Source: Escherichia coli (GTDB lineage Bacteria > Pseudomonadota > Gammaproteobacteria > Enterobacterales > Enterobacteriaceae). From it: a DNA stretch of 45,913 nucleotides. Numbering within the stretch: the first letter of the stretch is position 1; the number at the start of each line of letters is the position of its first letter. This document shows positions 1 to 45,913 of this stretch, in pieces. Under the pieces are notes generated by a model. The model was not told where the DNA came from. It was given only the letters and a program-made list of their open reading frames with translations, and did no database searches. The stretch lies in the NCBI RefSeq assembly GCF_003334785.1, contig NZ_QOWV01000023.1; one strand, given 5' to 3'. The translations under genes were made by a program, and so were the position numbers.

Positions 1-632
1 GCCTGCCGGGGCAGCAGTATGATGAGGAGTCCGGCCTGTATTACAACCGCCACCGCTATTATGACCCGCTGCAGGGGAGGTATATCACTCAGGATCCGAT
101 TGGGCTGAAGGGGGGATGGAATTTTTATCAGTATCCGCTGAATCCGGTTCAGTATATAGATTCAATGGGACTGGCATCAAAATATGGACACTTAAATAAT
201 GGCGGATATGGAGCGAGACCCAACAAACCGCCTACGCCCGATCCAAGTAAATTGCCGGACATAGCGAAACAATTAAGACTGCCATATCCTATTGACCAGG
301 CCAGTAGTGCGCCTAATGTTTTCAAAACATTCTTCAGAGCATTAAGCCCTTACGACTACACACTGTATTGCAGGAAGTGGGTAAAACCAAATCTGACTTG
401 TACGCCACAGGATGATTCCCAGTATCCAGGGATGGATACAAAGACAGCAAGTGATTACCTGCCACAGACAAATTGGCCAACAACTCAATTACCACCAGGA
501 TATACTTGTGCAGAACCCTATTTATTCCCAGACATTAATAAACCCGATGGGCCAGCAACAGCAGGGATAGATGATTTGGGTGAAATTTTAGCTAAGATGA
601 AACAGAGAACATCGAGAGGAATAAGAAAATGA
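1..632 (+). CDS. ybfO: Rhs-family protein, C-terminal fragment (5' end outside window): end of the Rhs core with a DPIGL motif (nt 93-107) followed by a ~175-aa variable C-terminal tip
   Basis: Frame continuous from nt 3 ([57 protein letters not shown]...), a typical Rhs core terminus; stop overlaps the next ORF start (ATGA at 629-632). Symbol from remembered K-12 synteny (orphan rhs next to ybfC). Confidence 0.8.
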
Positions 633-1198
633 AAAGAGTTTTGTTCTTTTTGCTGATGATATTTGTTAGTTTTGGTGTTATAGCTGATTGCGAAATACAA
701 GCTAAAGATCATGATTGTTTTACTATTTTCGCTAAGGGTACTATTTTTTCCGCGTTTCCTGTCTTAAATAATAAAGCCATGTGGAGATGGTATCAGAATG
801 AGGACATCGGTGAGTATTATTGGCAAACAGAACTGGGTACATGTAAAAATAATAAATTCACACCAAGCGGGGCGAGACTCTTAATTCGCGTCGGGTCACT
901 ACGCCTTAATGAAAATCATGCCATCAAAGGAACGTTGCAGGAGTTGATAAATACAGCAGAAAAAACGGCGTTTCTCGGCGATCGGTTTAGAAGTTATATA
1001 AGAGCGGGTATCTATCAAAAAAAGAGCAGTGATCCAGTTCAGTTGTTGGCAGTCCTTGATAATTCAATCATGGTAAAATATTTTAAAGATGAGAAACCAA
1101 CTTATGCTCGAATGACAGCACATCTCCCGAACAAAAATGAGTCTTACGAATGTTTAATAAAGATACAGCATGAACTAATTCGTAGTGAAGAGAAATAA
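629..1198 (+). CDS. ybfC: Small protein with N-terminal hydrophobic signal-like segment, immediately downstream of the Rhs tip; candidate cognate immunity protein
   Basis: 189-aa ORF, start overlaps the rhs stop by 4 nt; N-terminus [21 protein letters not shown] is signal-peptide-like. Immunity role inferred from the Rhs toxin/immunity gene-pair paradigm. Confidence 0.8.
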
Positions 1199-1280
1199 AA
1201 TCTCTTCCTGAGAAAACAAATTAATCATTGTGAAAAATTATATAACTCATGGAATAGGTGTTTATTTTGCGTTCCATTTG

Positions 1281-2570
1281 CAGGGAAAGATCACGTAACG
1301 CTACTTTTTTGTACTAAATAATTCGCATTTTATGTTTAAAAATTGAGATATTCCTTATTACCTAAAGCTGTTTTTCATAGCTTATACATGATCAAATACT
1401 CCTTACATAAATAAGGTGAACAAATGGAACTTAAAAAATTGATGGAACATATTTCTATTATTCCCGATTACAGATAAGCCTGGAAAGTAGAGCATAAATT
1501 GTCAGGCATCCTACTATTGACTATTTTTGCCGTTATTTCTGGTGCAGAAAGTTGGGAAGATATAGAGGATTTCGGGGAAACACATCTCGATTTCTTGAAG
1601 CAATATGGTGATTTTGAAAATGGTATTCCTGTTCACGATACTATTGCCAGAGTTGTATCCTGTATCAGTCCTGCAAAATTTCACGAGTGCTTTATTAACT
1701 GGATGCGTGATTGCCATTCATCAAATGATAAAGACGTCATTGCAATTGATGGAAAAACGCTCCGGCACTCTTATGACAAGAGTCGCCGCAGGGGAGCGAT
1801 TCATGTCATTAGTGCGTTCTCAACAATGCACAGTCTGGTCATCGGGCAGATCAAGACGGATAAGAAATCCAATGAGATCACAGCTATCCCTGAACTTCTT
1901 AACATGCTGGATATTAAAGGAAAAATCATCACAACTGATGCGATGGGTTGCCAGAAAGATATTGCAGAGAAGATACAAAAACAGGGAGGTGATTATTTAT
2001 TCGCTGTAAAAGGAAACCAGGGGCGGCTTAATAAAGCCTTTGAGGAAAAATTTCCGCTGAAAGAATTAAATAATCCAGAGCATGACAGTTACGCAATGAG
2101 TGAAAAGAGTCACGGCAGAGAAGAAATCCGTCTTCATATTGTTTGCGATGTCCCTGATGAACTTATTGATTTCACGTTTGAATGGAAAGGACTGAAGAAA
2201 TTATGCGTGGCAGTCTCCTTTCGGTCAATAATAGCAGAACAAAAGAAAGAGCCAGAAATGACGGTCAGATATTATATCAGTTCTGCTGATTTAACCGCAG
2301 AAAAGTTCGCCACAGCAATCCGAAACCACTGGCACGTGGAGAATAAGCTGCACTGGCGTCTGGACGTGGTAATGAATGAAGACGACTGCAAAATAAGAAG
2401 AGGAAACGCCGCAGAATTATTTTCAGGGATACGGCACATCGCTATTAATATTTTAACGAATGATAAGGTATTCAAGGCAGGGTTAAGACGTAAGATGCGA
2501 AAAGCAGCCATGGATAGAAACTATCTCGCGTCAGTCCTTGCGGGGAGCGGGCTTTCGTAATCTTTCCCTG
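1281..2570 (+). mobile_element. H-repeat (ISAs1-family-like) element, copy 1, ~1290 bp with imperfect 15-bp terminal inverted repeats
   Basis: Left end CAGGGAAAGATCACG (1281-1295); right end CGTAATCTTTCCCTG (2556-2570), whose reverse complement is CAGGGAAAGATTACG. Contains one transposase-like ORF. Confidence 0.7.
1424..2560 (+). pseudogene. ybfL: H-repeat-associated transposase-like gene inactivated by an in-frame TAA at 1475-1477; otherwise full length (~378 codons)
   Basis: ATG at 1424 ([17 protein letters not shown]) runs into TAA where copy 2 has CAA; the frame then stays open to 2560 (ORF track 1499..2560). Symbol ybfQ/ybfL from memory, assignment between the two uncertain. Confidence 0.75.
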
Positions 2571-3524
2571 CTTTTTGTACTAAATAATTCGCATTTTATG
2601 TTTAAAAATTGAGATATTCCTTATTACCTGAAGCTGTTTTTTATTGCTTATACATGATCAAATACTTCTTACATAATTAAGGAGAACAAAATGGAACTTA
2701 AAAAATTGATGGAACATATTTCTATTATCCCCGATTACAGACAAGCCTGGAAAGTGGAACATAAATTATCGGATATTCTACTGTTGACTATTTGTGCCGT
2801 TATTTCTGGTGCAGAAGGCTGGGAAGATATAGAGGATTTTGGGGAAACACATCCCGATTTTTTGAAGCAATATGGTGATTTTGAAAATGGTATTCCTGTT
2901 CACGATACCATTGCCAGAGTTGTATCCTGTATCTGTCCTGCGAAATTTCATGAGAGCTTTATTAACTGGATGCTTGACTACCATTCTTCAGATGATAAAG
3001 ACGTCATCGCAATTGATGGAAAAATACACCGGCATTCTTATGACAAGAGTCGCCGTAAGGGAGCGATTCATGTCATTAGTGCGTTCTCAACAATGCACAG
3101 TCTGGTCATCGGACAGATCAAGACGGATAAGAAATCCAATGAGATCACAGCTATCCCTGAACTTCTTAACATGCTGGATATTAAAGGAAAAATCATCACA
3201 ACTGATGCGATGGGTTGCCAGAAAGATATTGCAGAGAAGATACAAAAACAGGGAGGTGATTATTTATTCGCTGTAAAAGGAAACCAGGGGCGGCTAAATA
3301 AAGCCTTCGAGGAAAAATTTCCGCTGAAAGAATTAAATAATCCCAAGCATGACAGTTACGCAATTAGTGAAAAGAGTCACGGCAGAGAAGAAACCCGTCT
3401 TCATATTGTTTGCGATGTCCCTGATGAGCTTATTGATTTCACGTTTGAATAGAAAGGGCAGCTATGGTTAGAAACTACCTGACGTCAGTCCTTGCGGGGA
3501 GCAGGCTTTCGTAAATTTGTCCTG
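2571..3524 (+). mobile_element. H-repeat element, copy 2, head-to-tail with copy 1; lacks the left inverted repeat and ~313 bp of internal 3' sequence
   Basis: Homology to copy 1 begins at 2571 (CTTTTTGTACTAAATAATTCGC, equivalent to copy 1 ~1305) and ends in a degenerate right repeat CGTAAATTTGTCCTG (3510-3524). Confidence 0.65.
2691..3452 (+). CDS. ybfD: H-repeat-associated protein, C-terminally truncated transposase-like ORF (253 aa)
   Basis: Near-identical to copy 1 through ...DFTFE, then TAG at 3450-3452 where copy 1 has TGG, followed by a ~313-bp deletion relative to copy 1. Confidence 0.8.
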
Positions 3525-3599
3525 CTACAACAGGATTAACTTCACAAATATCATTTCTCAACGTCTACACTTACTCCTGTAAACCGCTCAGGAGCAGTA

Positions 3600-4109
3600 A
3601 TGAATCTACAACGATTTGATGACAGCACCCTAATCCGTATCTTTGCCCTTCATGAGTTACATCGACTGAAAGAACATGGCTTAACGCGCGGGGCGCTTCT
3701 CGATTATCACAGCCGCTATAAACTCGTCTTTCTGGCGCATTCTCAGTCGGAGTACCGCAAACTTGGCCCGTTCGTGGCTGATATTCACCAGTGGCAAAAT
3801 CTGGATGACTATTACAACCAGTACCGCCAACGCGTAGTTGTTTTGCTTTCTCACCCCGCCAACCCGCGCGATCACACCAATGTTTTGATGCACGTTCAGG
3901 GTTATTTTCGCCCGCATATTGATTCCACAGAACGCCAGCAGCTGGCTGCGCTTATCGACAGTTATCGCCGTGGCGAGCAACCACTTCTTGCGCCGCTGAT
4001 GCGTATCAAACACTATATGGCGCTTTATCCTGACGCCTGGCTTTCAGGGCAGCGTTATTTCGAACTTTGGCCGCGTGTGATTAACTTGCGCCATTCAGGA
4101 GTTTTATGA
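3600..4109 (+). CDS. ybgA: DUF1722-family protein, upstream partner of photolyase
   Basis: 169-aa ORF; stop overlaps phr start (ATGA at 4106-4109); recognised ybgA-phr arrangement. Confidence 0.9.
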   Translation: MNLQRFDDSTLIRIFALHELHRLKEHGLTRGALLDYHSRYKLVFLAHSQSEYRKLGPFVADIHQWQNLDDYYNQYRQRVVVLLSHPANPRDHTNVLMHVQGYFRPHIDSTERQQLAALIDSYRRGEQPLLAPLMRIKHYMALYPDAWLSGQRYFELWPRVINLRHSGVL

Positions 4110-5524
4110 CTACCCATCTGGTCTGGTTTCGCCAGGATTTACGTCTGCACGATAATCTCGCACTGGCTGCCGCCTGCCGCAATTCGTCTGCACGCGTGCT
4201 GGCGTTGTATATCGCTACACCACGCCAGTGGGCGACGCATAACATGTCGCCGCGTCAGGCTGAACTTATCAATGCTCAACTGAATGGGCTACAAATAGCG
4301 CTTGCGGAAAAAGGTATTCCTTTATTGTTCCGTGAAGTGGATGACTTTGTCGCCAGTGTCGAAATAGTTAAACAGGTGTGCGCGGAAAACAGCGTTACCC
4401 ACCTGTTTTATAACTATCAGTATGAAGTGAATGAGCGGGCGCGGGATGTGGAAGTTGAAAGAGCGCTGCGTAACGTGGTGTGTGAAGGATTTGATGACAG
4501 CGTGATCCTGCCGCCTGGCGCGGTGATGACCGGTAATCACGAGATGTACAAAGTCTTTACGCCTTTTAAGAATGCCTGGCTGAAACGGCTGCGGGAAGGG
4601 ATGCCGGAGTGCGTCGCTGCGCCAAAAGTTCGTAGTAGCGGATCGATAGAGCCCTCGCCATCCATTACGCTGAATTATCCTCGTCAGTCTTTCGATACTG
4701 CGCATTTTCCGGTGGAAGAAAAAGCGGCGATTGCGCAATTACGCCAGTTTTGCCAGAACGGTGCCGGAGAATATGAGCAACAACGAGATTTTCCGGCAGT
4801 GGAAGGCACCAGCCGTTTGTCGGCCAGCCTGGCAACGGGCGGGTTATCGCCTCGCCAGTGCTTGCATCGCTTGTTGGCTGAACAGCCGCAGGCGCTGGAC
4901 GGTGGGGCCGGTAGTGTCTGGCTTAATGAGCTGATCTGGCGCGAGTTTTACCGTCACCTGATAACGTATCACCCCTCGTTGTGTAAACATCGTCCATTTA
5001 TTGCCTGGACGGATCGTGTACAGTGGCAGAGCAATCCCGCACATTTACAGGCCTGGCAGGAAGGCAAAACGGGATACCCGATTGTTGATGCCGCTATGCG
5101 TCAGCTTAACAGCACTGGCTGGATGCATAACAGGCTACGGATGATTACAGCCAGTTTTCTGGTGAAAGATTTATTGATCGACTGGCGCGAAGGCGAGCGA
5201 TATTTCATGTCGCAGCTGATTGATGGTGATTTGGCAGCCAATAACGGTGGCTGGCAGTGGGCCGCTTCAACCGGAACCGATGCAGCGCCGTATTTTCGTA
5301 TTTTCAACCCGACAACCCAGGGCGAGAAATTTGATCATGAGGGCGAGTTTATCCGCCAGTGGCTACCGGAACTGCGCGATGTGCCAGGGAAAGTGGTGCA
5401 TGAGCCGTGGAAGTGGGCGCAGAAAGCAGGTGTGACGCTGGATTATCCGCAACCGATAGTCGAGCACAAAGAAGCGAGAGTACAAACGTTGGCAGCGTAT
5501 GAGGCGGCGCGGAAGGGGAAATAA
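4106..5524 (+). CDS. phr: Deoxyribodipyrimidine photolyase (CPD photolyase)
   Basis: 472-aa ORF recognised as photolyase/cryptochrome family (e.g. ...WREFYRHL..., ...GWMHNRLRMITASFLVKDL...). Confidence 0.95.
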   Translation: MTTHLVWFRQDLRLHDNLALAAACRNSSARVLALYIATPRQWATHNMSPRQAELINAQLNGLQIALAEKGIPLLFREVDDFVASVEIVKQVCAENSVTHLFYNYQYEVNERARDVEVERALRNVVCEGFDDSVILPPGAVMTGNHEMYKVFTPFKNAWLKRLREGMPECVAAPKVRSSGSIEPSPSITLNYPRQSFDTAHFPVEEKAAIAQLRQFCQNGAGEYEQQRDFPAVEGTSRLSASLATGGLSPRQCLHRLLAEQPQALDGGAGSVWLNELIWREFYRHLITYHPSLCKHRPFIAWTDRVQWQSNPAHLQAWQEGKTGYPIVDAAMRQLNSTGWMHNRLRMITASFLVKDLLIDWREGERYFMSQLIDGDLAANNGGWQWAASTGTDAAPYFRIFNPTTQGEKFDHEGEFIRQWLPELRDVPGKVVHEPWKWAQKAGVTLDYPQPIVEHKEARVQTLAAYEAARKGK

Positions 5525-5551
5525 CAGACGCGTCAGGCAATCGAGCCCAGA

Positions 5552-5660
5552 TGCCGGATGCGGCGTGAACGCCTTATCCAGCCTACAAATTTGTGCAAAT
5601 TCAATAAATTGCAGGAAATACGTAGGCCTGATAAGACGCGTCAAGCGTCGCATCAGGCAT
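5552..5660. repeat. REP/BIME repetitive extragenic palindromes between convergent phr and dtpD
   Basis: GCCGGATGCGGCGTGAACGCCTTATCCAGCCTACA and GTAGGCCTGATAAGACGCGTCAAGCGTCGCATCAGGCA are canonical E. coli REP units. Confidence 0.75.
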
Positions 5661-5673
5661 CGGTGCTGGCCTA

Positions 5674-7338
<1,665 letters not shown>

Positions 7339-7425
7339 TTAATATGTCAAAAGATTGGCTATCGACGAACTGGCGAGGTAACGCTATGTTAACGGTGTAG
7401 CTATCAGAATACGGAAGGCGCGAAG

Positions 7426-8169
7426 ATGAAAAACACCGAACTGGAACAACTGATTAACGAAAAACTGAACAGCGCGGCGATTAGTGATTACGCGCCGAAT
7501 GGTTTGCAGGTGGAAGGCAAAGAGACGGTGCAAAAAATTGTTACCGGTGTCACCGCCAGCCAGGCTTTGCTCGATGAGGCAGTGCGTCTGGGCGCGGATG
7601 CGGTCATTGTGCATCATGGCTACTTCTGGAAAGGAGAGTCTCCGGTCATTCGCGGAATGAAGCGTAACCGTTTAAAAACGTTGCTGGCGAATGATATCAA
7701 CCTGTATGGCTGGCATTTGCCGCTTGACGCACATCCTGAGCTGGGCAATAACGCACAGCTGGCGGCGTTACTGGGGATCACGGTCATGGGCGAAATTGAG
7801 CCGTTGGTGCCGTGGGGCGAACTGACCATGCCTGTGCCGGGACTGGAGCTGGCTTCCTGGATTGAAGCGCGTCTGGGACGTAAGCCGTTATGGTGTGGCG
7901 ATACCGGACCTGAGGTGGTCCAGCGCGTCGCCTGGTGCACGGGCGGCGGGCAAAGTTTTATCGATAGCGCCGCGCGTTTTGGCGTGGATGCTTTTATTAC
8001 TGGCGAAGTTTCTGAACAGACCATTCATTCAGCCCGCGAGCAGGGATTGCATTTTTATGCTGCAGGTCACCATGCCACTGAACGTGGTGGTATTCGCGCA
8101 TTGAGCGAGTGGCTGAATGAAAATACCGATCTTGATGTGACCTTTATTGATATTCCTAATCCTGCATAA
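7426..8169 (+). CDS. ybgI: NIF3-family metal-binding protein (GTP cyclohydrolase 1 type 2 homolog)
   Basis: 247-aa ORF recognised as Nif3/YbgI family. Confidence 0.9.
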   Translation: MKNTELEQLINEKLNSAAISDYAPNGLQVEGKETVQKIVTGVTASQALLDEAVRLGADAVIVHHGYFWKGESPVIRGMKRNRLKTLLANDINLYGWHLPLDAHPELGNNAQLAALLGITVMGEIEPLVPWGELTMPVPGLELASWIEARLGRKPLWCGDTGPEVVQRVAWCTGGGQSFIDSAARFGVDAFITGEVSEQTIHSAREQGLHFYAAGHHATERGGIRALSEWLNENTDLDVTFIDIPNPA

Positions 8170-8191
8170 CGAATAATCAGAGGGATCGAAA

Positions 8192-8848
8192 GTGCAACGA
8201 GCGCGTTGTTATCTGATAGGTGAAACGGCGGTAGTGCTGGAACTGGAACCGCCGGTGACGCTGGCTAGCCAGAAACGGATCTGGCGACTGGCGCAGCGTC
8301 TGGTGGATATGCCGAATGTGGTTGAAGCCATTCCCGGCATGAACAATATCACGGTGATTTTGCGTAATCCTGAGTCGCTGGCGCTGGATGCCATAGAGCG
8401 TTTGCAACGCTGGTGGGAGGAGAGCGAGGCGCTGGAGCCGGAGTCTCGCTTTATTGAAATTCCGGTGGTTTACGGTGGTGCAGGCGGACCGGATTTGGCG
8501 GTGGTCGCGGCGCATTGCGGGTTGAGCGAAAAACAGGTTGTTGAATTGCACTCCTCCGTGGAATACGTGGTCTGGTTTTTAGGTTTTCAACCGGGCTTCC
8601 CGTATCTCGGGAGTTTGCCGGAACAACTACACACGCCACGGCGCGCTGAACCGCGCTTACTCGTTCCGGCAGGTTCTGTCGGGATCGGCGGGCCGCAGAC
8701 TGGTGTTTATCCGCTGGCAACGCCGGGTGGCTGGCAGTTGATTGGTCATACCTCACTCAGCCTGTTTGATCCGGCGCGTGACGAACCCATCTTATTACGT
8801 CCGGGAGACAGCGTGCGCTTTGTACCGCAGAAGGAGGGAGTATGCTGA
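8192..8848 (+). CDS. pxpB: 5-oxoprolinase subunit B (allophanate hydrolase subunit 1-like)
   Basis: 218-aa ORF with GTG start; overlaps next gene; formerly ybgJ. Confidence 0.88.
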
Positions 8849-9774
8849 AGATTATTCGTGCGGGCATGTATACCACTGTGCAGGATGGCGGTCGTCACGG
8901 TTTTCGCCAGTCGGGTATCAGCCACTGCGGCGCACTGGATATGCCCGCGTTACGCATTGCTAACCTACTGGTGGGTAATGACGCCAATGCCCCCGCGCTG
9001 GAGATCACGCTCGGTCAGTTAACTGTTGAGTTCGAAACTGATGGGTGGTTTGCTCTGACGGGTGCCGGTTGCGAAGCGCGGCTGGATGATAATGCCGTCT
9101 GGACCGGCTGGCGATTGCCGATGAAAGCAGGCCAGCGTTTAACGCTTAAACGCCCGCAGCACGGGATGCGCAGTTATCTGGCGGTCGCGGGTGGTATTGA
9201 TGTTCCGCCGGTAATGGGCTCATGCAGCACCGATCTCAAAGTGGGGATTGGCGGGCTGGAAGGCCGTTTACTGAAGGATGGTGACCGACTCCCGATTGGC
9301 AAATCGAAGCGTGATTCTATGGAAGCGCAGGGCGTTAAACAGCTGCTGTGGGGCAACCGCATTCGCGCCTTGCCGGGGCCGGAATATCATGAGTTCGATC
9401 GCGCCTCGCAGGATGCATTCTGGCGTTCGCCCTGGCAGCTTAGCTCGCAAAGTAACCGCATGGGCTATCGCTTACAGGGGCAAATTTTAAAACGCACCAC
9501 CGATCGCGAACTGTTATCTCACGGTTTGTTACCGGGCGTGGTGCAGGTGCCACATAACGGGCAGCCGATTGTGTTGATGAACGACGCACAGACCACCGGT
9601 GGTTACCCGCGTATTGCCTGTATCATTGAGGCTGATATGTACCATCTGGCGCAAATTCCGCTCGGTCAGCCGATTCATTTTGTCCAGTGTTCACTGGAAG
9701 AGGCACTAAAAGCACGGCAAGATCAGCAACGTTATTTTGAACAATTAGCGTGGCGGCTGCACAATGAAAATTGA
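8842..9774 (+). CDS. pxpC: 5-oxoprolinase subunit C (allophanate hydrolase subunit 2-like)
   Basis: 310-aa ORF, overlaps both neighbours by a few nt; formerly ybgK. Confidence 0.88.
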
Positions 9775-10498
9775 CCTGAACGCCGATCTGGGCGAAGGCT
9801 GCGCCAGCGACGCAGAGCTATTAACGCTGGTTTCCTCTGCCAATATTGCCTGTGGATTTCATGCAGGCGATGCGCAAATCATGCAGGCTTGCGTGCGTGA
9901 AGCAATAAAAAATGGTGTCGCGATTGGCGCTCACCCGAGTTTTCCCGACAGGGAAAATTTTGGTCGCAGCGCCATGCAGCTGCCGCCAGAAACCGTTTAC
10001 GCCCAGACGCTGTATCAAATTGGCGCGCTGGCAACGATTGCCCGTGCGCAAGGCGGCGTAATGCGTCATGTCAAACCGCACGGCATGTTGTACAACCAGG
10101 CGGCGAAAGAAGCACAACTGGCAGACGCCATCGCCAGAGCGGTATACGCTTGCGATCCAGCATTGATTCTCGTCGGGCTGGCGGGAAGCGAGCTGATTCG
10201 TGCAGGCAAGCAATATGGTCTGACAACGCGCGAGGAAGTGTTTGCCGATCGCGGTTATCAGGCTGACGGCTCGCTGGTGCCGCGAAGCCAGTCAGGCGCG
10301 TTGATTGAAAACGAAGAACAGGCGCTGGCGCAAACGCTGGAGATGGTGCAACACGGCAGAGTCAAAAGTATCACCGGCGAATGGGCAACGGTCGCGGCGC
10401 AAACGGTCTGCCTGCATGGCGACGGCGAGCACGCACTGGCGTTCGCCCGCCGACTACGCTCTGCATTTGCCGAAAAGGGGATTGTTGTCGCAGCATAA
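9764..10498 (+). CDS. pxpA: 5-oxoprolinase subunit A (LamB/YcsF family)
   Basis: 244-aa ORF; formerly ybgL; recognised LamB/YcsF-like sequence. Confidence 0.88.
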
Positions 10499-10533
10499 CC
10501 CCGATTAATAAAGAATGAAAAAAGGATATCACC

Positions 10534-11325
10534 ATGCCTGAAGGCCCGGAGATCCGCCGTGCAGCGGATAACCTGGAGGCGGCGATCAAAGGCAAACCAC
10601 TAACTGATGTCTGGTTTGCCTTCCCGCAGTTAAAACCTTATCAATCACAACTTATCGGTCAACACGTTACCCATGTGGAAACGCGTGGTAAGGCGTTGTT
10701 AACTCATTTTTCCAACGACTTAACGCTCTACAGCCATAATCAGCTTTACGGCGTCTGGCGCGTGGTTGATACCGGCGAAGAGCCGCAGACCACGCGAGTA
10801 TTGCGGGTAAAACTGCAAACGGCTGACAAAACCATTCTGCTTTATAGCGCCTCGGATATTGAGATGTTGACCCCGGAACAACTGACCACGCATCCGTTTT
10901 TACAACGCGTTGGTCCCGATGTGCTGGATCCGAATCTGACGCCGGAGGTGGTGAAAGAACGATTATTGTCGCCGCGCTTTCGTAACTGTCAGTTTGCTGG
11001 ATTACTGCTCGATCAGGCGTTTCTGGCTGGGCTTGGCAATTATTTGCGGGTGGAGATCCTCTGGCAGGTTGGGTTGACTGGAAATCATAAAGCGAAAGAT
11101 CTCAATGCGGCGCAACTGGATGCACTCGCACACGCGTTACTGGAGATTCCTCGATTTTCCTACGCTACGCGGGGGCAGGTGGATGAGAATAAGCATCATG
11201 GGGCGCTGTTTCGCTTTAAGGTTTTTCATCGAGATGGCGAACCGTGCGAACGTTGTGGCAGCATCATTGAGAAAACCACGCTGTCATCTCGCCCGTTTTA
11301 CTGGTGCCCTGGCTGCCAGCACTAG
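10534..11325 (+). CDS. nei: Endonuclease VIII (Fpg/Nei family DNA glycosylase/AP lyase)
   Basis: 263-aa ORF starting MPEGPEIRR (N-terminal catalytic Pro after Met) and ending in a zinc-finger CxxC...CxxC motif. Confidence 0.95.
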
Positions 11326-12368
11326 GCCGACCGCTTCGGCGCATAGGTTGAAATAAACCGCGCAATGGCAGGCCCTGTCAGCAAAATACTGAACAGGCGT
11401 AGGGTTTGCATCGCCATAATGAGCGCCATATCGGCATTGCTCCCTGCGGCGATGACCGCCACGGTATCAAGCCCGCCGGGGCTGGTGGCGAGGTAGGCAG
11501 TCATAAAATCAATGTGCATAAACCGGGTCAGCCCCCACGCCATACCCGCACAAATAGCCAGCAGAGCAAAAATCGACAGCAGGATTTGCGGTAGCGGGCG
11601 TAGTGCCCGCAGTAAGATTTGTTTATCGAAACCAAGACCAATCCGCCAGCCAATTGCCATATACGCCATCGCCAGCAGCCATTCCGGTAGTTCGATGGTG
11701 ATGAGCTGACCAGACTGGAGCACTGCGCCCGCCAGCATCGGGATGAGCATCGTGCCGGAAGGAAGACGCAGCAGGCATCCCACTGTACCGGCAACGACCG
11801 CGAGCAAAATAGTAAGCAGGAGATTAATGCTCACTGGCGGGAACCAGACGATATGCTGGTTAACCGCTTCAGCGTTATCGCCCAGCATCATGCGGGTGAC
11901 CAGAACAGCGGCCCCCGCGACGAACAGCACTCGCAGATATTGCATAAACGCCACCAGGCGAATATCTGCGCCGTAATCTTGCGCCATAGCGACCATTGCC
12001 GCCGCGCCGCCAGGAGAGGAGCCCCAGGCACCGGTATTTCCAGGCAATGAGCTATAGCGCACCAATAACCAACCCACAATGGCGCTGGAAAGCAGCGTTA
12101 CCAGTAAAATTGCAAGCACGATCGGCCAGTTGACGGCCAGGGTGGTGAGAATCGAACCAGTGAGGTTTTGCGCAATCATGCAGCCAAGAATGGCCTGGGC
12201 GGCGAGAAAAGCAGAGCGGGGAAGTTGCAGAGTAATTCCGCGCATACTAAAGATGATCCCGGCGATCATCGGCCCAAGTAATAGCGCCGCCGGGAGATGT
12301 ACCGCGAGGAAACCAATAGAAAGGAGAAGTGATAGCACACATAACATTCCCCACTGCAAAACTGGCAT
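11322..12368 (-). CDS. abrB: AbrB-family inner-membrane protein (putative regulator/transporter)
   Basis: Six-frame ORF extends to 12446, but the ATG at 12368-12366 has GGAG 8 nt upstream and gives a 348-aa product; highly hydrophobic. Confidence 0.8.
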
Positions 12369-12519
12369 CCTTCGCTCCCTCATTATTTTCTCTTTGGTGT
12401 ATCGATACAGCATAAAGAAAGCTGGGCCAGGAAAAAATAACAGCAATCAAGGAAAAGGGGAAAATCAGCAATTTTCTGAAAGAGATGCCCTTTCCGGCGG
12501 CAAAGGGCATCATGGTAAA

Positions 12520-13581
12520 TCAGTTATAGTTAATCTTAAAAAGCACCACTGTATCGAAGGGGCCAGCCTCGATGGGGGTGCCTGGAATGGACGAAAGTTC
12601 AGCCGTATAGGTTTTTTCGTAGACCAACATGTCACTGGTGAAATCGGCGTATTCAGCATATTTATTGAAGGTATAAGGCGAGGCGTTTTCATCCAGTAAA
12701 CGTAGCTTCAGACCATTACCAATCAACAATGCTTTATCTTCTTCAACCAACGTTTCTTCGGTATAAAAGGAGGAACTGACTTTAAATCCGTCGGTGCATT
12801 GATCGTTTTGGCTCTTGGTCGTTTTAATACTGAACGTTTTCGACATTGTGTGGCGACGTATATCCAGCAAATTAAATTTACCAAAATCAATCACCTGTGT
12901 TTCCGGTGAAATGGAAAAATTGACGCTGCAATCCAGCACGCGAATGTTTTCCAGACCAGTAATATGATATTTCAGGTTTTGGGCAGTAGGGTCTTCGTTA
13001 ACGCTACCGGCACCGTCAAATTGCACGACGATATAGTCGCTAAGCGTACTTTGATAATCATGCGGCGGCATTTCTCGTATTTTGACGTATAACCGCATGC
13101 GAGCGAGAAAGGTACGCGACATATGAATATTAGCGGGATCGCCCGAGCAAATTTTGTTCTGCCATCCCATCGCGATGATCTGCTCAGGGGTATAAATATC
13201 AATGTTCTTACTGTCGATACACTGGTTAGTGTCGATGCGACTTTTTCCCAGACTGGCATCGTAATCGACACCGTTGTATGTCACGCCGAGTTGATAATAA
13301 CGATCCTGCACCCCCGGATAGGGGTTTACCCAGGCGTAGACATGCTCGCTTTCAAAGTTGCCGTTGGTATTGTTGTCACAATAGACGGGAATTTTAATAT
13401 CGTCAGATTCCCAGATCTTATCACCGGGTTTGGCATTGCCTGGTACAGCAAACGGTTGAATCGCTTCTGATTTTTCTACTGCGCCACCAGATGTACCAAA
13501 ATAGCAGTTCAGCGCCATTGCAGACTTCAACGGCAGAAATAACAGGCAGATGACGAGCAACAATCCCTTGCCAGCACTCAT
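12520..13581 (-). CDS. ybgO: Putative fimbrial adhesin/minor subunit of the ybg chaperone-usher system
   Basis: Start chosen at ATG 13581 (GGAGG 5 nt upstream; overlaps ybgP stop as ATGA); signal-peptide N-terminus; last gene of the operon. Confidence 0.8.
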
Positions 13582-14306
13582 TTCGCCTCCACTGCTTGTA
13601 AACGGCATTGTCCGCTGCAGTTGAGCGTCGTCATGCGTAATGCGCCGTAATCATCCATGTAACCGAGATAAAACTGGCTGCCGCTATAACTTCCGGTGTT
13701 TGTGTTGACCGTACTAAAAGGTGCAACCATCACGGTTTTGAAGCCTGGGAGAACGCCTTTTTCATTTCTCCCCAGATAGGCAATGGTCAGATAATACGCG
13801 GTAGGATTTTTCAGTGTCAGTTGGTTGCCCTGCTGGCTGACCTGTAACTGCAGTTCGACCTTTTCTCCTGCTTTCTTGCGTAATGCAGCCGGTCGCCAGA
13901 ACAATTTAATACGACTTTGAATAGCGACCTGAAGTATCGCATGGTCGCTGCTTTTATCCGGAGCGGGAGGAATTTCGCGCATATTGTAGAAAAATAGCGT
14001 TTCGCGATCGCCAGGTAATTGTGTGGTTGAGGCTTGTTTCACAACCCGCACCTGCGATGTCGCTTTCGGTTCCAGACGTTGAATAGGGGGCAAAGCGACC
14101 AGAAGAGCATCGCTTTTCTCCCCTTTTTCATTTTCTATCCAGGAATAAGCAAGATAAGGCAGTTTGTCACTTTGGTTTTCGATACGCAGGCTGGTGGCTT
14201 TGTCATTGGCGTTAAACACAATGCGTGTGCGATCGGGTTGCACCGCAGCATTGCAACCCAAGCTGATGGTTAACAACATTAAGGGTAATCCTTTAATAAA
14301 TGTCAT
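13578..14306 (-). CDS. ybgP: Periplasmic fimbrial chaperone (PapD-like)
   Basis: 242-aa product from ATG 14306; signal peptide; PapD-like chaperone sequence features. Confidence 0.85.
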
Positions 14307-14320
14307 TCTCTTTTCCTTAA

Positions 14321-16777
14321 TTAATGACAAGGTAAAATCAGGCGTTTGGTCGTGTCTTCCAGACGTTCTGGCAGATGAATAATGCAGCTTTGCTCACCCC
14401 AGACCACGGTAAACAGTTGATTTTCAGCGACACCGCTTAACCAGGCATGTCCTTCCTCGCCAACCATACCCACGCTAATGCCGCTGTCATCCTGGCGGAT
14501 ATCCGCACCGAGGGGAGGGAACTGACCGCTGGCGTTGCGTATGATGACGTTAACGTCTTTACCGGAACGGGAAGCCAGTGATTTGTAACCTATCGCGCCT
14601 TCAATCCATGTTTCCTTGATGACGTTTTCTGCAACTGTTACGCCGTCGGGTAAGTCATTCATGTTCACCGCCACGGTGGAAGGCTGGTAACTGGAAATCA
14701 ACGGCACCACCGCAATGCCAAAATGGTTGGTGTAGTCGAGATTGCCCTGAACCGGAATATCTGCCACGCCATCGGTGCTGACCATCAGGCGTGGTTCATT
14801 GGTGGAGCTGCGGCGATGAAATGCTGCACCATATTGGGTTGCGGTGAAAGAACCGCTCCAGCTGCTGCTGACGGAACTGTAATCACTGGCGGCATAGGTA
14901 CCAGAAATATCCCACTCACCCGCTGAACTCAGGTGCTGATAGTTACCGCTCACCTGGGCTCCATTGTCCGGACGATCGGATTGCAGTCCGGCAGACATGC
15001 CCCAGCTATTACGTTCATCCAGCGTATCGTTCCACGACATGCGGTGTATGGTGCTGTGGCTACTGTTTTGCATGTCATAGCCAACCCGACCACCGTTACC
15101 GAAGGGGAGCGAAATCGACAGATAAATCTGGTTGTCGCGATCTTTATCTTCGTAGTGGGTCGTATTGAATGACGTCGAAATCGAGATATCTCTCCAGTCA
15201 CCAATATCAACATTAAAACCTGCTGTGATGTTGGCGGTCGTGGAGGCGTCTGCATTCCACCAGGTTTGATGTAGCAGGTTGGCGTAAAGATTGAGGTTTA
15301 GTGGGGTAATCGGTTGGCCCACGGATAAGCTGATCGTCTGTTTTTCGTCCTGCGCATCGCTGTCGTTGTATTTGTGATCCAGATAGTTGGCGTAGCTGTG
15401 AAAATGACGATCTGAGAAGCGATAAGCGGCGAGCGAAATCGTGCTGTTGGTGGCATCCACTTGTTTGCTGTAATTAAAACGGTAGCTTAAGCCCCGCTCG
15501 TCCTGCTGAGTATCAAAATGGCTACTGGCCCAGGTGACATCAAAGGACAGTGCGCCAAGCCACAGCATATTTTGCCCGATACCCATTGCGGCAGAATGGT
15601 AGTCATCATCAGAAATCAGCAGGCCGCCGTACAGCGAGGTGTTTGAGAGCATCCCCCAGGAAACTTCATTGCTAAAAAAGGTTTCATTTTCAGTTTGATG
15701 TGACATGGAAGGCCGTGGCTGACCCGCGGCCAATTTATAGCGAACCTGTCCCTGGCGAGTCAGGAAGGGCGTCGATGCTGCCGAAACCTGGAAATTGTTC
15801 ACCCGACCATCTTCTTCCGTCACTTTGACATCCAGCGTGCCCTGAACAGACTGATTGAGGTCATCAATAATAAACGGGCCTGGCGGGACTTTTTTCTGGT
15901 AAATGACGCGGCCTGATTGACTGATCGTCACCGTGGCATTGGTCTGTGCAATACCGCTAATTTGTGGGGCGTAGCCACGCAGCTCCCACGGTAACATTCG
16001 ATCGTCACTCGCCAGTGCCGCGCCGGTATAAGAAAAACCATCGAAAATATTGGAACTGAAATCGGTTTCGCCGAGGGTTAACTTAGAGCCTAATTGCGGT
16101 AATGGACGAAAAAGATAGGTGCGCGATATTCCGCCTGACTGGTCATGGTTATCTTCGCTATCGGTCTTATTAAGCTGGTAATCACTGCGTAAGCGCCATG
16201 CCCCGGCGTTAATTCCGGCGGTACCGTAGGCATTCAGGTTAGTGCTGCTGCTGCCGTCCTGTGGGCGGTAGCTGCTGGCAAACAAGTTGTAATCCATCAG
16301 GACACCGGCAACACCTTCTTTCCATGTAGAGGGGGGAGCCCAGTTTTCTGAGTGCCACGCCAGCCAGGCTTGCGGAATACTAATATTCAGTTGCTGATTG
16401 GCTTGATCGAAATTGAAGAGCATTTCAGGTCGGGAACTGAAATCAATACACCGATCTATCTGTGGCAAGGACTGACGGATATCTGGTTTTAAACCAAATT
16501 TATCGACCAGTGAATCATTGATGCATGGAATGGTTTTGTCACCCTTTTTTTGCCAGTTAATTTTTTGCCCATTACTGATTTTGTTGTTATTCACCGCAAC
16601 GCTAACAAAATATTCACCGGGAGCAATGACTCCTTTTTCCTTTAATAATGAAATATCAATGCGGTCGCGCATTGATTTATCGAGAACATTCAGATTGAAT
16701 TCGACCGCCATTGCGCAAGGCATCGCCATGACCAGGCAGGATACAAAAGAGAGTCGATAAATATTCACGGTGTCCAT
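14321..16777 (-). CDS. ybgQ: Outer-membrane fimbrial usher (PapC/FimD family)
   Basis: ~818-aa product from ATG 16777 (ORF track extends to 16819); size and sequence typical of ushers. Confidence 0.85.
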   Translation of the reverse strand: MDTVNIYRLSFVSCLVMAMPCAMAVEFNLNVLDKSMRDRIDISLLKEKGVIAPGEYFVSVAVNNNKISNGQKINWQKKGDKTIPCINDSLVDKFGLKPDIRQSLPQIDRCIDFSSRPEMLFNFDQANQQLNISIPQAWLAWHSENWAPPSTWKEGVAGVLMDYNLFASSYRPQDGSSSTNLNAYGTAGINAGAWRLRSDYQLNKTDSEDNHDQSGGISRTYLFRPLPQLGSKLTLGETDFSSNIFDGFSYTGAALASDDRMLPWELRGYAPQISGIAQTNATVTISQSGRVIYQKKVPPGPFIIDDLNQSVQGTLDVKVTEEDGRVNNFQVSAASTPFLTRQGQVRYKLAAGQPRPSMSHQTENETFFSNEVSWGMLSNTSLYGGLLISDDDYHSAAMGIGQNMLWLGALSFDVTWASSHFDTQQDERGLSYRFNYSKQVDATNSTISLAAYRFSDRHFHSYANYLDHKYNDSDAQDEKQTISLSVGQPITPLNLNLYANLLHQTWWNADASTTANITAGFNVDIGDWRDISISTSFNTTHYEDKDRDNQIYLSISLPFGNGGRVGYDMQNSSHSTIHRMSWNDTLDERNSWGMSAGLQSDRPDNGAQVSGNYQHLSSAGEWDISGTYAASDYSSVSSSWSGSFTATQYGAAFHRRSSTNEPRLMVSTDGVADIPVQGNLDYTNHFGIAVVPLISSYQPSTVAVNMNDLPDGVTVAENVIKETWIEGAIGYKSLASRSGKDVNVIIRNASGQFPPLGADIRQDDSGISVGMVGEEGHAWLSGVAENQLFTVVWGEQSCIIHLPERLEDTTKRLILPCH

Positions 16778-16827
16778 ACCTGATAAATATTTTATGAAAG
16801 GCGGCGATGATGCCGCCAAAATAATAC

Positions 16828-17394
16828 TTATTTATAATCCAGCACGTAGGTTGCGTTAGCGGTTACTTCACCTGCCGTGACATCGACTGCATTATCAATT
16901 TGTTCCATCCAGGCGAAAAAGTTCAGCGTCTGTTCTGATGAGCTTGCATCCAGGTCAAGATCTGGCGCGGCTGAACCTAATACGATGTTACCGTCATTTT
17001 TGTCCATCAGTCGTACACCGATCCCAGTTGCTTCGCCTGCACTGGTGTTGCTCAACAAAGGCGTAGCACCAGTTGTCTTAGCCGTGCTATCGAAGGTTAC
17101 GCCAACTTTGGATACCGGCATTCCGCTACCGTTGTCAGAAGCAGGCAGATCACAGTTGATCAAGCGAATGTCGACGGCCACTTTATTGCTATGATGCTCC
17201 CGGTTTATATGGGTTGTCGTGACTTGTCCAAGATCTATGTTTTTATCAATATCTTCTGGATGAATTTCACAAGGTGCTTCAATAACCTCCCCCTTAAAGT
17301 GAATTTCGCCAGAACCTTCATCAGCAGCATAAACAGGTGCAGTGAACAGCAGAGATACGGCCAGTGCGGCCAATGTTTTTTGTCCTTTAAACAT
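16828..17394 (-). CDS. ybgD: Fimbrial major subunit (type 1 pilin-like)
   Basis: 188-aa ORF with signal peptide and pilin-like Cys pair; first gene of ybgDQPO. Confidence 0.88.
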   Translation of the reverse strand: MFKGQKTLAALAVSLLFTAPVYAADEGSGEIHFKGEVIEAPCEIHPEDIDKNIDLGQVTTTHINREHHSNKVAVDIRLINCDLPASDNGSGMPVSKVGVTFDSTAKTTGATPLLSNTSAGEATGIGVRLMDKNDGNIVLGSAAPDLDLDASSSEQTLNFFAWMEQIDNAVDVTAGEVTANATYVLDYK

Positions 17395-17721
17395 AACAGA
17401 GTCCTTTAAGGATATAGAATAGGGGTATAGCTACGCCAGAATATCGTATTTGATTATTGCTAGTTTTTAGTTTTGCTTAAAAATATTGTTAGTTTTATTA
17501 AATGCAAAACTAAAGTATTGGTATCATGAATTTGTTGTATGATGAATAAAATATAGGGGGGTATAGATAGACGTCATTTTCATAGGGTTATAAATGCGAC
17601 TACCATGAAGTTTTTAATTGAAAGTATTGGGTTGCTGATAATTTGAGCTGTTCTATTCTTTTTAAATATCTATATAGGTCTGTTAATGGATTTTATTTTT
17701 ACAATTTTTTGTGTTTAGGCA

Positions 17722-17755
17722 TATAAAAATCAACCCGCCATATGAACGGCGGGTT
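17722..17755 (-). terminator. Intrinsic terminator of gltA
   Basis: Hairpin AACCCGCC/GGCGGGTT (17733-17740 with 17748-17755), followed on the minus strand by a T-rich run (plus-strand ATAAAAAT at 17722-17730), just after the gltA stop. Confidence 0.6.
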
Positions 17756-17783
17756 AAAATATTTACAACTTAGCAATCAACCA

Positions 17784-19067
17784 TTAACGCTTGATATCGC
17801 TTTTAAAGTCGCGTTTTTCATATCCTGTATACAGCTGACGCGGACGGGCAATCTTCATACCGTCACTGTGCATTTCGCTCCAGTGGGCGATCCAGCCAAC
17901 GGTACGTGCCATTGCGAAAATGACGGTGAACATGGAAGACGGAATACCCATCGCTTTCAGGATGATACCAGAGTAGAAATCGACGTTCGGGTACAGTTTC
18001 TTCTCGATAAAGTACGGGTCGTTCAGCGCGATGTTTTCCAGCTCCATAGCCACTTCCAGCAGGTCATCCTTCGTGCCCAGCTCTTTCAGCACTTCATGGC
18101 AGGTTTCACGCATTACGGTGGCGCGCGGGTCGTAATTTTTGTACACGCGGTGACCGAAGCCCATCAGGCGGAAAGAATCATTTTTGTCTTTCGCACGACG
18201 AACAAATTCCGGAATGTGTTTAACGGAGCTGATTTCTTCCAGCATTTTCAGCGCCGCTTCGTTAGCACCGCCGTGCGCAGGTCCCCACAGTGAAGCAATA
18301 CCTGCTGCGATACAGGCAAACGGGTTCGCACCCGAAGAGCCAGCGGTACGCACGGTGGAGGTAGAGGCGTTCTGTTCATGGTCAGCGTGCAGGATCAGAA
18401 TACGGTCCATAGCACGTTCCAGAATCGGATTAACTTCATACGGTTCGCACGGCGTGGAGAACATCATATTCAGGAAGTTACCGGCGTAGGAGAGATCGTT
18501 GCGCGGGTAAACAAATGGCTGACCAATGGAATACTTGTAACACATCGCGGCCATGGTCGGCATTTTCGACAGCAGGCGGAACGCGGCAATTTCACGGTGA
18601 CGAGGATTGTTAACATCCAGCGAGTCGTGATAGAACGCCGCCAGCGCGCCGGTAATACCACACATGACTGCCATTGGATGCGAGTCGCGACGGAAAGCAT
18701 GGAACAGACGGGTAATCTGCTCGTGGATCATGGTATGACGGGTCACCGTAGTTTTAAATTCGTCATACTGTTCCTGAGTCGGTTTTTCACCATTCAGCAG
18801 GATGTAACAAACTTCCAGGTAGTTAGAATCGGTCGCCAGCTGATCGATCGGGAAACCGCGGTGCAGCAAAATACCTTCATCACCATCAATAAAAGTAATT
18901 TTAGATTCGCAGGATGCGGTTGAAGTGAAGCCTGGGTCAAAGGTGAACACACCTTTTGAACCGAGAGTACGGATATCAATAACATCTTGACCCAGCGTGC
19001 CTTTCAGCACATCCAGTTCAACAGCTGTATCCCCGTTGAGGGTGAGTTTTGCTTTTGTATCAGCCAT
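17784..19067 (-). CDS. gltA: Citrate synthase (type II, hexameric)
   Basis: 427-aa ORF recognised as citrate synthase ([13 protein letters not shown]...). Confidence 0.97.
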
Positions 19068-19775
19068 TTAAGGTCTCCTTAGCGCCTTATTGCGTAAGAC
19101 TGCCGGAACTTAAATTTGCCTTCGCACATCAACCTGGCTTTACCCGTTTTTTATTTGGCTCGCCGCTCTGTGAAAGAGGGGAAAACCTGGGTACAGAGCT
19201 CTGGGCGCTTGCAGGTAAAGGATCCATTGATGACGAATAAATGGCGAATCAAGTACTTAGCAATCCGAATTATTAAACTTGTCTACCACTAATAACTGTC
19301 CCGAATGAATTGGTCAATACTTCCACACTGTTACATAAGTTAATCTTAGGTGAAATACCGACTTCATAACTTTTACGCATTATATGCTTTTCCTGGTAAT
19401 GTTTGTAACAACTTTGTTGAATGATTGTCAAATTAGATGATTAAAAATTAAATAAATGTTGTTATCGTGACCTGGATCACTGTTCAGGATAAAACCCGAC
19501 AAACTATATGTAGGTTAATTGTAATGATTTTGTGAACAGCCTATACTGCCGCCAGGTCTCCGGAACACCCTGCAATCCCGAGCCACCCAGCGTTGTAACG
19601 TGTCGTTTTCGCATCTGGAAGCAGTGTTTTGCATGACGCGCAGTTATAGAAAGGACGCTGTCTGACCCGCAAGCAGACCGGAGGAAGGAAATCCCGACGT
19701 CTCCAGGTAACAGAAAGTTAACCTCTGTGCCCGTAGTCCCCAGGGAATAATAAGAACAGCATGTGGGCGTTATTC
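19068..19775. promoter_or_regulatory. Divergent gltA / sdhCDAB promoter-regulatory region (~0.7 kb)
   Basis: Long AT-rich intergenic spacer between divergent gltA and sdhC; individual sites were not mapped from sequence. Confidence 0.6.
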
Positions 19776-20165
19776 ATGATAAGAAATGTGAAAAAACAAA
19801 GACCTGTTAATCTGGACCTACAGACCATCCGGTTCCCCATCACGGCGATAGCGTCCATTCTCCATCGCGTTTCCGGTGTGATCACCTTTGTTGCAGTGGG
19901 CATCCTGCTGTGGCTTCTGGGTACCAGCCTCTCTTCCCCTGAAGGTTTCGAGCAAGCTTCCGCGATTATGGGCAGCTTCTTCGTCAAATTTATCATGTGG
20001 GGCATCCTTACCGCTCTGGCGTATCACGTCGTCGTAGGTATTCGCCACATGATGATGGATTTTGGCTATCTGGAAGAAACATTCGAAGCGGGTAAACGCT
20101 CCGCCAAAATCTCCTTTGTTATTACTGTCGTGCTTTCACTTCTCGCAGGAGTCCTCGTATGGTAA
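19776..20165 (+). CDS. sdhC: Succinate dehydrogenase cytochrome b556 large membrane subunit
   Basis: 129-aa product from [15 protein letters not shown]; ORF track begins 15 nt upstream. Confidence 0.95.
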
Positions 20166-20506
20166 GCAACGCCTCCGCATTAGGACGCAATGGCGTACAT
20201 GATTTCATCCTCGTTCGCGCTACCGCTATCGTCCTGACGCTCTACATCATTTATATGGTCGGTTTTTTCGCTACCAGTGGCGAGCTGACATATGAAGTCT
20301 GGATCGGTTTCTTCGCCTCTGCGTTCACCAAAGTGTTCACCCTGCTGGCGCTGTTTTCTATCTTGATCCATGCCTGGATCGGCATGTGGCAGGTGTTGAC
20401 CGACTACGTTAAACCGCTGGCTTTGCGCCTGATGCTGCAACTGGTGATTGTCGTTGCACTGGTGGTTTACGTGATTTATGGATTCGTTGTGGTGTGGGGT
20501 GTGTGA
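20159..20506 (+). CDS. sdhD: Succinate dehydrogenase hydrophobic membrane anchor subunit
   Basis: 115-aa ORF overlapping sdhC end and sdhA start (TGATG at 20504-20508). Confidence 0.95.
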
Positions 20507-22272
20507 TGAAATTGCCAGTCAGAGAATTTGATGCAGTTGTGATTGGTGCCGGTGGCGCAGGTATGCGCGCGGCGCTGCAAATTTCCCAGAGCGGCCAGAC
20601 CTGTGCGCTGCTCTCTAAAGTCTTCCCGACCCGTTCCCATACCGTTTCTGCGCAAGGCGGCATTACCGTTGCGCTGGGTAATACCCATGAAGATAACTGG
20701 GAATGGCATATGTACGACACCGTGAAAGGGTCGGACTATATCGGTGACCAGGACGCGATTGAATATATGTGTAAAACCGGGCCGGAAGCGATTCTGGAAC
20801 TCGAACACATGGGCCTGCCGTTCTCGCGTCTCGATGATGGTCGTATCTATCAACGTCCGTTTGGCGGTCAGTCGAAAAACTTCGGCGGCGAGCAGGCGGC
20901 ACGCACTGCGGCAGCAGCTGACCGTACCGGTCACGCACTGTTGCACACGCTTTATCAGCAGAACCTGAAAAACCACACCACCATTTTCTCCGAGTGGTAT
21001 GCGCTGGATCTGGTGAAAAACCAGGATGGCGCGGTGGTGGGTTGTACCGCACTGTGCATCGAAACCGGTGAAGTGGTTTATTTCAAAGCCCGCGCTACCG
21101 TGCTGGCGACTGGCGGAGCAGGGCGTATTTATCAGTCCACCACCAACGCCCACATTAACACCGGCGACGGTGTCGGCATGGCTATCCGTGCCGGCGTACC
21201 GGTGCAGGATATGGAAATGTGGCAGTTCCACCCGACCGGCATTGCCGGTGCGGGCGTACTGGTCACCGAAGGTTGCCGTGGTGAAGGCGGTTATCTGCTG
21301 AACAAACATGGCGAACGTTTTATGGAGCGTTATGCGCCGAACGCCAAAGACCTGGCGGGCCGTGACGTGGTTGCGCGTTCCATCATGATCGAAATCCGTG
21401 AAGGTCGCGGCTGTGATGGTCCGTGGGGGCCACACGCGAAACTGAAACTCGATCACCTGGGTAAAGAAGTTCTCGAATCCCGTCTGCCGGGTATCCTGGA
21501 GCTTTCCCGTACCTTCGCTCACGTCGATCCGGTGAAAGAGCCGATTCCGGTTATCCCAACCTGTCACTACATGATGGGCGGTATTCCGACCAAAGTTACC
21601 GGTCAGGCGCTGACTGTGAATGAGAAAGGCGAAGATGTGGTTGTTCCGGGACTGTTTGCCGTTGGTGAAATCGCTTGTGTATCGGTACACGGCGCTAACC
21701 GTCTGGGCGGCAACTCGCTGCTGGACCTGGTGGTCTTTGGTCGCGCGGCAGGTCTGCATCTGCAAGAGTCTATCGCCGAGCAGGGCGCACTGCGCGATGC
21801 CAGCGAGTCTGATGTTGAAGCGTCTCTGGATCGCCTGAACCGCTGGAACAATAATCGTAACGGTGAAGATCCGGTGGCGATCCGTAAAGCGCTGCAAGAA
21901 TGTATGCAGCATAACTTCTCGGTCTTCCGTGAAGGTGATGCGATGGCGAAAGGGCTTGAGCAGTTGAAAGTGATCCGCGAGCGTCTGAAAAATGCCCGTC
22001 TGGATGACACTTCCAGCGAGTTCAACACCCAGCGCGTTGAGTGCCTGGAACTGGATAACCTGATGGAAACGGCGTATGCAACGGCTGTTTCTGCCAACTT
22101 CCGTACCGAAAGCCGTGGCGCGCATAGCCGCTTCGACTTCCCGGATCGTGATGATGAAAACTGGCTGTGCCACTCCCTGTATCTGCCAGAGTCGGAATCC
22201 ATGACGCGCCGAAGCGTCAACATGGAACCGAAACTGCGCCCGGCATTCCCGCCGAAGATTCGTACTTACTAA
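20506..22272 (+). CDS. sdhA: Succinate dehydrogenase flavoprotein subunit
   Basis: 588-aa product from [23 protein letters not shown] (FAD-binding GxGxxG). Confidence 0.97.
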
Positions 22273-22287
22273 TGCGGAGACAGGAAA

Positions 22288-23004
22288 ATGAGACTCGAGT
22301 TTTCAATTTATCGCTATAACCCGGATGTTGATGATGCTCCGCGTATGCAGGATTACACCCTGGAAGCGGATGAAGGTCGCGACATGATGCTGCTGGATGC
22401 GCTTATCCAGCTAAAAGAGAAAGATCCCAGCCTGTCGTTCCGCCGCTCCTGCCGTGAAGGTGTGTGCGGTTCCGACGGTCTGAACATGAACGGCAAGAAT
22501 GGTCTGGCCTGTATTACCCCGATTTCGGCACTCAACCAGCCGGGCAAGAAGATTGTGATTCGCCCGCTGCCAGGTTTACCGGTGATCCGCGATTTGGTGG
22601 TAGACATGGGACAATTCTATGCGCAATATGAGAAAATTAAGCCTTACCTGTTGAATAATGGACAAAATCCGCCAGCTCGCGAGCATTTACAGATGCCAGA
22701 GCAGCGCGAAAAACTCGACGGGCTGTATGAATGTATTCTCTGCGCATGTTGTTCAACCTCTTGTCCGTCTTTCTGGTGGAATCCCGATAAGTTTATCGGC
22801 CCGGCAGGCTTGTTAGCGGCATATCGTTTCCTGATTGATAGCCGTGATACCGAGACTGACAGCCGCCTCGACGGTTTGAGTGATGCATTCAGCGTATTCC
22901 GCTGTCACAGCATCATGAACTGCGTCAGTGTATGTCCGAAGGGGCTGAACCCGACGCGCGCCATCGGCCATATCAAGTCGATGTTGTTGCAACGTAATGC
23001 GTAA
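22288..23004 (+). CDS. sdhB: Succinate dehydrogenase iron-sulfur subunit
   Basis: 238-aa ORF with Cys clusters (CxxCxxC...CP) typical of SdhB. Confidence 0.97.
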   Translation: MRLEFSIYRYNPDVDDAPRMQDYTLEADEGRDMMLLDALIQLKEKDPSLSFRRSCREGVCGSDGLNMNGKNGLACITPISALNQPGKKIVIRPLPGLPVIRDLVVDMGQFYAQYEKIKPYLLNNGQNPPAREHLQMPEQREKLDGLYECILCACCSTSCPSFWWNPDKFIGPAGLLAAYRFLIDSRDTETDSRLDGLSDAFSVFRCHSIMNCVSVCPKGLNPTRAIGHIKSMLLQRNA

Positions 23005-23005
23005 A

Positions 23006-23126
23006 CCGTAGGCCTGATAAGACGCGCAAGCGTCGCATCAGGCAACCAGTGCCGGATGCGGCGTGAACGCCTTATCCGGCCTACAAGTCATTACCCGTAG
23101 GCCTGATAAGCGCAGCGCATCAGGCG
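23006..23126. repeat. REP/BIME cluster (three REP units) between sdhB and sucA
   Basis: CCGTAGGCCTGATAAGACGCGCAAGCGTCGCATCAGGCA, GCCGGATGCGGCGTGAACGCCTTATCCGGCCTACA and CCGTAGGCCTGATAAGCGCAGCGCATCAGGCG. Confidence 0.75.
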
Positions 23127-23304
23127 TAACAAAGAAATGCAGGAAATCTTTAAAAACTGCCCCTGACACTAAGACAGTTTTTAAAGGTTCCTTCGCGAGC
23201 CACTACGTAGACAAGAGCTCGCAAGTGAACCCCGGCACGCACATCACTGTGCGTGGTAGTATCCACGGCGAAGTAAGCATAAAAAAGATGCTTAAGGGAT
23301 CACG

Positions 23305-26106
23305 ATGCAGAACAGCGCTTTGAAAGCCTGGTTGGACTCTTCTTACCTCTCTGGCGCAAACCAGAGCTGGATAGAACAGCTCTATGAAGACTTCTTAACC
23401 GATCCTGACTCGGTTGACGCTAACTGGCGTTCGACGTTCCAGCAGTTACCTGGTACGGGAGTCAAACCGGATCAATTCCACTCTCAAACGCGTGAATATT
23501 TCCGCCGCCTGGCGAAAGACGCTTCACGTTACTCTTCAACGATCTCCGACCCTGACACCAATGTGAAGCAGGTTAAAGTCCTGCAGCTCATTAACGCATA
23601 CCGCTTCCGTGGTCACCAGCATGCGAATCTCGATCCGCTGGGACTGTGGCAGCAAGATAAAGTGGCCGATCTGGATCCGTCTTTCCACGATCTGACCGAA
23701 GCAGACTTCCAGGAGACCTTCAACGTCGGTTCATTTGCCAGCGGCAAAGAAACCATGAAACTCGGCGAGCTGCTGGAAGCCCTCAAGCAAACCTACTGCG
23801 GCCCGATTGGTGCCGAGTATATGCACATTACCAGCACCGAAGAAAAACGCTGGATCCAACAGCGTATCGAGTCTGGTCGCGCGACTTTCAATAGCGAAGA
23901 GAAAAAACGCTTCTTAAGCGAACTGACCGCCGCTGAAGGTCTTGAACGTTACCTCGGCGCAAAATTCCCTGGCGCAAAACGCTTCTCGCTGGAAGGCGGT
24001 GACGCGTTAATCCCGATGCTTAAAGAGATGATCCGCCACGCTGGCAACAGCGGCACCCGCGAAGTGGTTCTCGGGATGGCGCACCGTGGTCGTCTGAACG
24101 TGCTGGTGAACGTGCTGGGTAAAAAACCGCAAGACTTGTTCGACGAGTTCGCCGGTAAACATAAAGAACACCTCGGCACGGGTGACGTGAAATACCACAT
24201 GGGCTTCTCGTCTGACTTCCAGACCGATGGCGGCCTGGTGCACCTGGCGCTGGCGTTTAACCCGTCTCACCTTGAGATTGTAAGCCCGGTAGTTATCGGT
24301 TCTGTTCGTGCCCGTCTGGACAGACTTGATGAGCCGAGCAGCAACAAAGTGCTGCCAATCACCATCCACGGTGACGCCGCAGTGACCGGGCAGGGCGTGG
24401 TTCAGGAAACCCTGAACATGTCGAAAGCGCGTGGTTATGAAGTTGGCGGTACGGTACGTATCGTTATCAACAACCAGGTTGGTTTCACCACCTCTAATCC
24501 GCTGGATGCCCGTTCTACGCCGTACTGTACTGATATCGGTAAGATGGTTCAGGCCCCGATTTTCCACGTTAACGCGGACGATCCGGAAGCCGTTGCCTTT
24601 GTGACCCGTCTGGCGCTCGATTTCCGTAACACCTTTAAACGTGATGTCTTCATCGACCTGGTGTGCTACCGCCGTCACGGCCACAACGAAGCCGACGAGC
24701 CGAGCGCAACCCAGCCGCTGATGTATCAGAAAATCAAAAAACATCCGACACCGCGCAAAATCTACGCTGACAAGCTGGAGCAGGAAAAAGTGGCGACGCT
24801 GGAAGATGCCACCGAGATGGTTAACCTGTACCGCGATGCGCTGGATGCTGGCGATTGCGTAGTGGCAGAGTGGCGTCCGATGAACATGCACTCTTTCACC
24901 TGGTCGCCGTACCTCAACCACGAATGGGACGAAGAGTACCCGAACAAAGTTGAGATGAAGCGCCTGCAGGAGCTGGCGAAACGCATCAGCACGGTGCCGG
25001 AAGCAGTTGAAATGCAGTCTCGCGTTGCCAAGATTTATGGCGATCGCCAGGCGATGGCTGCCGGTGAGAAACTGTTCGACTGGGGCGGTGCGGAAAACCT
25101 CGCTTACGCCACGCTGGTTGATGAAGGCATTCCGGTTCGCCTGTCGGGTGAAGACTCCGGTCGCGGTACCTTCTTCCACCGCCACGCGGTGATCCACAAC
25201 CAGTCTAACGGTTCCACTTACACGCCGCTGCAACATATCCATAACGGGCAGGGCGCGTTCCGTGTCTGGGACTCCGTACTGTCTGAAGAAGCAGTGCTGG
25301 CGTTTGAATATGGTTATGCCACCGCAGAACCACGCACTCTGACCATCTGGGAAGCGCAGTTCGGTGACTTCGCCAACGGTGCGCAGGTGGTTATCGACCA
25401 GTTCATCTCCTCTGGCGAACAGAAATGGGGCCGGATGTGTGGTCTGGTGATGTTGCTGCCGCACGGTTACGAAGGGCAGGGGCCGGAGCACTCCTCCGCG
25501 CGTCTGGAACGTTATCTGCAACTTTGTGCTGAGCAAAACATGCAGGTTTGCGTACCGTCTACCCCGGCACAGGTTTACCACATGCTGCGTCGTCAGGCGC
25601 TGCGCGGGATGCGTCGTCCGCTGGTCGTGATGTCGCCGAAATCCCTGCTGCGTCATCCGCTGGCGGTTTCCAGCCTCGAAGAACTGGCGAACGGCACCTT
25701 CCTGCCAGCCATCGGTGAAATCGACGAGCTTGATCCGAAGGGCGTGAAGCGCGTAGTGATGTGTTCTGGTAAGGTTTATTACGACCTGCTGGAACAGCGT
25801 CGTAAGAACAATCAACACGATGTCGCCATTGTGCGTATCGAGCAACTCTACCCGTTCCCGCATAAAGCGATGCAGGAAGTGTTGCAGCAGTTTGCTCACG
25901 TCAAGGATTTTGTCTGGTGCCAGGAAGAGCCGCTCAACCAGGGCGCATGGTACTGCAGCCAGCATCATTTCCGTGAAGTGATTCCGTTTGGGGCTTCTCT
26001 GCGTTATGCAGGCCGCCCGGCCTCCGCCTCTCCGGCGGTAGGGTATATGTCCGTTCACCAGAAACAGCAACAAGATCTGGTTAATGACGCGCTGAACGTC
26101 GAATAA
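23305..26106 (+). CDS. sucA: 2-oxoglutarate dehydrogenase E1 component
   Basis: 933-aa ORF recognised as SucA. Confidence 0.97.
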
Positions 26107-26120
26107 ATAAAGGATACACA

Positions 26121-27338
26121 ATGAGTAGCGTAGATATTCTGGTCCCTGACCTGCCTGAATCCGTAGCCGATGCCACCGTCGCAACCTGGCATAAAAAACC
26201 CGGCGACGCAGTCGTACGTGATGAAGTGCTGGTAGAAATCGAAACTGACAAAGTGGTACTGGAAGTACCGGCATCAGCAGACGGCATTCTGGATGCGGTT
26301 CTGGAAGATGAAGGTACAACGGTAACGTCTCGTCAGATCCTTGGTCGCCTGCGTGAAGGCAACAGCGCCGGTAAAGAAACCAGCGCCAAATCTGAAGAGA
26401 AAGCGTCCACTCCGGCGCAACGCCAGCAGGCGTCTCTGGAAGAGCAAAACAACGATGCGTTAAGCCCGGCGATCCGTCGCCTGCTGGCTGAACACAATCT
26501 CGACGCCAGCGCCATTAAAGGCACCGGTGTGGGTGGTCGTCTGACTCGTGAAGATGTGGAAAAACATCTGGCGAAAGCCCCGGCGAAAGAGTCTGCTCCG
26601 GCAGCGGCTGCTCCGGCGGCGCAACCGGCTCTGGCTGCACGTAGTGAAAAACGTGTCCCGATGACTCGCCTGCGTAAGCGTGTGGCAGAGCGTCTGCTGG
26701 AAGCGAAAAACTCCACCGCCATGCTGACCACGTTCAACGAAGTCAACATGAAGCCGATTATGGATCTGCGTAAGCAGTACGGTGAAGCGTTTGAAAAACG
26801 CCACGGCATCCGTCTGGGCTTTATGTCCTTCTACGTGAAAGCGGTGGTTGAAGCCCTGAAACGTTACCCGGAAGTGAACGCTTCTATCGACGGCGATGAC
26901 GTGGTTTACCACAACTATTTCGACGTCAGCATGGCGGTTTCTACGCCGCGCGGCCTGGTGACGCCGGTTCTGCGTGATGTCGATACCCTCGGCATGGCAG
27001 ACATCGAGAAGAAAATCAAAGAGCTGGCAGTCAAAGGCCGTGACGGCAAGCTGACCGTTGAAGATCTGACCGGTGGTAACTTCACCATCACCAACGGTGG
27101 TGTGTTCGGTTCCCTGATGTCTACGCCGATCATCAACCCGCCGCAGAGCGCAATTCTGGGTATGCACGCTATCAAAGATCGTCCGATGGCGGTGAATGGT
27201 CAGGTTGAGATCCTGCCGATGATGTACCTGGCGCTGTCCTACGATCACCGTCTGATCGATGGTCGCGAATCCGTGGGCTTCCTGGTAACGATCAAAGAGT
27301 TGCTGGAAGATCCGACGCGTCTGCTGCTGGACGTGTAG
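26121..27338 (+). CDS. sucB: Dihydrolipoyllysine-residue succinyltransferase (E2 of 2-oxoglutarate dehydrogenase)
   Basis: 405-aa ORF with lipoyl domain (...ETDKVVLEV...) and Ala/Pro-rich linker. Confidence 0.97.
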
Positions 27339-27360
27339 TAGTTTAAGTTTCACCTGCACT

Positions 27361-27625
27361 GTAGACCGGATAAGGCATTATCGCCTTCTCCGGCAATTGA
27401 AGCCTGATGCGACGCTGACGCGTCTTATCAGGCCTACGGGACCACCAATGTAGGTCGGATAAGGCGCTAGCGCCGCATCCGACAAGCGATGCCTGATGTG
27501 ACGGTTAACGTGTCTTATCAGGCCTACGGGGACCACCAATGTAGGTCGGATAAGGCGCAAGCGCCGCATCCGACAAGCGATGCCTGATGTGACGTTTAAC
27601 GTGTCTTATCAGGCCTACGGGTGAC
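27361..27625. repeat. Tandem BIME array of REP pairs: ~90-bp unit, ~2.4 copies
   Basis: Units at 27402-27490, 27491-27581 and partial 27582-27621, each GCCTGATG(C/T)GACG...GTCTTATCAGGCCTACGGG...CCACCAATGTAGGTCGGATAAGGCGC.AGCGCCGCATCCGACAAGCGAT. Confidence 0.8.
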
Positions 27626-27703
27626 CGACAATGCCCGGAAGCGATACGAAATATTCGGTCTACGGTTTAAAAGATAACGATTACTGAAGGATGGACAGAA
27701 CAC

Positions 27704-28870
27704 ATGAACTTACATGAATATCAGGCAAAACAACTTTTTGCCCGCTATGGCTTACCAGCACCGGTGGGTTATGCCTGTACTACTCCGCGCGAAGCAGAAG
27801 AAGCCGCTTCAAAAATCGGTGCCGGTCCGTGGGTAGTGAAATGTCAGGTTCACGCTGGTGGCCGCGGTAAAGCGGGCGGTGTGAAAGTTGTAAACAGCAA
27901 AGAAGACATCCGTGCTTTTGCAGAAAACTGGCTGGGCAAGCGTCTGGTAACGTATCAAACAGATGCCAATGGCCAACCGGTTAACCAGATTCTGGTTGAA
28001 GCAGCGACCGATATCGCTAAAGAGCTGTATCTCGGTGCCGTTGTTGACCGTAGTTCCCGTCGTGTGGTCTTTATGGCCTCCACCGAAGGCGGCGTGGAAA
28101 TCGAAAAAGTGGCGGAAGAAACTCCGCACCTGATCCATAAAGTTGCGCTTGATCCGCTGACTGGCCCGATGCCGTATCAGGGACGCGAGCTGGCGTTCAA
28201 ACTGGGTCTGGAAGGTAAACTGGTTCAGCAGTTCACCAAAATCTTCATGGGCCTGGCGACCATTTTCCTGGAGCGCGACCTGGCGTTGATCGAAATCAAC
28301 CCGCTGGTCATCACCAAACAGGGCGATCTGATTTGCCTCGACGGCAAACTGGGCGCTGACGGCAACGCACTGTTCCGCCAGCCTGATCTGCGCGAAATGC
28401 GTGACCAGTCGCAGGAAGATCCGCGTGAAGCACAGGCTGCACAGTGGGAACTGAACTACGTTGCGCTGGACGGTAACATCGGTTGTATGGTTAACGGCGC
28501 AGGTCTGGCGATGGGTACGATGGACATCGTTAAACTGCACGGCGGCGAACCGGCTAACTTCCTTGACGTTGGCGGCGGCGCAACCAAAGAACGTGTAACC
28601 GAAGCGTTCAAAATCATCCTCTCTGACGACAAAGTGAAAGCCGTTCTGGTTAACATCTTCGGCGGTATCGTTCGTTGCGACCTGATCGCTGACGGTATCA
28701 TCGGCGCGGTAGCAGAAGTGGGTGTTAACGTACCGGTCGTGGTACGTCTGGAAGGTAACAACGCCGAACTCGGCGCGAAGAAACTGGCTGACAGCGGCCT
28801 GAATATTATTGCAGCAAAAGGTCTGACGGATGCAGCTCAGCAGGTTGTTGCCGCAGTGGAGGGGAAATAA
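27704..28870 (+). CDS. sucC: Succinyl-CoA synthetase beta subunit
   Basis: 388-aa ORF ([18 protein letters not shown]...), stop overlaps sucD start (TAATG). Confidence 0.97.
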
Positions 28871-29739
28871 TGTCCATTTTAATCGATAAAAACACCAAGG
28901 TTATCTGCCAGGGCTTTACCGGTAGCCAGGGGACTTTCCACTCAGAACAGGCCATTGCATACGGCACTAAAATGGTTGGCGGCGTAACCCCAGGTAAAGG
29001 CGGCACCACCCACCTCGGCCTGCCGGTGTTCAACACCGTGCGTGAAGCCGTTGCTGCCACTGGCGCTACCGCTTCTGTTATCTACGTACCAGCACCGTTC
29101 TGCAAAGACTCCATTCTGGAAGCCATCGACGCAGGCATCAAACTGATTATCACCATCACTGAAGGCATCCCGACGCTGGATATGCTGACCGTGAAAGTGA
29201 AGCTGGATGAAGCAGGCGTTCGTATGATCGGCCCGAACTGCCCAGGCGTTATCACTCCGGGTGAATGCAAAATCGGTATCCAGCCTGGTCACATTCACAA
29301 ACCGGGTAAAGTGGGTATCGTTTCCCGTTCCGGTACACTGACCTATGAAGCGGTTAAACAGACCACGGATTACGGTTTCGGTCAGTCGACCTGTGTCGGT
29401 ATCGGCGGTGACCCGATCCCGGGCTCTAACTTTATCGACATTCTCGAAATGTTCGAAAAAGATCCGCAGACCGAAGCGATCGTGATGATCGGTGAGATCG
29501 GCGGTAGCGCTGAAGAAGAAGCAGCTGCGTACATCAAAGAGCACGTTACCAAGCCAGTTGTGGGTTACATCGCTGGTGTGACTGCGCCGAAAGGCAAACG
29601 TATGGGCCACGCGGGTGCCATCATTGCCGGTGGGAAAGGGACTGCGGATGAGAAATTCGCTGCTCTGGAAGCCGCAGGCGTGAAAACCGTTCGCAGCCTG
29701 GCGGATATCGGTGAAGCACTGAAAACTGTTCTGAAATAA
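28870..29739 (+). CDS. sucD: Succinyl-CoA synthetase alpha subunit
   Basis: 289-aa ORF ([28 protein letters not shown]...). Confidence 0.97.
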
Positions 29740-29838
29740 ATATCTGTAATAAGAAATAGCCCTCGCCGCTTCCCTCTACAGGAATGGCGAAGGGCTGTCG
29801 GTTTCGACATGGTTGGCCATCGTATGATGGCCTTTTTT
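29740..29838 (+). ncRNA. sdhX: 3'-UTR-derived small RNA of the sdh-suc operon (SdhX/RybD-like); boundaries approximate
   Basis: ~100 nt between sucD stop and terminator containing stem GCCCTCGCC/GGCGAAGGGC and a terminal hairpin; identity from remembered literature on a 3'-UTR sRNA downstream of sucD. Confidence 0.5.
29815..29838 (+). terminator. Intrinsic terminator of the sdh-suc operon
   Basis: Hairpin GGCCATC/GATGGCC (29815-29821 with 29826-29832) followed by TTTTTT (29833-29838); sits directly against the convergent mngR stop (29843). Confidence 0.7.
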
Positions 29839-29842
29839 GTGC

Positions 29843-30565
29843 TTATCGCGATGATTTTCGCTGCGCTATCAGGGTAAATTTATAGTCATCGGTATTAAAA
29901 GCGTTGCGGCTATATTCAAACACCCGACCATCAACTAAATATCCACGCGATACTTTTTCAAGAATCGGCTTTGTCTGGCTGATATTAAGCAGACGGCTCA
30001 TCTCTTCGGTTGGCATCAGAGGAATGATTTCCTGTTCGCTACGATCGATAACCATTTTCTTCACTTCTTCGATAAAGTGATATTTCGAATTTTCCATGAC
30101 CTGCCAGGTGAGATCCGGGAACAACGCAAGCGGCATCCAGGTTTCTTCCAGCGCCATTGGCTTTTGCTTGCGATAGCGCACGCGCTTCACATGCCACACA
30201 CGATCCTGCGGGGTGATTTGTAGCTGTTGCTGAAGAAAATCGTCAGCCGGAATCACTTCGAATATCAGAACTTCACTGTGTGTATCGACGTGACGGTCCG
30301 ACAGTTTTTCATCAAAACTGGTTAACTGAAAAATATCGTAATTGACCCGCTCTTCTTTGACGTAAGTCCCGCTGCCCTGAATGCTTTCGAGGATCTGCTG
30401 CTCGACTAGCTGGCGCAAAGCCTGACGCACCGTAACCCGGCTGACGCCAAACTCTGTTTGTAGCGCTGATTCAGTGGGTAACGCATCGCCAGGTTTAAGC
30501 TCGCCACGCGCAATTTGTTCACGAATGCGATCGGCAATCTGCCGGTATAAGGGCTTGTGTCCCAT
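29843..30565 (-). CDS. mngR: GntR/HutC-family transcriptional repressor of mannosyl-D-glycerate utilisation
   Basis: 240-aa ORF; N-terminal winged-HTH (...EFGVSRVTVRQALRQL...) plus UTRA-type C-terminus; formerly farR. Confidence 0.9.
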   Translation of the reverse strand: MGHKPLYRQIADRIREQIARGELKPGDALPTESALQTEFGVSRVTVRQALRQLVEQQILESIQGSGTYVKEERVNYDIFQLTSFDEKLSDRHVDTHSEVLIFEVIPADDFLQQQLQITPQDRVWHVKRVRYRKQKPMALEETWMPLALFPDLTWQVMENSKYHFIEEVKKMVIDRSEQEIIPLMPTEEMSRLLNISQTKPILEKVSRGYLVDGRVFEYSRNAFNTDDYKFTLIAQRKSSR

Positions 30566-30673
30566 TTTTAGTATCTCATTAATACGAATTTAACCATTAT
30601 GCCCGATAAATTCATCCTGTAAATAATACAAATACAACACAAATAATTTCAATCAAGTGAAATTGATCACATA

Positions 30674-32650
30674 ATGGTATTGTTTTATCGGGCACACTGG
30701 CGCGACTATAAAAACGATCAAGTGAGGATCATGATGAATCTGACGACTCTGACCCACCGCGATGCGTTGTGTCTGAATGCGCGCTTTACCAGCCGTGAAG
30801 AGGCCATCCACGCGTTGACTCAACGTCTTGCTGCTCTGGGGAAAATTTCCAGTACTGAGCAATTTCTGGAAGAAGTGTATCGCCGTGAAAGCCTTGGCCC
30901 GACCGCCTTAGGTGAAGGGTTGGCTGTGCCGCATGGCAAAACTGCTGCGGTAAAAGAAGCGGCGTTTGCGGTCGCCACACTCAGCGAGCCGCTTCAGTGG
31001 GAAGGCGTTGATGGCCCGGAAGCAGTTGATTTAGTGGTGCTGCTGGCGATTCCCCCCAATGAAGCGGGTACTACGCATATGCAACTGCTGACAGCGCTGA
31101 CCACGCGCCTTGCGGATGATGAGATTCGGGCGCGTATACAGTCGGCGACGACGCCTGATGAGTTGCTCTCGGCGCTGGATGACAAGGGAGGCACGCAACC
31201 TTCTGCCTCTTTTTCCAACGCGCCAACTATCGTCTGCGTAACGGCCTGTCCGGCGGGTATTGCTCACACCTATATGGCTGCGGAATATCTGGAAAAAGCC
31301 GGACGCAAACTCGGCGTAAATGTTTACGTTGAAAAACAAGGCGCTAACGGCATTGAAGGGCGTTTAACGGCGGATCAACTCAATAGTGCAACCGCCTGTA
31401 TTTTTGCGGCTGAAGTCGCCATCAAGGAGAGTGAGCGTTTTAATGGCATTCCCGCGCTTTCAGTGCCTGTTGCCGAGCCGATTCGCCATGCAGAAGCGTT
31501 GATCCAACAAGCGCTTACCCTCAAGCGTAGCGATGAGACGCGTACCGTACAGCAAGATACGCAACCGGTGAAAAGTGTCAAAACGGAGCTGAAACAGGCA
31601 CTGTTGAGCGGAATCTCTTTTGCCGTACCGTTGATTGTCGCGGGGGGCACGGTGCTGGCGGTCGCGGTATTACTGTCGCAAATCTTCGGGCTACAAGATC
31701 TGTTTAATGAAGAAAACTCCTGGCTGTGGATGTACCGCAAGCTGGGCGGCGGGCTGCTCGGAATTTTGATGGTACCGGTGCTCGCGGCCTATACCGCCTA
31801 TTCTCTGGCAGATAAACCGGCGTTAGCGCCAGGCTTTGCGGCTGGACTTGCCGCCAACATGATCGGCTCCGGGTTTCTCGGCGCGGTCGTTGGCGGATTG
31901 ATAGCCGGTTACTTGATGCGCTGGGTGAAAAATCACTTGCGTCTTAGCAGTAAATTCAATGGATTCCTGACTTTTTATCTCTACCCGGTGCTCGGTACGT
32001 TGGGAGCGGGCAGTCTGATGCTGTTTGTGGTGGGGGAACCTGTCGCCTGGATCAATAACTCGCTTACCGCCTGGCTGAACGGTCTGTCAGGAAGTAACGC
32101 GCTGTTGCTGGGTGCCATTCTCGGTTTTATGTGTTCCTTTGACCTTGGAGGGCCAGTGAATAAAGCCGCTTATGCATTCTGCCTGGGCGCAATGGCGAAC
32201 GGCGTTTACGGCCCGTATGCCATTTTCGCATCCGTCAAAATGGTTTCGGCATTTACCGTAACCGCTTCCACGATGCTCGCACCGCGCCTGTTTAAAGAGT
32301 TTGAAATTGAGACCGGGAAATCCACCTGGCTGTTAGGGCTGGCAGGTATTACCGAAGGGGCGATCCCGATGGCGATTGAAGATCCGCTGCGGGTTATTGG
32401 TTCGTTTGTGCTGGGCTCTATGGTAACGGGCGCTATTGTCGGTGCGATGAATATCGGCCTTTCGACACCCGGTGCCGGCATTTTCTCGCTCTTTTTACTT
32501 CATGATAATGGCGCGGGCGGTGTTATGGCGGCAATTGGCTGGTTTGGCGCGGCATTGGTGGGGGCTGCAATCTCGACTGCAATTCTCCTGATGTGGCGGC
32601 GTCACGCGGTTAAGCATGGCAACTATCTGACTGATGGCGTAATGCCATAA
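30674..32650 (+). CDS. mngA: PTS 2-O-alpha-mannosyl-D-glycerate-specific EIIABC component
   Basis: 658-aa ORF as in the track; EIIA-like N-terminal region then EIIB/EIIC membrane domain. An alternative start at 30734 has the better ribosome-binding site (see findings). Confidence 0.88.
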
Positions 32651-32667
32651 ACAAAAAGGAAACGACG

Positions 32668-35301
32668 ATGAAAGCAGTATCTCGCGTTCACATCACCCCG
32701 CATATGCACTGGGATCGAGAGTGGTATTTCACCACCGAAGAGTCACGTATTCTGCTGGTCAATAATATGGAAGAGATCCTGTGCCGACTGGAACAGGACA
32801 ACGAATACAAATATTACGTACTCGACGGGCAAACGGCGATCCTCGAAGATTATTTCGCGGTGAAACCGGAAAACAAAGACCGTGTGAAGAAACAGGTAGA
32901 AGCCGGCAAGTTGATTATCGGCCCCTGGTATACCCAGACCGATACCACGATTGTTTCTGCGGAATCCATCGTCCGTAATCTGATGTACGGAATGCGTGAC
33001 TGCCTCGCGTTTGGCGAGCCGATGAAAATAGGTTATTTACCAGATTCCTTTGGCATGTCCGGGCAACTGCCGCATATCTACAATGGATTTGGCATTACCC
33101 GCACCATGTTCTGGCGCGGATGTTCGGAGCGCCACGGTACTGATAAAACCGAGTTTTTGTGGCAAAGCAGTGACGGTAGCGAAGTGACGGCGCAGGTGCT
33201 GCCGCTGGGCTACGCCATCGGTAAGTACTTACCTGCCGACGAAAACGGATTACGTAAACGCCTCGACAGTTATTTTGACGTGCTGGAAAAAGCGTCTGTA
33301 ACCAAAGAGATTTTGCTGCCGAATGGGCATGACCAGATGCCATTGCAGCAAAATATCTTCGAAGTGATGGATAAGCTACGTGAGATCTACCCTCAACGTA
33401 AGTTTGTGATGAGCCGCTTTGAAGAGGTATTTGAGAAGATCGAAGCGCAGCGAGATAATCTGGCAACCCTGAAAGGGGAATTTATTGATGGCAAATATAT
33501 GCGCGTGCATCGCACCATCGGTTCTACGCGTATGGATATCAAAATTGCCCACGCGCGTATTGAAAATAAGATTGTTAATCTGCTGGAACCGCTGGCAACA
33601 CTGGCCTGGACGTTGGGTTTTGAATACCACCACGGCTTGCTGGAGAAAATGTGGAAAGAGATCTTAAAAAATCATGCCCACGACAGTATCGGCTGCTGCT
33701 GTAGTGACAAAGTTCATCGCGAAATCGTCGCCCGCTTCGAACTGGCTGAAGACATGGCGGATAATCTGATTCGTTTCTACATGCGCAAAATTGCCGACAA
33801 CATGCCGCAGAGCGACGCCGACAAACTCGTCCTGTTTAACCTGATGCCCTGGCCGCGTGAAGAAGTTATCAACACCACTGTGCGGCTGCGCGCCAGCCAG
33901 TTTAATTTGCGGGACGATCGCGGTCAGCCTGTACCGTATTTTATTCGCCATGCCCGTGAGATCGATCCAGGCCTAATCGATCGGCAAATAGTTCATTACG
34001 GTAATTACGATCCCTTTATGGAGTTTGATATACAGATCAACCAGATTGTCCCTTCTATGGGCTATCGCACGCTTTATATCGAAGCGAATCAGCCTGGCAA
34101 CGTAATTGCGGCAAAAAGTGACGCTGAAGGGATACTGGAAAATGCTTTCTGGCAAATTGCGCTCAATGAGGATGGTTCTCTGCAACTGGTAGATAAAGAC
34201 AGCGGTGTGCGCTATGACCGGGTATTGCAAATTGAAGAAAGCTCTGATGATGGTGATGAATATGACTATTCACCCGCAAAAGAAGAGTGGGTAATTACCG
34301 CAGCGAACGCGAAACCGCAATGCGATATTATTCATGAAGCCTGGCAGAGCAGGGCTGTTATCCGCTATGACATGGCAGTGCCGCTCAATTTGTCAGAACG
34401 CAGCGCCCGGCAATCCACTGGCAGAGTAGGGGTGGTGTTGGTTGTCACTCTTAGTCATAACAGCAGGCGTATTGATGTGGATATCAATCTTGATAACCAG
34501 GCTGACGATCATCGCCTTCGTGTCCTGGTCCCTACACCTTTTAACACCGACAGTGTTCTGGCAGATACGCAGTTTGGTTCGCTAACGCGCCCCGTGAACG
34601 ACAGTGCAATGAACAACTGGCAGCAAGAAGGCTGGAAAGAAGCGCCGGTTCCGGTATGGAATATGCTCAACTATGTTGCCTTACAGGAAGGGCGTAACGG
34701 CATGGCTGTCTTTAGCGAAGGGTTACGTGAATTTGAAGTCATCGGTGAAGAGAAGAAAACCTTTGCCATTACGTTGCTGCGTGGCGTGGGCTTACTGGGC
34801 AAAGAAGATCTGCTTTTAAGGCCTGGGCGGCCTTCGGGAATTAAAATGCCAGTCCCGGACTCACAACTACGTGGTCTGCTTTCTTGTCGCCTAAGTTTAT
34901 TGAGTTATACCGGTACGCCAACCGCCGCTGGTGTAGCTCAGCAGGCGCGAGCATGGCTGACTCCAGTACAGTGTTACAACAAAATCCCATGGGATGTGAT
35001 GAAGCTCAACAAAGCCGGATTCAACGTGCCGGAAAGTTATAGTTTGTTGAAAATGCCCCCAGTGGGATGCCTGATAAGCGCACTTAAGAAAGCTGAAGAC
35101 CGACAAGAAGTGATTTTACGGCTGTTTAATCCGGCTGAATCAGCAACCTGTGATGCGACTGTTGCTTTCAGTCGCGAGGTGATTTCTTGCTCAGAAACGA
35201 TGATGGATGAACACATTACCACCGAGGAAAATCAAGGTTCAAATCTATCGGGGCCTTTTTTACCCGGCCAGTCACGGACGTTCAGTTACCGGCTTGCCTG
35301 A
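32668..35301 (+). CDS. mngB: Alpha-mannosidase (GH38) acting on mannosyl-D-glycerate 6-phosphate
   Basis: 877-aa ORF recognised as GH38 alpha-mannosidase. Confidence 0.92.
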
Positions 35302-35799
35302 ATAGCAATCAAACCGAAGCCACATATGCGCGGCCAGATTGTTGACAAAGGGCGCTTTGTTCATGCCGGATACGGCATGAACGCTTTATTCGGTCTACAA
35401 AAGCAGGCAAATTCAATATATTGCAGAGATGATGTAGACACTGGCAAGCGTAGCGCATCAGGTAATTTTGCGTTTATCTTCACTCTCAAGCCACGTATAT
35501 GTGGCTTTATTTTTAACAAAATAATAACCCTGGGTGAGTTAATTATAATATAATTATAAGTTAACTAAATGTTAATATTGGCGGGGTGGATTTATGCCTT
35601 TATTAGTAATCCTGAAACTCTGCGTCGTATTAGCCAGTGACCAAAAAAAGAATTAAGGTCAACCGTGCTGTTTTTGCTTCGTCTCTTTTTATCTTTAATT
35701 GCCAACCGAAACTAATTTCAGCCTTATAACTCACACATTTTAAACATAAATGTCACTAAAGTTACCTTATTGAAACATGATTAACATAATTTGTAGGAA

Positions 35800-35813
35800 T
35801 TGATATTTATCAA
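35800..35813. promoter_or_regulatory. FNR-type binding site (perfect TTGAT-N4-ATCAA) upstream of cydA
   Basis: TTGATATTTATCAA read directly from the sequence. Confidence 0.6.
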
Positions 35814-35851
35814 TGTATAAGTCTTGGAAATGGGCATCAAAAAGAGATAAA

Positions 35852-35865
35852 TTGTTCTCGATCAA
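35852..35865. promoter_or_regulatory. Second FNR-type site (TTGTT-N4-ATCAA), 52 bp downstream of the first
   Basis: TTGTTCTCGATCAA; centre-to-centre spacing of 52 bp fits a tandem FNR arrangement. Confidence 0.5.
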
Positions 35866-36147
35866 ATTGGCTGAAAGGCGGTAATTTAGCTATAAATTGA
35901 TCACCGTCGAAAAATGCAAATTTGCTTCAACAAAAACCTGTTTATTGTAAGGATTTTGCGGCGTAATATATACGTGGGATCAATTTGAGTTTTTATTAAC
36001 ATGTTTGCAACCTTTCTTTACGCCGTTTTTGTGTGCATTCACATGGTATGATGAAAGTGTTCAAACAAATTTCTATTGGGGCATGCGTGTGACCCTTTCT
36101 AACGGGGTTCACTCTCGGAGTCTTCATGCGATGAGCAAGGAGTCATG

Positions 36148-37716
36148 ATGTTAGATATAGTCGAACTGTCGCGCTTACAGTTTGCCTTGACCGCGATGTA
36201 CCACTTCCTTTTTGTGCCACTGACGCTCGGTATGGCGTTCCTGCTGGCCATTATGGAAACGGTCTACGTCCTCTCCGGCAAACAGATTTATAAAGATATG
36301 ACCAAGTTCTGGGGCAAGTTGTTTGGTATCAACTTCGCTCTGGGTGTGGCTACCGGTCTGACCATGGAGTTCCAGTTCGGGACTAACTGGTCTTACTATT
36401 CCCACTATGTAGGGGATATCTTCGGTGCGCCGCTGGCAATCGAAGGTCTGATGGCCTTCTTCCTCGAATCCACCTTTGTAGGTCTGTTCTTCTTCGGTTG
36501 GGATCGTCTGGGTAAAGTTCAGCATATGTGTGTCACCTGGCTGGTGGCGCTCGGTTCAAACCTGTCCGCACTGTGGATTCTGGTTGCGAACGGCTGGATG
36601 CAAAACCCAATCGCGTCCGATTTCAACTTTGAAACTATGCGTATGGAGATGGTGAGCTTCTCCGAGCTGGTGCTTAACCCGGTTGCTCAGGTGAAATTCG
36701 TTCACACTGTAGCGTCTGGTTATGTGACTGGCGCGATGTTCATCCTCGGTATCAGCGCATGGTATATGCTGAAAGGTCGTGACTTCGCCTTCGCTAAACG
36801 CTCCTTTGCTATCGCTGCCAGCTTCGGTATGGCTGCTGTTCTGTCTGTTATTGTTCTGGGTGATGAATCCGGCTACGAAATGGGCGACGTGCAGAAAACC
36901 AAACTGGCTGCTATTGAAGCCGAGTGGGAAACGCAACCTGCGCCTGCTGCCTTTACTCTGTTCGGCATTCCTGATCAGGAAGAGGAGACGAACAAATTTG
37001 CGATTCAGATCCCTTACGCACTGGGCATCATTGCAACGCGTTCCGTGGATACCCCGGTTATCGGCCTGAAAGAGCTGATGGTGCAGCATGAAGAACGCAT
37101 TCGTAACGGGATGAAGGCGTACTCTCTGCTCGAACAACTGCGTTCTGGTTCTACCGACCAGGCGGTTCGTGACCAGTTCAATAGCATGAAGAAAGACCTC
37201 GGTTACGGTCTGCTGCTGAAACGCTATACGCCAAACGTGGCTGATGCGACTGAAGCGCAGATTCAACAGGCAACCAAAGACTCCATCCCGCGTGTAGCGC
37301 CGCTGTACTTTGCGTTCCGTATCATGGTGGCGTGTGGCTTCCTGCTTCTGGCAATCATCGCGCTCTCTTTCTGGAGTGTCATCCGCAACCGCATTGGCGA
37401 GAAAAAATGGCTTCTGCGCGCCGCGCTGTACGGTATTCCGCTGCCGTGGATTGCTGTAGAAGCGGGCTGGTTCGTGGCTGAATATGGCCGCCAACCGTGG
37501 GCTATCGGTGAAGTGCTGCCGACAGCTGTGGCGAACTCGTCACTGACCGCAGGCGATCTCATCTTCTCAATGGTGCTGATTTGCGGCCTGTATACCCTGT
37601 TCCTGGTGGCAGAATTGTTCTTAATGTTCAAGTTTGCACGCCTCGGCCCAAGCAGCCTGAAAACCGGTCGCTATCACTTTGAGCAGTCTTCCACGACTAC
37701 TCAGCCGGCACGCTAA
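36148..37716 (+). CDS. cydA: Cytochrome bd-I ubiquinol oxidase subunit I
   Basis: 522-aa product from [24 protein letters not shown]; ORF track begins one codon earlier (ATGATG). Confidence 0.97.
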
Positions 37717-37731
37717 GACAGGAGTCGTCAA

Positions 37732-38871
37732 ATGATCGATTATGAAGTATTGCGTTTTATCTGGTGGCTGCTGGTTGGCGTTCTGCTGATTGGTTTTGCA
37801 GTCACTGACGGTTTCGACATGGGGGTGGGCATGCTCACCCGTTTCCTCGGTCGTAACGACACCGAGCGTCGAATTATGATTAACTCCATTGCACCACACT
37901 GGGACGGTAACCAGGTTTGGCTGATCACCGCGGGCGGCGCACTCTTTGCTGCCTGGCCGATGGTCTATGCCGCTGCGTTCTCCGGCTTCTATGTGGCGAT
38001 GATCCTCGTGCTGGCGTCTTTGTTCTTCCGTCCGGTCGGTTTTGACTACCGCTCCAAGATTGAAGAAACCCGCTGGCGTAACATGTGGGACTGGGGCATC
38101 TTCATTGGTAGCTTCGTTCCGCCGCTGGTAATTGGTGTAGCGTTCGGTAACCTGTTGCAGGGCGTACCGTTCAACGTTGATGAATATCTGCGTCTGTACT
38201 ACACCGGTAACTTCTTCCAGTTGCTTAACCCGTTCGGCCTGCTGGCAGGCGTGGTGAGCGTAGGGATGATCATTACTCAGGGCGCAACCTATCTGCAAAT
38301 GCGTACCGTGGGCGAACTGCACCTGCGTACCCGTGCAACGGCTCAGGTGGCTGCGCTGGTGACACTGGTCTGTTTCGCACTGGCTGGCGTATGGGTGATG
38401 TACGGTATCGATGGTTATGTCGTGAAATCGACAATGGACCATTACGCAGCCTCTAACCCACTGAATAAAGAAGTGGTTCGTGAAGCTGGCGCATGGCTGG
38501 TTAACTTCAACAACACGCCAATTCTGTGGGCTATTCCGGCACTGGGTGTGGTTCTGCCGCTGCTGACCATCCTGACTGCACGTATGGATAAAGCCGCGTG
38601 GGCGTTTGTGTTCTCCTCCCTGACGCTGGCCTGCATCATCCTGACAGCCGGTATCGCAATGTTCCCGTTTGTGATGCCGTCCAGCACCATGATGAACGCA
38701 AGTCTGACAATGTGGGATGCAACTTCCAGCCAGCTGACGCTTAACGTCATGACCTGGGTTGCGGTGGTTCTGGTACCGATCATTCTGCTCTACACCGCCT
38801 GGTGTTACTGGAAAATGTTCGGTCGTATCACCAAAGAAGATATTGAACGTAACACCCACTCTCTGTACTAA
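37732..38871 (+). CDS. cydB: Cytochrome bd-I ubiquinol oxidase subunit II
   Basis: 379-aa ORF (MIDYEVLRFIWWLLVGVLLIGFAVTDGFDMG...). Confidence 0.97.
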   Translation: MIDYEVLRFIWWLLVGVLLIGFAVTDGFDMGVGMLTRFLGRNDTERRIMINSIAPHWDGNQVWLITAGGALFAAWPMVYAAAFSGFYVAMILVLASLFFRPVGFDYRSKIEETRWRNMWDWGIFIGSFVPPLVIGVAFGNLLQGVPFNVDEYLRLYYTGNFFQLLNPFGLLAGVVSVGMIITQGATYLQMRTVGELHLRTRATAQVAALVTLVCFALAGVWVMYGIDGYVVKSTMDHYAASNPLNKEVVREAGAWLVNFNNTPILWAIPALGVVLPLLTILTARMDKAAWAFVFSSLTLACIILTAGIAMFPFVMPSSTMMNASLTMWDATSSQLTLNVMTWVAVVLVPIILLYTAWCYWKMFGRITKEDIERNTHSLY

Positions 38872-38885
38872 GTAAGGAGCTAAAA

Positions 38886-38999
38886 ATGTGGTATTTCGCA
38901 TGGATTCTGGGAACGCTTCTTGCCTGTTCGTTTGGGGTAATCACCGCGCTGGCGCTTGAACACGTCGAATCAGGCAAAGCCGGTCAAGAAGACATCTGA
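38886..38999 (+). CDS. cydX: Cytochrome bd-I accessory small membrane protein (37 aa)
   Basis: ATG at 38886 preceded by AAGGAG; translation MWYFAWILGTLLACSFGVITALALEHVESGKAGQEDI; below the ORF-track size cutoff; formerly ybgT. Confidence 0.85.
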   Translation: MWYFAWILGTLLACSFGVITALALEHVESGKAGQEDI

Positions 39000-39292
39000 T
39001 GAGTAAGATTATCGCGACTTTGTATGCGGTAATGGACAAGCGCCCCCTGCGGGCGCTTTCCTTCGTGATGGCGCTTCTGTTAGCAGGATGTATGTTTTGG
39101 GACCCATCTCGTTTTGCCGCGAAGACCAGTGAACTGGAAATCTGGCATGGTTTATTGCTGATGTGGGCCGTCTGTGCTGGTGTGATTCACGGCGTGGGCT
39201 TTCGTCCGCAGAAGGTTCTTTGGCAAGGGATTTTTTGCCCATTGCTTGCCGATATTGTTCTCATTGTCGGGCTGATTTTCTTCTTCTTTTAA
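38999..39292 (+). CDS. ybgE: cyd operon small inner-membrane protein
   Basis: 97-aa hydrophobic ORF; start ATG overlaps the cydX stop (TGATG). Confidence 0.85.
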   Translation: MSKIIATLYAVMDKRPLRALSFVMALLLAGCMFWDPSRFAAKTSELEIWHGLLLMWAVCAGVIHGVGFRPQKVLWQGIFCPLLADIVLIVGLIFFFF

Positions 39293-39441
39293 ATCAGAAT
39301 TCTCTTTAAAAAATTATGGGCCGCTCCAGGCCCATAAATTTTTACGCTCCCTTAACTTGCCCTCATTCCCAAACCTCAATCGCGCGCGTATAGTAGCAGC
39401 GTTTAAAAGCTCTAACTTTTGTTGCATTACCGGGATGTAAA

Positions 39442-40535
<1,094 letters not shown>

Positions 40536-40538
40536 GCC

Positions 40539-40967
40539 ATGGCCAGAGCGCGTGGACGAGGTCGTCGCGATCTCAAGTCCGAAATCAACATTGTACCGTT
40601 GCTGGACGTACTGCTGGTGCTGTTGCTGATCTTTATGGCGACAGCGCCCATCATCACCCAGAGCGTGGAGGTCGATCTGCCAGACGCTACTGAATCACAG
40701 GCGGTGAGCAGTAACGATAATCCGCCAGTGATTGTTGAAGTGTCTGGTATTGGTCAGTACACCGTGGTGGTTGAGAAAGATCGCCTGGAGCGTTTACCAC
40801 CAGAGCAGGTGGTGGCGGAAGTGTCCAGCCGTTTCAAGGCCAACCCGAAAACGGTCTTTCTGATCGGTGGCGCAAAAGATGTGCCTTACGATGAAATAAT
40901 TAAAGCACTGAACTTGTTACATAGTGCGGGTGTGAAATCGGTTGGTTTAATGACGCAGCCTATCTAA
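40539..40967 (+). CDS. tolR: Tol-Pal system protein TolR (MotB/ExbD family)
   Basis: 142-aa ORF (...NIVPLLDVLLVLLLIFM...). Confidence 0.97.
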   Translation: MARARGRGRRDLKSEINIVPLLDVLLVLLLIFMATAPIITQSVEVDLPDATESQAVSSNDNPPVIVEVSGIGQYTVVVEKDRLERLPPEQVVAEVSSRFKANPKTVFLIGGAKDVPYDEIIKALNLLHSAGVKSVGLMTQPI

Positions 40968-41031
40968 ACATCTGCGTTTCCCTTGCTTGAAAGAGAGCGG
41001 GTAACAGGCGAACAGTTTTTGGAAACCGAGA

Positions 41032-42297
41032 GTGTCAAAGGCAACCGAACAAAACGACAAGCTCAAGCGGGCGATAATTATTTCAGCAGTGCTGCATGTC
41101 ATCTTATTTGCGGCGCTGATCTGGAGTTCGTTCGATGAGAATATAGAAGCTTCAGCCGGAGGCGGCGGTGGTTCGTCCATCGACGCTGTCATGGTTGATT
41201 CAGGTGCGGTAGTTGAGCAGTACAAACGCATGCAAAGCCAGGAATCAAGCGCGAAGCGTTCTGATGAACAGCGCAAGATGAAGGAACAGCAGGCTGCTGA
41301 AGAACTGCGTGAGAAACAAGCGGCTGAACAGGAACGCCTGAAGCAACTTGAGAAAGAGCGGTTAGCGGCTCAGGAGCAGAAAAAGCAGGCTGAAGAAGCC
41401 GCAAAACAGGCCGAGTTAAAGCAGAAGCAAGCTGAAGAGGCGGCAGCGAAAGCGGCGGCAGATGCTAAAGCGAAGGCCGAAGCAGATGCTAAAGCTGCGG
41501 AAGAAGCAGCGAAGAAAGCGGCTGCAGACGCAAAGAAAAAAGCAGAAGCAGAAGCCGCCAAAGCCGCAGCCGAAGCGCAGAAAAAAGCCGAGGCAGCCGC
41601 TGCGGCACTGAAGAAGAAAGCGGAAGCGGCAGAAGCAGCTGCAGCTGAAGCAAGAAAGAAAGCGGCAACTGAAGCTGCTGAAAAAGCCAAAGCAGAAGCT
41701 GAGAAGAAAGCGGCTGCTGAAAAGGCTGCAGCTGATAAGAAAGCGGCAGCAGAGAAAGCTGCAGCCGACAAAAAAGCAGCAGAAAAAGCGGCTGCTGAAA
41801 AGGCAGCAGCTGATAAGAAAGCAGCGGCAGAAAAAGCCGCCGCAGACAAAAAAGCGGCAGCGGCAAAAGCTGCAGCTGAAAAAGCCGCTGCAGCAAAAGC
41901 GGCCGCAGAGGCAGATGATATTTTCGGTGAGCTAAGCTCTGGTAAGAATGCACCGAAAACGGGGGGAGGGGCGAAAGGGAACAATGCTTCGCCTGCCGGG
42001 AGTGGTAATACTAAAAACAATGGCGCATCAGGGGCCGATATCAATAACTATGCCGGGCAGATTAAATCTGCTATCGAAAGTAAGTTCTATGACGCATCGT
42101 CCTATGCAGGCAAAACCTGTACGCTGCGCATAAAACTGGCACCCGATGGTATGTTACTGGATATCAAACCTGAAGGTGGCGATCCCGCACTTTGTCAGGC
42201 TGCGTTGGCAGCAGCTAAACTTGCGAAGATCCCGAAACCACCAAGCCAGGCAGTATATGAAGTGTTCAAAAACGCGCCATTGGACTTCAAACCGTAA
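41032..42297 (+). CDS. tolA: Tol-Pal system protein TolA, with long Ala/Lys/Glu-rich helical domain II
   Basis: 421-aa ORF with GTG start; N-terminal TM anchor, repetitive (A/K/E)-rich middle, globular C-terminus. Confidence 0.95.
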   Translation: MSKATEQNDKLKRAIIISAVLHVILFAALIWSSFDENIEASAGGGGGSSIDAVMVDSGAVVEQYKRMQSQESSAKRSDEQRKMKEQQAAEELREKQAAEQERLKQLEKERLAAQEQKKQAEEAAKQAELKQKQAEEAAAKAAADAKAKAEADAKAAEEAAKKAAADAKKKAEAEAAKAAAEAQKKAEAAAAALKKKAEAAEAAAAEARKKAATEAAEKAKAEAEKKAAAEKAAADKKAAAEKAAADKKAAEKAAAEKAAADKKAAAEKAAADKKAAAAKAAAEKAAAAKAAAEADDIFGELSSGKNAPKTGGGAKGNNASPAGSGNTKNNGASGADINNYAGQIKSAIESKFYDASSYAGKTCTLRIKLAPDGMLLDIKPEGGDPALCQAALAAAKLAKIPKPPSQAVYEVFKNAPLDFKP

Positions 42298-42429
42298 TCG
42301 CGATGTTGACTGTTCGGACGGTCAACATCAGGCACCGGTTGCCACGGGGTTCTGGTAGTTTTGTGTATTTTAGTTTGTTAACATTCTGCTAAATTATCGT
42401 GGGCCATCGGTCCAGATAAGGGAGATATG

Positions 42430-43722
42430 ATGAAGCAGGCATTACGAGTAGCATTTGGTTTTCTCATACTGTGGGCATCAGTTCTGCATGCTGAAGTCCG
42501 CATTGTGATCGACAGCGGTGTAGATTCCGGTCGTCCTATTGGTGTTGTTCCTTTCCAGTGGGCGGGGCCTGGTGCGGCACCTGAAGATATTGGCGGCATC
42601 GTTGCTGCTGACTTGCGTAACAGCGGTAAATTTAATCCGTTAGATCGCGCTCGTCTGCCACAGCAGCCGGGTAGTGCGCAGGAAGTACAACCAGCTGCAT
42701 GGTCCGCACTGGGCATTGACGCTGTAGTTGTCGGTCAGGTCACTCCGAATCCGGATGGTTCTTACAATGTTGCTTATCAACTTGTTGACACTGGCGGCGC
42801 ACCGGGTACTGTACTTGCTCAGAACTCGTACAAAGTGAACAAGCAGTGGCTGCGTTATGCTGGTCATACCGCCAGTGATGAAGTGTTTGAAAAACTGACC
42901 GGCATTAAAGGTGCGTTCCGTACTCGTATTGCCTACGTTGTTCAGACCAACGGCGGTCAGTTCCCGTATGAACTGCGCGTATCTGACTATGACGGTTACA
43001 ACCAGTTTGTCGTTCACCGTTCACCGCAGCCGCTGATGTCTCCGGCGTGGTCACCAGACGGTTCTAAACTGGCTTATGTGACCTTCGAAAGCGGTCGTTC
43101 CGCGCTGGTTATTCAGACGCTGGCAAATGGCGCTGTACGTCAGGTGGCTTCATTCCCGCGTCACAACGGTGCACCTGCATTCTCGCCAGACGGCAGCAAA
43201 CTGGCATTCGCCTTGTCGAAAACCGGTAGTCTGAACCTGTACGTAATGGATTTGGCTTCTGGTCAGATCCGCCAGGTGACTGATGGTCGCAGTAACAATA
43301 CCGAACCGACCTGGTTCCCGGATAGCCAGAACCTGGCATTTACTTCTGACCAGGCCGGTCGTCCGCAGGTTTATAAAGTGAATATCAACGGCGGTGCGCC
43401 ACAACGTATTACCTGGGAAGGTTCGCAGAACCAGGATGCGGATGTCAGCAGCGACGGTAAATTTATGGTAATGGTCAGCTCCAATGGTGGGCAGCAGCAC
43501 ATTGCCAAACAAGATCTGGCAACGGGAGGCGTACAAGTTCTGTCGTCCACGTTCCTGGATGAAACGCCAAGTCTGGCACCTAACGGCACTATGGTAATCT
43601 ACAGCTCTTCTCAGGGGATGGGATCCGTGCTGAATTTGGTTTCTACAGATGGGCGTTTCAAAGCGCGTCTTCCGGCAACTGATGGACAGGTCAAATTCCC
43701 TGCCTGGTCGCCGTATCTGTGA
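42430..43722 (+). CDS. tolB: Tol-Pal system periplasmic beta-propeller protein TolB
   Basis: 430-aa product from [21 protein letters not shown] (signal peptide); ORF track begins one codon earlier. Confidence 0.97.
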
Positions 43723-43732
43723 TAATAATTAA

Positions 43733-44278
<546 letters not shown>

Positions 44279-44287
44279 GAGAATTGC

Positions 44288-45079
44288 ATGAGCAGTAACT
44301 TCAGACATCAACTATTGAGTCTGTCGTTACTGGTTGGTATAGCGGCCCCCTGGGCCGCTTTTGCTCAGGCACCAATCAGTAGTGTCGGCTCAGGCTCGGT
44401 CGAAGACCGCGTCACTCAACTTGAGCGTATTTCTAATGCTCACAGCCAGCTTTTAACCCAACTCCAGCAACAACTTTCTGATAATCAATCCGATATTGAT
44501 TCCCTGCGTGGTCAGATTCAGGAAAATCAGTATCAACTGAATCAGGTCGTGGAGCGGCAAAAGCAGATCCTGTTGCAGATCGACAGCCTCAGCAGCGGTG
44601 GTGCAGCGGCGCAATCAACCAGCGGCGATCAAAGCGGTGCGGCGGCATCAACGACGCCGACAGCTGATGCTGGTACTGCGAATGCTGGCGCGCCGGTGAA
44701 AAGCGGTAATGCAAACACGGATTACAATGCAGCTATTGCGCTGGTGCAGGATAAATCCCGCCAGGATGACGCAATGGTGGCATTTCAGAATTTCATCAAA
44801 AATTACCCTGATTCAACTTACCTGCCAAACGCCAATTATTGGCTGGGTCAGTTAAACTACAACAAGGGTAAAAAAGATGATGCGGCGTACTATTTTGCTT
44901 CGGTAGTGAAAAACTATCCGAAGTCACCAAAGGCTGCAGATGCGATGTTTAAAGTCGGCGTCATCATGCAGGACAAAGGTGACACCGCAAAAGCGAAAGC
45001 CGTATACCAGCAGGTTATCAGTAAATACCCTGGTACTGATGGCGCTAAACAGGCACAAAAACGTCTGAACGCGATGTAA
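44288..45079 (+). CDS. cpoB: Cell-division coordinator CpoB (TPR-repeat periplasmic protein)
   Basis: 263-aa ORF with signal peptide, coiled-coil and C-terminal TPR-like repeats; formerly ybgF. Confidence 0.93.
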   Translation: MSSNFRHQLLSLSLLVGIAAPWAAFAQAPISSVGSGSVEDRVTQLERISNAHSQLLTQLQQQLSDNQSDIDSLRGQIQENQYQLNQVVERQKQILLQIDSLSSGGAAAQSTSGDQSGAAASTTPTADAGTANAGAPVKSGNANTDYNAAIALVQDKSRQDDAMVAFQNFIKNYPDSTYLPNANYWLGQLNYNKGKKDDAAYYFASVVKNYPKSPKAADAMFKVGVIMQDKGDTAKAKAVYQQVISKYPGTDGAKQAQKRLNAM

Positions 45080-45087
45080 TGCATAAC

Positions 45088-45121
45088 ACACGACCAGAAG
45101 TCGCATTATTTCTGGTCGTGT
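45088..45121 (+). terminator. Perfect 12-bp stem-loop after cpoB; terminator-like but without a clear U-tract
   Basis: ACACGACCAGAA (45088-45099), loop GTCGCATTAT, TTCTGGTCGTGT (45110-45121). Confidence 0.4.
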
Positions 45122-45165
45122 CGTGCGAATCATAAGCAGTTGAGTGATCTACATCGAAATTTTTG

Positions 45166-45193
45166 TTGCGCTCAGGTCTGAAATCAGTAATAT
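45166..45193 (+). promoter_or_regulatory. Candidate sigma-70 promoter of the tRNA operon with GC-rich discriminator
   Basis: TTGCGC (45166-45171), 16-bp spacer, TAATAT (45188-45193), then GC-rich ATGCCGCCG; A/T-rich tract upstream (45156-45164). Confidence 0.35.
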
Positions 45194-45243
45194 ATGCCGC
45201 CGTTGCCACGGGATATCAAACAAACCGAAAGCAACGAAAAAGT

Positions 45244-45319
45244 GGGTCGTTAGCTCAGTTGGTAGAGCAGTTGACTTTTAATCAATTGGTCGCAGGTTCG
45301 AATCCTGCACGACCCACCA
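45244..45319 (+). tRNA. lysT: tRNA-Lys (anticodon UUU)
   Basis: 76-nt GGGTCGTTAGCTCAGTTGGTAGAGCAGTTGACTTTTAATCAATTGGTCGCAGGTTCGAATCCTGCACGACCCACCA, CCA encoded. Confidence 0.95.
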
Positions 45320-45454
45320 ATCGCTAAGGTGGAAGCGGTAGTAAAACGTGAAGGATAACGTTGCATGAGCAACGGCCCGAAGGGCGAGACGAAGTCGAGT
45401 CATCCTGCACGACCCACCACTAACATAGTTAGTTGTAGTATCCAGCGTAGTATC

Positions 45455-45530
45455 GGGTGATTAGCTCAGCTGGGAGAGCACCTCCCTTACAAGGAGGGGG
45501 TCGGCGGTTCGATCCCGTCATCACCCACCA
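45455..45530 (+). tRNA. valT: tRNA-Val (anticodon UAC)
   Basis: 76-nt GGGTGATTAGCTCAGCTGGGAGAGCACCTCCCTTACAAGGAGGGGGTCGGCGGTTCGATCCCGTCATCACCCACCA. Confidence 0.95.
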
Positions 45531-45533
45531 CTC

Positions 45534-45609
45534 GGGTCGTTAGCTCAGTTGGTAGAGCAGTTGACTTTTAATCAATTGGTCGCAGGTTCGAATCCTGCAC
45601 GACCCACCA
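45534..45609 (+). tRNA. lysW: tRNA-Lys (anticodon UUU)
   Basis: Identical 76-nt tRNA-Lys sequence, 3 nt after valT. Confidence 0.95.
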
Positions 45610-45758
45610 GTTTTAACATCGAAGACAGATGTTAAGCGTGTAGGATAACGTTGCGTCAGCAACGGCCCGTAGGGCGAGCGAAGCGAGTCATCCTGCACGA
45701 CCCACCACTAATGACGGTGGGTTCGGTGGAAGTAGTTTGTAGTATCCAGCGCAGTATC

Positions 45759-45834
45759 GGGTGATTAGCTCAGCTGGGAGAGCACCTCCCTTACAAGGAG
45801 GGGGTCGGCGGTTCGATCCCGTCATCACCCACCA
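45759..45834 (+). tRNA. valZ: tRNA-Val (anticodon UAC)
   Basis: Identical 76-nt tRNA-Val sequence. Confidence 0.95.
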
Positions 45835-45837
45835 CTC

Positions 45838-45913
45838 GGGTCGTTAGCTCAGTTGGTAGAGCAGTTGACTTTTAATCAATTGGTCGCAGGTTCGAATCCT
45901 GCACGACCCACCA
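45838..45913 (+). tRNA. lysY: tRNA-Lys (anticodon UUU); ends exactly at the window edge
   Basis: Identical 76-nt tRNA-Lys sequence ending in CCA at 45911-45913. Confidence 0.9.

Follow-up and report, generated by a model that had tools for sequence, protein, structure and literature searches.

The ybfO/ybfC pair of Escherichia coli: a displaced Rhs toxin tip followed by a candidate immunity protein predicted to be exported

We analysed a window of 45,913 nucleotides from Escherichia coli (assembly GCF_003334785.1, contig NZ_QOWV01000023.1), in which all features described here lie on the + strand. Nucleotides 1–1198 of this window are the known, never-characterised E. coli pair ybfO (rhsO)/ybfC, a displaced Rhs toxin–immunity cassette; ybfC is annotated as WP_000832338.1 (189 aa), and the gene order at the E. 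coli locus is rhsC–ybfB–truncated rhs (ybfO)–ybfC. Nucleotides 1–1300 share 100% identity with K-12, whose tip is an orphan, as well as with strain 3359, whose tip sits on a full-length Rhs protein. As the window starts inside the gene, the 'orphan' status assigned by the initial annotation cannot be read from the window alone; both inspected genomes with a perfect match to 25 kb of the window (2/2) contain rhsC–ybfB–truncated rhs–ybfC, and the term is thus correct for this lineage. In RefSeq, the rhs fragment downstream of rhsC–ybfB is labeled as a pseudogene 'missing N-terminus', both in K-12 J53 and in the window-identical genomes. Remnants of ISAs1 are found on the flanks of the ybfO/ybfC locus.

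The Rhs core was the sole family matched in searches against NCBIfam, PADLOC and PHROGs, and an Rfam scan of nt 1–4000 gave no match. Scans for promoters and for terminators yielded neither kind of site above the level of shuffled sequences. A role in anti-phage defence was considered and dropped, as PADLOC returned no match and phage context is absent. In STEC, ybfC is transcribed together with rhsC (PMC6033998); in the K-12 literature no function is reported for ybfC. The tip has already been treated in silico as part of EDL933 RhsC/RhsCI (z0847+z0851/z0853), and the rhsC-specific primer given in the available text of that study matches window nt 215–234 exactly (PMC7216683). From gene position in that text we infer that RhsCI (z0853) is YbfC.

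The window opens inside an Rhs core, as initially proposed. Translation of nt 3–632 yields 57 core residues followed by ASKYGH...RGIRK and the stop. These last 57 codons of the core (nt 3–173), which comprise the C-terminal plug/aspartyl-protease region of the orphan fragment, are matched over residues 1–57 by NF041261 RHS_core (positions 1205–1261 of 1261, E 7.7e-32) and by TIGR03696 (positions 20–76 of 76, 72.7 bits versus a cutoff of 32.5), and both models run to their final position at residue 57. Direct reading of the translation gives a first DPxGL motif, DPIGL, at nt 93–107 and a second motif of this type, DSMGL, with Ser in place of Pro, 17 residues further on at nt 159–173. The initial annotation had located DPIGL correctly but took it for the end of the core, which is in fact closed by DSMGL at nt 173. 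Two motifs spaced by 17 residues, a catalytic Asp in the second and autocleavage after the second have been described for Rhs1 (PMC8636562). Since cleavage of Rhs1 occurs after the second motif, the 22 residues following DPIGL still belong to the core and the tip comprises 152 aa; the ~175 aa originally assigned to non-core sequence are therefore right in length (174) but not in nature. By analogy, the Asp of DSMGL (nt 159–161) is the presumed catalytic residue, and autocleavage is predicted after the Leu encoded by nt 171–173. The G/C content falls from 0.60–0.65 in the core to 0.45 in the tip and 0.33–0.42 in ybfC, and this drop, together with the core HMMs and the double protease motif, bears out the identification as an Rhs tip.

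The variable tip (152 aa, nt 174–629, counted from the core boundary at DSMGL) begins with a Pro-rich, poorly conserved linker (tip residues 1–34, nt 174–275) that lies outside the profile match of its relatives and is modeled with a pLDDT <55. It continues with a conserved toxin domain of ~118 aa (tip residues 35–152, nt 276–629, stop 630–632), delimited by alignments in which the profile match of diverged relatives is confined to positions ~35–152. This domain contains the motifs SPYDY..YC..W, P.GY.C..P..FP(D/E)L and A(G/D).DD; its conserved residues include carboxylates and aromatics as well as three Cys (codons at nt 369–371, 399–401 and 507–509), and the alignment holds no conserved His. 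Of the Pro/Tyr/Cys-richness first ascribed to the tip, Pro (13.8%) and Tyr (6.6%) stand, but only three Cys (2.0%) are present, all of them conserved. The tip has a pI of 9.1 and carries no signal peptide, and its hydropathy (at most 0.14 over 19 residues) shows neither a hydrophobic nor an amphipathic membrane segment. For the toxin domain we obtained dN/dS values of 0.10–0.35, in line with purifying selection.

The earlier statement that the tip has no recognisable domain is upheld by Pfam and NCBIfam, and the profile and structure searches place neither the tip nor the 189-aa ORF in a known family beyond the Rhs core. Pfam gave no match for the tip, YbfC or any member of both alignments (RPN13_C, E 0.43, and a defensin model, E 0.056, came out best and are noise); PDB sequence profiles gave only chance matches for the tip and YbfC (E >0.5), and fold comparison of the tip returned no match. 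The toxin-domain profile found only 27 matches in 1.84 billion representatives, and every one that was retrieved and read is the C-terminus of an Rhs protein; a profile search of a word-indexed protein database added only four diverged members. The structural model of the tip alone is poor (pLDDT 58). With AF2, the pLDDT of the tip core increases from ~70–76 alone to ~76–82 when fused to YbfC, although these are confidence values only, from which no interface can be read. A published threading reading of the tip as VipE-like (TM 0.57; available text of PMC7216683) found no support in the present analysis and was dropped.

At the toxin–immunity junction (nt 614–632), the stop of the tip (TGA, 630–632) overlaps the start of the 189-aa ORF (ATG, 629–631), as had been noticed at the outset, in a 4-nt ATGA sequence preceded by the Shine-Dalgarno sequence GAGAGGA (614–620), a translational-coupling arrangement. 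Nine of 11 loci, beta-proteobacterial ones included, combine GAGG or GGAG with ATGA. The overlap leaves no room for any other candidate immunity ORF between the tip and ybfC.

The N-terminus of YbfC consists of MKR, 16 uncharged hydrophobic residues and V-I-A|D. A rule-based check (not SignalP) predicts a Sec signal peptide of 19 residues (nt 629–685) cleaved at A19|D20, with an n-region charge of +2, a 16-residue h-region (mean hydropathy 2.9), and V and A at −3 and −1, respectively. All 21 enteric homologues and all four distant ones (21–34% identity) have a Sec-type signal with one or two K/R in the n-region, a hydrophobic core of 10–17 residues and small residues at −3/−1, in agreement with the signal peptide suspected initially. 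The mature protein (170 aa plus stop, nt 686–1198) is the candidate immunity protein and is predicted to be periplasmic. It models as a beta-rich, generic beta-sandwich (AF2 pLDDT mostly ~70–92, with one 10-residue block at 59), and its hydropathy profile contains no TM or hydrophobic segment beyond the signal peptide. Foldseek against AFDB50 retrieved only YbfC itself, its relatives and uncharacterised proteins. Proteins with the YbfC fold also occur in Planctomycetes and Lentisphaerae.

YbfC contains four Cys, C21 (nt 689–691), C30 (716–718), C72 (842–844) and C175 (1151–1153). All homologues examined retain C30 and C175, and C21 and C72 are both present in the enterics and in the diverged locus L012 and both absent in L015, L016 and L018, a pattern consistent with two disulfide pairs in which C21 and C72 co-vary. 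We also considered whether C21 marks a lipoprotein. The lipobox [LVI][ASTVI][GAS]C does not occur in the YbfC of the window, which reads I-A-D-C, the Asp at −1 of C21 being incompatible with it; a looser lipobox-like sequence, [LIM][AGS][AS]C, precedes C21 in 8 of the 21 enteric homologues, and distant homologues have no C21 and plain A-x-A cleavage sites. On account of this Asp and of the co-variation with C72, we rejected the lipoprotein reading for the YbfC of the window.

Of 5426 complete E. coli genomes, 3507 contain the module. In ~1075 of the 5426 the tip is attached to a continuous, mostly full-length Rhs core, the module-bearing genomes outside this set being of the K-12 orphan type, and the K-12 ybfB–orphan junction was detected in 2634. 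The armed cassette thus occurs in about one fifth of complete E. coli genomes, including O157:H7. Rhs proteins of 1384–1399 aa end in this tip in E. coli (3359, MLI106K3), Salmonella salamae, Kluyvera and Phytobacter. The downstream ORF had been put forward as a candidate immunity gene, and its distribution fits this proposal: ybfC or a diverged homologue directly follows the tip in all 14 examined loci with an intact tip, and lone copies exist. In gamma- and beta-proteobacteria the tip is invariably found next to YbfC, even where identity has fallen to ~35% and 21%, respectively; in Comamonas and Dentiradicibacter-type loci the immunity protein is 21–34% identical (blastp E 3e-31 to 1e-7). 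The divergence of the tip is strongly correlated with that of YbfC (Mantel r = 0.96, 0 of 5000 permutations), which for adjacent genes is expected from linkage alone. Between genera, ybfC shows dN/dS values of 0.07–0.26. Homologues of ybfC without a toxin are found at three loci (L006–L008); as they are intact and have outlasted the toxin, they point to selection for immunity. Some relatives (L010, L011) have frameshifted tips.

Genes for delivery are linked to the module in several relatives. In Phytobacter, vgrG lies directly upstream (TIGR03361, 603 bits), in Citrobacter and Pseudocitrobacter it adjoins the main Rhs gene, and the neighbourhood of L012 contains VgrG, DUF2169 and PAAR-like genes. 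No vgrG is present at the E. coli rhsC locus. The N-terminus of the Rhs scaffold contains DUF6531, a PAAR match below threshold only (E 0.24) and no TM segment. As the same scaffold bears presumed cytoplasmic nuclease tips as well, it is uninformative on the compartment in which a tip acts. K-12-like strains are not known to have a T6SS.

Taken together, we consider it likely that the cassette encodes an Rhs toxin delivered by the T6SS and acting in the envelope, together with a soluble immunity protein of the periplasm, and that the orphan cassette in the lineage of the window is unarmed, its toxin gene having no N-terminal delivery part. The full-length Rhs protein bearing the same tip would most likely be loaded onto a VgrG spike and fired by the T6SS into a neighbouring cell, with the 152-aa C-terminal piece travelling in the Rhs cage and being released by aspartyl autocleavage after DSMGL. 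The ~118-aa domain would then act in the periplasm or envelope of the target, where it is probably active only once its conserved Cys are oxidised. The target's DsbA is known to activate periplasm-acting T6SS effectors such as Ssp2 and Ssp4 (PMC5792426); a 'disulfide-activated' toxin is nevertheless a guess, given that the number of conserved Cys, three, is odd. For YbfC we envisage export by Sec, cleavage after Ala19 and folding in the periplasm into a disulfide-braced beta-sandwich that would neutralise the incoming toxin by binding. That the tip works in the envelope of the victim and not in its cytoplasm, as first proposed, is suggested by a single, indirect argument, namely that YbfC is predicted to be located like periplasmic T6SS immunity proteins; the comparison with relatives strengthens this suggestion. 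As to activity, the conserved carboxylates and aromatics and the lack of a conserved His and of a hydrophobic segment permit a weak guess that the tip attacks a substrate in a glycan or the cell wall, or that it blocks a periplasmic protein stoichiometrically. In the lineage of the window, the translationally coupled ybfC may still protect against the ~20% of E. coli strains with an armed copy, and recombination with rhsC might re-arm the cassette.

Several other explanations were weighed against this one. The locus could be an evolutionary relic, a decaying leftover of C-terminal displacement whose tip is never made and whose ybfC is dispensable cargo. The pseudogene label with its missing N-terminus, the promoter-like sites at shuffled frequency, the flanking ISAs1 remnants, the frameshifted tips of relatives and the silence of the K-12 papers on a function of ybfC all fit such decay; however, ybfC is intact in ~3500 E. 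coli genomes, evolves under purifying selection between genera, persists as lone intact homologues after loss of the toxin and is transcribed in STEC (PMC6033998). Moreover, with 1075 E. coli genomes armed, immunity would pay, and we regard a mere relic as unlikely. Still less probable, in our view, is a tip that crosses the inner membrane and acts in the cytoplasm, YbfC then either not being its immunity protein or intercepting it in transit. Such a toxin would match the characterised Rhs tips, which according to the available text of two studies are mostly nucleases, ADP-ribosyltransferases and other cytoplasmic enzymes (PMC8636562, PMC9825190), and which the same scaffold bears in E. coli; the tip also lacks a recognisable envelope-enzyme motif. 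Yet no alternative immunity ORF fits between tip and ybfC, the two are paired across gamma- and beta-proteobacteria, the signal peptide of YbfC is retained at 21–34% identity, and an antidote that is only exported would leave the cytoplasm of the producer unprotected.

A membrane-tethered YbfC, either a lipoprotein or signal-anchored, that protects against a membrane-active, pore-forming tip has a precedent in Tse5, a pore-forming Rhs toxin whose immunity protein sits in the membrane (PMC9637101), and the lipobox-like site in 8 of 21 enteric homologues would agree with it. This is very improbable for the cassette studied here, in which Asp precedes Cys21, YbfC is free of TM segments outside the signal peptide and the tip has no membrane segment; besides, Cys21 is missing from distant homologues with A-x-A sites and shows the co-variation with Cys72 expected of a disulfide partner. 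We give hardly any weight to an internal toxin–antitoxin system, in which the orphan tip, made from an internal start, would form a type II TA-like module with YbfC inside the producer. Orphan Rhs of Salmonella Typhimurium offers a precedent in the available text of PMC7043789, and an in-frame ATG at nt 165 would yield MGL plus the tip (155 aa), but no Shine-Dalgarno sequence lies ahead of nt 165, the promoter signal does not exceed chance, and tip and YbfC would end up in different compartments, as only YbfC has a signal peptide.

The envelope-acting toxin with a periplasmic immunity protein that we favor can be compared to several known systems. The locus resembles Rhs/RhsI cassettes with orphans (E. 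coli rhsA–E, Salmonella rhs-orphan, Dickeya RhsA/B) in the double-DPxGL end of the core, the A/T-rich tip, the overlapping small downstream gene, the placement of an N-terminally truncated copy after the main rhs, the presence of the tip on full-length Rhs in other strains and the vgrG linkage in relatives; a C-terminal displacement model has been put forward for such Rhs modules (PMC2935791). It differs from them in that neither the ybfO tip nor YbfC falls into a described family of toxins or immunity proteins and in that export is predicted for YbfC, in contrast to most characterised RhsI proteins, which are cytoplasmic. The available text of the EDL933 study gives a weak VipE threading match (TM 0.574), finds no immunity-protein motif and makes no mention of a signal peptide in RhsCI (PMC7216683). 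With the periplasmic T6SS pairs (Tse1–Tsi1, Tse3–Tsi3, Tae/Tai, Tge/Tgi, Tle/Tli, Tlde1) the cassette would share an immunity protein that has a Sec or lipoprotein signal and is sited where the toxin acts, a small and soluble effector and, possibly, a need for the target's DsbA like that of Ssp2 and Ssp4 (PMC5792426). Those effectors, however, are usually stand-alone or cargo of VgrG, PAAR or Hcp, whereas the ybfO tip would be Rhs-encaged, and they have catalytic folds (papain-like Cys-His, lysozyme-like, alpha/beta-hydrolase, YkuD) of which the tip has none: profile and fold searches matched no Tae, Tge, Tle, Tlde or colicin-M-like protein, and the tip contains no catalytic Cys-His, His or Ser-His-Asp set. 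In Pseudomonas aeruginosa, Tse5 (RhsP1) is Rhs-encaged and targets the envelope instead of a cytoplasmic macromolecule (PMC9637101, PMC10684867). In contrast to the hydrophobic, pore-forming Tse5-CT, the ybfO tip is hydrophilic, and unlike Tsi5, which is integral to the membrane and has two predicted TM regions, YbfC is a predicted soluble beta-sandwich; neither the tip nor YbfC thus shows the features of a Tse5-like pore-forming system.

A more far-reaching reading, which we offer as doubtful, is that the ~118-aa domain represents a new toxin fold, inert in the reducing cytoplasm of the producer and switched on by disulfide formation in the periplasm of the victim, where it would hit an envelope target through a mechanism unlike that of the known amidase, muramidase, lipase and pore-former classes, and that YbfC is the prototype of a new beta-sandwich periplasmic immunity family reaching beyond proteobacteria, as the proteins with its fold in Planctomycetes and Lentisphaerae would suggest.

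The general picture of Rhs biology is unchanged by these results. An Rhs-encaged toxin paired with a soluble periplasmic immunity protein would be uncommon among the characterised examples, and a small, His-free, Cys-bearing domain without any fold match could mean a new envelope target or mode of killing. The boundaries and conserved residues of the toxin domain are now defined, and a K-12 delta-ybfC mutant confronted with a natural armed strain provides a simple experimental system. With this, ybfO and ybfC, two still-unannotated genes of E. coli, gain a testable role as an unarmed Rhs tip and its exported immunity protein.

Frame 3 of the plus strand is open from nt 3 to a TGA at nt 630-632, and its translation, which closes with RTSRGIRK, joins the end of an Rhs core to a variable C-terminal tip. 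The initial annotation had placed the DPIGL aspartyl-protease motif correctly at nt 93-107 (plus strand) but had let the core end there, leaving about 175 aa of non-core sequence. In fact, a second such motif, DSMGL (nt 159-173, plus strand), follows exactly 17 residues after DPIGL, and in Photorhabdus Rhs1 the C-terminus is cut after two motifs 17 residues apart, of which the second supplies the catalytic Asp (PMC8636562). Because the spacing follows the Rhs1 rule, the core ends at nt 173; likewise, residue 57, the Leu of DSMGL, is the last position reached by both TIGR03696 (Rhs-associated core domain; 72.7 bits, cutoff 32.5) and the curated Rhs core model NF041261. The tip thus begins after DSMGL and comprises 152 aa (nt 174-629, plus strand). 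With the core/tip boundary moved accordingly, the observation is confirmed. The core has a GC content of 0.60-0.65, the tip one of 0.45 and the following 189-aa ORF one of 0.33-0.42; such a drop in composition is classic for Rhs.

The start of this ORF, annotated as ybfC (WP_000832338.1) in matching E. coli genomes, overlaps the tip stop in an ATGA at nt 629-632 (plus strand), as initially read, with a Shine-Dalgarno sequence (GAGAGGA) 8 nt upstream. The GAGG/GGAG plus ATGA arrangement is kept at 9 of 11 junctions compared, the conserved RGxRK tail of the toxin doubling as initiation region of the partner gene, and the two genes are thus coupled in translation. In all four diverged contexts inspected (Comamonas, a Dentiradicibacter-type oral bacterium and two metagenomic lineages) the tip stop is overlapped or directly adjoined by the start of a 188-194-aa ORF, and all four products are diverged YbfC homologues (32, 34, 24 and 21% identity; E 3e-31 to 1e-7). 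Including the enteric loci, the partner is present at 14/14 loci with an intact tip. The divergence of the toxin closely tracks that of its partner (Mantel r 0.96, 0/5000 permutations); linked genes are expected to behave in this way, but the correlation shows that tip and YbfC move as one unit. Purifying selection acts on both (dN/dS 0.10-0.35 for the tip, 0.07-0.26 for YbfC). Intact YbfC homologues (71-72% identity) also occur without a toxin at three loci (L006:1660-2223, L007:10001-10564 in Pseudocitrobacter, and L008:222-785), and two further loci (L010, L011) carry frameshifted tip remnants beside intact partners; an immunity gene, useful even without its toxin, would be expected to leave this asymmetry. 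The proposal of a candidate immunity gene is thereby supported, and we regard nt 1-1198 with near certainty as an Rhs toxin-immunity module.

Neither tip nor YbfC matched Pfam, NCBIfam, PADLOC, PHROGs or PDB sequences, which bears out the initial impression that the tip has no recognisable domain. A word-indexed search returned relatives from enterobacteria alone, all at 58% identity or more (Escherichia, Salmonella, Citrobacter, Kluyvera, Pseudocitrobacter, Phytobacter), and an exhaustive HMM search of 1.84 billion representatives with a tip profile yielded 27 proteins in all. We retrieved the eleven most diverged: seven were long enough to include upstream sequence and all seven lie behind an Rhs core (…DPIGL…DPLGL), the other four being short fragments. 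As the diverged relatives align to profile positions ~35-152 alone, residues 1-34 of the tip can be set apart as a Pro-rich linker from a conserved domain of ~118 aa. Invariant or near-invariant residues are P59, Y62, C66, W69, C76, D94, P97, P107, G109, C112, P115, F118, A130, D134 and the terminal R-K; the family thus has three conserved cysteines and several conserved carboxylates and aromatics, and its alignment shows no conserved histidine and no hydrophobic stretch (K-12 tip: pI 9.1, maximum 19-residue hydropathy 0.14). Modelled alone, the tip is predicted poorly (pLDDT 58.5), and only residues ~60-120, a three-stranded sheet with flanking helices, reach 70-76; in a fusion of tip, 30-aa linker and mature YbfC, modelled from an alignment with 11 true pairs, the tip core reaches 76-82.

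The N-terminus of YbfC consists of MKR, 16 uncharged hydrophobic residues (mean hydropathy 2.9) and V-I-A|D-C-E-I-Q. The same plan is found in 21/21 enteric homologues, and the four distant homologues have predicted sites of their own (...SALA|CEIE, ...NASA|MTDDKC, ...PAFA|ERPQC and ...ILYA|EVKS), in support of the signal peptide first suggested for this ORF. Older annotations call it a 'putative secreted protein' or 'periplasmic protein', and YbfC is very probably exported, as predicted from its sequence. A lipobox at Cys21 would make it a lipoprotein, and 8/21 enteric relatives fit one loosely; in the window's protein, Asp at -1 rules this out. Moreover, Cys30 and Cys175 are present in every homologue examined, and the enterics and the metagenomic L012 have both Cys21 and Cys72, whereas loci L015, L016 and L018 have neither, a pattern of two disulfides that argues against a lipidated Cys21. 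The fusion model predicts an all-beta sandwich with two short helices for YbfC (pLDDT mostly ~70-92, one 10-residue block at 59). Uncharacterised proteins of ~185 aa with this fold (11-13% identity, AFDB50) occur in Planctomycetes (Roseiconus, Stieleria) and Lentisphaera.

An immunity protein is located where its toxin acts. Since YbfC is predicted to be exported and no other protector of the producer's cytoplasm is encoded here, the periplasm or envelope is the tip's most likely site of action, in line with the initial interpretation. As to its mode of action, no amidase, muramidase, lipase, L,D-transpeptidase, colicin-M-like enzyme or pore former could be recognised. The Rhs pore former Tse5 has a membrane immunity protein (PMC9637101), whereas the present tip lacks a hydrophobic stretch. 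Periplasm-acting effectors require target-cell DsbA (PMC5792426), and activation of the tip by cysteine oxidation is plausible, though we hold it only tentatively because three conserved cysteines are an odd number. Given the conserved carboxylates and aromatics, our best guesses are a glycan-directed hydrolase or a tight-binding inhibitor of a periplasmic protein.

Other Rhs tips neighbour this cassette or its relatives. The main RhsC toxin next to the module may also be envelope- or membrane-directed, as its immunity gene ybfB (L001:7755-8081, in a compared locus) encodes three TM-like segments and its own tip (last ~150 aa, L001:~7300-7755) is Cys-rich. One Salmonella contig has another orphan Rhs tip as the next ORF behind the YbfC homologue (L021:4386-5009); its C..HD.CY motif (CRTHDKCY) resembles the one in secreted phospholipase A2, and it has a weak PF06951 match. 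A second orphan tip (245 aa) likewise follows the YbfC homologue in Phytobacter (L009:10682-11858); the 145-aa ORF behind it has a clear lipobox (LVGC) and would be an envelope-located candidate immunity protein.

The type VI secretion system is the likely delivery route, judging from VgrG-linked relatives rather than from the E. coli locus. In Phytobacter ursingii, VgrG (TIGR03361, 603 bits) lies directly upstream of a full-length Rhs with this tip; in Citrobacter and Pseudocitrobacter the orphan stands behind a VgrG-linked main Rhs, and L012 has VgrG, DUF2169 and PAAR-like genes nearby. The E. coli full-length Rhs with this tip starts (L002:5433-5800) with MSGKPAARQGD, i.e. a literal P-A-A-R at residues 5-8 (Pfam PAAR_motif sub-threshold, E 0.24 over 19 residues), followed by DUF6531 at residues 46-123; no TM segment was found anywhere in its 1399 aa.

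The literature treats the tip in silico alone, as RhsC of EHEC EDL933 (PMC7216683); the rhsC-specific primer used there matches nt 215-234 of the window exactly, and by position RhsCI (z0853) would correspond to YbfC. The authors give a weak threading match of the tip to VipE (TM 0.574), report no motif for RhsCI and, in the sections that treat the pair, make no mention of a signal peptide for it. Transcripts of ybfC and rhsC are higher in HUS-associated STEC (PMC6033998), and a 2025 paper lists ybfC without functional annotation (PMC11954222). The pair is a new, small, uncharacterised toxin/immunity family within a well-known system, its genes named but unstudied.

Nt 1-1300 are matched over at least 80% of their length in 3507 of 5426 complete E. 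coli genomes. K-12 J53 has the order kdp-ybfA-rhsC-ybfB-RHS fragment (a pseudogene missing its N-terminus)-ybfC-ISAs1 remnants-ybgA-phrB, which is the ybfO/rhsO-ybfC orphan module. Directly downstream of ybfC, the window carries two tandem ISAs1 (H-repeat) transposase remnants (~1424-3470; annotated ybfQ/ybfL/ybfD), one interrupted by a stop near nt 1476 and the other truncated; in Pseudocitrobacter (L007), lone ybfC homologues are likewise flanked by such remnants. Cassettes 98-100% identical to that of E. coli in MAGs labelled Flavobacterium psychrophilum and Candidatus Nanosynbacter (L004, 1-1442; L005, 1-2399) almost certainly reflect binning contamination. Strain 3359 is 100% identical over the 1.3 kb, yet its tip belongs to a full-length Rhs of 1399 aa, and rhsC-CT/ybfB have been lost, so that the 1.3 kb alone cannot show the orphan state; in MLI106K3, a full-length Rhs at the nikR (rhsB) locus carries a 96%-identical copy. 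VE-F10 and NCTC9100, the two inspected genomes with a perfect match to 25 kb of the window, share the K-12 arrangement, and 'orphan' is thus right for the window's lineage on the evidence of these relatives. The K-12 ybfB-orphan junction occurs in 2634 genomes; in 1075, including O157:H7, the tip sits on an Rhs core continuing past the K-12 truncation point, the annotation in most of these being a full-length 'RHS element core protein'. Most E. coli thus carry the same cassette in unarmed form and about a fifth in armed form, a split predicted by the model of rhs evolution through C-terminal displacement and recombination (PMC2935791), with a precedent in Salmonella (PMC7043789). The toxin is unarmed in the window's lineage, where YbfC likely serves at present to protect against armed E. 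coli and the orphan cassette likely also acts as a reservoir for recombination.

Follow-up and report, generated by a model that had tools for sequence, protein, structure and literature searches.

The window, by which is meant the whole stretch of 45,913 nucleotides of Escherichia coli DNA that was analysed, opens within the 3' end of an Rhs protein gene and continues with the small gene ybfC, two head-to-tail H-repeat units (designated copy 1 and copy 2), ybgA and then phrB (Table 1). The translation of the Rhs open reading frame (ORF) contains a stretch of 16 residues (letters not shown) after which the unique tip follows, and the identical Rhs stretch in strain FORC 064 and in K-12 is labelled by RefSeq as 'RHS repeat-associated core domain-containing protein'. 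The start of ybfC overlaps the stop codon of the Rhs tip (ATGA). The array occupies the interval between ybfC and ybgA, with flanks identical to those in K-12 and FORC 064, and the GC content of the array and the Rhs tip was found to be 32-42%, compared to 51-55% for ybgA and phrB. An earlier note, made from the sequence alone, had placed the array at the end of an Rhs element, and the Rhs tip and its ybfC partner do lie upstream of it; the H-repeats between ybfC and ybgA are the known array at the distal end of the E. coli RhsC element. Zhao et al. 1993 reportedly described three tandem H-rpt copies in RhsC, all of them defective.

Table 1. Coordinates of the features of the H-repeat array and its flanks in the window.
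Feature	Position	Strand	Detail
Rhs protein gene, 3' end (C-terminal toxin tip, ybfO-type)	1..632	+	ORF open past the left window edge
ybfC, small gene after the Rhs tip	629..1198	+	189-aa ORF; 'protein YbfC', WP_000832338.1, in matching genomes
H-repeat copy 1, full-length 1,290-bp ISEc1-like (ISAs1-family) element	1281..2570	+	Alignments; K-12 identity; RefSeq
Copy 1 left terminal inverted repeat CAGGGAAAGATCACG	1281..1295	+	Repeat comparison
Copy 1 transposase frame, 378 codons	1424..2560	+	ATG at 1424; broken solely by TAA, codon 18
Copy 1 derived nonsense codon TAA	1475..1477	+	CAA in intact elements and in copy 2
Copy 1 right terminal inverted repeat CGTAATCTTTCCCTG	2556..2570	+	Joined without a gap to base 25 of copy 2
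H-repeat copy 2 (ybfD pseudogene), 954 bp	2571..3524	+	Without the first 24 bp and 313 internal nt
Copy 2 truncated ORF, 253 codons + TAG	2691..3452	+	Keeps the N-terminal domain and, of the DDE domain, the first two-thirds
Homogenised tract of copy 2	3059..3295	+	Pairs with copy 1 1792-2028; 1 difference in 237 nt
Copy 2 derived nonsense codon TAG (codon 254)	3450..3452	+	TGG in copy 1, intact elements and the EE72d orthologue
313-nt deletion junction GGGC/AGC, 2-nt GC overlap	3457..3460	+	Alignment
Copy 2 degenerate right inverted repeat CGTAAATTTGTCCTG	3510..3524	+	Four changes compared to the intact CGTAATCTTGCCCTG of EE72d
ybgA, first core gene right of the array, then phrB	3600..4109	+	ORF and RefSeq annotation of matching genomes

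The two units had been read as head-to-tail H-repeat (ISAs1-like) copies, and this assignment was borne out by profile searches. Against NF033564 (cut-off 70 bits), copy 1, scored with its stop repaired (Q restored), gave 414.6 bits over profile positions 1-314 of 314, while copy 2 gave 282.7 bits with coverage limited to profile positions 1-220 of 314. The transposase domains identified by Pfam are DDE_Tnp_1_assoc (PF13808) and DDE_Tnp_1 (PF01609), located in copy 1 at residues 8-94 (E = 9.9e-32) and 102-343 (E = 7.1e-31), respectively. Judged on sequence, both units are ISAs1-family / H-repeat (ISEc1-like) elements. ISEc1, the intact H-repeat of RhsB/RhsE (yhhI / ydcC), resembles the window element in length (1,290-1,291 bp), in its 378-codon transposase, in DNA identity (95-97%) and in its terminal repeats (CAGGGAAAGATCA... 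/ ...CGTAATCTTNCCCTG), which are the same, but differs from both window copies in having an open frame, CAA at codon 18, TGG at codon 254 and no deletion. Copy 1 has the size (~1.2-1.5 kb) and the terminal inverted repeats of the ISAs1 family, whereas copy 2 alone has not. Neither copy retains an intact transposase frame, copy 1 being interrupted by TAA (codon 18) and copy 2 by TAG (codon 254) and the 313-nt deletion, and both are, from the predicted frames, pseudogene relics of the ISAs1 family; wherever a RefSeq E. coli genome carries the elements of the array, they are annotated as pseudogenes.

No target-site duplication was found around copy 1, around the whole array or around four other Rhs-linked copies. 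A related element at the yafV locus of strain E2865 is flanked by a perfect 10-bp duplication (GCGTTAAACA), so the family does make target-site duplications, and their absence at the array fits two ends that come from different elements. H-repeats are listed as insertion sequences although their transposition has never been observed (E. coli W genome, PMC3032704), and ISAs1 circles in K-12 were not clearly seen (mobilome preprint).

No difference separates copy 1 from the second H-repeat of the K-12 RhsC array (the ybfL pseudogene; K-12 L001:3562-4851; 100% identity), and in matching genomes copy 1 carries the RefSeq label 'ISAs1 family transposase, internal stop'. It was observed to have both terminal inverted repeats, as had been claimed: the reverse complement of its right end (CAGGGAAAGATTACG) matches the left end at 14/15 positions, and the arms extend to 19 nt with 89% complementarity (17/19; 1280-1298 / 2553-2571). 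The nonsense codon TAA lies, again as described, where copy 2 has CAA (2742-2744). Population counts were taken among 5,426 complete E. coli genomes, and the exact TAA-bearing 80-mer was present in 2,621 of them; a revertant of the TAA was sought in a match of 98.8% identity, in which the internal stop was still present. Copy 1 keeps a 353-codon ORF that begins at TTG 1499 and covers the NF033564 profile in full, and a restart product may thus be made from this predicted start.

Copy 2 differs from K-12 ybfD at 2 nt and shares with it the lack of a left repeat, the TAG, the 313-nt deletion and the degenerate right repeat; in matching genomes it is labelled by RefSeq as 'ybfD, ISAs1 family transposase, missing C-terminus'. 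Its first base follows CCCTG directly and aligns with base 25 of the element, in agreement with the claim that it abuts the right repeat of copy 1 and lacks a left repeat of its own. The TAG, reported to stand against TGG in copy 1, does so (at 2183-2185 of copy 1), and the deletion, put at ~313 bp, was found by alignment to be a gap of exactly 313 nt (copy-1 bases 2191-2503), to the right of which the copies are aligned again at 86% identity (2504-2572 / 3458-3526). The GAAAG microhomology proposed for the breakpoint did not hold: copy 1 has GAAAG at 2185-2189 and GAAAAG at 2499-2504, with no exact overlap at the 313-nt offset. With the ancestral allele GGAAAGGGCTG, present in the O157 and EE72d copies, the deletion junction is GGGC/AGCC with an overlap of 2 nt (GC). 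The 80-mer spanning the deletion junction was found in 3,067/5,426 genomes, in a single place in nearly each, and the ybfD-type junction was exact in 2,684. The deletion is out of frame, with loss of codons 256-360 and the HWHVENK motif among them; this and the degenerate right repeat are two points absent from the earlier note.

Pairwise alignment of 1281-2570 against 2571-3524 indicated that the copies are homologous and that the TAA and TAG sites are sense codons in the other copy. The left homologous block comprises 886 nt with 49 substitutions (94.5% identity), which is far above chance. Three intact relatives, from three strains, have CAA, TGG and no gap, and all three lesions are therefore derived; the claim that each copy is inactivated by a different lesion is thus upheld against intact elements.

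The divergence between the copies is mosaic, amounting to 8% over 487 nt, then 0.4% over 237 nt and then 5% over 162 nt, a heterogeneity that was statistically significant (max-gap permutation, p = 4e-4). Divided in another way, a central tract contains 2/240 differences (0.8%) and the flanking segments contain 17/235 and 16/140 (7-11%). Within the homogenised tract of 237 nt both copies have states in common that are unlike those of all three intact references. In addition, both copies have segments whose better match is not the other copy but one or another ISEc1 allele: bases 146-380 of copy 2 differ from the ydcC allele at 3/235 positions, and bases 381-520 of copy 1 differ from the GF153 allele at 0/140. 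The ratio of non-synonymous to synonymous private substitutions was 5:14 in copy 1 and 11:7 in copy 2, a marginal difference obtained with three intact references (Fisher p = 0.049). The E2865 yafV-locus element is identical to copy 1 only over ~bases 100-342, the TAA included, and the presence of this TAA patch at another locus indicates that lesions have spread by gene conversion and not by strictly local decay.

In strain EE72d an orthologue of copy 2 stands alone next to the same right flank, and the 313-nt deletion is already present in it. In this solo copy a left repeat of its own (of a type that differs from copy 1) and the TGG are retained, and the right repeat is intact; an independently acquired AAG to TAG change places a stop at codon 119. 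The 313-nt deletion consequently predates the juxtaposition of the copies, which rules out an origin of the full-length copy 1 by duplication of copy 2. Descent of the solo copy from an array via a more complex path is conceivable, and its different left repeat argues against it. The earlier note had regarded the pair as tandem copies decaying independently; the different, derived lesions stand, while the duplication in situ does not, given the mosaic divergence, the EE72d copy and the TAA patch elsewhere. The two copies are separate elements or alleles that were later patched by gene conversion, and not in-situ duplicates.

The K-12 RhsC array (ybfQ / ybfL / ybfD) lies at the same site and has three units, namely a 380-bp fragment (ybfQ), a full copy with the TAA, to which copy 1 is identical, and a deleted copy. 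The 380-bp fragment, which ends ...GTTGTATCC/CAGGGAAAG in K-12, was found upstream of copy 1 in K-12 and in ~2,660/5,426 complete genomes. Unlike the K-12 array, the window lacks the ybfQ fragment, and the ybfC flank joins copy 1 directly; the window is thus a rare two-unit variant of the K-12-type RhsC H-rpt array, the usual three-copy form of which had been missed by the earlier note. The ybfC flank is joined to a left repeat in 2,736/5,426 genomes, of which 74 are of the window type (at least 99% identity), or ~73 after removal of one stitched match. This ybfC-flank query was used in place of a count of the K-12 boundary between fragment and copy (2,530), which is unclean in that non-collinear half-matches are joined and window-type genomes may be included. 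The junction of the right repeat with base 25 was found in 1,376/5,426 genomes.

Other strains carry further forms of the array. Strain FORC 064 has the window arrangement, O112 has one hybrid copy alone (the length equals exactly that of the query less a repeat period of 1,267 bp), KSC207 has a ybfQ-type fragment and a hybrid copy, and KBN10P04869 has a ybfQ-type fragment and copy 1 only, while hybrid copies that combine the TAA at codon 18 with the deletion are present in many strains. The suggestion that the array is a recombination substrate is thus supported by one-, two- and three-copy, collapsed and hybrid forms in other strains.

Tandem duplication of a single element in situ, followed by independent decay of the daughters, would account for head-to-tail copies that are 94.5% identical and bear different lesions, but is quite unlikely, since the divergence of the three stretches is uneven, the copies are in parts closer to different ISEc1 alleles than to each other, the solo copy of EE72d combines the deletion with a left repeat unlike that of copy 1, and a third, equally divergent fragment (ybfQ) is present in most strains. 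This explanation was largely refuted by the mosaic divergence, EE72d and the ybfQ fragment. Repeats of ~1.3 kb are prone to mis-assembly, and the array might on that account be a mis-joined or collapsed repeat; the likelihood of such an artefact is virtually negligible, however, as the arrangement was recovered from FORC 064 as a single uninterrupted match (99.9% over 2,601 nt) and the diagnostic left junction was in a single piece, at 99.6-100% identity, in 59/60 best matches (complete genomes).

Head-to-tail units with no host DNA between them are also characteristic of (IS)2 dimers (IS30, IS21, IS911, IS2), and in the dimers of IS30, IS21 and IS911 the abutment of a right with a left end creates a junction that is highly reactive or that carries a strong promoter. 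An active dimer of this type is nonetheless extremely improbable here: the junction lacks a left repeat, copy 2 beginning at base 25, both transposase frames are broken, and the junction, fixed in identical form in 1,376 genomes, is stable, which a transient intermediate would not be. Promoter-like sites in the region 1150-3650 numbered 9, compared to 7.6 +/- 2.8 in shuffled sequence, which is not above expectation, and the promoter and terminator scan of the same region gave counts not meaningfully above shuffled, with no support for a junction promoter. The window array therefore differs from such dimers as a passive direct repeat with dead transposases, stable in more than 1,300 genomes. 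Inhibition by truncated transposases is established for other IS families (e.g. Tn5 Inh), and the truncated ybfD product (253 aa) or the copy 1 restart product could by analogy have been domesticated, either to inhibit transposition of ISEc1 or to serve as a DNA-binding regulator; the exact ybfD-type deletion junction in 2,684 genomes and the PF13808 domain kept by the copy 2 ORF would be in keeping with this. Domestication is very unlikely all the same, given that the private substitutions of copy 2 are mostly non-synonymous, as under relaxed constraint, that the EE72d orthologue is cut by another stop at codon 119, that the hybrid copies of many strains combine both lesions, and that conservation is no higher than ordinary within-species identity. 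The active dimer, domestication of ybfD and the assembly artefact were all rejected on this evidence.

It is, by contrast, highly probable that the array consists of two non-functional ISAs1-family H-repeats of the RhsC array, derived from separate alleles patched by conversion, and that the window form arose by collapse. Under this reading of separate, conversion-patched alleles, copy 2 (ybfD) would be the older resident, once a complete element just upstream of ybgA, whose first lesion was the loss of 313 internal nt at a 2-nt GC overlap, by which the C-terminal third of the DDE domain was removed. The change of TGG to TAG, the changes in the right repeat and mainly amino-acid-changing substitutions, as in a pseudogene, were gained later. 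Copy 1 (ybfL) would be a separate, divergent allele, probably under purifying selection for most of its history and disabled by a single late CAA to TAA change. Its intact right end would have become fused to base 25 of copy 2, most likely by an IS-end-mediated adjacent deletion or by a small deletion at an abutted end-to-end junction, among several routes that could lead to this structure. Gene conversion later homogenised ~240 nt in the middle of the copies and also carried the TAA patch between elements at different loci. The window form would have resulted from a deletion between the identical 45-bp left ends of the ybfQ fragment and copy 1; the direction from three copies to two is suggested by parsimony and frequency in an unrooted comparison. 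The array would now constitute ~1 kb of passive direct repeat, at which homologous recombination yields copy-number variants and hybrids. It is predicted to encode no working transposase and, as far as its sequence indicates, probably has no function.

The H-repeat array is real but ordinary, and was already known. It resembles the IS graveyards at the edges of genomic islands in its decayed same-family copies, its end-to-internal junctions, its lack of a target-site duplication, its gene conversion and its copy-number variation, with no material difference, and the window is typical of them. What is added here is the order of the lesions (the deletion, then the TAG and decay of the end in copy 2; a single late nonsense change in copy 1), the reading of the copies as separate, conversion-patched alleles and the counts of array expansion and collapse among strains. 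The importance of this is limited and it does not amount to a discovery, although the array can serve as a textbook case of how insertion sequences decay and repeats generate variation at an Rhs boundary, and possibly as a strain-typing marker.

A wider role, in which Rhs-distal H-repeat arrays act as the downstream homology anchor, together with the upstream Rhs core, for recombinational exchange of whole toxin-tip/immunity cassettes from strain to strain and from one Rhs locus to another, is considered unlikely. If true, it would explain both the persistence of dead copies in over half of E. coli genomes and the TAA-type allele patches common to arrays at different Rhs loci. Such a role is compatible with the results because conversion between loci was seen and the architecture of the array was found to co-vary with the arrangement of the Rhs tips (K-12, O157, EE72d, 130119).

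The array lies between an Rhs tip and ybgA (Table), and matches to transposase profiles together with the annotation of the locus bear out the earlier note's identification of the two units as decayed H-repeats of the ISAs1 family bordering an Rhs element, a feature already known and annotated. In the K-12 derivative NEB10-beta the same interval is annotated as ybfQ (a fragment), "ISAs1 family transposase, internal stop" and ybfD ("missing C-terminus"). The second K-12 unit was 100% identical to copy 1 (ybfL-type), and K-12 ybfD differed from copy 2 (ybfD-type) only at window positions 3199 and 3203, where the window has C and T, as in copy 1 and intact elements, and K-12 has A and C. K-12 has one further unit, missing from the window: the 380-bp left-end fragment ybfQ (L001:3182-3561), which lies against the same ybfC flank and opens with an identical left repeat, abuts the left repeat of the following unit with its end ...GTTGTATCC, and is ~6% diverged from each of the other two copies. 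Zhao et al. 1993 (J Bacteriol 175:2799) reportedly described this RhsC array as a tandem of three H-rpt copies, all of them defective. Strain FORC 064 gave one uninterrupted match to the window (2,601 nt, 99.9%) with the same two-unit structure. GC content was 32-42% in the array and Rhs tip and 51-55% in ybgA and phrB. The ybfC product starts with a hydrophobic, signal-like stretch that closes in ...GVIADC, possibly a lipoprotein signal.

Table. Positions of the H-repeat array and other features of the window.
Feature	Position	Details
Rhs C-terminal tip	1-632	
ybfC	629-1198	start overlaps Rhs tip stop codon (ATGA)
Copy 1	1281-2570	left end CAGGGAAAGATCACG, right end CGTAATCTTTCCCTG; ends 14/15 complementary
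Copy 2	2571-3524	
Copy 2 right repeat, degenerate	3510-3524	CGTAAATTTGTCCTG; homology resumes after the deletion, to this repeat
ybgA, then phrB, then dtpD		right of the array
Rfam matches: ES036, naRNA4 (REP-type repeats, three copies), CpoB/ybgF thermometer	5587-5629, 23011-23081, 27453-27615, 44179-44317	
tRNA cluster Lys(UUU)-Val(UAC)-Lys-Val-Lys	45244-45913	with two RtT repeat matches

Copy 1 carries terminal inverted repeats at both ends, as had been claimed (arms of 19 nt at 89% in a repeat search). Its frame runs from ATG 1424 to a stop ending at 2560 (378 codons), and the sole interruption is the nonsense TAA noted earlier at 1475-1477 (codon 18), the copy 2 counterpart being CAA at 2742-2744. 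With this stop repaired, the product scored 414.6 bits against the NCBIfam ISAs1 transposase model (cut-off 70 bits) over profile positions 1-314 of 314, with Pfam domains DDE_Tnp_1_assoc (residues 8-94) and DDE_Tnp_1 (residues 102-343).

The homology of the two copies was upheld by pairwise alignment, in which the left block of 886 nt contained 49 substitutions, so that chance resemblance is not an issue. Copy 2 does abut the last base of the copy 1 right repeat, and since it can be aligned only from element base 25, its own left repeat is missing, as the earlier note had stated. Its frame, from ATG 2691, stops at TAG 3450-3452, opposite TGG 2183-2185 of copy 1; five bases beyond begins the reported deletion of ~313 bp, found to be 313 nt (copy-1 bases 2191-2503). 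Codons 256-360 are thereby lost, including an HWHVENK motif predicted, from the example of other DDE_Tnp_1 transposases, to contain the catalytic glutamate, and the 253-residue product scored 282.7 bits against the same model over profile positions 1-220 only. The GAAAG microhomology proposed for the breakpoint was not exact, since the left-hand motif of copy 1 is GAAAG and the right-hand one GAAAAG; using GGAAAGGGCTG, the allele from which copy 2 descends and which the O157 and EE72d copies retain, the junction is GGGC joined to AGCC with a 2-nt GC overlap.

All three intact elements compared (the ydcC copy of Ecol_276, an Rhs-linked copy of GF153 and the ybgA-adjoining copy of an O157:H7 strain) lack the gap and carry CAA at codon 18 and TGG at codon 254, and all three lesions are therefore derived. 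Strain EE72d contains a solo orthologue of copy 2 (L009:1730-2707) with the same right flank (CTACAACAGGATTAAC...) and the same 313-nt deletion. Its left repeat is its own and of another type (CAGGGAAAGATCATCAGAAGTACA), its right repeat is intact, TGG stands where copy 2 has TAG, and codon 119 has independently changed from AAG to TAG. The deletion is thus the oldest copy 2 lesion; judged from these sequences, copy 2 acquired its TAG, lost 24 bp from its left end and suffered decay in its right repeat only afterwards. The EE72d element comes after a different Rhs tip fragment.

Tandem duplicates decaying independently had been proposed, and the two copies do carry different lesions; the duplication itself did not stand, because the deletion already present in the EE72d orthologue excludes copy 2 as the source of a full-length copy 1. 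Divergence between the copies is also a mosaic, with 7/121 differences over element bases 25-145, 17/235 over 146-380, 16/140 over 381-520, 2/240 over 521-760, 7/150 over 761-910 and 8/54 in the tail (1224-1290); the longest run without substitution (182 nt) was equalled in 0.04% of permutations. Individual segments match particular alleles: over bases 146-380 the ydcC allele differs from copy 2 at 3/235 positions, against 15-18/235 for copy 1 versus every intact reference, while over bases 381-520 the GF153 allele is identical to copy 1 and copy 2 differs from all references at 9-16/140. In the central tract, states common to copies 1 and 2 differ from all three references, the mark of conversion between neighbours. 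Duplication followed by decay was accordingly replaced by a history in which the copies would be separate alleles, a resident copy 2 with an early deletion and an incoming copy 1 with a late nonsense mutation, followed by gene conversion and repeat-mediated copy-number change.

Private substitutions were 5 non-synonymous and 14 synonymous in copy 1 and 11 and 7 in copy 2 (Fisher p = 0.049), a pattern that fits a gene functional until recently for copy 1 and a long-dead, pseudogene-like ybfD for copy 2. With these substitutions and a promoter scan of the array region at background level, nothing in the sequence suggests a present function.

A full-length ISEc1-like pseudogene in strain E2865 (L011:3846-5135), at the yafV locus (an Rhs fragment by yafV/ivy/fadE), showed 0 differences to copy 1 only over ~bases 100-342, TAA included, and was O157-like elsewhere, indicating that conversion also carries lesions from one locus to another. 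The E2865 pseudogene lies between perfect direct copies of a 10-bp sequence (GCGTTAAACA), a genuine footprint of transposition; no flanking direct repeat was found at the window array or at four other Rhs-linked copies examined. The E2865 element directly follows a more distant ISAs1-family pseudogene (~73% identity). According to the E. coli W genome paper (PMC3032704), H-repeats are counted among insertion sequences, yet none has been seen to transpose.

Related elements were found by megablast in 5,356 of 5,426 complete E. coli genomes, typically at several sites (median, five places per genome), intact relatives (ydcC, yhhI) being annotated "ISAs1-like element ISEc1 family transposase". 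The 313-nt deletion junction occurred in 3,067 genomes (one place in nearly every genome), the exact TAA-bearing 80-mer in 2,621, the right-repeat-to-base-25 junction in 1,376 and the ybfC flank joined to a left repeat in 2,736. Window type (at least 99% identity) accounted for 74 of the last group, or ~73 with one stitched two-piece match left aside; in the remainder the K-12-type fragment adjoins ybfC, with 96.7% identity to the query. Most simply, on parsimony and frequency rather than a rooted tree, the window form would have arisen from the three-copy array when sequence was deleted between the left ends of the fragment and of copy 1, which are identical over 45 bp.

The right end of copy 1 is precise and joins copy 2 at an internal site, and in K-12 its left end, also precise, meets the fragment at base 380. 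Precise IS ends at neighbours' internal sites, without target duplication, match the product of IS-end-mediated adjacent deletions, a possible though somewhat less than even route to the copy 1/copy 2 fusion; equally compatible is the loss of a few bases where two elements abutted end to end.

The description of the array as a recombination substrate is well supported by hybrid and copy-number variants in other strains. An O112ab strain has a single hybrid copy that passes from fragment-type through copy-1-type to copy-2-type sequence, its interval being the query minus exactly one 1,267-bp period; KSC207 has the fragment and a copy-1/copy-2 hybrid with both TAA and deletion; KBN10P04869 has the fragment and copy 1, then unrelated DNA; and O157:H7 has an intact element accompanied by other cassette genes. 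In KBN10P04869 (L007:2790-3130), ~330 bp of unrelated AT-rich DNA replaces copy 2 between a copy-1-type right repeat and the ybgA leader. The tip before ybfC is annotated as an Rhs gene end with no missing-N-terminus flag in FORC 064 (L002:1-2533), 130119 (L010:1-317) and O157:H7 (L006:1-1033), and an orphan fragment behind rhsC-ybfB in K-12 (L001:1-2533); the tip arrangement thus varies together with the H-repeat array.

Elsewhere in the window, the ES036, naRNA4 and CpoB/ybgF thermometer matches are unremarkable for this part of the E. coli chromosome, and the window end coincides exactly with the end of the last tRNA-Lys.

Follow-up and report, generated by a model that had tools for sequence, protein, structure and literature searches.

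A minimal four-nucleotide tail-to-tail overlap between nei and abrB in Escherichia coli

The nei and abrB genes and their shared stop tetramer

The DNA analysed here, referred to as the window, is a stretch of 45,913 nt from Escherichia coli (assembly GCF_003334785.1, contig NZ_QOWV01000023.1), in which nei and abrB are encoded on opposite strands with facing 3' ends (Table 1). The window is E. coli chromosome. The 2.2-kb stretch around the nei/abrB junction was matched at a coverage of at least 80% in 5,422 of 5,426 complete E. coli genomes and is 100% identical to strain FORC 064. nei closes the same-strand run ybgI-pxpB-pxpC-pxpA-nei, and the title of Gifford and Wallace (2000) presents it as the terminal gene of an operon, transcribed as such. 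On the other strand, the abrB ORF extends to an upstream TTG, with the annotated ATG start at 12368. In profile searches, its product matched PF05145 (residues 29–339 of 348, E = 2e-97) and TIGR03082, the latter named "membrane protein AbrB duplication". RefSeq names the product "AbrB family transcriptional regulator", and the K-12 annotation calls it a "putative regulator"; what the family models depict, however, is a duplicated membrane protein. Judged by these models, the regulator name is probably misleading. The family-model matches gave no evident functional link between the Nei and AbrB products.

Table 1. Features at and around the nei/abrB junction, in window coordinates
Feature	Position	Strand	Remarks
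nei (endonuclease VIII) CDS, 263 aa	10534..11325	+	ORF, RefSeq, equivalog model; stop TAG
Two C-rich, G-poor RNA stretches, antisense to the 3' part of nei	10982..11261	-	Composition only
Next in-frame abrB stop, TAA (complement of TTA)	11298..11300	-	8 codons past the normal stop
Shared tetramer CTAG	11322..11325	both	Tail-to-tail overlap of 4 nt; tetramer varies in related genomes
abrB CDS, 348 aa, predicted membrane protein of the AbrB-duplication family	11322..12368	-	ORF, RefSeq, PF05145, TIGR03082
Short hairpin GCCGA-CCGCT-TCGGC, 5 bp	11326..11340	.	Centroid fold; within abrB codons
Next in-frame nei stop, TAG	11344..11346	+	7 codons past the normal stop
C-rich, G-poor RNA stretch, antisense to abrB	11606..11685	+	C/G 2.15; surrounds the Rho peak at 11635

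Elsewhere in the window, at about 1424–3449 and beside an RHS-repeat gene at the window start, ybfD and the gene next to it, both of them transposase genes of the ISAs1 family, carry pseudogene annotations, as does mngA (about 30643–32559), which has an internal stop in this strain. Rfam matches at 23011–23081 (-), 27453–27524 (+), 27544–27615 (+), 44179–44317 (+) and 45244–45910 (+) comprise copies of naRNA4 (CssrE), the CpoB/ybgF thermometer and, at the window end, a tRNA array with RtT elements, where RefSeq annotates Lys and Val tRNAs.

Read directly from the sequence, window bases 11320–11326 are c-a-c-t-a-g-g, and the CTAG within them is self-complementary, being its own reverse complement. 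The abrB ORF has its low end at 11322, and the reverse complement of CTA at 11322–11324 is its TAG stop; the central TA of the tetramer is common to the stop codons of both genes. The earlier note had described the nei stop (TAG, 11323–11325) and the abrB stop (complement of 11322–11324) as overlapping, and sequence and ORF ends agree on this. That the overlap is an annotation artefact, with one of the frames ending earlier or being no gene, is scarcely credible: although the last 9 AbrB residues lie beyond the Pfam domain and the last 2–4 differ between species, the alignment of Nei to the NF007763 equivalog covers positions 1–263 of 263 (E = 7e-151, profile search), 80 related loci, like FORC 064, K-12 and the window, share the conserved zinc-finger end CPxCQx of Nei and an identical stop position, the AbrB C-terminus is conserved in 20 related loci, in which it falls at the same residue or at most 5 later whether abrB overlaps nei or not, and neither ORF holds an earlier in-frame stop.

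Each end of the tetramer is a third codon position in one of the genes (nei His CAC, abrB Ala GCC), and a transition there is synonymous in that gene and exchanges TAG and TAA in the partner. The four tetramers CTAG, CTAA, TTAG and TTAA therefore form a neutral network, within which, judged from the codons, they can interchange by drift with both stops kept and at no cost to either protein.

Enumeration showed that convergent overlaps of stop codons by 1–3 nt are impossible, that 4 nt is the minimum, and that a 4-nt convergent overlap is permitted by CTAA, CTAG, TTAA and TTAG only; Lillo and Krakauer (2007, Biol Direct, PMC2174442) give the same minimum and name the same four tetramers. For E. 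coli they report 58 overlaps between convergent genes; across 58 prokaryotes, the figures in their Tables 2 and 3 leave 1890 - 1218 = 672 convergent overlaps shorter than 5 nt, and since 4 nt is the minimum, these 672 of 1,890 are exactly 4 nt long. nei and abrB belong to exactly this YTAR class, as opposite-strand coding genes with facing 3' ends whose stops lie on one shared YTAR tetramer and whose frames are both genuine, and their overlap is an instance of a common class that involves no improbable event. The class has been known since 2007, and the nei/abrB case is itself already annotated and published: RefSeq gives the same 4-bp overlap in FORC 064, and in K-12 MG1655 nei is placed at 745935..746726 (+) and abrB at 746723..747769 (-), overlapping by 4 bp. 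Nothing essential sets the pair apart from the class, although two of its properties are mildly unusual. It uses CTAG, the rarest tetramer in E. coli, which is strongly depleted in the window (6 observed vs about 34 expected under a second-order Markov model), and both of its stops are TAG, the rarest stop among the 37 CDS of the window (4 of 37, including nei and abrB).

Variation of the junction in E. coli and related genomes

Variation within the species was assessed across 5,426 E. coli genomes with 47-mer queries so placed that any seed must include the tetramer. CTAG was found at the junction in at least 4171 genomes (3,361 with K-12-type and 810 with O157-type flanks), CTAA in 263, TTAA in 1 and TTAG in 0, these counts leaving out about 990 genomes in which flanking SNPs break the 28-nt seeds. 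In three of three divergent strains whose junction was read directly, the tetramer was CTAG.

The sole TTAA genome among the 5,426 (L087, NZ_CP025268.1, 745751–745797; L088) is a K-12 MG1655 derivative from Boston. Its odhB stop is TAA vs TAG in the window, its AbrB protein accession is unchanged, and the nei change from CAC to CAT is synonymous. By these stop codons it looks like a genome-wide TAG-to-TAA recoded strain, in which the nei and abrB stops were recoded together.

With Nei as the query, one locus was retrieved from each of 80 species-representative genomes. The 4-nt overlap was present in the window and in 13 genomes, which belong to Escherichia species, to several Citrobacter and to a MAG that carries the label Raoultella; across these 14 loci the tetramer was CTAG in 6 (the window included), CTAA in 3, TTAG in 3 and TTAA in 2. 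Conservation of CTAG itself is ruled out by the occurrence of four tetramers across species and by the CTAA genomes within E. coli. Four loci carry a spacer between nei and abrB, of +6 nt in S. enterica arizonae, +25 nt in C. sedlakii, +54 nt in S. enterica diarizonae and +75 nt in C. amalonaticus S646, and in three Citrobacter a further gene separates nei from abrB, with a gap of about 940 nt. In the other 59 loci, no abrB match was found downstream of nei (flank up to 2.5 kb, shorter in a few loci), and abrB does not adjoin nei in most of the Enterobacteriaceae sampled.

The overlap did not arise by lengthening of the AbrB C-terminus, because across gaps of +6 to +75 nt the protein stops at the same residue or no more than 5 residues further on; since AbrB ends alike with or without it, the overlap amounts to a missing spacer. 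The spacers of Salmonella and other Citrobacter, at like AbrB length, further indicate that the exact geometry drifts, and the persistence of the overlap in Escherichia and part of Citrobacter leaves room for weak selection in its favour. The 54-nt spacer of S. enterica subsp. diarizonae (L010, 3293–3346) contains, as judged by eye, the REP-like sequence GCCTGGTGGCGCTACGCTTATCGGGCCTAC; if this spacer is truly REP-like, loss of the overlap could come about by insertion of a small mobile repeat.

Transcription termination at and beyond the junction

The terminator scan found no intrinsic-terminator-like site at the junction or close to it, predicted folding of the surrounding 151 nt did not exceed that of shuffles (z = -0.43 on the + strand and -0.60 on the - strand), and no Rfam family was matched there. 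The hairpin listed in Table 1 carries a T-run on neither strand, was not among the sites of the terminator scan and is not terminator-like. The Rfam search thus gave no known structured RNA at the junction, and an intrinsic or bidirectional terminator is ruled out by the scan, the folding and the comparison of overlap loci given below. The earlier statement that the two genes leave each other no intergenic room for a terminator is accordingly borne out, with an intergenic space of zero. Lack of a consensus terminator is not peculiar to this pair: the other two of the three convergent junctions in the window, phrB/dtpD (spacer 5525–5673, 149 nt) and sucD/mngR (spacer 29649–29751, 103 nt), likewise gave no consensus terminator in a simple scan. 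A match to Rfam ES036 (CssrF) lies at 5587–5629, within the phrB/dtpD spacer.

Among the related loci, a hairpin with a T-run starting no more than 80 nt past the nei stop, in many cases with an A-run beside it, was present in 27 of the 59 without a downstream abrB match vs 0 of the 14 with the overlap (Fisher p = 0.0012), which indicates that an intrinsic terminator closes the nei transcription unit in many relatives and not in Escherichia. In Enterobacter, Lelliottia, Klebsiella and relatives that lack an adjoining abrB, an A-run, a hairpin and a T-run follow nei within a few bases, as in AAAACGGTAACCCGAAGGTTACCGTTTT (just after position 3292 in L035, L038, L041, L044, L054, L062, L067 and others), and elements of this type look like bidirectional intrinsic terminators. 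Such terminators occupy the same architectural position as the nei/abrB junction, and the nei of many relatives has one, whereas E. coli is without such an element at or near the junction.

According to Lillo and Krakauer (2007), the terminator of such an overlap must sit within the coding sequence of the partner. For the nei strand, supplementary file 2 of Adams et al. (2021, eLife, PMC7815308) lists a Rho termination region at K-12 747036 (+), labelled "antisense abrB", with upstream/downstream reads of 68/30 untreated and 75/95 with bicyclomycin (Rho score 2.87, p = 7.6e-5), a weak and coarse call with low reads, 800-nt comparison windows and a resolution of hundreds of nucleotides. Over nei and abrB, the alignment of K-12 with the window shows one mismatch and no indel, so this position corresponds to window 11635, antisense within abrB and 310 nt past the nei stop. 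It is surrounded by the most C-rich, G-poor stretch of the nei-strand read-through RNA (offsets 281–360). For the abrB strand, Adams et al. list neither a Rho region nor a curated 3' end, and their curated Term-seq 3' ends, from three conditions, include none between 746500 and 747699. The - strand stretches in Table 1, at offsets 61–180 and 201–340 past the abrB stop (C/G about 2.0–2.1), are candidate Rho loading regions for abrB read-through, and the composition on both strands is suggestive as a mark of Rho regions. The nei strand thus resembles the other regions reported by Adams et al. in being bicyclomycin-sensitive within C-rich, G-poor RNA, and differs from them in the weak, low-coverage call; the abrB strand is without a counterpart.

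A full-length mRNA must carry its own stop codon, and that codon sits inside the partner CDS, so some read-in is unavoidable, and 3' ends lying short of the partner are impossible for functional mRNAs. The earlier note had held that the transcripts of each gene must run into the coding region of the other and that antisense interference might result. Read-in stands for the nei strand, where the published Rho region lies 310 nt inside abrB, and for both strands at the level of the 4 shared nucleotides. Any interference, for its part, would probably be minor, since the sole available read count, from the nei strand (68 reads per 800 nt), is low.

Interpretation and significance

The junction is best read, with a probability of about 0.7, as an ordinary minimal YTAR tail-to-tail overlap that arose by tight neutral packing, in which Rho ends untranslated read-through and the effect is small, with no sign of a special function. 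On this reading, nei, at the end of the ybgI-pxpBCA-nei run, and the unrelated abrB would have been packed without a spacer. With neither spacer nor intrinsic terminator between them, polymerase leaving either gene would enter the partner and make RNA that is untranslated, and Rho would halt it within a few hundred nucleotides in either direction, its action on the abrB strand being presumed from base composition. The antisense overlap of the transcripts would then be a by-product of close packing, would serve no regulatory purpose of its own and would probably affect expression little.

nei-abrB is among the 165 convergent excludons of MG1655 in Table 1 of the ExcludonFinder study (Sanmartin et al., 2025, NAR, PMC12288877), each called in at least 50% of the 58 RNA-seq samples, and the authors view excludons as potentially regulatory. 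A functional convergent excludon, in which the nei operon and abrB would each shut out expression of the other, either by transcriptional interference or by RNase III cutting the RNA duplex, would also suit the retention of the overlap across Escherichia and part of Citrobacter and the demonstrable entry of + strand transcription into abrB. However, the ExcludonFinder rule defines an excludon by overlap of coverage-defined transcript boundaries and is met trivially whenever two overlapping CDS are both expressed, so the listing is no evidence of regulation. Validated excludons show reciprocal expression or RNase III processing; for nei-abrB, nothing specific to the pair was found in the literature on either of these or on dsRNA, and the ExcludonFinder paper names the pair in its table only. 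Further points against such a device are the low nei-strand read count, the absence of the geometry from Salmonella, C. sedlakii and C. amalonaticus S646, the position of abrB away from nei in most Enterobacteriaceae sampled, and the lack of an evident functional link between the two products, and it is considered unlikely. Its fullest form is most improbable: induction of ybgI-pxpBCA-nei, an operon with DNA-damage and 5-oxoproline functions, would switch off AbrB and vice versa, with Rho setting the length of the overlap and the TA locking the two ends.

Transcription could instead be ended at the junction itself by programmed head-on collisions of polymerases, positioned by a hairpin, so that the site would do the work of a bidirectional terminator without containing one. 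Wang et al. (bioRxiv 2022) describe head-on and trailing collisions that terminate convergent gene pairs and are positioned by a stem-loop in the nascent RNA, and a 5-bp hairpin is indeed present immediately past the nei stop, at 11326–11340. That hairpin is nevertheless short, is without flanking A- or T-runs and was not seen by the terminator scan, and the folding of the surrounding sequence is no better than that of shuffles; with low reads on the nei strand, simultaneous convergent polymerases should be rare, and the sole mapped termination signal is Rho-dependent and lies some 310 nt away. Collision-based termination at this site is accordingly held to be distinctly improbable.

Very-short-patch repair acts on T:G mismatches in the context CTAGG, which it turns into CCAGG, and the junction at 11322–11326 reads CTAGG. 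A single T-to-C change at 11323 would make a Dcm site and abolish both stops together, with the back-up stops of Table 1 limiting the extension to 7 aa for Nei and 8 aa for AbrB.

The practical relevance of the overlap is confined to genome engineering: recoding either TAG alters the partner gene, synonymously only, and deleting either gene through its stop also removes the stop of the partner. The wider significance of the ordinary packing favoured here is small: nei and abrB offer a clean textbook case in which two genes share their stop codons at no coding cost, and such pairs rely on Rho and not on an intrinsic terminator.

Follow-up and report, generated by a model that had tools for sequence, protein, structure and literature searches.

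The Ybg fimbriae of Escherichia coli K-12 were reportedly the subject of a functional study by Korea et al. in 2010; among related systems, the Std, Stf and Ste operons of Salmonella include extra subunits, and std carries regulator genes as well. The P (Pap) pili of uropathogenic E. coli resemble Ybg in having the usher gene before the chaperone gene and a two-domain tip adhesin. In the catalogue of Wurpel et al. 2013 (PMC3559732), Ybg is listed as core-associated, with a "not intact" locus in many strains, and PMC5216030 assigns it to the pi family and describes it as core-associated yet often disrupted. According to a secondary account of Korea et al. 2010 (PMC6033998), forced ybg expression raised adherence to bladder cells. 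Here, we examined a stretch of 45,913 nucleotides of E. coli DNA (hereafter, the window) and conclude with high confidence that its fimbrial locus is the Ybg operon ybgDQPO, a minimal Pap-like (pi-family) chaperone-usher system that is silenced by H-NS and exists as old polymorphic alleles under purifying selection. The operon was on record before, as were its family, the silencing by H-NS and the lectin-domain structure, and the finding in the window is in itself nothing new; what is added here concerns the depth of the allelic divergence, the strong purifying selection, the cassette formed by ybgD and its leader, the independent deletions, and the relatives located at the yqi site.

The operon occupies the minus strand at 12520-17394, and the Ybg locus of K-12 (W3110 and MG1655, at 100% or near-100% identity) comprises the same four genes in the abrB-gltA interval. 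The sequence is K-12-like: it is 100% identical to strain VE-F10 and departs from W3110 by 3 SNPs in 11.4 kb, at positions 10987, 17022, which causes the one conservative amino-acid change in YbgD, and 17515, in the leader. All four ORFs are intact in the ORF and translation check, with none of the frameshifts or internal stops that the preliminary description had named as refuting its reading, and its complete four-gene minus-strand chaperone-usher unit stands in names, roles and operon structure, given the ORFs, the Pfam matches and the annotated K-12 ybgOPQD. The tight or overlapping junctions that it also described are present between ybgP and ybgO, where stop and start overlap as ATGA (13578-13581), but the ybgD-ybgQ junction is not tight because the gap there, which contains a GC hairpin, measures 50 nt; ybgQ and ybgP are separated by 14 nt.

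The first gene, ybgD (16828-17394, minus strand), encodes the major pilin (188 aa; Pfam Fimbrial, 3.7e-31), which carries a signal peptide and, at its N-terminus, a donor-strand segment. YbgD aligns with PapA and with FimA, in the latter case across the GxVHFKGEV donor-strand region as well, and its C-terminus, YVLDYK, has the penultimate Tyr, so that the incomplete Ig fold, the donor strand and the Tyr of a pilin are all in place. The product of ybgQ (14321-16777, minus strand; 818 aa from the RefSeq start) is an outer-membrane usher with the three expected domains, PapC_N (1.9e-34), Usher (6e-189; 2-548 of 549 model positions) and PapC_C (2.6e-11), and its nearest solved relative is PapC (1.7e-155; FimD, 5e-80). 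The periplasmic chaperone encoded by ybgP (13578-14306, minus strand; 242 aa; PapD_N, 2.4e-34; PapD_C, 7e-14) is PapD-like, scoring 3.2e-51 against PapD versus 1e-30 against FimC, and its alignment retains the subunit-anchoring Arg (DRTR) and Lys (IKLFxRP) of PapD, as befits a chaperone of this family. The usher groups with the PapC type, and its gene stands ahead of that for the chaperone (order D-Q-P-O), which places the operon in the pi clade by score comparison rather than by a formal tree, in line with the published assignment. Thus, the machinery is Pap-like and not type-1-like.

Comparison of K-12 with O157:H7 yields dS values of 1.6-2.2 across the operon, which, being above the saturation level of about 1.5, are to be read as lower-bound indications only, against 0.05-0.19 in the flanking genes. 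The dN/dS ratio is 0.03-0.09 in all four ybg genes and 0.014-0.026 in the lectin domain of YbgO, comparable to the 0.039 of gltA, and the lectin domain retains 90.7% protein identity where the ybgO gene has 78.7% DNA identity. A decaying relic, in which a silent and unused operon is turning into a pseudogene, with the intactness in K-12 due to chance, would be hard to reconcile with such strong purifying selection at saturated dS, and we consider this explanation quite improbable. It does draw on the laboratory-silent, H-NS-bound state of the operon, on the "not intact in many strains" of Wurpel et al. (PMC3559732), and on patterns of loss: among 5426 complete genomes surveyed, the operon has no match in 662 and coverage below 80% in 610 more, some lineages have lost it through independent deletions, ybgO is frameshifted in O157:H16, a pseudogene occurs in Shigella, and many clusters of truncated YbgO, of about 200 aa, exist. 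The frameshifted and deleted copies indicate that selection is not universal. However, 4154 of the 5426 genomes keep the operon at a coverage of at least 80%, and the signature of selection speaks for a use of Ybg somewhere beyond the laboratory. Ancestral absence from strains with an apparently empty site was considered and rejected because the deletion scars retain the 3′ end of ybgO. Across E. coli, the locus is ancestral but polymorphic, with very old allele classes and several lineages in which it has been deleted.

The alleles of ybgD and its leader are discrete: 926 of the 5426 genomes have the K-12 type at an identity of at least 99%, 3262 show 60-80% identity, and 7 fall between. In the mosaic strain DAM, YbgO and YbgP are identical to those of K-12 and ybgQ is 98% identical in DNA, combined with a foreign ybgD and leader. 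On these comparisons, ybgD and its leader behave as a cassette that is exchanged independently of ybgQ, ybgP and ybgO. We tentatively suggest, as a possibility that we hold somewhat short of probable, that ybg is a long-lived polymorphism, either older than E. coli itself or reintroduced from sister species of Escherichia, in which the pilin and leader are swapped and a single conserved receptor is used. Under the polymorphism reading, the near-constancy of the lectin domain would point to one conserved receptor, physiologically used in the natural habitat, and swapping of the surface-exposed pilin with the H-NS-bound leader would be expected from diversifying pressure driven by immunity or phages. 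If this reading is correct, the Ybg fimbria would be expressed and important in vivo, and its allele classes might correlate with host or niche. A study with K-12 as the reference has reported GWAS hits in ybgP and ybgQ (PMC12547504); these may reflect replacement of whole alleles rather than point adaptation, and, given discrete pilin-plus-leader alleles, the same may apply to results obtained with K-12.

The spacer between ybgD and gltA (17395-17783, 389 bp) has a G+C content of 29.3%, compared with 50.6% for the window, so that the strong AT-richness noted earlier for the region upstream of ybgD is borne out. Only 0.75% of 389-bp segments have a G+C content of 31% or less, and these are confined to three places in 45.9 kb; the spacer is thus among the most AT-rich DNA of the stretch, as expected of the promoter region of an H-NS-silenced locus. 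The usable leader and promoter region extends over about 17395-17729 (minus strand; ~29% G+C) because the gltA terminator (17730-17757) takes up the far end of the spacer. In published work, the ybgD/gltA spacer is listed as a 413-bp "promoter island" whose associated genes are predicted to be foreign, with H-NS binding given "according to all studies" (PMC3661553, Table 1), the occupancy deriving from three independent ChIP-chip data sets compiled there. Upstream of ybgD, RpoD SELEX identified a "constitutive promoter", TAAACA-16-TAAAAT, flagged HNS (PMC3946193), and our consensus scan recovers the identical sigma-70 promoter-like site at 17690-17717 (minus strand). The number of promoter-like sites in the region, 9 against 10.1 expected from shuffles, shows no enrichment, so that the scan carries no weight of its own; its one informative point is the agreement with the SELEX site. 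The H-NS-silencing signature that the preliminary description read from composition is therefore backed by published occupancy (PMC3661553, PMC3946193), and silencing of ybg by H-NS is supported, with the occupancy taken from the literature.

Could the AT-rich leader instead be an ordinary promoter/terminator spacer, with the operon silent for want of a dedicated activator and not through H-NS? E. coli intergenic DNA is generally AT-rich, promoter-like sites are no more frequent than in shuffles, the gltA-ybgD interval holds no regulator-sized ORF and the operon no regulator gene, and BolA overproduction induces ybgD (PMC4337573). Nevertheless, a G+C content this low over 389 bp is rare in the window, it is conserved at 27-33% in all alleles and orthologues even though E. 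coli leaders are just 42-65% identical to that of K-12, and H-NS is located there by the three ChIP-chip sets, so that we rate the ordinary-spacer explanation as slightly more improbable than decay. The epithet "cryptic" applied to these fimbriae at the outset accordingly fits in the sense of silent and H-NS-bound, as described in the literature, but not in the sense of decaying, given the low dN/dS, and "cryptic" fimbriae are not to be taken for junk. A Pap-type Dam/Lrp phase switch was also considered and rejected, there being no GATC sites in the K-12 leader or in the other E. coli alleles and no papI/papB-like regulator genes. An Rfam scan of 12200-19500 at E-values up to 1 returned no RNA families, which speaks for the absence of known riboswitches or sRNAs from the leader. 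The leader also contains two-copy direct repeats of 10-14 nt, GGGGTATAG(C/A)TA and AAAGTATTGG, which, in AT-rich DNA, are possible chance matches.

Three stem-loops mark the transcription unit. Just 3′ of ybgD, a GC-rich stem-loop, GGCGGC-AUCAUC-GCCGCC (16800-16817, minus strand), folds at -13.1 kcal/mol on its own, and the 61-nt segment around it (16775-16835) at -16 kcal/mol (z = -4.0), a value equalled by 0 of 200 shuffles. Each of the 9 alleles and orthologues compared has a stem-loop at this position, with differing sequence. The one in the window has no strong T-tract; by analogy with other fimbrial operons, it might act as an attenuator or as a 3′-end stabiliser that favours pilin over usher output. 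A terminator-like hairpin 3′ of the ybgO stop (12484-12511, minus strand), contained in a 66-nt segment (12460-12525) that folds at -19.8 kcal/mol (z = -3.4), is the probable end of the operon, an assignment made by inference because the T-tract is weak (UCUUUC). The gltA intrinsic terminator (17730-17757, minus strand) consists of a 12-bp stem, 6 pairs of which are GC, and a TTTTTAT tract behind it; the 71-nt segment around it (17720-17790) has a folding energy of -22.7 kcal/mol (z = -3.8). By its structure, this terminator is predicted to insulate ybg from transcription of the citrate synthase gene; read-through from gltA as the source of ybg transcription was rejected in view of its strength.

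The last gene, ybgO (12520-13581, minus strand), encodes a two-domain tip adhesin of 353 aa, with a lectin domain at aa 24-217 (nt 12931-13512) and a pilin domain at aa 218-353 (nt 12523-12930). This is the layout of FimH, PapG and LpfD, an N-terminal beta-sandwich, where a pilin would have its donor strand, joined to a C-terminal pilin domain. Pfam recognizes only the Fimbrial family, at residues 218-353 (5e-5), with no family matched at residues 24-217, and NCBIfam returned no family for the protein. The lectin domain does not qualify as PapG-type in our test; it has an adhesin-type lectin fold, and its crystal structures are available in the PDB (9rx0, 9rww; residues 24-217), with no ligand given in the entry data at hand. 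Its residues W57-E58-S59-x-D61 and F188-D189-G190 are invariant. In the searchable papers, we found no publication that names a receptor, and literature searches for the papers behind 9rx0, 9rww, 9rwu, 9rwv and 9rwe gave nothing relevant, so that the earlier remark that the receptor specificity is unknown still fits those papers, though structures now exist. That YbgO is only a large minor subunit initiating assembly, with adhesion carried by the YbgD shaft, as in K88 and K99 fimbriae, where the major subunit is the adhesin, would accommodate the lack of a published receptor and of a family match for residues 24-217, but is the least probable of the explanations considered.

From what is known of the family, the four proteins would all be exported via Sec, and, in the periplasm, donor-strand complementation would allow YbgP to take up YbgD and YbgO. 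YbgQ would form the outer-membrane pore and polymerise the subunits by donor-strand exchange, with YbgO entering first and occupying the tip, where its lectin domain would bind the receptor. The C-terminal pilin domain of YbgO would be completed by the N-terminal strand of YbgD, and YbgD would then make the shaft. Transcription would start past the gltA terminator, within the AT-rich leader, with H-NS across the leader presumably keeping ybg off in laboratory culture, and the conserved post-ybgD hairpin probably raising the ratio of pilin to machinery.

Among the known systems, the P pili provide the closest solved chaperone and usher, PapD and PapC (3e-51 and 1.7e-155, respectively). The best NCBIfam matches of the usher are of the StdB/Stf/Ste type (StdB, 1.2e-192), and those of the chaperone are SteC, StfD and StdC; however, the scores are far under the equivalog cut-offs (e.g., 642 versus 1289 bits), so that Std, Stf and Ste of Salmonella are relatives of Ybg and not its orthologues. 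A paralogous system of the pi family, Yqi (ExPEC adhesin I; ygiL-yqiGHI), lies at the zupT-ribB locus of E. coli and has the same pilin-usher-chaperone-adhesin layout, a two-domain adhesin of about 350 aa, and an AT-rich leader and post-pilin hairpin like those of Ybg, but it occupies another chromosomal site and its proteins are just 40-44% identical to those of Ybg. The closest relatives outside Escherichia are also located at the yqi (ribB) locus, where operons of Enterobacter, Salmonella and Citrobacter are nearer to Ybg, with 46-52% identity in the pilin and 51-66% in the other three proteins, than is the Yqi system of E. coli.

The ybg fimbrial operon is already known and is no surprise to the specialist; the modest addition made here is the pattern of selection and mosaic alleles, which argues against equating "cryptic" with "non-functional". 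The stretch belongs to an E. coli K-12-like chromosome: across positions 12400-17800, strain VE-F10 is 100% identical and W3110 essentially identical, with 3 single-base differences from K-12 W3110 over 11.4 kb, at 10987, at 17022 (a conservative change in YbgD) and at 17515 (in the ybgD leader). Given these differences and the exact VE-F10 match, the source is K-12-like rather than the reference K-12. RefSeq places abrB, ybgO, ybgP, ybgQ, ybgD and gltA on the minus strand, and the window's open reading frames concur. The frames of ybgO (12520-13581), ybgP (13578-14306), ybgQ (14321-16777) and ybgD (16828-17394), all on the minus strand, are uninterrupted, and the Pfam domains agree with the roles assigned in the preliminary description of a four-gene chaperone-usher unit: a Fimbrial domain in the pilin YbgD (3.7e-31), PapC_N, Usher and PapC_C in YbgQ, PapD_N and PapD_C in YbgP, and, in YbgO, a Fimbrial domain confined to residues 218-353, residues 24-217 having no Pfam family match. 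The ATGA overlap of ybgP and ybgO at 13578-13581 is present as claimed, 14 nt separate ybgQ from ybgP and 50 nt ybgD from ybgQ, and Shine-Dalgarno motifs precede ybgD (AAAGGA), ybgP (AAGGAA) and ybgO (GGAGG). The earlier observation is confirmed and its interpretation supported.

A GC hairpin lies directly 3′ of ybgD (16800-16817, minus strand; fold z = -4.0). A stem-loop of differing sequence occupies the same place in 9/9 alleles and orthologues examined, namely, the window and comparison loci L002, L005, L007, L009-L012 and L014, which represent E. coli alleles, Enterobacter, Salmonella, Citrobacter and E. coli Yqi. This conservation of position suggests an attenuator or mRNA-stabilising role and, by analogy with other fimbrial operons, we infer that the hairpin would bias output toward the pilin. 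A second hairpin, 3′ of ybgO (12484-12511, minus strand), probably ends the operon.

The AT-rich region described upstream of ybgD is borne out by a G+C content of 29.3% in the ybgD-gltA spacer vs 50.6% in the whole window, making it one of only three such islands within 45.9 kb. A strong intrinsic terminator follows gltA (17757-17730, minus strand), so a separate promoter for the operon is required between about 17395 and 17729. Our consensus scan found a promoter-like site, TAAACA-16-TAAAAT (17717-17690, minus strand), although the count of such sites was not above shuffled expectation, so that the scan alone carries little weight; the site is, however, exactly the RpoD genomic-SELEX promoter given for ybgD and flagged HNS (PMC3946193). 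The spacer is also a 413-bp "promoter island", linked to genes of predicted horizontal origin and occupied by H-NS in all compiled ChIP-chip studies (PMC3661553). The proposed H-NS silencing thus finds support in both published occupancy and the flagged promoter. A Pap-type methylation switch is excluded, since the leader contains no GATC sites, no regulator ORF and no Rfam match. Short direct repeats in the leader, GGGGTATAG(C/A)TA at 17422-17433 and 17558-17569 and AAAGTATTGG at 17512-17521 and 17621-17630, may be recognised by proteins or may have arisen by chance in such an AT-rich sequence. Elsewhere, 958-1700 and 35407-36104, the window's only other stretches with G+C of about 33% or lower over 389 bp, may be further H-NS-type islands.

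Ybg has been described as "core-associated", frequently not intact, and found chiefly in commensal and diarrhoeagenic strains (Wurpel et al., PMC3559732). Its expression raised bladder-cell adherence, according to Korea et al. 2010 as cited in PMC6033998; ybg expression is higher in HUS-associated STEC (PMC6033998), and ybgD is induced by BolA overproduction (PMC4337573).

Among 5426 complete E. coli genomes, the locus was matched in 4764 and at least 80% covered in 4154, with identities far below core-gene levels (at least 99%, n=925; 90-95%, n=2202; 80-90%, n=1175; 60-80%, n=412). Between K-12 and O157:H7, DNA identity is 74-79% for the four ybg genes vs 97-98% for nei and gltA. By the Nei-Gojobori method, the ybg genes show saturated dS (1.6-2.2) and dN/dS of 0.036-0.086, and the flanking genes dS of 0.055-0.19 and dN/dS of 0.04-0.18. 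In the YbgO lectin domain (residues 24-217), dN/dS is 0.014-0.026 (dS not applicable), and protein identity is 90.7% where ybgO DNA identity is 78.7%; the E. marmotae protein is nearer to K-12 YbgO (90.9%) than the O157:H7 allele is (87.8%).

The ybgD gene and its leader behave as a separate unit. In strain DAM, YbgO and YbgP are identical to those of K-12 and ybgQ DNA is 98% identical, with ybgD at 74.6% and the leader at 64.5%; across all genomes, ybgD-plus-leader identity is bimodal (at least 99%, n=926; 80-99%, n=7; 60-80%, n=3262). "Empty" ybg sites are deletions: in strain WB61 (L004, 5970-6237) the final ~45 bp of ybgO survive, fused to the region of the gltA terminator, and in ECO21 (L003, 8121-8641) the final ~393 bp. 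These differing scars, each joined near the gltA terminator, indicate independent losses.

Beside the operon, K-12 and O157:H7 share 87-93% identity in the 3′ end of abrB (~12000-12400, with the abrB-ybgO spacer); dS there is 0.19-0.24 vs 0.05-0.11 in nei and gltA, and this end appears to have hitchhiked with the divergent ybg allele. Among the four strains compared, the divergent intergenic region between gltA and sdhC (~19068-19760) shows 99.3-100% identity, above the synonymous sites of neighbouring genes; a 35-aa RefSeq hypothetical protein, WP_001305582.1 (19273-19380, minus strand), is unchanged in every strain seen.

The preliminary description had called for structure prediction of the lectin domain and a synteny survey, and both were run. 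The YbgO AlphaFold model (40 homologues as input; mean pLDDT 87.9) has two beta-rich domains, and its Foldseek matches are the two-domain adhesins FimH, LpfD, CupB6 and PapG. Structure matches of the YbgO domain to LpfD (8.1), Abp1D (7.7), MrkD (7.3), UclD (7.2), GafD (7.1), FimH (6.9) and PapG-II (5.5), at 8-16% sequence identity, show it to be an adhesin-type beta-sandwich in a sequence family of its own. PDB entries 9rx0 and 9rww span YbgO residues 24-217 with five substitutions, and 9rwu/9rwv (E 7.7e-34) and 9rwe (E 6.1e-23) are paralogous lectin domains; the structure library searched, which ends in April 2026, lacks all five. Our literature search found no citing paper for these entries and no publication naming a YbgO receptor.

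The nearest homologues beyond Escherichia, in Enterobacter, Salmonella and Citrobacter (adhesin ~60% identical), adjoin ribB, where E. coli has its yqi operon. In one Enterobacteriaceae contig from a metagenome, an operon of 74% identity is flanked by gltA and nei, and abrB is absent. Taken together, the survey suggests that placement at gltA is confined to Escherichia and close kin. Identity between the Yqi proteins of E. coli and Ybg is only 40-44%, and the ribB-site operons of the other genera (Enterobacter L008/L009, Salmonella L011, Citrobacter L014) resemble E. coli Ybg more closely than they do the Yqi of E. coli (L010). Either Ybg moved from the ribB locus to the gltA site, or a distant allele replaced E. 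coli Yqi.

The top NCBIfam matches are Salmonella Std, Stf and Ste ushers and chaperones, every one below the equivalog cut-off. Among solved structures, the nearest relative of YbgP is PapD (3.2e-51, vs ~1e-30 for FimC), whose subunit-anchoring Arg and Lys are retained, and that of YbgQ is PapC (1.7e-155, vs 5e-80 for FimD). As in pap, the usher gene stands before the chaperone gene; these affinities and the gene order fit the pi-family assignment already published for ybg (PMC5216030). Unlike pap, however, ybg has a single pilin and a single adhesin. Its pattern of selection and mosaicism resembles that known for other fimbrial major subunits.

Follow-up and report, generated by a model that had tools for sequence, protein, structure and literature searches.

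Why the divergent genes gltA and sdhC of Escherichia coli are separated by 708 bp, and which parts of this distance are selected, is the question raised by the present locus. The original prediction, made from the sequence alone, described the spacer as an unusually long, non-coding control region between the citrate synthase and succinate dehydrogenase operons, at which respiratory and carbon signals are integrated and where the sdhC leader serves as a small-RNA target. These claims are taken up here for a window of 45,913 nucleotides (45.9 kb), i.e. the whole stretch of DNA that was analysed, to which all positions refer.

The divergent arrangement and the 708-bp spacer (19068-19775) were confirmed by the open reading frames and by the annotation of E. 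coli K-12 MG1655 (NC_000913.3), with which the gene ends agree, and 708 of the 708 spacer bp are identical to MG1655. NCBI PGAP places the sdhC start at an in-frame ATG at 19761 (134 aa), which would shorten the spacer to 693 bp; both ATGs, at 19761 and 19776, and all sequence between them are invariant across species. At an identity of at least 95%, the spacer was found in all of the complete E. coli genomes searched (5426/5426); among these, one genome holds two spacer copies, and one spacer copy resides on a plasmid. The window in its entirety shows 99.95% identity to MG1655, from which it differs at positions 1-1280 and by one extra repeat unit near 27.5 kb, and coordinates from 1281 to 27541 are converted to those of NC_000913.3 by adding 735401. 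Positions 1-1280, the ybfO/ybfC rhs-associated region, are not colinear with MG1655, while window positions 381-1660 match the MG1655-equivalent 1-1280 at 98.4% identity; due to the mismatch at its left end, the window must originate from a different E. coli strain. In the sucB-sucC spacer (27352-27621), REP/BIME-type units are repeated in tandem every ~90 bp; there are three of them, MG1655 having one fewer, and two of the three score as Rfam family naRNA4. Other Rfam matches at gathering score within the window comprise naRNA4 (REP-type) in the sdhB-sucA spacer (23011-23081), the CpoB/ybgF thermometer (44179-44317), and the ES036 small RNA downstream of phr (5587-5629).

The description as unusually long applies to the window, where the gltA-sdhC gap ranks second: the mngB-cydA gap is longer with 846 bp, and all other gaps amount to at most 389 bp. 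Across 79 other Enterobacteriaceae species, the spacer is likewise long, with 637-1159 bp and, in most of them, 647-660 bp. A long gltA-sdhC spacer is therefore the family norm, which E. coli exceeds by 56 bp through a repeat relic. Because the sequence matches published data, the gene identities, the start sites as well as the ArcA and CRP sites were accepted, and the spacer is very probably the control region already known from E. coli K-12, which serves gltA and sdhCDAB-sucABCD in opposite directions and is composed of three functional zones. The locus itself is already known, well characterised and ordinary; the comparative details are new. These are the conservation of the spacer relative to synonymous sites, the probable ERIC origin of 56 bp that carry a predicted Spot 42 site, the finding that ybgU is not constrained as a protein, a second hot spot of ERIC insertion, which other genera show in their gltA leader, and a candidate upstream RyhB site. 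The features are compiled in the table.

Features of the gltA-sdhC region, with window positions and the basis of each assignment
Feature	Position	Strand	Remarks
gltA ORF	17784-19067	-	ATG at 19067
gltA 5' leader from distal promoter	19068-19366	-	299 nt; start deduced from Park et al. 2013
Predicted Spot 42 site in gltA leader (GCUCUGUACCC)	19188-19201	-	-134..-121 from gltA ATG
ybgV (b4768), 10-aa small ORF, GTG start	19257-19289	-	NC_000913.3 annotation
ybgU (b4735), 35-aa small ORF	19273-19380	-	NC_000913.3 annotation
ArcA-P binding site 1, three direct repeats (TTGTAACAACTTTGTTGAATGATTGTCAAATT)	19403-19434		Exact match, Park et al. 2013
CRP site CGTGAcctggaTCACT	19466-19481		Centre -83.5 from sdhC start; consensus scan and literature
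ArcA-P binding site 2, four repeats, overlaps sdhC -35 element	19486-19539		Exact match, Park et al. 2013
sdhC sigma-70 promoter, TTGTAA-17 bp-TATACT	19519-19547	+	Sole promoter-like match in region
sdhC 5' untranslated leader	19557-19775	+	219 nt; start deduced from Park et al. 2013
Predicted extra RyhB site (CUGGAAGCAGUGU and extension)	19615-19642	+	-161..-134 from sdhC ATG
Apparent internally deleted (short) ERIC relic	19693-19748	+	56 nt; 3-nt boundary ambiguity, 19690-19745 equivalent
Predicted Spot 42 site in sdhC leader (ACCUCUGUGCCC)	19721-19732	+	-55..-44; right arm of ERIC relic
Candidate Hfq site, A-R-N-rich AAUAAUAAGAAC	19746-19757	+	Adjoins translation start; read from sequence
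Weak RyhB and RybB complementarity over sdhC initiation region	19751-19770	+	Duplex prediction
sdhC ORF	19776-20165	+	ATG at 19776; MIRNV..., 129 aa, as in NC_000913.3
Conservation, core	19263-19556		Median identity 83% (76 species)
Conservation, sdhC leader	19557-19692		Median identity 85% (76 species)
Conservation, translation initiation region	19749-19775		Median identity 100% (76 species)
Conservation, gltA leader			Median identity 67%, gaps counted as mismatches (76 species)

The three zones follow from the two outermost start sites, which were derived from published ArcA positions relative to these starts: according to the ArcA ChIP-seq supplements of Park et al. 2013, ArcA site 1 covers -68..-37 of the gltA start, and the 54-nt, four-repeat ArcA site 2 covers -71..-18 of the sdhC start. 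The distal gltA start is thereby located at 19366, 299 nt before the ATG, and the sdhC start at 19557, 219 nt before the ATG. Hence, the spacer does not consist of 708 bp of promoter, as only the 190-bp core (19367-19556) lies between the outermost starts and ~518 of the 708 bp are transcribed as gltA leader (299 nt) or sdhC leader (219 nt). The columns of the sdhC promoter are 98-100% conserved and its position fits the start at 19557, which is situated 10 nt past the -10 hexamer and thus slightly far. A proximal gltA start is reportedly positioned near 19263 (-196; Wilde & Guest 1986), and a TTTAAT hexamer at 19277-19272 is consistent with this putative start.

Consensus scans of the spacer for transcription factor sites, with the expectation taken from dinucleotide shuffles, yielded four ArcA-box matches against 0.5 expected, which coincide with the published sites. 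In an arcA mutant, sdhCDAB-sucABCD is derepressed 133.5-fold and gltA 7.1-fold (Park et al. 2013). The only match to TGTGA-N6-TCACA with at most two mismatches is CGTGAcctggaTCACT, whose column conservation is 0.82; taken alone, this count is not above chance, and the literature describes a single CRP site common to the gltA and sdhC promoters. Scans of the spacer for FNR, Fur, IHF, Cra and PdhR stayed at or below chance, and CpxR-like half-sites were more numerous than expected (5 against 1.2) and poorly conserved. Since the consensus scans do not rise above chance on their own, the CRP and Fur assignments are those of the literature, according to which Fur binds at gltA under anaerobiosis while the effect of FNR is probably indirect, via ArcA. 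As the scan results were at or near chance or the sites poorly conserved, no new site was called for FNR, Fur, IHF, Cra, PdhR, CRP or CpxR. With regard to the regulators envisaged at the outset, ArcA, CRP and Fur do act here according to the literature and FNR lacks a convincing site; from the scans proposed for these four, ArcA alone emerged as enriched. The 190-bp core combines the sdhC sigma-70 promoter and the distal gltA promoter with the ArcA and CRP sites; in the proposed mechanism, two multi-repeat ArcA-P sites would repress both operons in the absence of oxygen, and one CRP site would activate both when glucose is absent.

To what extent the spacer is selected was assessed by comparison across the family. 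The locus was taken from 80 species, 79 of which also contained the gltA start, and the spacers were aligned; identity is given as the median to E. coli over 76 species, with 4-fold degenerate sites in the neighbouring codons of gltA and sdhC, taken from the same genomes, as reference. These sites show a median identity of 55% (76 species). Because the identity of the spacer is far above this value, nearly the whole of it is under purifying selection, the gltA leader being conserved except for 19108-19140 and the other unconserved patch of the alignment being 19690-19748. This strong purifying selection acts on the DNA or RNA itself, and not at the protein level.

The latter point bears on the small ORFs, for which the search proposed along with the original prediction was productive. 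The spacer is not non-coding in the strict sense: both ybgU and ybgV are annotated within it, and the product of each has been observed as a protein tagged on the chromosome (YbgU, VanOrsdel et al. 2018; YbgV, Weaver et al. 2019), the evidence for ybgU translation consisting of tagged-protein immunoblots and ribosome profiling (VanOrsdel 2018 and Weaver 2019). In addition, the N-terminus of ybgU (MRKSY.V.LSP) and the GTG start of ybgV are widely kept, so that the spacer could be imagined to be long and conserved mainly on account of functional small proteins YbgU and YbgV, and thus to be coding DNA in reality. On the contrary, in many species and genera the ybgU frame is shortened to 9-23 codons or has ATT, ATA or GTT in place of its ATG, while the DNA over the broken ORFs is still ~85-90% conserved. 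Its pooled pN/pS is 0.96, and differences at the three codon positions (560/420/492) show no third-position excess. An intact ybgU ORF under purifying selection was hence not found across the relatives. The peptide encoded from the conserved GTG of ybgV varies between 1 and 30 aa among species, its ORF lies within the putative proximal gltA promoter, and both ORFs together span only 124 of the 708 bp. Protein function as the main cause of length and conservation is therefore highly improbable; ybgU is not conserved as a protein, a finding that is new here and that cautions against treating the annotated ybgU and ybgV as conserved proteins.

Expression of the two ORFs may be viewed in relation to the promoters. 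The ATG of ybgU (19380) overlaps a perfect minus-strand TATAAT (19384-19379) and precedes the reported distal start of gltA (19366) by 14 nt. It would follow that ybgU requires a longer and rarer transcript than ybgV, which would be carried on the distal-promoter transcript; this may explain why ybgV is the better-expressed of the two (Weaver et al.).

Conservation at the level of RNA could also be caused by structure, if the leaders held a riboswitch-like element or an attenuator. The sdhC leader is 85% conserved over 19557-19692, the gltA leader is long, and the latter folds slightly better than its shuffles (z = -1.65), which makes it only mildly more stable. Against this stands the sdhC leader with z = +0.35, a search of Rfam over 18500-20500 that returned zero matches at E <= 1, and a repeat search over 19000-19850 that yielded nothing, without any inverted repeat of at least 12 nt. 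Moreover, the sole terminator-like site in the region is on the opposite (minus) strand, its count being at chance level, and conservation is too high for an informative covariation test. With neither a curated family match nor folding beyond chance, a structured cis-regulatory RNA is an unlikely explanation for the conservation of the leaders.

The designation of the sdhC leader as a small-RNA target was well founded, as it is published for RyhB, Spot 42 and RybB, and needs to be extended to the gltA leader, since gltA is likewise listed as a validated Spot 42 target. For pairing predictions, the RyhB, Spot 42 and RybB sequences were obtained from NC_000913.3, and 30-nt windows were compared with the small-RNA seed regions and with shuffles. 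Whole-length RNA duplex predictions had given artefactual long-range pairings that were no better than shuffles, and were abandoned in favour of the 30-nt windows. The exact pairing registers given here are predictions.

In the sdhC leader, a duplex of 12 base pairs is predicted between ACCUCUGUGCCC and Spot 42 nt 4-15, with a dG of -24.3 versus -14.4 +/- 2.2 for shuffles. This is the sole strong Spot 42 complementarity of the sdhC leader (19721-19732), and it lies within the repeat relic. According to the literature, Spot 42 binds the sdhC mRNA ahead of its translation initiation region and brings Hfq to an AU-rich site in that region; the columns of the candidate Hfq site AAUAAUAAGAAC are 100% conserved. 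In the gltA leader, GCUCUGUACCC and Spot 42 nt 4-13 would form ten contiguous Watson-Crick pairs (dG -20.4 versus -13.9 +/- 1.9 for shuffles), and the columns of this site are invariant across 79 species. Pairing of Spot 42 nt 20-62 with the leaders was not beyond shuffles. Both divergent mRNAs hence carry a predicted site for one and the same Spot 42 seed, which is ancient in gltA and appears to be repeat-derived in sdhC.

Concerning iron control, a 13-bp complement of the RyhB seed, CUGGAAGCAGUGU, is found at 19615-19627, and extended pairing reaches a predicted dG of -30 versus -18.1 +/- 2.6 for shuffles, by which this site ranks second among 30,590 windows on both strands of the 45.9-kb window. 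It is kept in Escherichia, Citrobacter, Salmonella, Lelliottia and Enterobacter, and not in Klebsiella, Kluyvera and Buttiauxella, so that this candidate upstream RyhB site may contribute additional control by iron in some of the genera. At the sdhC initiation region itself, neither the 5' end of RybB (dG -15.2) nor RyhB (dG -17.6) pairs beyond shuffles; the target sequence 19751-19770 is invariant across species.

In the proposed mechanism, the sdhC leader would allow translational repression by small RNAs, with RyhB and RybB acting at the translation initiation region, and with Spot 42 pairing at approximately -55..-44 and recruiting Hfq to AAUAAUAAGAAC at the start codon. The gltA leader carries the invariant predicted Spot 42 site as well as the two short translated ORFs, ybgU and ybgV.

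The remaining question concerns the additional length of the E. coli spacer, 708 bp compared to ~652 bp elsewhere, which is accounted for by 56 bp at 19693-19748. Judged by its sequence, this segment looks like an internally deleted ERIC element within the sdhC leader. In the 79 other species, the corresponding site, one and precise, is empty in 59, carries the short form in 14 and a ~121-nt long form in 6; together with the present window, the short form is represented by 15 aligned sequences. Short inserts of 54-59 nt occur in Escherichia, Salmonella, Citrobacter and Intestinirhabdus, whereas the full-length insert of ~121 nt occupies the identical site in six species (Lelliottia, Huaxiibacter, Klebsiella spallanzanii and others), and the short forms correspond to the two ends of the long insert. 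In a search of 28 Gb, the long insert had one to five matches per E. coli genome, all of them between genes, without annotation and with an identity of ~70% (best E = 1e-6), and the long elements of the six species agree with ERIC copies at 85-95 of 123-124 positions (E = 1e-6). By computation, the dispersed E. coli copies matched by the long insert hold the exact ERIC1R and ERIC2 primer sequences.

The descent of the E. coli copy is traced through intermediates. The short forms of Citrobacter and Salmonella share 76-93% of the left arm and 63-84% of the right arm with the long forms (63-93% overall), and the arms of the long forms are 68-77% identical to genuine ERIC copies. The E. coli relic is only 58-75% identical to the ERIC arms and devoid of the ERIC core; its assignment therefore depends on the Citrobacter, Salmonella and Lelliottia intermediates, through which homology is inferred. 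It is predicted to fold as an imperfect hairpin with a nested-stem architecture that is alike in E. coli, Salmonella, Citrobacter and Lelliottia.

The low identity of the E. coli copy, its missing core, and the stability of its hairpin, which is not beyond shuffles (z ~ -1.0), could be held in favour of another origin: 19693-19748 might have belonged to the ancestral leader and have disappeared from most genera, in which case its Spot 42 complementarity would be a coincidence. Yet the empty-site junction in 59 of the 79 species is clean, GGAAGGAAA(C/T)AATAAGAACAGC, and outgroups such as Serratia, Tenebrionibacter and LSJC7 likewise have an empty site, GGAAGGAAA(C/T)AATAAG. The element of ~121 nt at the exact site in six species, its match to repeats with the ERIC1R and ERIC2 sequences, and the close resemblance between the long forms and the short ones of Citrobacter and Salmonella also argue for insertion, and the Spot 42 dG (-24) is stronger than that of shuffles by 4.5 standard deviations. 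A further argument comes from the gltA leader, where other genera show a second hot spot of ERIC insertion at a distance of ~40-60 nt from the ATG (equivalent to 19107-19130). Two Buttiauxella species (L072 and L074) possess a 129-bp insert there, which includes the ERIC core and shows single mismatches to the ERIC1R and ERIC2 primers; full-length elements at this hot spot were found at L072, L074, L012, L020 and L022, and short relics in Salmonella, C. sedlakii and Lelliottia, while E. coli is empty. Loss of an ancestral leader is thus very unlikely, and the segment is best regarded as the remnant of an inserted ERIC element.

The unconserved patch 19108-19140 of the E. coli gltA leader was also considered as an ERIC relic and rejected, as E. 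coli has the basal length at this position and the insertions occur only in other genera. Within the relic of the sdhC leader, an ArcA-like direct repeat (GGTTAACTTTCTGTTA, minus strand, 1 mismatch) is present at 19707-19723, ~+150 from the sdhC start, and coincides with a putative CpxR site proposed in PMC8831704; because it lies inside the ERIC relic, this ArcA/CpxR-like repeat is lineage-specific. The best full-length ERIC copies of E. coli (L087 601-725, L088 601-724) reside directly upstream of the mobH relaxase gene, and thus inside a mobile element.

A connection between the relic and Spot 42 is suggested by the distribution of predicted pairing energies: the median Spot 42-sdhC dG is -22.5 in species with the short ERIC form, -12.1 in those with the long form and -6.1 in those with the empty site. 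The relic would hence have given the Escherichia/Citrobacter/Salmonella group its sdhC Spot 42 site. An ERIC element would have entered the leader 28 nt before the start codon of sdhC and lost its core, and its right arm would have become the docking site, which would render Spot 42/Hfq repression of sdh a lineage-specific innovation. This scenario is advanced tentatively, as one that could well turn out to be wrong. No statement that places the sdhC Spot 42 site in a repeat relic was found in the literature searched, a limited library. If true, enterics such as Klebsiella, Enterobacter and Kluyvera, in which the site is empty, would be devoid of the Spot 42-sdh arm of catabolite repression, and gltA would keep its ancient, invariant Spot 42 site. 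Confirmation would explain the unusual, distant Spot 42 pairing site on sdhC and would predict species differences in the catabolite repression of the TCA cycle. The comparison thereby reveals which parts of the 708 bp are selected, namely nearly all of them and at the DNA/RNA level, and supplies a concrete, testable case of a dispersed repeat (ERIC) that provides a small-RNA target site in an mRNA of central metabolism.

Among known systems, the closest is the gltA/sdhCDAB-sucABCD region of E. coli K-12, which is the same locus with 100% identity and in agreement as to start sites, CRP site and neighbouring genes; no difference exists, this being the same region in another E. coli strain. It was reportedly treated earlier by Wilde & Guest 1986, Park, Tseng & Gunsalus 1995, Shen & Gunsalus 1997 and Nam et al. 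2005. Within the window, the upstream region of cydAB (35211-36056) is a comparable respiratory control region, similarly long (846 bp) and with several sites for ArcA, by which it is controlled, but is not divergent, unlike gltA-sdhC. Three ArcA ChIP-seq sites are assigned to this mngB-cydA spacer by Park et al. 2013. With the non-canonical Spot 42/Hfq repression reported for sdhC (Desnoyers & Masse 2012), the present leader shares the strong complementarity far upstream of the start codon (-55..-44) and the A-R-N-rich tract at the initiation region that this mechanism requires, whereas the pairing register given here is a prediction of our own. The relic resembles ERIC/IRU repeats in general by its imperfectly palindromic sequence, by its location between genes in transcribed DNA, by being present or absent and occurring in long and short forms at one precise site among related genomes, and by the ~70-77% identity of its orthologous long copies to copies with exact ERIC primer sequences. 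Such repeats are said to have been dealt with by Sharples & Lloyd 1990, Hulton et al. 1991, De Gregorio et al. 2005 and Wilson & Sharp 2006. Unlike these, the E. coli copy has diverged and lost its central ~65 nt including the primer-targeted core, is fixed in all 5426 genomes, and seems to have acquired a new role as a target of small RNA.

Follow-up and report, generated by a model that had tools for sequence, protein, structure and literature searches.

What does the DNA in front of sucA do, and in which molecule does it act? The product of sucA, E1 of 2-oxoglutarate dehydrogenase, works where carbon and nitrogen metabolism branch. Expression of sucA is already known to involve transcription that reads through from Psdh as well as a weak internal promoter, and RNase III and the small RNA GlnZ also take part. 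The stretch under study is the sdhB-sucA spacer of E. coli. sdhB ends at position 23004 of the window, that is, the whole stretch of 45,913 nt that was analysed, and the ATG of sucA is at 23305. A sequence-only reading of this DNA had drawn attention to two palindromes 50–110 nt 5′ of sucA, in a place where the suc half of the operon was expected to have a promoter of its own or to be processed.

The palindromes lie exactly where that reading had put them, including the shorter palindrome CTACGTAG that is enclosed by the first (Table 1), and the distance to the sucA ATG is correct as well. The first inverted repeat is larger than had been recognised; its arms comprise 15 nt each (23186–23200 and 23217–23231) and are 80% complementary. 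Are these simply chance palindromes without function? There are 152 inverted repeats in the window that have an exact seed of 8 nt and arms no more than 8 nt apart, and the fold of P2, the hairpin formed by palindrome 2, is modestly better than that of shuffled sequences (z = −2.3; 6 of 200 shuffles were as good or better). P1, which contains palindrome 1, folds with −17.5 kcal/mol (z = −3.75), and none of 200 shuffles was as good. Considered alone, the two palindromes rise above chance only weakly; it is the comparative evidence that lifts them.

Table 1 Positions of features in the sdhB-sucA spacer, in window coordinates
Feature	Position	Strand	Description
REP/BIME cluster	23008–23128	+	3′ of the sdhB stop codon; outside the conserved leader
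P0	23141–23192	+	5′ arm 23141–23159, 3′ arm 23175–23192; 18 bp, one bulge
P1	23186–23231	+	outer stem GGUUCCUU (23186–23193) / AAGUGAACC (23223–23231)
P1 inner stem	23195–23200 / 23217–23222	+	GCGAGC/GCUCGC; palindrome 1 (GCGAGC/GCTCGC in DNA)
Inner palindrome	23203–23210		CTACGTAG; in the variable P1 loop
Candidate anti-SD	23225–23232	+	GUGAACCC; complements GGGAUCAC; overlaps the 3′ side of the P1 outer stem
P2	23236–23255	+	palindrome 2, CACGCACA (23236–23243) / TGTGCGTG (23248–23255), loop TCAC; in RNA an 8-bp stem CACGCACA/UGUGCGUG, loop UCAC
Extended −10-like element	23254–23262	+	TGgTAGTAT; hexamer TAGTAT 23257–23262
Linker	23256–23273	+	18 nt, conserved, single-stranded, between P2 and P3
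GlnZ sRNA target	23262–23271	+	UCCACGGCGA; in the linker, six bases after P2
Primary transcription start	23270	+	G; Cappable-seq, U00096.2 757894; 35 nt 5′ of ATG
P3	23274–23294	+	UAAGCAU/AUGCUUA, A-rich loop; adjoins the SD
SD	23294–23299	+	AAGGGA; followed by the sucA start codon 23305–23307

For the comparison, one genome per species was scanned, which gave 80 sucA loci from the Enterobacteriaceae and five Erwiniaceae. The length of the spacer ranges from about 200 to 660 nt among these loci, the differences being REP, ERIC-like and other insertions, and the conserved core is the last ~175 nt 5′ of the sucA ATG. Base pairs were counted in a MAFFT alignment of 55 species (E. coli and 54 other Enterobacteriaceae) that had not been fitted to a structure. 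As controls, the 3′ partners were slid by one to three columns or the columns were shuffled (n = 500); these statistics ignore phylogeny. In the defined helices 97.4% of the cells pair, compared to 22–50% (at most 50.5%) after sliding. Nine pairs have changed on both sides versus 4.1 ± 0.9 in the column shuffles, and nine was reached in 0 of 500. All five apical pairs of P2 are among those changed on both sides and 97% of their cells pair; examples are CACGCACA/UGUGCGUG, CACGCAUA/UAUGCGUG and GACGUGUGC/GCGUACGUC. In the P1 inner stem, the pair 35–60 is GU in 28, GC in 15 and AU in 11 sequences, and the pair 36–59, GC in 44, is switched to AU in nine. The P1 inner stem, P2 and P3 were independently recovered by RNAalifold. 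Compensatory and wobble changes preserve the pairs to an extent that the controls do not reach, as is expected of a structured leader.

The kind of variation is also informative with respect to the strand. G·U or U·G was found in 103 cells of the 55-species alignment, as against 39 non-pairs of every kind, and A·C accounts for at most three of the few non-pairs that were itemised. This excess of G·U over non-pairs argues for an RNA made from the + strand; neither an antisense RNA nor a palindrome that acts as DNA would be expected to show it. By this pattern of variation, P1 and P2 are the stems of two conserved sense-strand RNA hairpins. A chance origin of the two stems is effectively refuted by the covariation, the conservation in 75 species representatives and the retention across two E. 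coli alleles; what little probability it has left is negligible, and it holds only for the inner CTACGTAG.

The loops of P1 and P2 differ in sequence and length among species while the stems persist. Among the aligned relatives, loop length varies from ~8 to 27 nt in P1 and from 4 to ~15–20 nt in P2. In place of CTACGTAG, relatives have CTACTTAG, CTACATAG or CTACACAG, and the second E. coli allele lacks the palindrome too; it was dismissed as a chance palindrome, and the attention that the sequence-only reading had given to it was misplaced. The second leader allele is present in 1,114 of the 5,426 complete E. coli genomes, with 80–90% identity over the 180-nt query (~87% in the examples that were fetched), and is common to E. 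albertii. The alleles were compared using three sequences (L082 1–341, L083 11–403 and L002 651–1206) and 23005–23310 of the window. In the second allele, the inner stem of P1 is rewritten to GCGGAC/GUCCGC and the P1 loop is replaced, and the stem of P2 is retained with a loop of 12 nt instead of 4 nt. Since stems are kept and loops are replaced between the two E. coli alleles, selection acts on the stems and not on the loops. The second allele also has extra tandem BIME units, each of which terminates in AAAGAAATGCAGAAACCGTAGG. In E. coli B2.3 (L083, ~200–260) the 5′ arm of P0 has given way to a REP element; this natural deletion of the P0 5′ arm is found in the sole genome out of 5,426 in which the leader query is covered by less than 80%.

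The two hairpins belong to a leader of ~175 nt with four helices, arranged in the order P0-P1-P2-linker-P3-SD. P0 is a long AU-rich hairpin (fold z = −4.8), and other genera have insertions in its loop; its last seven nucleotides, GGUUCCU (23186–23192), are common to P1. The arms of P0 are conserved in 19 species (alignment A2), 13 of which have a single C·A mismatch on the + strand, and in the Erwiniaceae (Pantoea, Mixta, Erwinia) P0 is rewritten with full compensation. Read on the − strand, the C·A mismatch would be a G·U. As a simple covarying helix within the Enterobacteriaceae, P0 had to be rejected; variation there mostly makes C·A mismatches. P3 (fold z = −4.4) has the compensatory variants UAAGCAC/GUGCUUA and UAAGCCU/AGGCUUA, and GGGAUCAC (23296–23303), in the SD region, is invariant. 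With a riboswitch in mind it should be mentioned that the SD, the −10 element and the GlnZ site account for most of the conserved unpaired stretches.

Other roles for this stretch were considered and rejected. There is no terminator-like site, stem plus U tract, in 22900–23450, which speaks against an intrinsic terminator or attenuator; the sequence 3′ of P2 is GUAGUAUCC and that 3′ of P3 is AGGGAUC, as opposed to the U tract of a terminator. A nine-codon open reading frame over the 5′ arm of P0 (MQEIFKNCP, ATG 23137 to TGA 23166) is unconserved: Huaxiibacter reads ATG TAG and the frame shifts in other relatives. An open reading frame of 86 aa (23063–23323) was ruled out as coding by indels in the loops whose lengths are not divisible by three.

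How widespread is the leader? A covariance model was built from the alignment and used to search the loci of the species representatives as well as the window. Its scores were 92–154 bits for the representatives of 75 enterobacterial species, as against 27–36 bits for five Erwiniaceae, and it found no second copy within the window. Wherever the whole leader is present, it is there in a single copy per locus, on the + strand, and ends at the sucA ATG; position and strand are thus fixed across species, as in a cis-acting structured leader. With the leader (23131–23310) as query, 5,433 places were found in 5,426 genomes, with a median of one per E. coli genome. In the Erwiniaceae the P1 inner stem is ACGGGC/GCUCGU, and an unrelated hairpin of the GNRA type, CCGC-GAAA-GCGG, is found in place of P2 (L069, L073, L076, L078 and L080, ~1110–1160). 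The leader has no match in Rfam: cmscan of 22900–23500 at E ≤ 10 gave only naRNA4 (23011–23081), and neither sucA (RF01070) nor sucA-II (RF01758) nor sucC (RF01759) matched anywhere in the window at the gathering threshold.

The naRNA4 match lies in the REP/BIME cluster, in which a repeat search found the inverted repeats I1–I10. When the full spacer is folded, its longest duplex (~30 bp) is predicted to be that of REP1/REP2 in this cluster. P1 and P2 resemble REP/BIME elements in being GC-rich palindromes in the same spacer. However, they have no REP similarity, the naRNA4 match does not extend to them, and they occur once per genome compared to ~39 places per genome for a REP-containing query; an assignment to REP/BIME was therefore rejected. 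Further matches at the Rfam gathering level in the window are two of naRNA4/REP in the sucB-sucC spacer (27453–27615), the ES036 sRNA (5587–5629), the CpoB/ybgF thermometer (44179–44317) and a tRNA cluster with RtT repeats (45244–45910).

What, then, became of the expected internal promoter? A 5′-triphosphate start was mapped by Cappable-seq at 757894 of U00096.2, in which the sucA ATG is at 757929, with an RRS of 20.09 and a log2 enrichment of 5.15 in M9 glucose (PMC4782308 supplement). This start, 23270 in the window, is weak: the RRS of the sdhC promoter is 180 vs 20.1 here (PMC4782308 supplement). The start was undetected by TSS-seq in Kim 2012. The element TGgTAGTAT, spotted by eye and unique in the window, is located 7 nt 5′ of it; a TGn followed by TAnnnT 5–8 nt 5′ of a mapped 5′-triphosphate end is what characterises the extended −10 class. 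The TG makes up the last two bases of the 3′ arm of P2, so that the sigma-70 element resides in DNA overlapping the 3′ end of P2 and not in the hairpins as such. At the −35 position (23234–23239) the sequence is GGCACG, with two of six matches. A canonical −35/−10 promoter was rejected, as no site in 22900–23450 reached 9 of the 12 positions of TTGACA-N16–18-TATAAT. Two primary starts inside sdhB, 22636 and 22644, were seen in two independent datasets, TSS-seq of Kim 2012 and Cappable-seq (RRS 15.6 and 2.9); they are ~660–670 nt 5′ of sucA.

The expectation of an internal promoter or processing site was sound to this extent: a weak start is mapped inside the interval 23130–23305, where the sequence-only reading had asked for 5′ ends, and processing of the spacer by RNase III has been published. 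The palindromes themselves as promoter elements or cleavage sites fared less well; their variation is that of sense-strand RNA hairpins. Relative to 23270, P2 spans −34 to −15 and P1 −84 to −39, positions at which they could serve as DNA operators, bound by a dimeric protein (IHF, Nac or another) that regulates the internal promoter. The suc promoter is reportedly repressed by IHF. Binding of Nac to it was described by Aquino 2017, as cited in PMC9731577. On DNA, however, the 103 G·U cells would be asymmetric half-sites, the spacing of the half-sites is too variable for the fixed footprint of a dimer, and compensatory changes have substituted the very sequences of the stems. Operators of this kind are very improbable.

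RNase III leads to another reading, in which P1 and/or P2 are RNase III sites or stem-loops that protect the 5′ end of the sucABCD mRNA after processing. Processing of the spacer goes back to Cunningham & Guest 1998 (as cited in PMC9731577 and PMC5371410), to whom PMC9731577 also credits three RNase III sites in the spacer, all 5′ of where GlnZ binds. In E. coli, repression of SucA by GlnZ requires RNase III according to a preprint (bioRxiv 10.1101/2022.04.01.486790). A cut further upstream would place P0/P1 at the new 5′ end, and P1 is at least a helix of ~14 bp, albeit interrupted. However, this length and the 8 bp of P2 are both short for RNase III, and longer duplexes are nearby, namely REP1/REP2 and P0. 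RNase III prefers about two helical turns, or near-continuous duplexes of ~20 bp and more. The RNase III RNA-seq signal of Gordon 2017 is at genome position 758515, or 23114 in the window, in the REP cluster, and the Term-seq data (Adams 2021 supplement) list no ends within 23190–23260. Cleavage in or protection by P1 and P2 is improbable. The same supplement has a 3′ end at 23130, just past the last REP hairpin, and a reproducible one, not Rho-dependent, at 23306 (genome 758707), the U of the sucA AUG. The latter end is 3 nt past GGGAUCAC and is undiscussed in Adams 2021; it could mark a stable leader fragment.

Directly 3′ of hairpin 2 is an element that the sequence-only reading had overlooked, the target of GlnZ. 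UCCACGGCGA is complementary to the GlnZ seed, which was published as 5′-UUGCCGUGGAAA-3′ (PMC9731577), and is unique in the window. In the alignment the site is either conserved or reads UCUACGGCG, with a G·U. Base pairing with GlnZ represses sucA, and the pairing was validated by compensatory mutation (PMC9731577; bioRxiv 10.1101/2022.04.01.486790). The target of an Hfq-dependent sRNA is therefore the linker, and not the hairpins. In Salmonella and Citrobacter the site is separated from P3 and the SD by an insertion, and repression by GlnZ persists despite it (PMC9731577). In some Citrobacter (L003, L022 and L047, ~1065–1180) we observed an ERIC-like insert of ~70 to 145 nt exactly between the GlnZ site and P3, which fits the reported −166 GlnZ site of Salmonella. 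A lookalike of the seed complement, CUACGGCAA, is present in the Erwiniaceae, but 5′ of the replacement hairpin and not 3′ of it. As P2 is replaced there and the site is on the other side, the exact order of P2 followed by the site is not essential.

The best explanation for these observations, to which we assign a probability of roughly 60%, is that P1 and P2 serve as scaffolding in the long read-through sucA mRNA and keep the GlnZ site and the SD exposed. In this model, P1 and P2 would be present only in the long mRNA that is read through from the sdh promoter and processed in the spacer. By compacting ~65 nt into helices they would leave the 18-nt linker and the P3-SD module defined and accessible, and this long mRNA would be the form that is open to control by GlnZ, Hfq and RNase III. 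In the DNA, P2 falls within the core of the weak extended −10 promoter, whose transcripts begin at 23270, only four bases 5′ of P3. Such a short mRNA has neither P0 nor P1 nor P2 and lacks nearly all of the GlnZ site; it should escape GlnZ/Hfq/RNase III control. From this we infer two classes of sucA mRNA that would differ in their regulation. Against this explanation count the replacement of P2 in the Erwiniaceae, the repression by GlnZ across the insertion in Salmonella and Citrobacter, and the TSS-seq data of Kim 2012, in which 23270 is missing. Moreover, it may be to the promoter, and not to the RNA, that the linker owes part of its conservation. It should also be said that scaffolding and exposure, as proposed here for the hairpins, is a generic role and hard to falsify.

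A more elaborate use of the same helices would be a bistable switch that depends on processing. There, in read-through RNA prior to processing, the 5′ arm of P0 would take GGUUCCU and so prevent the P1 outer stem, GUGAACCC would pair with GGGAUCAC and mask the SD, and RNase III would relieve the masking; loss of the P0 5′ arm would let the P1 outer stem form and free the SD. Binding of GlnZ might influence the same balance between P0 and P1. Predicted folds are consistent with this: E. coli RNAs starting at 22995, 23130 or 23131 adopt the P0 extension plus the SD-closing helix, in the MFE as well as in the centroid structure, and those starting at 23176 or 23186 form the P1 outer stem with an open SD. 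RNAalifold chose the SD-closing helix on alignment A1, both segments are invariant in 53–54 of 54 sequences, and the Term-seq 3′ end at 23306 is 3 nt beyond the SD-closing helix. In addition, SucA is lower in an rnc14 mutant and SucB is unchanged (PMC9731577). If the switch were true, translation of sucA would depend on processing and it would be SucA, not SucB, that falls in an rnc mutant. However, covariation is silent on the switch, and the invariance of each partner has another explanation, SD and spacing for the one and the P1 outer stem for the other. The Enterobacteriaceae bacterium LSJC7 (L071, ~1120–1140) has AGGGAUC instead of GUGAACC, which preserves the pairing of the P1 outer stem with GGUUCCU but abolishes the complementarity to the SD region. 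Moreover, the consensus of the long form in 22 species favours the P1 outer stem, and a cut at the RNase III coordinate 23114 is 5′ of P0, so that the processed RNA would still carry the P0 5′ arm. On balance we consider the switch unlikely.

Irrespective of whether the hairpins scaffold the long mRNA, as we favour, or do more, the leader invites comparison with known systems. The adhE 5′ UTR is an RNase III-processed leader that needs cleavage for full translation. The sucA leader is like it in being long and structured, in the RNase III cleavage of the spacer and in the lower SucA of the rnc mutant; it differs in that, for sucA, the masked SD and its release on cleavage are predictions. Another close system in the literature is the GlnZ-sucA interaction (Miyakoshi 2022, PMC9731577; the preprint of Walling 2022), which concerns the identical locus, the target being the linker 3′ of P2. 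In their accessible text these papers describe the pairing, Hfq and the dependence on RNase E or RNase III, but not the flanking hairpins or their covariation.

Structured elements in front of sucA have been found in other bacteria. The sucA RNA motif of the Burkholderiales (Rfam RF01070; PMC1950547, Weinberg et al. 2007) is likewise a covarying multi-stem element that is found only 5′ of sucA, with stems that reach the SD, and is confined to one order or family. In contrast, the E. coli leader belongs to another taxon, has no Rfam similarity at E ≤ 10, is located inside an operon, carries an sRNA target and overlaps an internal promoter. The sucA-II motif of the Pseudomonadales (Rfam RF01758; PMC2864571, Weinberg et al. 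2010) is a candidate cis-regulatory structure 5′ of sucA in another γ-proteobacterial order; the E. coli leader has no covariance-model match to it. Judged by these comparisons of sequence and model, the E. coli leader shows that structured sucA leaders evolved independently in three proteobacterial lineages.

What is new here is, first, a covarying four-helix leader in all sampled Enterobacteriaceae that is uncatalogued in Rfam; second, the placement of the GlnZ site in its conserved single-stranded linker; and third, that transcripts starting at 23270 skip both hairpins, which predicts two classes of sucA mRNA. The leader could help to explain why repression by GlnZ needs RNase III. If the switch should turn out to be true, E. 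coli would have a structured sucA regulator of its own beside the orphan sucA and sucA-II motifs. The E. coli leader is genetically tractable and could clarify why sucA, of all genes, attracts structured leaders.

Follow-up and report, generated by a model that had tools for sequence, protein, structure and literature searches.

Locus and Gene Context

In the Escherichia coli chromosome analyzed here, the genes sucB and sucC are separated by a spacer filled with repeats, which raises the questions of what kind of element this is, how the number of its units changes from one strain to another and what it may do to the transcript that carries it. The window, i.e., the whole stretch of 45,913 nt that was analyzed, is E. 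coli chromosome (100% identical to strain 300709 over the tested part); its gene content comprises gltA, sdhCDAB, sucABCD, mngRAB, cydAB, tol-pal, and a tRNA-Lys/Val cluster. The preliminary description of this DNA had placed the array inside an operon, in a spacer of 365 bp, and both statements hold: the array lies within the sdhCDAB-sucABCD cluster, the last position of sucB is 27338 and the first of sucC is 27704. The array is wholly extragenic, overlapping neither coding sequence, and its surroundings are as follows.

26121..27338, + strand: sucB (odhB), E2o subunit of 2-oxoglutarate dehydrogenase (ORF list; RefSeq annotation of the 100%-identical strain 300709)
27664..27703, + strand: sucC leader, with the Shine-Dalgarno sequence AAGGA at about 27687-27691 (allele alignment; outgroup spacers)
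27704..28870, + strand: sucC, beta subunit of succinyl-CoA synthetase (ORF list; RefSeq annotation of strain 300709)

Two in-frame stops, TAG TAG (27336-27341), close sucB and are kept in all the aligned E. coli alleles as well as in E. albertii; on the other side, the sucC leader is unchanged across all the E. coli alleles compared. Another, shorter repeat is found in the interior of sucB, where the 15-bp sequence CTGCTCCGGCAGCGG occurs in 1.9 tandem copies (26593-26621), probably in the part that encodes the Ala/Pro-rich linker between domains of E2o. Further away in the window, Rfam matches correspond to the CpoB/ybgF thermometer (44179-44317, 142 bits) and to two RtT repeats in the tRNA-Lys/Val cluster (45244-45910; 58.8 and 54.9 bits), all of which are expected for these regions.

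Anatomy of the Array

Tandem Repeats Finder delimits the array at 27360-27633, with a period of 91, 3.0 copies, 87% matches, and a score of 385; the figure of about 2.4 copies given in the preliminary description was, thus, too low. The periodicity of about 90 bp announced there is real, as the self-identity of the whole spacer at lag 91 reaches 0.47, whereas no lag in any of 2000 shuffles exceeded 0.386. As for the small number of substitutions said to separate the copies, it applies to units 2 and 3, which differ by two substitutions and one indel (an extra G in the linker) and are 98% identical in an ungapped comparison of 27438-27528 with 27529-27619, but not to unit 1, which is only about 75% identical to units 2 and 3 and whose Y half is strongly diverged.

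In order to locate individual REP sequences, we searched the window for the REP-tail pattern TTATCNGNCCTAC with one mismatch allowed, and obtained 11 matches against 0.43 expected. Six of them fall in the spacer, on alternating strands: 27361 (−), 27425 (+), 27450 (−), 27515 (+), 27541 (−), and 27606 (+). Moreover, the 37-nt Z2 consensus is present at 27491-27527 and 27582-27618, with one mismatch in each case. The earlier view of a tandemly amplified BIME made of paired REPs is, therefore, borne out by these six alternating tails and by the Z2 matches. Each unit opens with a Y-type REP, whose GTAG foot is on the + strand; a head-to-head linker of 7 nt separates it from a Z2-type REP that terminates in CTAC, and a tail-to-tail linker of 11-12 nt follows. 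The Y elements carry GTAGGTCGGATAAGGCGC...GCGCCGCATCCGAC. The dissection of the spacer is given below.

27358..27372, + strand: left arm of the outer inverted repeat, ACTGTAGACCGGATA, which is the foot of the first REP (inverted-repeat search; allele alignment; outgroup spacers)
27360..27394, + strand: unit 1, diverged Y-type REP, GTAG foot on the + strand (REP tail 27361-27373 on the − strand; hairpin of −16.4 kcal/mol)
27395-27401: unit 1, head-to-head linker AATTGAA
27402..27437, + strand: unit 1, Z2-type REP, CTAC end (REP tail 27425-27437 on the + strand; hairpin of −21.6 kcal/mol)
27438..27448, + strand: short tail-to-tail linker between units 1 and 2, GGGACCACCAA (unit dissection)
27449..27483, + strand: unit 2, Y-type REP (REP tail 27450-27462 on the − strand; hairpin of −18.8 kcal/mol)
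27484-27490: unit 2, head-to-head linker AAGCGAT
27491..27527, + strand: unit 2, Z2-type REP (Z2 consensus with 1 mismatch; Rfam naRNA4 at 27453-27524, 59.5 bits)
27528..27539, + strand: short tail-to-tail linker between units 2 and 3, GGGGACCACCAA (unit dissection; repeat comparison)
27540..27574, + strand: unit 3, Y-type REP (REP tail 27541-27553 on the − strand; hairpin of −18.8 kcal/mol)
27582..27618, + strand: unit 3, Z2-type REP (Z2 pattern; Rfam naRNA4 at 27544-27615, 59.8 bits)
27619..27663, + strand: degenerate REP-like remnant, which ends in TCGGTCTAC and carries the outer right arm, 27652-27666 (sequence reading; pairing)

The linker between units 2 and 3 has one G more than that between units 1 and 2, hence the periods of 90 and 91 bp; these tail-to-tail linkers would be of the “s” type in the Bachellier scheme. 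The two outer arms, 27358-27372 and 27652-27666, pair with each other at 87% complementarity. The foot of the first REP is kept in the E. coli alleles devoid of BIME, and a similar GTAG foot is found at the same position in related species.

The predicted fold of the spacer RNA has an energy of −161 kcal/mol (z = −8.6). Each of the six REP hairpins contributes from −15 to −22 kcal/mol, all of them with internal mismatches, and the degenerate remnant folds weakly (−9.6 kcal/mol). A 63-codon ORF predicted on the − strand (27378-27569) was discarded as a gene: it lies wholly inside the palindromic repeats and is almost certainly a by-product of them.

Assignment to the BIME-2 Class

BIME-2 elements consist of y and z2 REPs in tandem, with a short S linker, copies that are conserved within a locus, and a number of copies that varies from strain to strain (Ton-Hoang et al. 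2012, PMC3333891). The sucB-sucC array is a BIME-2 of three tandem units, each of them an inverted pair of Y and Z2 REPs. Indeed, its elements are imperfect palindromes of about 35-40 nt with a GTAG/CTAC foot, and REPs of this kind are dispersed, a 565-nt query matching a median of 8 places per genome across 5,426 genomes. The Y and Z2 REPs alternate in inverted orientation, they are joined by 7 nt head-to-head and by 11-12 nt tail-to-tail without any long L linker, and the tandem arrangement is seen in the 3.0 copies, in the 98% identity of units 2 and 3, and in the existence of strain alleles of 0-3 units. With the BIME-2 family of Gilson, Bachellier, and Hofnung, the array, thus, shares the Y/Z2 alternation, the short linkers, and the tandem, conserved copies in variable number, along with the GTAG/CTAC feet and mismatched stems; we see no essential difference, the diverged Y of unit 1, the closing degenerate remnant, and the observed ceiling of three units being local details. 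One has to keep in mind that the RefSeq record NC_000913.3 bears only the sucB and sucC CDSs at the K-12 site, with no REP annotation, and the assignment is, therefore, based on sequence patterns and on structure.

BIME-1 (RIP) elements are also built from inverted pairs of REP palindromes, but they combine Y with Z1 around a long L linker that holds an IHF site, and they occur in single copy. The sucB-sucC array differs from them by its Z2 REPs, its short linkers, its tandem units, and the lack of an IHF consensus: its REPs have the length of Z2 (36-37 nt), its linkers measure 7-12 nt, no Z1 REP was found in the spacer by pattern search or unit dissection, and no match to WATCAANNNNTTR is present there. 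In BIME-1, it is the long L linker that provides the IHF site (Ton-Hoang et al. 2012, PMC3333891), and the binding of IHF proposed in the preliminary description was, therefore, a property of the wrong class; judged by its sequence, the array is no IHF site. That suggestion of IHF binding was also what favored the reading of the spacer as a regulatory DNA site for sucCD, either an internal promoter or an IHF-bound BIME-1. We find this reading barely conceivable and reject it at the sequence level, as a promoter search of 27000-28000 gave no sigma-70-like site, and the spacer lacks an IHF consensus, a Z1 REP, and a long L linker.

Another reading comes from Rfam, whose family RF02564 (naRNA4) matches units 1, 2, and 3 on the + strand with 56.4, 59.5, and 59.8 bits; units 2 and 3 reach the gathering score of 59.5, and unit 1 remains below it. 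Taken at face value, such matches at or just under the gathering score would make the array a source of naRNA4-like noncoding RNAs associated with the nucleoid and condensing the chromosome with HU. This is very improbable, since the Rfam model was built on one BIME-2 unit of REP325, so that the match merely restates BIME-2 homology; the − strand of the array scores too, albeit more weakly (33-50 bits), and neither REP325 nor naRNA4 affects nucleoid compaction (Harris et al. 2026 preprint).

Besides the array, REP sequences were observed at two other sites of the window. The sdhB-sucA spacer (23008-23109) contains a second BIME with three REP tails (−, +, −), whose naRNA4 match on the − strand (23011-23081, 88.4 bits) exceeds those of the sucB-sucC units; this spacer is regarded as an sRNA target region in the GlnZ paper. 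A further REP pair at 5574-5658, with an exact Z2 consensus on the − strand (5622-5658), overlaps a match to the Rfam sRNA ES036 (CssrF) at 5587-5629 (75.1 bits), and ES036 is probably another “sRNA” family derived from REPs.

Copy Number among E. coli Genomes

The prediction that the copy number would vary between strains proved right: among 5,426 complete E. coli genomes, the site holds 0, 1, 2, or 3 units. The BIME-less allele was detected with an allele-specific 71-nt probe (coverage of at least 80%, single-copy per genome) and is found in 3,402 of the 5,426 genomes (63%), while a BIME is present in 2,011-2,022 of them. The split by unit number was estimated from two systematic samples, both evenly spaced along the ranked matches and mutually consistent. 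The first (40 rows) comprises 8 three-unit alleles at 99.8-100% identity to the window, 1 divergent three-unit allele, 5 two-unit alleles, 1 albertii-like allele, and 24 without units; the second (60 rows) comprises 12 three-unit, 9 two-unit, 1 albertii-like, and 37 without units. This amounts to about 20% of genomes with three units, about 13-15% with two, and 63% with none, many two-unit genomes being K-12 laboratory derivatives. One-unit alleles are rare: a synthetic one-unit probe has exact matches in at least 6 genomes and near matches in a few others. No allele of four or more units surfaced with five-unit probes of two haplotype types, whose best 25 and best 40 matches were all three-unit. 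We discarded a count of 803 three-unit genomes obtained from a coverage threshold on the five-unit probe, as it departs from the figure of about 1,090 given by both systematic samples and is sensitive to how BLAST joins pieces.

The orthologous site of K-12 MG1655 (NC_000913.3, 762740-763013) has identical flanks and an identical unit 1, and the whole of unit 3 of the window (27540-27618) recurs unchanged as the second K-12 unit. K-12 has two units in a 274-bp spacer, and the additional unit of the window is unit 2. Since K-12 carries the array in this two-unit form, both the family and its occurrence at this locus are already known.

In the majority allele, 14 nt link the foot CTGTAGACCG to the foot TCGGTCTACGG, in a spacer of 93 bp. 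The resulting hairpin, GTAGACCGAC-gtggatagggt-GTCGGTCTAC, measures 31 nt, with a perfect 10-bp stem and a folding energy of −21.5 kcal/mol; in strain CX21 it occupies positions 271-301 of locus L002, a site that corresponds to 27362-27663 of the window, and it is single-copy in the genome. The 14-nt center of this short allele could not be traced to the long alleles, with which it shares only similarities of 5-8 nt (GGGTG, GACCGAC).

Haplotype Families and Unit Turnover

The sequenced examples fall into four haplotype families.

Family W: the window (3 units), K-12 (2 units), SCU-104 (1 unit)
Family C: 3CM and Z1322 (3 units), LHM10-1 (1 unit)
Family G: GN02270 and MZ1211 (2 units)
Family D: DEF2 and EC67 (2 units, the second Z2 being internally deleted)

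Within W, the cores of units 2 and 3 show 2 differences, and within C they show 4, to be compared with 7-9 between W and C at the same position; the tail-to-tail linkers are also specific to the haplotype family. As paralogous units of one array are more alike than orthologous positions of different families, either independent duplications or conversion within the array is required, and contraction to unit 1 alone is seen in both W and C. The preliminary description had deduced a recent amplification or gene conversion: amplification or conversion stands, for the reason just given, and “recent” does not. Indeed, the two differences that distinguish unit 2 from unit 3 are shared by 8/8 sampled rows at 99.8-100% identity to the window, which scales to about 1,090 genomes, and the W duplication is not recent at the strain level.

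The spacer of family D differs from that of E. albertii at 5 of 261 positions, whereas the adjacent sucC of D-type genomes is E. coli-like and differs from that of E. albertii at 11 of 240 positions. These sequences suggest for the D haplotype either an ancient polymorphism common to both species or the import of a short tract by recombination.

Across E. coli lineages, the length of the array changes by whole units of 90/91 bp, 0, 1, 2, or 3 of them being present. Gain and loss of units would occur by slipped-strand events or unequal recombination between the near-identical 91-bp direct repeats, possibly with the help of the REP-associated transposase TnpA-REP (RAYT). Slippage or unequal exchange is, we infer, the simplest account, and amplification by TnpA-REP is the alternative: in vitro, the enzyme cuts and rejoins other BIMEs, and models of amplification have been put forward (Ton-Hoang et al. 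2012, PMC3333891). The array resembles the REPIN/RAYT systems (Bertels & Rainey; Nunvar et al. 2010) in its inverted REP doublets, its long persistence at a fixed locus, and its changing number; no RAYT gene is present in the 45,913-nt window.

This turnover could also be all there is to explain, the array being a selfish or neutral passenger of the REPIN/BIME kind, resized by the transposase and by slippage, whose copy differences are drift without any selected effect on suc expression. Several observations go in this direction, namely, the free segregation of 0-3 units with a majority allele devoid of array, the recurrent expansion and contraction in different haplotypes, and the activity of TnpA-REP on BIMEs mentioned above. 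We consider a pure passenger possible but on the unlikely side, on account of what the neighboring species retain at this position and of the strong effects measured for the related array REP325 on its neighboring genes.

An Old Hairpin Slot after sucB

We scanned species-representative genomes using a degenerate sucB 3′ end as a pattern, and recovered 114 loci, among which 110 spacers could be measured. E. coli itself, E. fergusonii, E. marmotae, and S. enterica subsp. enterica were not among the loci recovered; the polarity of change within Escherichia is, therefore, read from E. albertii only. Across the 110 enterobacterial species, the sucB-sucC spacer measures 69-152 bp, except in E. albertii (261 bp, two units), and multi-unit arrays were found only in E. 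coli and E. albertii.

The spacers have in common a slot bounded by CACCTGC...GTAG on one side and CTAC...GGTTTAAAGATAACGATTAC on the other, the filling of which differs by species. A single BIME with its feet outward is found in Salmonella arizonae and diarizonae, Citrobacter youngae, and C. amalonaticus, and a single REP-like hairpin in the sampled spacers of Klebsiella oxytoca, Enterobacter mori, and Trabulsiella guamensis; in more distant genera, the slot holds a GC-rich hairpin that is not a REP. In the C. freundii group (four loci), a collapsed 28-nt hairpin, GTAGGTCTGGACGCCTTATCAGGCCTAC, occupies the position of the BIME of C. youngae and Salmonella arizonae, a collapse that is independent of, and parallel to, the short allele of E. 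coli. Overall, 77% of the 110 spacers fold at z < −2 relative to shuffles, with a median z of −2.7.

A structured element directly after sucB is, thus, old, widespread, and older than the genus, and only its content turns over; the E. coli array sits in this old hairpin slot, between conserved GTAG...CTAC feet. Such constancy does not fit well with a mere passenger: a stable hairpin stays at the exact slot after collapse, in the short allele of E. coli as in the C. freundii group, and a significantly structured spacer in 77% of 110 species argues for some selection on structure.

Possible Role in the sdh-suc Transcript

The joint best explanation, to which we give a probability of roughly 0.8, combines the BIME-2 identity of the array, the turnover of its units, a role of the transcribed repeats as RNA barrier and attenuator, and a likely gyrase site. 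In the sdhCDAB-sucABCD transcript, the six REP hairpins would block 3′-to-5′ exonucleases and, thus, shield the upstream sucAB message, and they would also attenuate read-through into sucCD in a leaky manner that depends partly on Rho. The number of units would then tune the sucAB:sucCD ratio, more units having a stronger effect. Cunningham and Guest (1998) are said to have described extensive processing of the sdh-suc read-through transcript.

That the array likely acts as a 3′-exonuclease barrier and leaky terminator between sucAB and sucCD is inferred from the homologous REP325 array and from classical REP work. REP325, located between yjdM and yjdN, is likewise a BIME-2 array of alternating Z2 and Y elements between co-transcribed genes, with units homologous to ours (Rfam 56-60 bits). 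It differs by its 12 palindromic units, against 6 at sucB-sucC, and by the fact that its role as a terminator and stabilizer was measured. In the yjdMN operon, the yjdM/yjdN (upstream/downstream) ratio of mRNAs is about 35 and falls to about 1 once these 12 alternating Z2/Y units are deleted; the upstream mRNA is stabilized by REP325, termination is partly Rho-dependent, and a ladder of hairpin-ended RNAs is produced (Harris et al. 2026 preprint). The same work reports that REP effects depend on the context and that half-lives are not uniformly lengthened.

Several features of the locus restrict what the array may do. Any termination must be weak, because the operon has to supply SucCD as well. 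No intrinsic terminator (GC-rich stem followed by a T-run) was found inside the array, and a single weak terminator match at the sucB stop (27321-27341) is at the chance level, with 0.7 expected. The extra units are not essential, given that 63% of E. coli genomes have no array, but these same genomes keep the hairpin of −21.5 kcal/mol. Finally, Liang, Rudd, and Deutscher (2015) reportedly observed effects on translation for REPs located no more than about 15 nt from the stop codon; such a mechanism is unlikely here, as the first REP stem begins about 27 nt past the sucB stop.

The array is also likely a DNA gyrase site, by analogy with other BIME-2 elements, which gyrase cleaves in vivo according to the work of Espeli & Boccard (1997) as related in PMC3333891. 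The gyrase binding and the effect on mRNA stability put forward in the preliminary description would, thus, both apply by virtue of the class. One may go further and suppose that the array acts mainly at the DNA level, removing the positive supercoils generated by sdh-suc transcription, a proposal that is compatible with a role of the RNA. Its BIME-2 architecture, the gyrase cleavage just cited, and its location in a highly transcribed operon would suit such a function; most E. coli and all the sampled species except E. albertii, though, do without a tandem array, having no BIME or at most one unit, and we hold a mainly DNA-level function to be rather improbable. The combined explanation, in which a gyrase site comes in addition to the RNA barrier, remains our preferred one.

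Significance

The array is already known and ordinary for E. coli. REP/BIME arrays, their Y/Z2 design, their copy variation among strains, and their roles as stabilizers, attenuators, or gyrase sites have long been established, and early suc sequencing papers as well as Stern et al. 1984 are said to have noted REPs at sucB-sucC. Our full-text literature search returned nothing specific on REPs at this site, and a preprint on sucAB/sucCD in UPEC does not discuss the spacer. The present additions are a census at one locus and a conserved hairpin slot, which are tidy and unsurprising.

Beyond this, the slot might be a selectively maintained regulatory dial, whose long-lived alleles (bare hairpin or 1-3 units) set a lineage-specific SucAB:SucCD stoichiometry. 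We regard this as improbable; if true, it would represent natural cis-regulatory variation in the TCA cycle among E. coli lineages. More generally, if the sucAB:sucCD ratio is indeed tuned by the number of units, the alleles found in nature would offer a ready series for the effect of REP dosage on expression.

Follow-up and report, generated by a model that had tools for sequence, protein, structure and literature searches.

The sdhCDAB-sucABCD mRNA, a transcript of ~10 kb, is the source of the small RNA SdhX, which lacks a separate promoter and is set free from the mRNA by RNase E (Miyakoshi et al. 2019, PMC6393394). SdhX was detected on Northern blots in Salmonella at levels that were dependent on RNase E, and in the rne3071 mutant, which is temperature-sensitive, there was clearly less of both species at the non-permissive temperature (PMC6393394). 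The rne3071 and rneR169K mutants of Salmonella provide the experimental basis for the conclusion that the 5' ends of SdhX are made by RNase E, and RNase E was found to generate the short form of 38 nt by cutting the long form at a UUU site in a 5'-end-dependent manner (PMC6393394). In E. coli, forms of ~101 and ~38 nt have been described (reviewed in PMC9438474). Hfq co-immunoprecipitation was the origin of RybD, as this RNA was formerly called, and Hfq CLIP has been used in Salmonella. In E. coli RIL-seq, many transcripts, ackA among them, were found to copurify with Hfq as hybrids with SdhX (PMC6393394), and SdhX-ackA and SdhX-katG hybrids were also obtained by Hfq CLASH in the same species.

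The regulatory consequences of these interactions have been established in some detail. The start codon of ackA and the UCG codon next to it are paired by the seed of SdhX, and AckA synthesis is repressed while that of Pta is not (PMC6393394). E. coli SdhX additionally represses fdoG via the pair G62/C-13 and katG via an E. coli-specific upstream stretch, for which the C34G change was tested, and regulation of ackA, fdoG, and katG was confirmed with compensatory mutations in each case (PMC6393394). The key paper for E. coli is that of De Mets et al. 2019 (PNAS), and the E. coli phenotypes are given here second-hand, as related in PMC6393394 and PMC9438474. RNase E processing, Hfq binding, regulation as tested by compensatory mutations, and the mapped 3' end are accordingly taken from the literature.

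The window, by which is meant the entire stretch of 45,913 nucleotides of E. coli DNA that was analysed, contains this system at the 3' end of its sdhCDAB-sucABCD operon. The stretch at 29740-29840 on the plus strand is identical at 101 of 101 positions to 765050-765150 of NC_000913.3, with the same start and the same end, and in that curated record of E. coli K-12 MG1655 the ncRNA gene b4764, "small regulatory RNA SdhX," is annotated right after sucD. It is virtually certain that 29740-29840 is the gene for SdhX (RybD), the Hfq-dependent, 3'-UTR-derived small RNA of E. coli; this RNA is already known, and there is nothing new in the element. The parent of SdhX is the mRNA of sucD, the last gene of the operon, and the first base of sdhX directly follows the sucD stop codon (TAA, 29737-29739) on the same strand. 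The coordinates of the features discussed below are collected in Table 1. A first-pass annotation of the sequence had proposed an "SdhX-like" processed 3'-UTR small RNA at this position, a reading that can now be sharpened to SdhX itself on the grounds of the 101-nt identity, the seed, and the target nucleotides. It had also named the failure to find a stable RNA of ~100 nt as the result that would speak against this reading, a point that the Northern blots in Salmonella and the ~101- and ~38-nt forms of E. coli had already settled in the literature.

Table 1. Positions in the window of sdhX, its parts, its neighbours, and other RNA elements
Feature	Position	Strand	Basis
sucD CDS (succinyl-CoA synthetase alpha)	28870..29739	+	ORF list; RefSeq annotation of identical MG1655 sequence
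sdhX (b4764, formerly rybD), full-length ~101-nt SdhX	29740..29840	+	identity with MG1655 gene
Stem-loop 1 (SdhX nt 19-57), genus-variable 5' module	29758..29796	+	MFE and centroid fold
E. coli-specific katG-pairing stretch GCUUCCCUCUACAG (SdhX nt 29-42), in 5' arm and loop of stem-loop 1	29768..29781	+	pairing
Small weak hairpin GUCG-GUUU-CGAC (SdhX nt 58-69)	29797..29808	+	folds
GGUUU, RN/WUU (RNase E-type) motif	29800..29804	+	motif scan
Conserved seed UUCGACAUGGU (SdhX nt 64-74)	29803..29813	+	seed named in PMC6393394
Rho-independent terminator of operon and SdhX	29815..29838	+	terminator scan, stem covariation, Term-seq
mngR (GntR-family repressor), convergent neighbour, outside the small RNA	29843..30565	-	ORF list; annotation
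Known Rfam elements (CpoB/ybgF thermometer; tRNA cluster and RtT; ES036)	44179-44317, 45244-45910, 5587-5629		Rfam

The sdhX gene is easily overlooked in sequence records. A search of the region against Rfam 15 yielded no relevant match at the gathering score or at E <= 10, as the library evidently has no SdhX model; this is a gap in the library, not an absence of the RNA. Chance matches to isrD (terminator-like, 17 bits), snoR9, and asX2 were dismissed as noise. RefSeq genomes annotated with PGAP have no feature under the sdhX match, and the gene is annotated only in the curated MG1655 record. With both PGAP and Rfam blank at this position, the region looks unannotated in most records, and the missing annotation should not be taken for novelty. 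An Rfam family for SdhX could be built from the 19-sequence alignment described below. An open reading frame for 81 amino acids on the minus strand (29565-29810), opposite sucD and sdhX, was not taken further, being regarded as an antisense frame in a conserved gene.

The structure of SdhX was predicted by folding. The RNA of 104 nt corresponding to 29737-29840 has a minimum free energy of -41.3 kcal/mol, compared with -25.7 +/- 3.5 kcal/mol for 200 dinucleotide shuffles (z = -4.43), none of which was as good. From 5' to 3', the fold comprises an imperfect stem-loop (nt 19-57), a weak hairpin of 4 bp (nt 58-69), and the terminator hairpin. In the outer stem of stem-loop 1, GCCCTCGCC at 29759-29767 pairs with GGCGAAGGGC at 29786-29795, leaving one bulged A, and an apical UUCC/GGAA helix is found above it. 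The terminator consists of GGCCATC and GATGGCC on either side of GTAT (29815-29832), which form a stem of 7 bp with 5 GC pairs, followed by TTTTTT at 29833-29838 as a U6 tail. A terminator scan of 29300-30300 called this site and no other, although such a pattern alone is not significant, shuffled sequences yielding 0.9 per kb. Published Term-seq tables place a plus-strand 3' end at MG1655 position 765148. This corresponds to the final U of the tract (window position 29838), and its scores, 19842 and 34704, greatly exceed those of neighbouring entries. The U tail of the terminator is the expected Hfq-binding 3' end of SdhX. The imperfect stem, the GGCCATC/GATGGCC terminator, and the TTTTTT run described in the first-pass annotation were therefore all found in place, and its remark that the terminator abuts the convergent mngR stop holds as well, with the stop codon (29845-29843) lying 4 nt past the U tract. 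The assays of Hfq association and of 3' ends that it recommended are covered by published RIL-seq, CLASH, and Term-seq work in E. coli.

Processing of the RNA can be followed to a predicted cleavage site. When 29701-29840 was scanned for the RNase E-type motif RN/WUU, a single site was found, G61 G62/U63 U64 U65. Cleavage in E. coli is thus predicted between G62 and U63, and would give a short form of 37-38 nt ending in the U tract. The size of this predicted product agrees with the published short form, and the location of the cut with the UUU site of Salmonella.

The seed UUCGACAUGGU sits between hairpins, immediately 5' of the terminator hairpin, and its complementarity to known targets was computed from the window sequence and the target regions of MG1655. 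SdhX nt 64-73 (UUCGACAUGG) and ackA positions -2 to +8 (CCAUGUCGAG) form a helix of 10 bp (dG -14.4) that covers the AUG and the UCG codon of ackA. The pairing between the seed window and the ackA translation initiation region reached -16.8 kcal/mol, an energy attained by 17 of 2000 shuffles; this energy-based control was used in place of one based on 10-bp helices with G-U pairs allowed, which was uninformative (665/2000 shuffles reach such a helix). An RNAduplex calculation with whole SdhX against 120 nt of ackA returned an unrealistically long duplex and was discarded. SdhX nt 62-71 form 10 Watson-Crick pairs with fdoG positions -22 to -13, G62 being opposite C-13, and nt 29-42, which include C34, form with katG positions -20 to -7 a helix of 14 bp over the Shine-Dalgarno sequence (dG -25.1). 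The computed pairings with ackA, fdoG, and katG involve exactly the published nucleotides. Seed prediction against ackA-type targets, which had been suggested beforehand, thus led to the helix at the ackA start, and the statement that an RNA from this TCA-cycle operon is linked to acetate metabolism was correct, the link being ackA (PMC6393394, PMC9438474).

Conservation was observed at two levels. Within the species, every one of 5426 complete E. coli genomes has the 101 nt of sdhX, with an identity of at least 99% in 4086 records and of 95-99% in 1334. One strain, E. coli FDAARGOS_944 (NZ_CP065613.1; positions 601-800 of locus L088), carries an IS1 inserted after nt 73 of sdhX, between seed and terminator, and represents a natural disruption of SdhX. 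Across species, 80 sucD loci, taken from one genome per species, were compared. The exact 9-mer TCGACATGG followed by a terminator was found no more than 65 nt from the sucD stop in 13 of them, all from Enterobacteriaceae (Escherichia albertii, Mangrovibacter, Phytobacter, Pseudescherichia, Pluralibacter, Superficieibacter, Kluyvera, Citrobacter, and several Enterobacter), and the 9-mer with one or two changes is seen in an unclassified MAG, in Serratia plymuthica, in two Rahnella, and in Hafnia. In the same set, TCGACATGG is absent downstream of sucD in Pantoea, Erwinia, Proteus, Photorhabdus, Xenorhabdus, and Yersinia, and all loci from outside the Enterobacterales are without it and have a plain terminator only.

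An alignment of 19 Enterobacterales sequences showed which parts of the RNA are held constant. Every one of the 19 has the seed core GACAT unchanged, the seed positions on either side of it are kept in at least 90%, and the GGCC foot of the terminator shows little or no variation, while the part 5' of the seed cannot be aligned. In 18 distinct orthologous sequences the terminator stem is 100% paired, with 3 of 6 pairs changing on both sides; its covariation score of 0.365 compares with 0.202 +/- 0.030 for shuffles, none of 500 reaching it, and slid registers of the stem pair in at most 56% of cells. Stem-loop 1, on the other hand, is specific to the genus, others having different hairpins at that position. 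The sdhX gene of E. albertii (positions 2071-2171 of locus L003) differs from that of E. coli by C28U and G47A, which fall on both sides of one predicted pair, and this compensatory change supports stem-loop 1.

The same hairpins might also be explained if the region were only the intrinsic terminator and a stabilizing 3' UTR of the sdh-suc mRNA, with an extra hairpin that plays no role in trans. The terminator does serve the operon, as seen from the scan and from Term-seq, and removal of the entire 3' UTR in Salmonella lowered the level of SucD protein, so that there is a cis role too (PMC6393394). However, the 11-nt unpaired stretch 5' of the terminator has been kept across genera while all that lies 5' of it diverges, this conserved stretch is complementary to the ackA start region, and Hfq-associated hybrids of SdhX with its targets have been recovered. 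Because the published compensatory mutations show regulation in trans, and so refute this explanation as an exclusive one (PMC6393394), it is regarded as highly improbable. Even less credence, close to none, is given to independent transcription of sdhX from its own promoter within the 3' end of sucD, in the manner of MicL. Levels of SdhX and SucD in Salmonella are not always correlated (PMC6393394), as might be expected of separate transcription, but no transcription start site or conserved promoter is reported in the literature, and both SdhX species were lost in the temperature-sensitive rne3071 RNase E mutant (PMC6393394). Furthermore, a scan for sigma-70-like promoters in 29300-30300, which is a weak test, found none, and this result is consistent with the production of SdhX by processing rather than by separate transcription.

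Alternatively, the hairpins might mainly serve the convergent gene, the antisense of stem-loop 1 and the following UAUUUCUUAUU terminating mngR, whose 3' UTR would then be antisense to SdhX. The fold of the minus strand is strong (-47.7 kcal/mol, z = -5.25), and stem-loop 1 read in antisense gives a strong GC hairpin with the U-rich run UAUUUCUUAUU behind it, whereas the antisense of the SdhX terminator is without a U tract. The distribution of the two genes argues otherwise. The mngR flank beside sdhX is matched in 3883 of 5426 complete E. coli genomes and is absent in about 28%, where sdhX is retained; in strains without it, such as O157:H7 and MSHS 133, divergence sets in immediately past the U tract, and stem-loop 1 together with the rest of sdhX is kept both in these and in E. 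albertii, which lacks mngR there. In addition, the terminator scan called no site on the minus strand, and no 3' end on the minus strand of this region is listed in the Term-seq tables; they contain no entry naming sucD, and the entries labelled mngR are all on the plus strand. A search of the literature for a link between mngR and SdhX or for a bidirectional terminator found none and returned unrelated papers, mostly on human SDHx genes. A primary function in mngR expression is considered very unlikely, and termination of mngR is an additional role of the hairpins at most. The preferred reading remains that of SdhX, processed from the operon mRNA and acting in trans.

Two additional layers of SdhX control may be envisioned from the folds, in which RNase E would activate the RNA by unmasking a seed covered by an anti-seed, and a complementary mngR 3' UTR would titrate or destabilize it. 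As a pair they are considered improbable. For the former, in a small hairpin UGUCG...CGACA at 29796-29809 (nt 57-70), seed nt 66-70 are covered by an upstream arm that mimics the ackA site, and the predicted RNase E site falls in the loop of this hairpin. In the folds, the unpaired probability of the seed was 0.56 in the 101-nt form versus 0.93 in the 38-nt form, and that of nt 66-69 was 0.04-0.18 versus 0.85-0.94. A similar (A)UGUC...GACA(U) arrangement is found in Pluralibacter, Kluyvera, and Enterobacter, though not in all genera. What weakens the idea of seed masking is that, in Salmonella, a mutant blocked at the processing site still regulates ackA when overexpressed (PMC6393394). As for the latter, in strains with mngR, an mngR transcript ending at the antisense of stem-loop 1 would be complementary to most of SdhX, including its seed (29745-29845 on the minus strand), and the Term-seq 3'-end data give no support to this idea.

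Several other elements of the window deserve mention. In the table of Rho-terminated regions of Adams et al. 2021, a plus-strand region antisense to mngR is listed at MG1655 position 765604, equivalent to window position ~30294 (Rho score 2.86, p 2.3e-5), which suggests that some transcription continues past the SdhX terminator until Rho halts it within mngR. The spacer between sucB and sucC (27339-27703) measures 365 nt, compared with 274 nt in MG1655, because it contains one extra REP/BIME unit of 91 nt, and the window as a whole therefore differs from MG1655. Rfam matches to naRNA4 (CssrE) were found at 27453-27524 and 27544-27615, and a further one lies between sdhB and sucA (23011-23081, minus strand). 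The Rfam matches elsewhere in the window are to the CpoB/ybgF intercistronic RNA thermometer, with 142 bits, to five clustered tRNA genes, accompanied by two RtT elements, and to the sRNA ES036 (CssrF).

Taken with the published work, these observations fit a mechanism in which transcription of sdhCDAB-sucABCD runs through sucD and ends at the intrinsic terminator at 29815-29838. RNase E cuts the 3' end of the mRNA to yield SdhX of ~101 nt, starting just past the sucD stop, and a second cut, predicted within GG/UUU, would yield the form of ~38 nt. Both forms present the seed UUCGACAUGGU single-stranded ahead of the terminator hairpin and the Hfq-binding U tail. By pairing across the start codon of ackA, which encodes acetate kinase, the seed blocks its translation and leaves pta unaffected, so that acetate and acetyl-phosphate metabolism is tied to expression of the TCA-cycle operon. 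The E. coli seed, as extended by G62, also represses fdoG, and an anti-Shine-Dalgarno stretch in the E. coli-specific stem-loop 1 represses katG. SdhX is a textbook case of an operon mRNA with a regulator at its 3' end, one by which the synthesis of acetate kinase and, hence, acetyl-phosphate levels are coupled to the expression of TCA-cycle enzymes. The locus also serves as a positive control, as a reading of the raw sequence recovered a real small RNA at its exact curated coordinates.

Among known systems, the element matches SdhX of E. coli K-12 MG1655 (b4764) in all 101 nt, in position, in strand, and in neighbours, and there is no difference within the element. SdhX1/SdhX2 of Salmonella enterica Typhimurium occupy the same locus and have the same seed UUCGACAUGGU and terminator architecture, and, like E. 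coli SdhX, have ackA as their main target and give rise to a long and a 38-nt form through RNase E (PMC6393394). The differences lie in the long form and in the secondary targets. Long SdhX of Salmonella is 87 nt in length and starts upstream of the stop codon, whereas that of E. coli starts after it; Salmonella SdhX does not regulate fdoG, because it has a U where E. coli has G62; it is without the katG-pairing stretch of E. coli SdhX; and its targets include fumB and yfbV, neither of which is repressed by SdhX of E. coli (PMC6393394). More distantly, CpxQ, NarS, MalH, SroC, and GlnZ share the biogenesis of SdhX, being promoterless RNAs that RNase E cuts from a parental mRNA whose intrinsic terminator provides the Hfq-binding 3' end, and they likewise cross-regulate a functionally related operon (PMC9438474). 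Their parental genes, seeds, and targets are different, and SdhX stands apart from them in its location at the end of an operon transcript of ~10 kb and in the exceptionally small size of its short form, 38 nt.

Follow-up and report, generated by a model that had tools for sequence, protein, structure and literature searches.

Evidence for a conserved downstream start codon of mngA and a predicted layout of the divergent mngR-mngA control region in Escherichia coli

Introduction

At which ATG does the translation of mngA start in E. coli, and do the mirrored motifs in front of this gene form an operator? Both questions arise from a K-12-like E. coli segment of 45.9 kb (hereafter, the window, meaning the whole stretch of DNA that was analysed). 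In the window, mngR and mngA are divergently oriented and separated by an intergenic region of 168 bp. The listing of open reading frames gives a long mngA frame (30674-32650, 658 aa, MVLFYRAHW...), which contains two further in-frame ATGs, one at 30731 (codon 20) and one at 30734 (codon 21, MNLTTL...). The first-pass annotation of this DNA, whose coordinates and sequences were all correct when checked against the window sequence, raised 30734 as a possible true start. It also described two pairs of mirrored motifs near the starts of both genes, where a repressor operator might be expected.

Results

Start codon of mngA

Eighty orthologous mngA loci from Enterobacterales, Aeromonas and Vibrionaceae were compared. 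In 78 of these loci, mngA is preceded by a divergently oriented mngR homologue. The alignment of orthologue N-termini, which the first-pass annotation had suggested as a check, likewise placed an ATG at the position equivalent to 30734 in 78 of the 80. Homology between the orthologues begins at residue 1 of the short form, and none was found upstream of residue 21 of the long form in any locus. Moreover, 49 of the 80 loci have an in-frame stop codon within 19 codons upstream of the aligned start, and a stop-free run of 20 codons has a chance expectation of about 38%.

The Shine-Dalgarno signals point in the same direction. The best anti-Shine-Dalgarno duplex upstream of ATG 30674 reaches only -1.6 kcal/mol (random 20-mers average -2.46), which confirms the earlier remark that this codon has no obvious ribosome-binding site. 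The GAGGA noted 5 nt upstream of ATG 30734 is indeed present, and its duplex of -7.6 kcal/mol falls within the top 3.4% of random 20-mers.

Based on NCBIfam, MngA matches the equivalog whole-protein HMM NF007293 with 1286.1 bits, above the cut-off of 763, and positions 1-639 of the profile align to residues 20-658 of the long form. Position 5 of the Pfam model PTS_EIIA_2 corresponds to long-form residue 29, so the domain would start near long-form residue 25, about five residues past the short-form start, in agreement with the proposal that ATG 30734 coincides with the start of the EIIA-like domain. The family N-terminus defined by NCBIfam, Pfam and the orthologues thus fits the proposed start and not the annotated start of the 658-aa form. 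In the four genomes inspected, RefSeq PGAP invariably places the mngA start at the equivalent of 30734 (638 aa, WP_001054864.1) and annotates no feature across the equivalent of 30655-30714. The 638-aa start is therefore already known from the RefSeq/PGAP annotation of other E. coli genomes. It is only the MG1655 reference entry NP_415259.1 (b0731) that starts 60 nt earlier and has 658 aa. A search of the accessible papers for N-terminal peptide or translation-initiation data on mngA found none. The supplements of tetracycline ribosome profiling hold no mngA entry, as expected for a repressed gene.

It is conceivable that the adjacent ATG 30731 is used instead, yielding 639 aa (MMNLTT...). NF007293 has 639 positions, the first of which equals long-form residue 20, and many Enterobacteriaceae have ATG, GTG or TTG one codon before the conserved ATG. 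However, GAGGA is only 2 nt away from ATG 30731, compared with 5 nt for ATG 30734, and PGAP picks the latter. In addition, Enterobacter, Aeromonas and Vibrionaceae have no start codon at this preceding position (CTT, ATC and GTT are found there), yet they keep the ATG aligned to 30734. We consider a start at 30731 quite improbable.

The 658-aa form, alone or as a second isoform, could be real in K-12-type strains if the mRNA began further upstream. The frame is open from 30674, 2762 of the roughly 3868 E. coli genomes with this locus retain an intact ATG 30674, and the MG1655 reference still carries the 658-aa model. An upstream plus-strand promoter, TTAATA-19-GATAAA, was predicted in a SELEX-chip paper from sequence alone (PMC3946193), whereas our promoter scan gave no plus-strand promoter upstream. 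Besides the missing Shine-Dalgarno sequence, the absence of upstream homology and the in-frame stops given above, variation within the species argues against this form. In B2-type sequence, found as an exact 60-mer in 535 E. coli genomes, ATG 30674 is out of frame, and 112 genomes of the strain-222 type have ATA in its place. The codon is therefore frame-shifted or replaced by ATA in at least 647 E. coli genomes in total, and Escherichia sp. L007 has ATA there as well. Furthermore, ATG 30674 sits within conserved non-coding blocks, namely the flank of a CRP-type site and a GTATT box, and any plausible transcription start of mngA falls downstream of it, whichever of the three -10 candidates considered below is taken. 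The production of a 658-aa form is thus very improbable.

Judging by these comparisons, ATG 30734 is strongly supported as the real and conserved start of mngA, and ATG 30674 is not. The MG1655 reference model would be 20 codons too long, and the residues of the extension are almost certainly not made. We suggest that ATG 30674 arose within promoter DNA by a lineage-specific change from TAAATGTATT to TAATGGTATT.

Predicted elements of the control region

The elements assigned to the control region are collected in Table 1. In the Enterobacteriaceae, the conserved alignment blocks fall exactly at these elements.

Table 1. Genes and assigned or predicted control elements of the mngR-mngA locus (positions in the window)
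Feature	Position	Strand	Basis and remarks
mngR (farR) CDS, GntR/HutC-family repressor	29843..30565	-	ORF and annotation; divergent from mngA
Box 1, TAATAC (GTATTA on minus strand), MngR-type half-site	30580..30585	-	Conserved as TAATAC(C/G) in Enterobacteriaceae; MngR binding presumed
mngR -10 CATAAT, predicted	30596..30601	-	Promoter scan (TTTACA-16-CATAAT); within the ACCATTAT motif
mngR promoter spacer, 16 nt	30602..30617	-	Variable alignment columns, not conserved between genera; contains most of GCCCGATAAA
mngR -35 TTTACA, predicted	30618..30623	-	Promoter scan; TTTAC(A/T) in 32/32 extracted arms
Box 2, ATACAAAT (ATTTGTAT on minus strand), putative MngR/FarR-type operator repeat	30626..30633	+	Conservation
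Box 3, ACACAAAT here (ATACAAAT in MG1655 and nearly all relatives), second putative operator repeat	30637..30644	+	Conservation
CRP-type site AGTGA-AATTGA-TCACA, AGTGAAATTGATCACA, putative	30656..30671	+	9/10 core positions; centre 30663.5
Right arm of 9-nt repeat, CATAATGGT	30670..30678	+	Overlaps CRP right flank and box 4; contains ATG 30674-30676
Box 4, AATGGTATT (consensus AAATGTATT), inverted MngR-type half-site	30673..30681	+	GTATT conserved across Enterobacteriaceae; between CRP site and predicted -10
Right arm of 11-nt repeat, TTTATCGGGCA	30684..30694	+	Spacer and extended -10 region of predicted mngA promoter; left arm 30600-30610
mngA -10 CACACT, predicted (CACAAT in most relatives)	30693..30698	+	From conservation
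mngA transcription start, predicted	30704..30706	+	From promoter geometry with CRP centre at -41.5; MG1655 ~766015
mngA Shine-Dalgarno GAGGA	30724..30728	+	Anti-SD duplex; most Enterobacteriaceae loci have GAGGA or a similar sequence here
mngA CDS as supported, 638 aa, MNLTTL..., PTS EIIABC for 2-O-alpha-mannosyl-D-glycerate	30734..32650	+	PGAP start in four other genomes, orthologue N-termini, NCBIfam, Pfam

The predicted -10 hexamer of mngR was found as CATAAT (GATAAT in two species) in all 32 extracted Enterobacteriaceae arms. The intergenic region contains repeats of the TGTATT type, i.e., ATACAAAT in box 2 and A(C/T)ACAAAT in box 3. Of 75 orthologous intergenic regions, 73 contain AATACAA, and box 2 keeps a constant distance (-36 to -38) to the centre of the CRP-type site. 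Box 3 is 11 bp from box 2 and carries in the window a T-to-C change at 30638, a variant shared by 8 of 5426 complete E. coli genomes. The mngR transcript is predicted to start at about 30589 (MG1655 ~765899), which would put box 1 at roughly +5 to +10. In Vibrionaceae, ATTTGTAT is located at +12 from the CRP centre and is followed by a second GGTATTAT.

In the window, no sequence other than this CRP-type site matches the CRP consensus with one mismatch or none. When up to two mismatches are allowed, 61 of 75 intergenic regions, drawn from three families, have such a site at a distance of 68-116 nt from the downstream mngA ATG; among other genomes alone, the count is 60 of 74. Two Aliivibrio carry the site without any mismatch. 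Among 36 species with a short intergenic region, 35 have a hexamer of the form NANNNT at +29 to +34 relative to the CRP centre, and TATTAT occurs at +28 to +33 in 15 of 25 species with a long one. The hexamer predicted for E. coli, CACACT, is weak, and the TG seen in other genera is missing. TATAAA (30707-30712), situated 9 bp downstream, is a better hexamer; it is not conserved and would put CRP at about -56. It could nevertheless be the -10 used in E. coli itself. A third candidate, TATTGT (30678-30683), was rejected, being too close to the CRP site and leaving a spacer of only 15 nt to GTGAAA.

The accessible papers yielded no transcription-start data for mngA, and the tables of Kim 2012 contain no entry for mngA or mngR. 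Likewise, no published CRP control of mngA was found, with neither gene appearing in the CRP SELEX-chip paper and its supplements. The papers in which either gene is mentioned contain no details on operators or start sites.

Mirrored repeats

The motifs described in the first-pass annotation, ACCATTAT (30593-30600) and GCCCGATAAA (30601-30610) on the mngR side and ATAATGGT (30671-30678) and TTTATCGGGC (30684-30693) on the mngA side, belong to exact inverted repeats slightly longer than stated there. One has 9 nt (ACCATTATG, 30593-30601, and CATAATGGT, 30670-30678) and the other 11 nt (TGCCCGATAAA, 30600-30610, and TTTATCGGGCA, 30684-30694). The mirrored relation is thus real, although the arms follow the order A-B ... 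A'-B' and not A-B ... B'-A', so the two pairings cannot build a single palindrome or nested hairpin. When the 168-nt intergenic region was shuffled 5000 times with dinucleotides preserved, the probability of one exact inverted repeat of 10 nt or more was 0.029, and that of two with 9 nt or more was 0.004. The inverted repeats therefore exceed chance at a nominal, post-hoc level. No further copy of any motif was found in the 45.9-kb window.

With respect to function, the left-hand motifs comprise the minus-strand -10 hexamer and the spacer of the predicted mngR promoter. If mngA starts at 30734, the right-hand motifs would belong to the promoter or leader, as had been anticipated, and both indeed fall in promoter DNA. 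Only the 3' part of ATAATGGT overlaps the conserved inverted GTATT box (30677-30681). The two conserved ATACAAAT boxes (30626-30644) lie between the motif pairs, and the TAATAC box lies outside them.

It was examined whether the mirrored pairs could be paired sites for MngR or an Escherichia-specific regulator, placed symmetrically over the divergent promoters and possibly serving looping. The rarity of the exact repeats and the position of each pair over or beside a core element of one of the two promoters speak for this reading, as does a partial arm similarity in C. amalonaticus (13 of 21). However, the motifs are unlike the conserved ATACAAAT and GTATT boxes, and the alignment shows no conservation of GCCCGATAAA and TTTATCGGGC outside Escherichia, in genera that keep both the mngR-mngA arrangement and the MngR-type boxes. 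In most other genera, the place of CATAATGGT is taken by ATAAATGT or ATAAAGGT, and that of the 11-nt right arm by TtT.gTCTGnCA, with an extended -10 TG in 25 of 36. Across species, concerted evolution of the arms is absent, the arm-to-arm identity being 8.53 of 21 within species and 8.50 between species. The E. coli lineages alter one arm and not the other, without compensation: CATAATGGT corresponds to GTAAATGT in B2 strains and to ATAATAGT in strain 222 and Escherichia sp. L007, and the arms GCCCGATAAA/TTTATCGGGC correspond to GCTCGATAAA/TTTATCAGGC in B2 and to GCACGATAAA/TTTATCGGGC in strain 222. The arms are not ordered as a palindrome, and their similarity is partly explained by the -10 region present in both (GGCAyAAT). 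It is quite unlikely, then, that the pairs are paired regulatory sites, and the idea of a repressor operator in the mirrored motifs did not hold up. We suggest that the similarity would rather be an accident of the Escherichia lineage or a product of local sequence copying. Given the probability of about 0.004 and the similarity in C. amalonaticus, the repeats could still have some function in the Escherichia/Citrobacter clade.

A broader idea, which we regard as unlikely, is that the mirrored repeats, found in Escherichia and partly in C. amalonaticus, are paired sites for a lineage-specific factor or the trace of a recent promoter-to-promoter copying event that couples the expression of mngR and mngA, and, separately, that the CRP site flanked by MngR boxes is an unreported class II CRP input to mngAB.

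The folding of the repeats into a regulatory RNA or single-stranded DNA structure (leader hairpin or cruciform) was rejected as exceedingly unlikely: 30586-30702 does form, as single-stranded DNA, an 11-bp long-range stem (-14.4 kcal/mol, z = -3.07 against shuffles), but its loop spans 73 nt, the 9-nt and 11-nt pairs are not nested and cannot form together, no compensatory changes occur in the E. coli variants, an Rfam search of the region gave no family at E of 1 or below, and both arms are located between the transcription starts predicted for the two divergent genes (near 30589 and near 30705), so neither mRNA would contain the two of them.

Discussion

Based on the above results, the region between mngR and mngA is very probably a compact divergent control region with the layout of Table 1, in which mngA is translated from ATG 30734. 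The promoters, transcription starts, and CRP and MngR binding in this layout are predicted from sequence and conservation. From left to right, the mngR start (30565) would be followed by box 1, the mngR -10 and -35 on the minus strand and the two ATACAAAT boxes in direct orientation, and then by the CRP-type site, the inverted GTATT box, the weak -10 CACACT, a transcription start near 30705, GAGGA and ATG 30734. With a CRP centre at -41.5, the mngA promoter would be arranged like a class II promoter activated by CRP. MngR bound to the boxes flanking the CRP site may repress both promoters until mannosylglycerate is available, and the activation of mngA would require cAMP-CRP.

The main value of these results lies in annotation hygiene for mngA. 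UniProt and EcoCyc presumably also give MngA as 658 aa. Work in which MngA is cloned, tagged or modelled from the 658-aa record, or in which the promoter and operator are sited by the annotated start, would be misled. In addition, the comparative footprint offers a testable map of the control region, including the mngR promoter, the MngR boxes, the CRP-type site and the predicted mngA start, although such elements are unsurprising for a PTS sugar operon.

Comparison with known systems

The MngA (HrsA) PTS EIIABC of RefSeq/PGAP has the same product and the same start as supported here. It differs in this start from the 658-aa MG1655 record and from the NF007293 profile, which begins one codon before the PGAP start.

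The operator of FarR reportedly consists, following Quail et al. in 1994, of repeats of TGTATTA(A/T)TT in the farR promoter region, and MngR is said to repress mngAB (Sampaio et al., 2004). The ATACAAAT boxes at 30626-30644, reading ATTTGTAT(T) on the minus strand, are the same as this motif. Their immediate neighbour is the mngR -35, in keeping with autoregulation of mngR. The mirrored motifs, in contrast, differ from the operator in sequence and lie beside the boxes. The extra half-sites proposed here (30580-30585 and 30677-30681) were assigned by conservation alone.

Finally, the predicted mngA promoter resembles the class II CRP promoters of sugar-catabolic operons, e.g., galP1, with a site at -41.5. 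Its core, similar to TGTGA-N6-TCACA at 9 of 10 positions, is conserved in front of a PTS sugar operon, a -10-like hexamer is found at a distance compatible with -41.5 from the predicted start, and no -35 is recognisable.

Translation Start of mngA

Based on seven independent lines of evidence, ATG 30734 is favoured as the start of mngA (638 aa) over ATG 30674, which opens the 658-aa long form. In each of four further E. coli genomes examined, PGAP/RefSeq places the start at the equivalent of 30734 (638 aa, e.g., WP_001054864.1; in one of the four, mngA is a frameshifted pseudogene), and the 658-aa form is retained only in the MG1655 record. A scan of species-representative genomes gave 80 orthologous loci (Enterobacteriaceae, Serratia, Rahnella, Hafnia, Aeromonas, Vibrio, Photobacterium and others), in which homology starts at query residue 1, corresponding to M21 of the long form. 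An ATG (MNLTxLT or MKLTxLT) stands at the 30734-equivalent position in 78 of the 80 loci, and an in-frame stop was found no more than 19 codons upstream of it in 49.

Among complete E. coli genomes, the K-12-type 60-mer (30655-30714) was exact in 2762, the B2-type in 535 and the strain-222 type in 112. In the B2 type, the long-form ATG is one base out of frame because ATAATGGT is GTAAATGT there, and in the strain-222 type, as in the related locus of Escherichia sp. L007, it is ATA. Long-form residues 20-658 align with positions 1-639 of the NCBIfam model NF007293 (MngA equivalog), and Pfam PTS_EIIA_2 starts at about residue 25. GAGGA (30724-30728), 5 nt before ATG 30734, gives an anti-Shine-Dalgarno duplex of -7.6 kcal/mol, while the duplex upstream of ATG 30674, at -1.6 kcal/mol, falls short of the random mean (-2.46). 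Furthermore, ATG 30674 falls within a block (CACATAAATGTATT) that other genera conserve as non-coding DNA, inside which it arose in K-12 by a small lineage-specific change, and every candidate mngA promoter puts it upstream of the predicted transcription start. The adjacent ATG 30731 is a minor rival, spaced just 2 nt from GAGGA and missing in many genera.

The start at 30734, suspected in the first-pass annotation, was borne out by annotation, orthologues, population variants, family models, Shine-Dalgarno energies and conservation. Since the RefSeq pipeline and the family model already use the shorter start, the question is a known annotation discrepancy, decided for 30734.

Genomic Context

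The window shares 99.9% identity with MG1655 735311-781223, and the site studied is the divergent mngR (farR)/mngA (hrsA) intergenic region, directly 3' of sucD and sdhX. Window 30674 matches MG1655 position 765984, where b0731 mngA (658 aa) is annotated to start, and 30540-30800 aligns with MG1655 without gaps. The SdhX small RNA is annotated in the MG1655 record at the 3' end of sucD (window 29740-29840). At the left end (1-3500), collinearity with MG1655 is broken in the ybfO/ybfC/ybfQ/ybfL/ybfD H-repeat and transposase-remnant region, where BLAST revealed rearranged and duplicated segments of 93-98% identity. The locus is patchy in E. coli: a 601-nt query matched only 3868 of 5426 complete genomes, and the annotation of strain 2013C-3277 lists mngA as a frameshifted pseudogene.

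Mirrored Repeats between mngR and mngA

Two motif pairs, mirrored between the mngR and mngA starts, had been noted, the downstream ones falling where a repressor operator would be expected if mngA starts at 30734. All coordinates and sequences proved correct, and the complementary matches run slightly longer than described (Table). When the 168-nt intergenic region was shuffled 5000 times with dinucleotides preserved, an exact inverted repeat of 10 nt or more arose with P = 0.029 and two of 9 nt or more with P = 0.004, and neither motif has further copies within the 45.9-kb window; therefore, the repeats are real and nominally beyond chance. Their order is A-B ... A'-B', un-nested, which makes neither a single palindrome nor a single hairpin. 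A single-stranded fold forms the 11-bp stem (z = -3.07); the hairpin reading was rejected, since the predicted divergent starts flank the two arms on either side, a loop of 73 nt separates them, and no Rfam family was matched in 29600-31000 (E <= 1, SdhX region included).

Table. Predicted and observed elements of the mngR-mngA intergenic region (window positions).
Feature	Position	Strand	Sequence or basis
Box 1, just downstream of predicted mngR start	30580-30585	-	TAATAC (GTATTA on -)
Predicted mngR promoter	-35, 30623-30618; -10, 30601-30596	-	TTTACA, 16-nt spacer, CATAAT; promoter scan; in all 32 arms extracted
Two direct putative repressor boxes, 11 bp apart	30626-30633, 30637-30644		ATACAAAT; conservation
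CRP-type site	30656-30671		AGTGA-N6-TCACA; one core mismatch; sole such match in window
Inverted GTATT box, just downstream of CRP-type site	30677-30681		consensus AAATGTATT
Predicted mngA -10	30693-30698		CACACT in E. coli, mostly CACAAT elsewhere
9-nt exact inverted repeat	30593-30601 / 30670-30678		ACCATTATG/CATAATGGT
11-nt exact inverted repeat	30600-30610 / 30684-30694		TGCCCGATAAA/TTTATCGGGCA

The left block (30593-30610) comprises the mngR -10 hexamer and neighbouring promoter spacer. On the right, the 9-mer overlaps the right flank of the CRP-type site and the GTATT box, and the 11-mer sits in the predicted mngA spacer/extended -10 region. The similarity of the arms is due partly to the -10 region (GGCAyAAT) on both sides, and the remainder is lineage-specific. 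Anchored on the hexamer, arm-to-arm identity was 15/21 in the window and 13/21 in C. amalonaticus, and over 32 species the within-species mean (8.53 of 21) equalled the between-species mean (8.50). Among E. coli lineages, one arm changes independently of the other and no compensatory changes appear (GCTCGATAAA / TTTATCAGGC in B2, GCACGATAAA / TTTATCGGGC in strain 222). We conclude that the operator is not formed by the mirrored pairs, which are unconserved across species and drift uncompensated within E. coli. Of the earlier interpretation, the start codon and, given that start, the location of the downstream motifs in promoter DNA stand, and the operator assignment does not. Because conserved boxes stand between and beside the pairs, sequence conservation suggests that MngR would probably bind outside both, the outcome that the first-pass annotation had named as refuting its reading.

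MngR-Type Boxes and a Putative CRP-Activated Promoter

A clear phylogenetic footprint emerges from 40 aligned short intergenic regions (that of the window and 39 from other genomes, most of them Enterobacteriaceae) and from 60 regions anchored on the CRP-like site. AATACAA occurs in 73 of 75 intergenic regions. Read on the minus strand, the two ATACAAAT boxes give ATTTGTAT(T), which we take to be the motif TGTATTA(A/T)TT reportedly described for FarR by Quail and colleagues in 1994. Vibrionaceae have two inverted GTATT-type boxes 3' of the CRP-type site.

At 30638, the second base of the second box, the T of MG1655 and almost all relatives is replaced by C in the window, giving ACACAAAT. Of 5426 complete E. 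coli genomes, only 8 contain the exact 60-mer with C, strains ETEC-2265 and TW10722 among them, and the change may make MngR bind less strongly in that lineage. A 20-nt inverted repeat (75% complementarity) joins the mngR start-codon region (30555-30574, TTGTGTCCCATTTTTAGTAT) with the operator boxes (30623-30642, ATAATACAAATACAACACAA); it may merely reflect an extra GTAT/ATAC half-site near the mngR start.

In 61/75 regions, out to Aeromonas and Vibrionaceae, a CRP-type site with up to two mismatches precedes the mngA ATG by 68-116 nt, and it is perfect in two Aliivibrio. Across this taxonomic range (related loci L007-L086), it is always accompanied by flanking MngR-type boxes. In 35 of 36 short-intergenic species, the bases from +29 to +34 relative to the CRP centre form a hexamer whose second base is A and whose sixth is T, and 25 of the 36 have an extended-10 TG; among 25 long-intergenic species, 15 have TATTAT at the corresponding position. 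With its centre (30663.5) at -41.5 from an mngA start near 30705, the site would form a class II CRP-activated promoter, presumably flanked by MngR-type boxes, one inside the mngA core promoter. TATAAA (30707-30712) is an alternative candidate for the mngA -10 in E. coli, and the available literature yielded no measured mngA transcription start. An exact 9-nt direct repeat, ATCAAGTGA (30652-30660 and 30717-30725), is nested in an 18-nt repeat of 78% identity (30643-30660 / 30708-30725); its first copy reaches into the left half of the CRP-type site and its second into the Shine-Dalgarno sequence.

No report of CRP control of mngAB was found in the papers searched, and this conserved site, with its predicted class II geometry, is possibly unreported. 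The mngA gene and its repressor are already known, as are the AT-rich operator repeats (Sampaio et al. 2004; Quail et al. 1994). If unreported, the CRP-type site would be an ordinary new example of a well-known kind.
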